10,872 bases of DNA from Candidatus Sulfobium sp. (GTDB lineage Bacteria; Nitrospirota; Thermodesulfovibrionia; Thermodesulfovibrionales; UBA6898): positions 100,551 to 111,422 of the forward strand of contig JARRRI010000003.1 of the NCBI GenBank assembly GCA_037380845.1. The letters are read 5' to 3'. The position numbers and the translations under genes were made by a program. Positions 1-10,872 of this stretch are shown here, piece by piece; position 1 is the first letter of the stretch; each line of letters opens with the position of its first letter. The notes below the pieces were generated by a model. It was given only the letters and a program-made list of their open reading frames with translations, was not told the origin of the DNA and ran no database searches.

Positions 1-1
1 C

Positions 2-1096
2 GGCAAGCATCCCGATATCATCCACTGTCACGACTGGCAGACCGGTTTGGTACCCGTCCTTCTTTATGACATATATAAGTATCTCGGCATGACCCATCCC
101 CGGGTGTGTTACACCCTGCATAACCTGAAACATCAGGGGGTAACGGGCGAATTCATATTAAGGGCCGCCGGACTGAACAGGCAGGACTATTACTTCAACC
201 AGGACCGGCTGCAGGACAACTTCAACCGCTCCGCAATAAACCTGATGAAGGCGGGCATCGTGTACTCCAATTTCGTGACCACAGTGTCCCCCACATATGC
301 AGGGGAGATACAGCAGACAGGTCTGTCATACGGGCTGGGCCATACTCTGCACGTCCACGGAAACAAGTTCGGAGGAATACTGAACGGCGTCGACTACGAT
401 GTCTGGAACCCCGAGATCGACAGATATATACCTTACAGATACGGGATCGACAACGTAGAGGCCAAGTATGGGAACAAGGAAGCTCTCCGGGACAGGCTGT
501 GGCTCCGCCGGGAATACAAACCGATCATCTCCTATGTGGGGCGGCTTGACCACCAGAAAGGAGTCGACCTTATCAGACATGGTCTTTTCTATGCCCTCGG
601 GAACGGCTCACAGTTCGTACTCCTCGGTTCAAGTCCGGACCCTGGGATAAACAATTACTTCTGGCATCTCAAGCACCAGCTGAACGATAATCCCGACTGT
701 CATATAGAACTGACTTTTAACGAAGAACTGTCTCATCTGGTGTATGCAGGTTCCGACATGATAATCGTACCCAGCCTCTTCGAGCCTTGCGGTCTGACCC
801 AGATGATAGCATTGAGATACGGGACGGTCCCCATAGTCCGAGATACGGGCGGATTAAGGGACACCGTGTTTGACGCAGACTATGGCCAAAGGCCTTATCA
901 TGAGCGAAACGGGTATGTTTTCAGGGATTTCAACTATCAGGGACTCGAGTCGGCCCTGCACAGGGCGATAGGCATGTGGTATATGTATCCGCGGTATTTC
1001 AGGGAGCTGATGACAAATGGCATGAGATATGACTTTTCATGGAACCATCCCGCTGGTCACTACCTCAATATTTATGAGTACATAAGGGAGAAGTGA
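2..1096 (+). CDS. glgA: Glycogen synthase (GT5), 5'-truncated at the window edge
   Basis: Frame is open from position 2 (GKHPDIIHCHDWQTGLVPV). Motifs HCHDWQT, HNLKHQG, TTVSPTYA, GILNGVD, GRLDHQKG, VPSLFEPCGLTQMIALRYG, TGGLRDTV. Stop TGA 1094-1096. Confidence 0.96.
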   Translation, partial: GKHPDIIHCHDWQTGLVPVLLYDIYKYLGMTHPRVCYTLHNLKHQGVTGEFILRAAGLNRQDYYFNQDRLQDNFNRSAINLMKAGIVYSNFVTTVSPTYAGEIQQTGLSYGLGHTLHVHGNKFGGILNGVDYDVWNPEIDRYIPYRYGIDNVEAKYGNKEALRDRLWLRREYKPIISYVGRLDHQKGVDLIRHGLFYALGNGSQFVLLGSSPDPGINNYFWHLKHQLNDNPDCHIELTFNEELSHLVYAGSDMIIVPSLFEPCGLTQMIALRYGTVPIVRDTGGLRDTVFDADYGQRPYHERNGYVFRDFNYQGLESALHRAIGMWYMYPRYFRELMTNGMRYDFSWNHPAGHYLNIYEYIREK

Positions 1097-1171
1097 CCTG
1101 ACAACAGGCGGAATCGCCCTGGACATTTCCCCCCGGGAGAAAGGGGTTCACCATAAGCCTCCGGAAGTGAA

Positions 1172-1200
1172 TTGACATCGGTTTATTTCTGCCATATGCT
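1172..1200 (+). promoter_or_regulatory. Sigma70-type promoter for the SOR-like gene
   Basis: TTGACA (1172-1177), 17-nt spacer, TATGCT (1195-1200). SD AAGGAGGT at 1271-1278 before ATG 1283. Confidence 0.65.
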
Positions 1201-1282
1201 GTGATTATAGTTTTTGTCGGAGTTTGCAGGAACGGGCCCGGACGTTAAACTTCATTTCTGAAATCGGTGGAAGGAGGTAGTC

Positions 1283-1762
1283 ATGGAGAGAAGACTTTTT
1301 CTTAAAAGCGCAGCACTGGGCACTATGGCAATGGGAATAGCCCGCAGCGCCTTTTCCGCGGAAACATACTATCCCGTAAAGGTGGACCGGGATCTCTTTA
1401 AAGCGATCAACCGCGCAAAAGATCTTGAGCATTTGAGCGGCTTGGAGAAGTCGCATGTGCCGATGATAAAAGCTCCGGACAAGGTCAAGGCCGGCGAACC
1501 GTTCACTGTGGAAGTCAGCATAGGCGAAAAAATCCACCCTATGGGACCCAGACACTGGATCGAACATCTGTCTCTGAGTTTAGGGAACGAACCGGCGGGG
1601 AGAGCGAGCTTCCAGTCCAGGGGATACCTTCAGCCCAAGGCTACCTTTACGGTGGTCCTGACAAAGGAGTCGGCGCCTGCCGGAAAGGCGTCGCTCGTGG
1701 TAAGGCAACGGTGCAATCTGCACGGTTACTGGGAAAACAGCCGCAACGTGACGGTGATATGA
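1283..1762 (+). CDS. Tat-exported superoxide reductase-like protein (class II SORL / neelaredoxin-type Fe domain)
   Basis: Twin-arginine signal (ERRLFLK, hydrophobic stretch, AFSA cleavage region). Fe ligand set EKSHVP, HPM-x3-H, CNLHGYW. No N-terminal desulforedoxin domain. Strong SD. Confidence 0.88.
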   Translation: MERRLFLKSAALGTMAMGIARSAFSAETYYPVKVDRDLFKAINRAKDLEHLSGLEKSHVPMIKAPDKVKAGEPFTVEVSIGEKIHPMGPRHWIEHLSLSLGNEPAGRASFQSRGYLQPKATFTVVLTKESAPAGKASLVVRQRCNLHGYWENSRNVTVI

Positions 1763-1818
1763 GTATTTACGTAAGATGCGGCCGGGTCAGCCCCGGGGGA
1801 TAGCCGAGGTAGGATTCG

Positions 1819-3024
1819 GTGGCCGAAGTTTATCATGCGCTGGGACTCAATATGCATCAGCCCCTCGGGAATCTTCTGGCCCTCCACAACTCGGATGAGG
1901 CGTGGGAGGCACGGCAGATCCTCTGGTGTTATGACCGGCCCACCCGTATGCTGGAGGGATATGAGGATATCGCCAGACTGCACATGAGTTTCTCCGGTAC
2001 TCTCCTGAAACAACTGGAGGATCCGGCCGTCAGGGAGACCTTTCACGATGTGGTCGATATAGAGGATTTCCTCGCCAGGTACAGGAAATCCGGTATCGAG
2101 TTCGTGGGTACCGGTCTTTATCATCCGGTCTATCCGCTGACACCTTCCTCAGACTGGGATGCGCAGACCGAATGGTGGATAGGTCTGGGGAAGCATCTCC
2201 TGGGGCGCGAGAATTTTCAGGGGTTCTGGCCGCCCGAGATGGGCTTTTGCATGGAAATGATCCCGATGCTGAAGCGGCACGGCTACAGGTATGTGCTCGT
2301 CGATTCCTGGTACATCAAACCGAAAAGAGAAATGAGGTGGGAGGAATTGCGCTACCGCCCTTATATAGCCCGGTATGGCGGAGAAGAGATAGTCGTCGTC
2401 CCCAGGGACAGGGAACTTTCGGATTCACAGGAATCCGGACTCGACCCGGGCTGGTTTCAGCACGAGGTCTACGAAAGGACCAAGTGGTGCGATTTCCCCG
2501 CTCTTGTCACCACATGGACCGACGGCGAAAACGGGGGATGGTTCCGGACGGCCCACCTTGAAAGCGGCTTCTGGGGCTATTTTTATCACACCATCCTGAA
2601 CAGATACAGGGAGGGCACCCTCGGCTTTACACCCGTGCATATCAGTGACTACATCGACAGATACCCTCCTGCCGAAGAGGTTGACGTCCACCGGGGGGCA
2701 TGGAATACGGGACACCACTGGGGAGGCGATTTTACCCAGTGGACAGGTTCACTCCTTCAGAAGAGAGGCTGGGACGAAATACGAAATGTCAGCGCATTCT
2801 ACCAGGAGGTAAGAAAGACCTTTGATAAGCGGAAGGAGGGTGCAGCCGACCCCGAAGATATCCGCCAATTGATCGTAAAGGCATACGACCGCATATTGGT
2901 TGCGGAAACCAGCTGCAACTTTTACTGGGGGAGCCGCTGGGTCCACCGCTCCTTTGACGATATCGAACAGGCGTACCACCTTCTCGATACCGCCATGGAG
3001 AGGCTGAAGGCCGGCGGGGAATAG
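1819..3024 (+). CDS. Glycoside hydrolase family 57 protein
   Basis: GH57 conserved regions: MHQP, YHP, FWPPEMG (nucleophile Glu), TDGENGGW (acid/base Asp), AETSCNFYWG. GTG start with upstream GAGGTAGGA. Confidence 0.9.
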   Translation: MAEVYHALGLNMHQPLGNLLALHNSDEAWEARQILWCYDRPTRMLEGYEDIARLHMSFSGTLLKQLEDPAVRETFHDVVDIEDFLARYRKSGIEFVGTGLYHPVYPLTPSSDWDAQTEWWIGLGKHLLGRENFQGFWPPEMGFCMEMIPMLKRHGYRYVLVDSWYIKPKREMRWEELRYRPYIARYGGEEIVVVPRDRELSDSQESGLDPGWFQHEVYERTKWCDFPALVTTWTDGENGGWFRTAHLESGFWGYFYHTILNRYREGTLGFTPVHISDYIDRYPPAEEVDVHRGAWNTGHHWGGDFTQWTGSLLQKRGWDEIRNVSAFYQEVRKTFDKRKEGAADPEDIRQLIVKAYDRILVAETSCNFYWGSRWVHRSFDDIEQAYHLLDTAMERLKAGGE

Positions 3025-3031
3025 GAATTAA

Positions 3032-3060
3032 GACGCGGCGGCTCAACCATATGCCGCGTC
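3032..3060. terminator. Hairpin between convergent GH57 and hypothetical genes
   Basis: GACGCGGC (3032-3039) / GCCGCGTC (3053-3060) 8-bp stem with a 13-nt loop. No long U-tract. Confidence 0.45.
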
Positions 3061-3064
3061 CGGA

Positions 3065-3397
3065 TCAGAATTCGGGGAACATCTTGACGGAGAAGACCTT
3101 CCCCTTCGCAGTTACGGCCTTTGCGGTAAGAATACCCCCTTCGACATAGGCGAGTTCAAAATTATCGAACCCCCGTGATACGAAACTTTTCGCATCTGCC
3201 GGACAACCTTTTTCGCAACCGGCAATGCCCCGTACCATCTTCGGCAGAAGCCCCCTGACATCCAGTCCGTTCAATCCTTCACCTCTTTCTGAAAGGAAAA
3301 TGCTGATCTGCTTCATCAGGGAATCAACATCCATATGGAAAGGATCGTCGATATCAATCGAGAGGGAATCGCCTTCCAAGCTTATATCCAGTTCCAT
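3065..3397 (-). CDS. Hypothetical protein, 110 aa, with GCxxGCP motif
   Basis: ATG preceded by GGGAGG SD; own promoter candidate at 3430-3459; globular-looking composition. Family not recognised. Confidence 0.75.
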   Translation of the reverse strand: MELDISLEGDSLSIDIDDPFHMDVDSLMKQISIFLSERGEGLNGLDVRGLLPKMVRGIAGCEKGCPADAKSFVSRGFDNFELAYVEGGILTAKAVTAKGKVFSVKMFPEF

Positions 3398-3429
3398 CAG
3401 AAAACCTCCCGTAGCCTAAACACCCAACA

Positions 3430-3459
3430 ATTTTAGCCGATATCTGCGGAAATATTCAA
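3430..3459 (-). promoter_or_regulatory. Sigma70-type promoter for the 3065..3397 gene
   Basis: Minus strand TTGAAT (3459-3454), 18-nt spacer, TAAAAT (3435-3430). Confidence 0.5.
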
Positions 3460-3492
3460 ATTGGAAAGAGTTCGCCCTCTCTCACCCTCTAT

Positions 3493-3635
3493 CAGGCTGC
3501 TGAAAAAGGTGCTTTTAGCCTTTTTTCGTCATTCCCGTGCCGACGGGAATCCAATTATTCCGGTTAGTTTGGATACCCGCCCCCGCGGGTATGACGGCAT
3601 TCAGGAAAGTCGTGATATTTTTTTCCAGCAGCCTG
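3493..3635. mobile_element. 143-bp MITE-like element bounded by 15-bp terminal inverted repeats
   Basis: Left CAGGCTGCTGAAAAA (3493-3507); right end 3621-3635 reads CAGGCTGCTGGAAAA on the minus strand (14/15 identity). Non-coding, no clear target-site duplication. Confidence 0.6.
3527..3596. repeat. REP-like double palindrome (GTCATTCCCG..CGGGAATCCA / TGGATACCCG..CGGGTATGAC)
   Basis: Two inverted units: CGTCATTCCCG 3527-3537 + CGGGAATCCA 3544-3553, and TGGATACCCG 3570-3579 + CGGGTATGACG 3586-3596. The first unit contains ATTCCC-N8-GGGAAT, the Neisseria dRS3 core. Confidence 0.8.
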
Positions 3636-3739
3636 CCGTTGCATGACTTCCTGATGCCACAGTCCGCCGAAATGATGTATTATATCAACTGATAATTTAC
3701 ATGGTAAGACAACACCCAACACAGGAAAAGGAATCGATC

Positions 3740-4231
3740 ATGGATGATGTATGTCCCTGCGGTTCCGGTATGCCCTTCGCTGATTGCTGCGGACCCGTAA
3801 TCGAAGGGCAGAGACATGCGCTTACGGCAGAACAGCTGATGCGTTCCCGCTACTCTGCATATGTAAAGGGCCGGATAGAATACCTGAGGACGTCGCTGCA
3901 TCCGGACCACAGGCAGGACTTTGACGAGAAGAATACCAGGGAATGGGCGGAAAGTTCTGAATGGCACGGCATGGAGATAGTGGAAACAAAATATGGCGGG
4001 CCGGAGGATGCCGAAGGAAAGGTCGAGTTCATCGTCTCTTTCACTCAGAACGGCAAAAGAATGACGCACCATGAACTGGGCAGTTTCAGCAAGGTCGACG
4101 GCACATGGTACTTCCAGAGCGGCGAGGCCGTATCGCCAAAGCCTGTGGTGCGGACGGCCCCCAAGACGGGGCGCAATGAACCTTGTCCCTGCGGGAGCGG
4201 CCTGAAATTCAAGAAATGCTGCGGCAAGTGA
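3740..4231 (+). CDS. ychJ: YchJ family protein with N- and C-terminal SEC-C motifs
   Basis: N-terminal CPCGSG..CC, central [13 protein letters not shown] and VEF..HHE..F..W, C-terminal [22 protein letters not shown] 3740 (SD AAGGA) preferred over 3701. Confidence 0.92.
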
Positions 4232-4277
4232 CCGGAGGTTGCTTTCCCCTTTAAGAACTTCTTTTCAGGGGCTTCCT

Positions 4278-4824
4278 ATGGACAAGAAGAAAGCGTTGTC
4301 TGAAATTACGCAGGAAATAGAGTCATGCCCTCTCTGTAAAAAATGGGGCGATGGCCGCGCTGTTTCAGGAGAAGGGAATCCAGATGCCGACATTCTTTTC
4401 ATAGGCGAAGCTCCGGGCAAAGAAGAATCCAGGACCGGCCGGCCTTTCGTCGGGCGGTCCGGACAGCTGCTCAGATCGGCGATCCGCGACATCGGGCTCA
4501 GGGAAGAGGAGGTGTTCATCACCAGTCCCGTCAAATATCTGCCCCACCGCGGAACGCCGGTCAGGGAAAACATCCTCCATGGGAGAGAACACCTGCTAAG
4601 GCAGCTCTCGATAATCAAACCCAAGATCCTGGTCCTCATGGGAAGCGTCGCCTGCCAGGGACCACGGCAGCATCGTGAGGCTCAAAGGCATGACTTGTCT
4701 GATAACTTTTCATCCTGCCTATGCCCTTCGGTTCCCGTCGGGGAAGAAAGCCTTTTTCCGGGATTTCAGGAAGCTGAGAAGGCTTGTGCAGGCCGGGACG
4801 AAGGCAAAAAATGATCGCGTGTAA
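4278..4824 (+). pseudogene. Uracil-DNA glycosylase (family 4-like), frameshifted near 4655-4660 (pseudogene or assembly error)
   Basis: Frame from ATG 4278 has CPLC, GEAPG, GRPFVGRSG, ..LMGSVACQ. The conserved C-terminus (RDHGSIV..ITFHPAYALR..DFRKLRRL, TAA 4822-4824) is in the +1 frame starting near 4657. Confidence 0.85.
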
Positions 4825-4838
4825 GCGGAGGCGGTTGT

Positions 4839-4985
4839 TTACCAGCCGATAAAAGACAACAGGTCCTCCAGCCGGAAAAGATAGCCGTGCCGCATAACGA
4901 ACAGCACCTCGGCAATAAGGAAAATGATGAGGACCACAATTATGGCCGACAACAGTTTTTCGAGTAGGACCGTTACCGTTTTCAT
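4839..4985 (-). CDS. Small single-pass membrane protein, 48 aa (not in ORF track)
   Basis: MKTVTVLLEKLLSAIIVVLIIFLIAEVLFVMRHGYLFRLEDLLSFIGW*. Preceded by GGGAGAGGA SD; about 20-aa hydrophobic segment; fills the intergenic gap without overlaps. Confidence 0.65.
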   Translation of the reverse strand: MKTVTVLLEKLLSAIIVVLIIFLIAEVLFVMRHGYLFRLEDLLSFIGW

Positions 4986-5057
4986 CGCTGATTTCCTCTC
5001 CCGTCAGCTCTGTCCATCTTCCGGACTTTATATCGGGTATAGCAACGGTGTAACTAC

Positions 5058-5086
5058 TAAATAGCACATAACGGAAGGCCGGTCAA
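5058..5086 (-). promoter_or_regulatory. Possible promoter for the 48-aa peptide gene
   Basis: Minus strand TTGACC (5086-5081), 17-nt spacer, TATTTA (5063-5058) preceded by TG-n (extended -10-like). Confidence 0.4.
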
Positions 5087-5109
5087 GCACTGCCCTCCGT
5101 CAACGTCCT

Positions 5110-5292
5110 TCAACACTCCCGTATTCCGGCCGCCTGCGCCCGTTGTTCGCCTTCATCGGACATTGCGGTCCGTATGCATTCGTGAACGGCGTCCTCTATC
5201 GTGCAGTGCTTCGTCTCAATATTCCTGTGATGCTCGATCAGCGCACGCAAGAACCTGACTTCTTTTTCCGGCAAGGTGATTGTCGCCTGCAT
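5110..5292 (-). CDS. Small hypothetical protein, 60 aa, ribbon-helix-helix-like pattern
   Basis: SD GGGAGGAG 6 nt before ATG. Alternating strand QATITL, then P, helix EKEVRFLRALIEH, helix TIEDAVHECIRTAM. Fold assignment is inference. Confidence 0.7.
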   Translation of the reverse strand: MQATITLPEKEVRFLRALIEHHRNIETKHCTIEDAVHECIRTAMSDEGEQRAQAAGIREC

Positions 5293-5365
5293 GCGATTCT
5301 CCTCCCGTCACTCCACACCGGGTATAAGCGTCGGCATGAAATGATGCCCTACCTTTTCCGGTATC

Positions 5366-5401
5366 GGTCACTGATGGCGACTATGGGTCACTGATGGCGA
5401 C
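5366..5401. repeat. 16-bp perfect direct repeat, 2 copies, 20-bp period
   Basis: GGTCACTGATGGCGAC at 5366-5381 and 5386-5401, overlapping the lgt stop codon. Confidence 0.9.
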
Positions 5402-6192
5402 ACTAATTCGCCGCGCATCATCTTCTTTTTCATGTAGATCAAAATAGCCGCCCCGCCCAAAACAGTTGCCACGCTCAGTATCTGGCCCATCGTGAAAGGA
5501 CCGGCAATGAACCCGAGTTGCTGGTCCGGCTGCCGGAAAAATTCTACAAAGAACCGGAATATGCCATACAGAATCAGGAACAGGGCAGTCAGCGTCCCCC
5601 TGCGCAGATTCCGGTCTTTGAGAGACCAGAGTATAGTAAAAAGTGCTACACCCTCCAGAAGAAATTCATAAAGCTCAGAAGGGTGACGCGGCAGCGGCCC
5701 GCCGGAAGGGAACACCATTGCCCAGGGGACATCGGTCACCCTGCCGTAAAGTTCGCCGTTGATGAAATTGCCGAGCCTTCCGAGGCCAAGCCCTATGGGG
5801 GCGGTCACTATTATGAGGTCGCAGAGCTGCCAGAAATCAAGCCGGTGCTTCCTGCAAAACAGTATTCCGGCTGCGACAGAGCCGATAAGGCCGCCGTGAA
5901 AAGACATTCCCCCGTGCCAGACGGCGAAAATCTCCAGCGGGTGGCGAAGATAGTCGGCCAGATTATAGAAAACCACGTATCCCAGCCGCGCCCCGACAAT
6001 CAAGCCGACAACAATCCAGGAATAAAGGGAGTCAATATCCTCCATCGTGATATCGAGCTTCTTTTTCTTCAGCTGGTACCTGACGAGAAGGTATGAGGCC
6101 ACGAACCCGAGGAGGTACATGACCCCGTACCACCTGACGGCCAGGGGTCCTATCCTCACTATTACGGGGTCTATGTGCGGATAAGGAATCAT
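5368..6192 (-). CDS. lgt: Prolipoprotein diacylglyceryl transferase
   Basis: IDPV..GPLAVRWYG, GARLGYV, GGMSFHGG, GRLGNFINGELYGR, RHPSELYE, RFFVEFFRQPD, TMGQILS. Confidence 0.98.
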   Translation of the reverse strand: MIPYPHIDPVIVRIGPLAVRWYGVMYLLGFVASYLLVRYQLKKKKLDITMEDIDSLYSWIVVGLIVGARLGYVVFYNLADYLRHPLEIFAVWHGGMSFHGGLIGSVAAGILFCRKHRLDFWQLCDLIIVTAPIGLGLGRLGNFINGELYGRVTDVPWAMVFPSGGPLPRHPSELYEFLLEGVALFTILWSLKDRNLRRGTLTALFLILYGIFRFFVEFFRQPDQQLGFIAGPFTMGQILSVATVLGGAAILIYMKKKMMRGELVSPSVTHSRHQ

Positions 6193-6202
6193 GTCAATTC
6201 CT

Positions 6203-6255
6203 AATTTACGTTCTGGCCGACCGTCTTGTCAATCGGGCATGCGCAGCACTATAAT
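6203..6255. promoter_or_regulatory. Bidirectional sigma70-type promoter pair with overlapping -35 boxes
   Basis: Plus: TTGTCA 6226-6231, 18 nt, TATAAT 6250-6255. Minus: TTGACA 6232-6227, 18 nt, TAAATT 6208-6203. Confidence 0.6.
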
Positions 6256-6265
6256 CTTTATCGTT

Positions 6266-7384
6266 ATGGATTCACTGAAGCAGAAGATCATTAAGACAGT
6301 CAGGGAAAGAGGCCCGATGACATTCGAGCAGTTCATGGAGGCGGCCCTCTATGACGCGGAGTTCGGGTACTATATGTCGGGCGCGCCCAGAATCGGCCGG
6401 GAAGGCGATTTCTTCACCGGCTCTCACCTTCACCCGGCCTTCGGCGCCATGATAGGCAGACAAATAGAGGAGATGTGGACGCTGATGGGCAAGCCGGGGA
6501 GGTTTACGGTCGTGGAACCCGGCCCCGGTGAAGGCAGGATCTGCAAAGACATGCTGAACAGTCTCAAAGACCGGAAATTCTTCAATGCACTGAGCTGTTT
6601 TCTGGTAGAGCGAACCCCATCCATGAAGGAAAGGCAGGAGGCCATGCTGGCCGGCTTCCGAGAAAAGGTGACGTGGTATTCTTCCCTTGAGGATGTCGGG
6701 ACAGTAACAGGCTGTGTCTTCTCAAACGAACTCATCGATGCATTTCCCGTACACCTTGTCGTCATGGAAGATTCGATGAAGGAGGTCTACATTGGATTGC
6801 AGGATGACGGCCTCAGGGAGCTGACCGGTCCTTTAAGCGTCCGGGAACTGGTGAAGTATTTCGCTGAAAGAGGTCTGGCACTGACAAAAGGTTACAGGAC
6901 CGAAGTAAATCTCAGGGCAAAGGAATGGCTTCATTCGGTAAGTGAAAGACTGAAGGAGGGGTTTGTCCTGACGATCGATTACGGCTATGCGGCCCGGGAT
7001 TATTTCAGCGGGGAGAGGGACAGGGGAACAATCATGTGCTACTACAAGCACCGGCTCAATGAGGACCCCCTTGAACACATAGGGGAGCAGGACATAACTG
7101 CACACGTGAATTTTTCGGACCTTCACCTATGGGGTAAAGAGACAGGCCTCAGCACTGCGGGCTTTACCAGCCAGGGCGCCTTCCTCATGTCGTTGGGCAT
7201 ACACGAGGAGATGGAAAAAATTGCTGCAGCCCGGAAGGATTATGTCTTTGAACTTGCCCGCATAAAGAGACTTATCATGCCCGGTGGAATGGGTGAATCC
7301 CACATGGTGATGGCTCAATACAAGGGTAAGGGGAACCCTGAACTGAAGGGCTTCTCCATAAGGAACAGCATCAGACACCTGTAG
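6266..7384 (+). CDS. SAM-dependent methyltransferase, MidA/NDUFAF7 family
   Basis: FMEAALY..GYY..IGREGDFFT, VEPGPGEG, SNELIDAFPVH, IDYG, GEQDITAHVNF. Start ATG 6266 (MDSLKQKI) preferred because 6191 overlaps the lgt start and the promoter. Confidence 0.92.
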   Translation: MDSLKQKIIKTVRERGPMTFEQFMEAALYDAEFGYYMSGAPRIGREGDFFTGSHLHPAFGAMIGRQIEEMWTLMGKPGRFTVVEPGPGEGRICKDMLNSLKDRKFFNALSCFLVERTPSMKERQEAMLAGFREKVTWYSSLEDVGTVTGCVFSNELIDAFPVHLVVMEDSMKEVYIGLQDDGLRELTGPLSVRELVKYFAERGLALTKGYRTEVNLRAKEWLHSVSERLKEGFVLTIDYGYAARDYFSGERDRGTIMCYYKHRLNEDPLEHIGEQDITAHVNFSDLHLWGKETGLSTAGFTSQGAFLMSLGIHEEMEKIAAARKDYVFELARIKRLIMPGGMGESHMVMAQYKGKGNPELKGFSIRNSIRHL

Positions 7385-7453
7385 CCCTCCCGACGTTGCA
7401 GGACATCCTGTCCCGGAGTATTCATAAGGCGGGGGCAGAGACCCTGCGGAGTT

Positions 7454-8221
7454 TTATTGTAATTCCAGGGTGAGCTCCCTGAGTGATTCCATGCTTCGCA
7501 GGACGTTTTCGGGGGTATGGGACTCGATCGTGTAAACGCATTTCAGGTTCCGGAGGAGTCCGAAGAATTCCCTGAAATCAAAAGTACCGTCACCGATGGG
7601 CAGGTGCTGGTCCGAAGTGCCGTCGTTGTCGTGAAGGTGGAGTTCGAATATGTAGGGGTTCAGGGATTCCATCCATTCTGCGAGCGGGAGTTTCGAAAAA
7701 AGATTGAAGTGCCCCGTATCAAAACATATACCGAAGTTGTCGGACTTCATATTCTCCATCAGAAGTTTCAGATTCGAGGGCTCGTCCTCGAAAATGTTTT
7801 CTATCGCCACCTTCAATCCCATCCCGGCGGCCCTTTCACTCACCTCTCGCCAGGTCAAAAGGCTCTTCTCCAGCCACAGGTCAACATTCAGTGCGTACTT
7901 CCACTTCTCATAGCCCGAATGGAAGACAACCGTTTTCGGCCGCAGCACCTCCGCCACATCGAGGATCTGACGGAACCTCTCCATGGTCGCCGTGCGCACC
8001 ATGGAGTCTACCGCACCGGGGGACAAGTCCATAAAGGGGGCATGAATAGAAAGTTCGGGGTTATAGTCGAGTCTTTTTTTCAGGTCGGTGATTTCAGGCA
8101 GTGGTACCGAATCAAGGATAGCTGCCCCGAAGTATATCTCCAGGTTAAGTGCGTAATGTCTTATGACGTCGATATGCTCGGGTATCCTCTGGAAGGGGAT
8201 ATGCGCGTGAGGCGAAGACAC
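7454..8221 (-). CDS. Sugar phosphate isomerase/epimerase, xylose isomerase-like (AP endonuclease 2) TIM barrel
   Basis: SIHAPFMDL, VVFHSG, AIENIF, CFDTGH, LHLHDN..DQHLPIGDG, TIE. GTG start overlaps the upstream TAG stop (TAGTG). Confidence 0.9.
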   Translation of the reverse strand: MSSPHAHIPFQRIPEHIDVIRHYALNLEIYFGAAILDSVPLPEITDLKKRLDYNPELSIHAPFMDLSPGAVDSMVRTATMERFRQILDVAEVLRPKTVVFHSGYEKWKYALNVDLWLEKSLLTWREVSERAAGMGLKVAIENIFEDEPSNLKLLMENMKSDNFGICFDTGHFNLFSKLPLAEWMESLNPYIFELHLHDNDGTSDQHLPIGDGTFDFREFFGLLRNLKCVYTIESHTPENVLRSMESLRELTLELQ

Positions 8222-8532
8222 TACTTTGTGACCGGCGCTTCCTCAGATGCGGTCTTCTTTTCGGCCTTTGCCGCTTCTTTTTTCTCTGAGGCAGCAGGCT
8301 TGTCGGATTTGACGCCTTCTCCCTTCTTCCCCTGGTCCGTACCTTTCTTTCTGTCCGACGCGTAATCCGTAACGTACCAGCCCGTCCCCTTAAGGACGAA
8401 AGACGTATTGGAGATCTGTTTTTTCATTTTCCCGCCGCAGTCCGGGCACACCGTGAGGGGGGCGTCCGTAATCTTCTGCATTACCTCGTGATGCTTTCCG
8501 CATCCCTCGCACTGATATTCGTAGATAGGCAT
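8221..8532 (-). CDS. FmdB family zinc-ribbon protein
   Basis: [31 protein letters not shown], followed by a K/A/E-rich tail. SD GGAGGT. Confidence 0.93.
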
Positions 8533-8567
8533 ATGATTAATACCTCCGTCGATAGACTTAACTAATT

Positions 8568-8597
8568 AATATAACCCAGACACTGAAAACTCGTCAA
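8568..8597 (-). promoter_or_regulatory. Sigma70-type promoter for the FmdB / TIM-barrel pair
   Basis: Minus strand TTGACG (8597-8592), 18-nt spacer, TATATT (8573-8568). Confidence 0.5.
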
Positions 8598-8736
8598 TTT
8601 CGGCGGATAACCTTTCCCCGGAAACAGCGGCGTGCCGCATTATGCATGCCGCCCCTGCCGGGCAAAGAGAGAAAGCCGGGAAAGACTCAGAAATATCCGA
8701 AACTTCCAGGGGCGGGCGCAGAACATGAATAGTGAC

Positions 8737-8742
8737 TATAAT
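8737..8742 (+). promoter_or_regulatory. -10 box 6 nt upstream of the coaE ATG (leaderless configuration)
   Basis: Perfect TATAAT at 8737-8742, ATG at 8749, no SD. Confidence 0.55.
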
Positions 8743-8748
8743 AGATAC

Positions 8749-9351
8749 ATGTTCATCACAGGACTGACCGGAAACTACGGGATGGGCAAGAGTTTCGTTC
8801 TCTCGCTGTTCAGGGACCTCGGCGCCATTACAATCGATAGTGACCGGATCGTCGACGGGCTCCTGAGAGAGGGAAAAGTCGTAAGCGATATGAAAAAACT
8901 GCTGGGCGAGGATGTACTGGACAGGGAAGGCAGACTGGACAAGAAGGCGGTCGCGCAGAGAATATTCAGTGATCCGGCTTCAAGAAGAAGCGTTGAGGCA
9001 TTACTCCATCCTCTGGTACTTGAAAGGGTAGACCATCTCGTCCAGGGCGTGAAAGACGCAAACCGGTTTGTCGTGGTGGAAATCCCTCTCCTTTTCGAAG
9101 GCAATTACGGCGACCGGTTCCGGAAGACCATGACCGTCTTTACATCCGAGGAGACAGCCCTTGAGAGGCTGGAAGCAGAGGGGGTTCCCCGCCGGGAGGC
9201 CCTGCTCAGGCTGAATTCGCAGATGCCGATCGACCGCAAAAAGGAACTGGCGGATTACATAATCGACAATAACGGCAACATGGAGGAGACCCGGGAGCGG
9301 GTAAAGGAGTTATACAACTCTCTGATAAAGGATATGAAAAAACAGAATTAG
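8749..9351 (+). CDS. coaE: Dephospho-CoA kinase
   Basis: GLTGNYGMGKS P-loop, IDSD, LDKK..IF, LLHPLV, VEIPLLFE, RLNSQM, ADYIIDNNG. ATG 8749 matches the family N-terminus. Stop overlaps the convergent priA stop. Confidence 0.95.
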   Translation: MFITGLTGNYGMGKSFVLSLFRDLGAITIDSDRIVDGLLREGKVVSDMKKLLGEDVLDREGRLDKKAVAQRIFSDPASRRSVEALLHPLVLERVDHLVQGVKDANRFVVVEIPLLFEGNYGDRFRKTMTVFTSEETALERLEAEGVPRREALLRLNSQMPIDRKKELADYIIDNNGNMEETRERVKELYNSLIKDMKKQN

Positions 9352-10872
9352 ACCGGGTCTACATCGATCACAACCTTCGGCCCCCTGACGTTTCGGGTGA
9401 TGCCCGTTATCTTCTTTGCCGCCGCTCTGAGCAGTCTCTTGTCTCCCGATTTGAGAAGAAACGTGACCCGCTCCTCCCCTTTCCTGTCCTTGTCGATCAC
9501 CGGCCCGAGCACCTCCACATTTTTCCCTGCCCGCAGGACCAATTCTTCCGCCCGCGGGACGTCTACGCCGCCCGAAAATGTTATCTGGAGCAGCCTGGAA
9601 TAGGGGGGATAATGCATGTTCTTCCTTACGGCCAGTTCTTCCCGCACAAAGGAGAGATAATCGCCCTCCCTGAGATATCTGAAAACCGGGGTCCCGGGAA
9701 ACCGCGTCTGTATGACCATCTGTCCCCCCGGCCCGAGGAGTTCGCCTATCGATGCCAGTTCCATATAGGTCTTTTCTGAAGACCTGAAGTCCGGGATGTT
9801 CAGGGAAGCATCTATATTAAGAACCACGGCCAGACCGAATTTTTCAATCTCCAGCCTCTTCGTCATCATCCTCGTACCCACTACCACCTTTGTCGAATCT
9901 TTCGATATACTTCTCAGGATCTCGGCAACTTCCGAGCGCTTCTTCACTTCATCGCTGTCGAACCTGAGGGCCTCCGCGCCCAGAAGCACCTCTATTTCTT
10001 CCTGCACTTTCTGGGTGCCGTAACCGGCAAGTCTGAGTCGGTGGCCGCCGCATTTTTCGCACTTCCCGGGGATATCCCTGGAGACGCCGCAGTAATGGCA
10101 TTTAAGGACTTTTTCCTTCTTATGAAGGACGAGCGGGATATCGCATGAAGGGCAGCGCTCGGTGTGTCCGCAATCCTCGCACAGGAAAAGGGTGGAATGG
10201 CCCCGCCTGTTGATAACAAACATCACTCGCTTACCCAGGCTTAGCCTGCTCCTGGATATATCGAGAGCTGTTTTCGAGATGCCGGGGCTGGCCTTTTTTT
10301 CGAATTTCATGTCGACGGTCCTTATCTTCGGACGTTCCGCCCGCATCCGGGGCCTTATAAAAGAGTATTTCCCCGAGAGGGCATTAAAGTAAGAATCTAC
10401 CGAGGGCGATATGGACGTCAACATTACCTTGCATCTCTCCATATAGCCCCTCATAACAGCCGCATCCCTAATGTTAAATCTGATACCCTCCTCGCGTTTA
10501 TATGAACTGCCGTGTTCACGGAGGACCATGATGACGGATATATTGGGCATCGGGGCAAAAAGGGCCAGGCCCGTGCCGACTACCACATCGTGAGTTCCTG
10601 CCAGTATCCTCCTGATGTATTCCGATCGCCTGCCTCCGGTAATCCCCGCATGAAGGACGCACAGTCTGTCCCGAAATCTGTCCGCAAGAGCACCCGCCAG
10701 CGTGTTTGCACGGGAGATTTCCGGGAGTATGACGAGTATGTTCCTGAGGCCCGTCCCGAGAAGCGCCCGAACGAGCGAGTACTCGTAAGTCGAAGAGGGG
10801 GCATGGACAAGAAAAGTGTGGTACCGCTTTTCTGAAAGTGTCCCCGTTATATCCGATATATCTTCTTCGGGG
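9348..10872 (-). CDS. priA: Primosomal protein N' (PriA), 5'-truncated at the window edge, with degenerate helicase motifs
   Basis: Frame stays open upstream of 10586 to the edge (..LVILPEIS..VLHAG..VVVGT..FAP..EHGSSYK). Also NRRG, four CxxC pairs, GTQK, PDFRSSEK, IQT, YPPY, VLGP, IDVDP. Confidence 0.95.
   Translation of the reverse strand, partial: PEEDISDITGTLSEKRYHTFLVHAPSSTYEYSLVRALLGTGLRNILVILPEISRANTLAGALADRFRDRLCVLHAGITGGRRSEYIRRILAGTHDVVVGTGLALFAPMPNISVIMVLREHGSSYKREEGIRFNIRDAAVMRGYMERCKVMLTSISPSVDSYFNALSGKYSFIRPRMRAERPKIRTVDMKFEKKASPGISKTALDISRSRLSLGKRVMFVINRRGHSTLFLCEDCGHTERCPSCDIPLVLHKKEKVLKCHYCGVSRDIPGKCEKCGGHRLRLAGYGTQKVQEEIEVLLGAEALRFDSDEVKKRSEVAEILRSISKDSTKVVVGTRMMTKRLEIEKFGLAVVLNIDASLNIPDFRSSEKTYMELASIGELLGPGGQMVIQTRFPGTPVFRYLREGDYLSFVREELAVRKNMHYPPYSRLLQITFSGGVDVPRAEELVLRAGKNVEVLGPVIDKDRKGEERVTFLLKSGDKRLLRAAAKKITGITRNVRGPKVVIDVDPV

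Follow-up and report, generated by a model that had tools for sequence, protein, structure and literature searches.

PriA recognises abandoned replication forks and starts the reloading of the replicative helicase DnaB. In Escherichia coli it is an active 3'–5' helicase with a winged-helix domain, and its partners are described as PriB, DnaT and PriC (PMC5778457). The same review describes priA300 (K230R), an ATPase- and helicase-dead allele that still supports restart in dependence on PriB, in cells much like wild type, and gives the PriA–PriC route as one that requires the helicase. An earlier annotation of the locus studied here had held that primosome loading by E. coli PriA does not need its helicase activity. 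A 2026 abstract from the Keck laboratory suggests that a duplex lagging arm must be unwound by PriA before the zinc region moves. Deinococcus radiodurans PriA is reported to lack ATPase and helicase activity and to bind ssDNA, forks and DnaB (PMC4504706), in agreement with the pseudohelicase status assigned to it in that annotation; within Deinococcus-Thermus, the catalytic Lys is described as replaced by Arg inside a retained GKT-type box (Lopper, Boone & Morrow 2015, PMC4504706). The concept of a pseudohelicase PriA dates in print from 2015; the locus described below does not represent a new kind of system. No published account of a motor-dead PriA in Nitrospirota was found, the state being in print for Deinococcus only.

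The window, the whole stretch of 10,872 nucleotides that was analysed, comes from a 104-contig assembly of Candidatus Sulfobium sp. (Nitrospirota) and carries priA on its minus strand. Its end is the end of the contig, and the 5' end of the gene is cut because the contig stops there. The parts of the gene, in window coordinates, are as follows.

9348–10871, minus strand: priA coding sequence, the 3' 507 codons and the stop codon (9348–9350), from TIGR00595, phmmer and translation
10782–10805, minus strand: former Walker A (P-loop) position, HAPSSTYE, without Gly-Lys-Thr, from alignment and translation
10512–10523, minus strand: former Walker B (DEEH) position, LREH, with Asp and the first Glu gone and Glu-His kept, from alignment
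10497–10517, minus strand: EHGSSYK, retained and aligned with the E. coli PriA aromatic-rich loop region, from phmmer and column conservation
10401–10415, minus strand: motif III position, SISPS against SATPS, from alignment and translation
10050–10181, minus strand: Cys-rich zinc region, its eight cysteines complete, PF18319 at 42.4 bits (cut-off 26)
9849–9878, minus strand: motif V position, GTRMMTKRLE against GTQMxAKGHD, from alignment and translation
9738–9761, minus strand: motif VI position, ELASIGEL against QxAGRAGR with both arginines gone, from alignment and translation
9354–9605, minus strand: PriA C-terminal domain with DVDP at its end, PF18074 at 21.9 bits, below the cut-off of 26.9, and TIGR00595 matched to the model end

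Translation gave 507 stop-free codons followed by the stop, confirming the frame of about 507 codons without stops or frameshifts reported in the first-pass annotation. The window protein matched the priA equivalog TIGR00595 at 343.7 bits (cut-off 230.35) over model positions 26–509, reaching the last of 509 positions, and fell below the higher cut-offs of the PRK05580 sub-models. Residues 32–430 aligned to E. coli PriA (8fak, 9zbu and 6dcr; phmmer E 2e-64), and the Klebsiella pneumoniae PriA structure 4nl4 was also matched. Approximately 127 N-terminal residues, which in relatives form the 3'-end binding domain, are missing from the assembly: a tblastn search of it with the N-termini of two congeners returned nothing better than E 1.3, and a PF17764 match on another contig (C58) proved to be RicT. 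Contigs of two public runs continue beyond position 10872, and run contigs from other studies were at least 99% identical over both Walker A and Walker B sites, with one difference elsewhere. Among 15 runs containing the stretch, no RNA run was listed.

The Walker A signature GxxxxGK[ST] is absent from the window protein, its position reading FLVHAPSSTYEY. This position lies within the window and a GKT motif hidden upstream is excluded, because the only part of TIGR00595 left unmatched is the Walker A stretch, before model position 26. The acidic pair of the Walker B DExH is likewise gone, with VLREH aligned by phmmer under VIDEEH of E. coli PriA. At motif V, GTRMMTKRLE aligned under GTQMLAKGHH, and at motif VI, ELASIGEL aligned under QVAGRAGR, removing the arginines of QxxGRxGR. 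All five motif readings of the earlier annotation were reproduced, its coordinates for HAPSSTYE and LREH being exact, and alignment to E. coli PriA placed them at homologous positions. Pfam DEAD, ResIII and Helicase_C gave no match at E values up to 0.1. The loss is not attributable to chance: the PriAs of other families of the phylum are canonical in 40 of 40 cases and show no variation in these columns. The replacement of Walker A is itself fairly conserved among the degenerate PriAs, with a consensus of FLxHAPSxxxEYS; 72% of them have Ser at reference position 26, and 85% have Glu at position 30.

Like the Deinococcus protein as described in PMC4504706, this orthologue of PriA has poor Walker A and Walker B motifs and is kept as the cell's PriA, and DciA is encoded in both organisms. 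Whereas the Deinococcus change is given there as a Lys to Arg substitution, here the whole P-loop has been replaced and apparently shortened, and motifs V and VI have been erased too. The two also differ in that this locus belongs to another phylum, one with canonical PriAs in sister orders. The best reading is that the PriA of this order would add a new lineage to the pseudohelicases of Deinococcus type. With E. coli PriA it shares the family, fold, Cys-rich zinc region, EHxxSYK loop, NRRG and PDFR. The priA300 allele is a laboratory analogue of the natural state in the order, but consists of one engineered substitution, in contrast to a natural loss across several motifs in a genome where PriC, DnaT and DnaD were not found, the first two being partners of the E. 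coli protein.

A motif census was performed on 46 same-order PriAs from 13 families. GK[TS] was found in 0 of 45 and GRxG in 0 of 45, the Walker B Asp-Glu remained in 3 of 46, and the eight cysteines were kept in all 46. The open reading frames of the relatives are full-length, 611–805 codons from stop to stop. Among other orders of the class, 20 of 22 PriAs were canonical. From 125 columns conserved in at least 90% of 42 canonical phylum PriAs, the degenerate clade keeps 56 and loses 34, and by our own count from the column table 25 of these 34 lie in or adjoin motifs Q/I, II, III, V and VI. The loss of the motor motifs, previously assigned to this lineage, is real but order-wide (13 families with 0/45 GK[TS]), and goes back to the order's stem. 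Two further families of the phylum (f23 and f26) are also degenerate, and this second clade has probably erased its PriA motor as well. Partial motif decay seems to be in progress in a further family, f29.

The remainder of the protein is retained. The window protein contains PEI, EHGSSYK, NRRG, PDFR and DVDP, as had been listed together with the eight cysteines, which fall at residues 231–274, where an insertion in the second RecA-like lobe carries them as four CxxC pairs for two zinc sites. In the EHxxSYK stretch, which takes the name aromatic-rich loop from PMC5175346, all degenerate PriAs have E119 (100%) and 96% of them have Y124. The 3'-end binding domain, which the contig end removes from the window protein, was detected in a 77%-identical relative (PF17764, 59.4 bits, residues 6–99), and in relatives a short linker joins it to the first RecA-like lobe at approximately residue 145. 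AlphaFold2 modelling of a 634-aa full-length relative gave a pLDDT of 89.9 and a pTM of 0.90. Foldseek matched this model to 8fak_H (E 2e-51, TM 0.79/0.78) and to 6dcr_A (TM 0.78/0.77), so that it fits the winged-helix-deletion construct 6dcr as well as the full E. coli protein. The top nine matches were PriA chains (TM 0.69–0.80), the next family being Mfd at E 4e-11. Judged on the modelled relative, the PriA fold is predicted to be present, with its two RecA-like lobes, zinc region and C-terminal domain. The idea that the motor and the winged-helix domain were lost in connection was considered and rejected, given that canonical PriAs of sister orders are equally short (659–749 codons, stop to stop).

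Selective maintenance of the gene, as claimed earlier, was supported. The dN/dS ratio of the window priA against two congeners was 0.18 and 0.15, and over 10 degenerate pairs it ranged from 0.12 to 0.25 compared with 0.07 to 0.23 over 8 canonical pairs, showing purifying selection. Of 127 other same-order genomes, 123 yielded priA, and the gene is single-copy in the source genome, where the other, weaker TIGR00595 matches were Mfd, RecG and UvrB, leaving no second canonical priA and no compensating paralogue. RecG is split over two contig ends in this assembly.

A gene tree of 82 rows was built with the motif columns removed, leaving out the fragments L027, L034 and L060 and 10 further rows of family f19. 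The 44 same-order rows formed one clade (SH-aLRT 99) in which members of a family fell side by side, the pattern that vertical inheritance would give. This tree separates the two degenerate clades: that of f23 and f26 (support 100) lies among canonical rows, from which branches supported at 83–94 divide it off. When 34 of the rows were put to an AU test, a tree with all degenerate rows on one side of a branch was not rejected (lnL difference 0.10, p 0.49). An origin separate from the Deinococcus state, as the earlier annotation proposed, is likely, since in this tree of sequences other than those of Deinococcus the degenerate clade sits within an otherwise canonical phylum, and since the whole loop is replaced here in contrast to the Lys to Arg change.

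Taken with these results, the locus is, with good probability, an ancient and selected PriA that would be ATPase-dead, recognising forks and helping to load DnaB. At the base of the order, PriA lost its ATP-binding and hydrolysis residues, namely a candidate Q-motif Gln, Walker A, the Walker B Asp-Glu, some of motifs III and V, and the two arginines of motif VI, and kept the fold, the Cys-rich zinc region, the aromatic-rich-loop residues, NRRG, PDFR..E and the C-terminal domain, together with the 3'-end binding domain in full-length relatives. From the motif losses we infer that the protein of this order neither hydrolyses ATP nor unwinds DNA, and the 'scaffold-only' role proposed in the first-pass annotation is likewise read from the motifs. 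Forks may be bound through the retained DNA-contact parts, and PriA may act, together with DciA, as the landing platform for DnaB reloading. A motor-dead PriA would leave a job unfilled, because the E. coli PriA–PriC route is said to need the helicase and unwinding of a duplex lagging arm is suggested to fall to PriA; the removal of any duplex on the lagging-strand arm would have to be left to other enzymes, for instance RecG and the UvrD-family helicases, which the genome encodes. Profile searches of the source genome detected DciA (65.6 bits) and DnaB (578 bits), and the best IstB/DnaC-type match was 39.7 bits in a 461-aa open reading frame. A different helicase loader was rejected as the background to motor loss, since DciA occurs phylum-wide (143 of 151 genomes) in degenerate and canonical lineages alike. 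The compensating helicase for which the earlier annotation had proposed a search did not emerge either: UvrD-family matches, which are not copy numbers, amounted to 2–4 in 27 same-order genomes against 0–5 elsewhere, giving no enrichment of UvrD/Rep-type helicases.

The conservation of FLxHAPSxxxEYS could mean a new pocket function, and in principle a rebuilt, non-canonical site might still hydrolyse ATP with PriA remaining a motor. This is very improbable given that the same proteins have lost the Walker A Lys and Thr, the acidic pair of Walker B and the two arginines of motif VI, that Pfam helicase domains went undetected, and that the former P-loop, from strand 1 to helix 1, measures only 3 residues in the AlphaFold2 model of the relative. 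To our knowledge, no SF2 enzyme works without Walker A, Walker B and the motif VI arginines all together. A descendant of PriA with a changed job, binding DNA structures while restart is carried out by something else, is a less remote reading, although still an unlikely one. It would suit the much faster evolution of PriA than of DnaB in the same genomes (identities of 77% against 95% within the genus and 32–52% against 59–83% across the order), a gap compared in this order only that may be normal for PriA, and it would also suit the position of priA away from any known restart partner. However, this is the sole PriA homologue in the genome, its DNA-contact and zinc elements are retained and its dN/dS lies within the canonical range. 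A pseudogene in decay, or an artefact of assembly or binning, which a reading frame cut at a contig end in a 104-contig assembly might suggest, is already refuted by the 507 open codons, the dN/dS of 0.15–0.18, the same state in 13 families with full-length frames, and independent runs that give the same sequence on contigs extending past the window end.

For the preferred reading of a selected, ATPase-dead PriA, the order and the probable second clade would provide natural separation-of-function variants, retaining PriA under selection of normal strength. Cells would depend on the zinc region and DNA-contact loops as well as on the 3'-end binding and C-terminal domains, and could dispense with ATP-driven unwinding. 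Because one phylum holds two degenerate clades (the order, and f23 with f26) along with the partial decay in f29, it can be proposed, tentatively and against the greater likelihood, that motor loss is recurrent and tolerated in DciA-type bacteria rather than a Deinococcus oddity, the former ATP pocket having been rebuilt in the order, perhaps as a partner-binding surface. The FLxHAPSxxxEYS stretch might now bind DnaB, DciA, SSB or another partner. In that case PriA would universally serve to recognise forks and recruit the helicase, its own helicase being an accessory that lineages shed. Should the state extend to cultured members of the order, to which Thermodesulfovibrio belongs, the purified protein would be directly testable.

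Co-folding of the window PriA with its own DnaB scored 0.00, which speaks neither for nor against binding. No conserved operon partner was found among 15 relatives, in which the genes upstream of priA vary and comprise NifS, AroG (twice), a CorC-like protein, RapZ, a response regulator, TPR proteins (twice), a radical SAM protein, ClpB, IlvC and four without a match.

The reading frame at the right-hand end of the window, whose last base is also the last base of contig C3 of the Candidatus Sulfobium genome (G000:C3:100551–111422), was translated from the minus strand and runs for about 507 codons without a stop, as the first-pass annotation had reported:

9348–10871, minus strand, priA: open from 10871 down to 9351 (507 codons), stop at 9348–9350

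By sequence the product is PriA, scoring 343.7 bits against NCBIfam TIGR00595 (cut-off 230.35, model positions 26–509), with a Pfam PriA zinc ribbon (42.4 bits), a Pfam match to the PriA C-terminal domain that lies below its cut-off, and residues 32–430 aligning with the solved E. coli and Klebsiella PriA (phmmer, E 2e-64). All motif strings quoted in the first-pass annotation were found where it had placed them. In the phmmer alignment the degenerate strings fall under canonical Walker B and motifs V and VI, with VIDEEH, GTQMLAKGHH and QVAGRAGR of E. coli PriA appearing as VLREH, GTRMMTKRLE and ELASIGEL. The GxxGxGKT loop is replaced by FLVHAPSSTYEY directly before the aligned part, and because this segment stands where the loop belongs, the Walker A position lies inside the window, where the motif is truly absent, and no true GKT lies upstream. 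The observation of a motif-dead PriA is confirmed.

The open 5′ end of priA is an assembly break. Contigs matching the window in two public sequencing runs, one of 19,706 nt from X1 and one of 923 nt from X10, both extend beyond position 10872; X10 belongs to another study, and X1 may be the source sample itself. Contigs of X10 and of a further run, X9, show zero differences across the Walker A and B positions, and the sole difference seen in run contigs is a C>A at 9950 in X10. The missing N-terminal part of priA was not found elsewhere in the G000 assembly. The recG gene of this genome is also broken by contig ends, an assembly break like that of priA:

G000:C101:2374–2691, recG, N-terminal 438 aa
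G000:C50:169–432, recG, C-terminal 247 aa

The closest named records to the window PriA come from metagenome-assembled genomes labelled Candidatus Sulfobium (77% identity), ‘Thermodesulfovibrionales bacterium’ (76%) and ‘Nitrospirae bacterium’ (49%). The order of Candidatus Sulfobium is probably Thermodesulfovibrionales, because the nearest named records carry those names. Forty-six PriA loci from this order (13 family codes, that of the window included) and 49 from the rest of the phylum were read stop to stop and aligned; GK[TS] and GRxG are each present in 0/45 within the order versus 40/40 in eleven other families.

PriA motifs among Nitrospirota (denominators below 46 for the order reflect two fragments without the region)
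Same order: GK[TS] 0/45; Asp-Glu at Walker B 3/46; GRxG 0/45; eight Cys 46/46
Eleven other families: GK[TS] 40/40; Asp-Glu at Walker B 40/40; GRxG 40/40; eight Cys 40/40
Families f23 and f26: GK[TS] 0/7; Asp-Glu at Walker B 0/7; GRxG 0/7; eight Cys 7/7

A wider sample of the class added 20 PriAs that represent eight families beyond the order, 18 of them fully canonical (motifs intact) and the other two, both of family f29, partly degenerate (one in motif VI, one in Walker A). In the sister orders 20/22 PriAs are canonical, two from the first alignment included, which maps the loss of the motor motifs to the stem of the order. Of 127 further genomes in the order, 123 have a PriA match and the remaining four are 92–99% complete; one congener genome (89% complete) also gave no PriA match. 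Among the 150 best matches in a library of representatives clustered at 50% identity, 48 carry neither GK[TS] nor GRxG (7 of these are fragments missing one of the two regions), 99 are canonical and 3 mixed; the top 25 are all degenerate (25/25). The f29 proteins may represent motor loss in progress: locus L150 has an intact Walker A but QLAEKVG at motif VI, and L151 has an intact motif VI but HIRPGIRKREI at Walker A.

A tree of 82 PriAs was built after the motif columns had been taken out. The 44 same-order rows form one clade in it (SH-aLRT 99), and the seven rows of f23 (L087, L090, L095, L098, L106) and f26 (L096, L101) form a separate clade (support 100), which lies within the canonical families behind branches with support 83–94. 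On a subset of 34 rows, the AU test did not reject joining the two degenerate groups (p 0.49), so their independence rests on three points outside the tree: canonical sister orders stand between them in the taxonomy, the f23/f26 replacement sequences are quite different from and unrelated to those of the order, and the f23/f26 proteins are longer (753–820 codons stop to stop). Independence from Deinococcus-Thermus, claimed in the first-pass annotation, is likewise inferred, since the same kind of argument applies and a different Walker A state is described in PMC4504706; the tree itself covers PriAs of Nitrospirota.

The claim of selective maintenance stood. In each of 125 reference columns, at least 90% of the phylum's 42 canonical PriAs share one residue. 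Degenerate PriAs of the order retain it in 56/125 columns (at least 80% of sequences) and have lost it in 34/125 (at most 20%), with 25/34 lost columns in or beside ATPase motifs by our own count from the column table. The losses comprise Walker A; a Gln about 20 residues before it that is invariant in canonical PriAs (a candidate Q motif); Asp and the first Glu in DEEH; two positions of motif III; Gln and Gly-His-Asp in motif V; and, in motif VI, Gln, Gly and both arginines. Retained elements are all eight cysteines, PEI, Glu-His in DEEH (Glu 100%), the Tyr-Lys of EHxxSYK, R135, R141, NRRG, PDFR..E, Pro-Pro at 422–423 and the terminal Asp-Pro. The pattern is one of targeted loss of the nucleotide chemistry, the remaining protein being preserved; general decay of PriA is contradicted by this selective loss at the ATPase motifs with other elements retained. 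Nei-Gojobori dN/dS of the window priA against two congeners is 0.18 and 0.15 (dS 0.76 and 1.01). Among degenerate PriAs, ten pairs (eight from the order, two from f23/f26) gave 0.12–0.25, and eight canonical pairs of similar divergence gave 0.07–0.23, overlapping ranges which show constraint on degenerate PriAs of similar magnitude to that on working ones. PriA evolves faster than DnaB in same-order genomes (77% versus 95% identity within the genus, same genomes, degenerate lineage only).

The nearest full-length relative, L008 (1501–3402, minus strand; 634 residues from the ATG), carries the 3′-end binding domain at 6–99, the zinc ribbon and the C-terminal domain, and a Pfam domain scan gave no match to DEAD, ResIII or Helicase_C. 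A model of this relative built from an alignment of 36 degenerate PriAs (pLDDT 89.9, pTM 0.90) places strand 1 (146–150), a 3-residue loop and a helix (154–165) in succession, so the phosphate-binding loop looks shortened in the model as well as substituted; MAFFT sets the length difference after the helix and the model before it, so the deletion is placed only approximately. All nine top Foldseek PDB matches are PriA chains (9/9), among them 8fak_H (E 2e-51, TM 0.79/0.78) and the E. coli winged-helix-deletion construct 6dcr_A (TM 0.78/0.77), followed by Mfd (E 4e-11). As modelled, the linker from the 3′-end binding domain to lobe 1 is too short to hold a winged-helix domain. The canonical PriAs found in sister orders are equally short, indicating that the absence of this space predates motor loss.

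If E. coli priA300 and D. radiodurans PriA are taken as analogues, the degenerate PriA would most likely serve, without a motor, to recognise forks and recruit other proteins. An abandoned fork would be bound by the retained 3′-end binding domain, DNA-contact loops and zinc region, and DnaB would then be brought in together with DciA. A 2026 Keck-lab paper suggests that E. coli PriA needs to open a duplex lagging arm first, and that only then can the zinc region swing and recruit PriB. G000 encodes DnaB (578 bits) and DciA (65.6 bits). Its 100%-complete assembly yielded no PriC, DnaT or DnaD-type domain. It holds one priA, with no second canonical copy, the weak other matches being Mfd, RecG and UvrB. 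UvrD-family helicases number four of 661–709 codons plus one ORF of 998 codons, and the idea of compensation by extra UvrD-family helicases was not borne out, since the order has no more of them than the rest of the phylum. The interpretation of the first-pass annotation is supported with amendments: the motif loss is real, but its extent is the whole order and it is not specific to this lineage, and a scaffold-only role, read from the motifs, is probable.

A PriA pseudohelicase was already in print for Deinococcus in 2015 (PMC4504706), and a 2018 review citing that paper describes helicase activity as conserved ‘except in Deinococcus’ (PMC5778457). Our search of the literature outside subscription journals found no ATPase-dead PriA in other lineages, including Nitrospirae, Thermodesulfovibrio and Nitrospira. 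Compared with the Deinococcus protein, the lineage of the order is new, older and more thoroughly degenerate, though of the same known kind.

DciA is present phylum-wide, with match scores of 36–66 bits in 27 same-order genomes versus mostly 66–94 in other families; f24 scores low as well and has a canonical PriA, so the DciA score does not track PriA state cleanly. In family f17 the PriA matches are split (G076:C2:114592–116149, G120:C9:91677–93252, G108:C21:132002–133531): two genomes of one genus have adjacent pieces split near query residue ~250, one with an internal TGA, and a third has four pieces; recoding, a frameshift or gene breakage could account for this.

No conserved upstream neighbour of priA was found among 15 relatives. 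Downstream, coaE converges on priA with a 4-nt overlap of their ends, and several same-family loci have an ORF of comparable size and orientation facing priA. The coordinates of coaE and of four window ORFs without an NCBIfam match at E 1e-5 are:

8632–9351, plus strand, coaE, dephospho-CoA kinase (TIGR00152, 126.6 bits)
1819–3024, plus strand, 401 aa, no match
6191–7384, plus strand, 397 aa, no match
3065–3397, minus strand, 110 aa, no match
4636–5067, minus strand, 143 aa, no match

The window also holds glgA (5′ cut), a desulfoferrodoxin-like gene, YchJ, a family-4 uracil-DNA glycosylase, lgt, a CbiR-like protein and an FmdB zinc ribbon.
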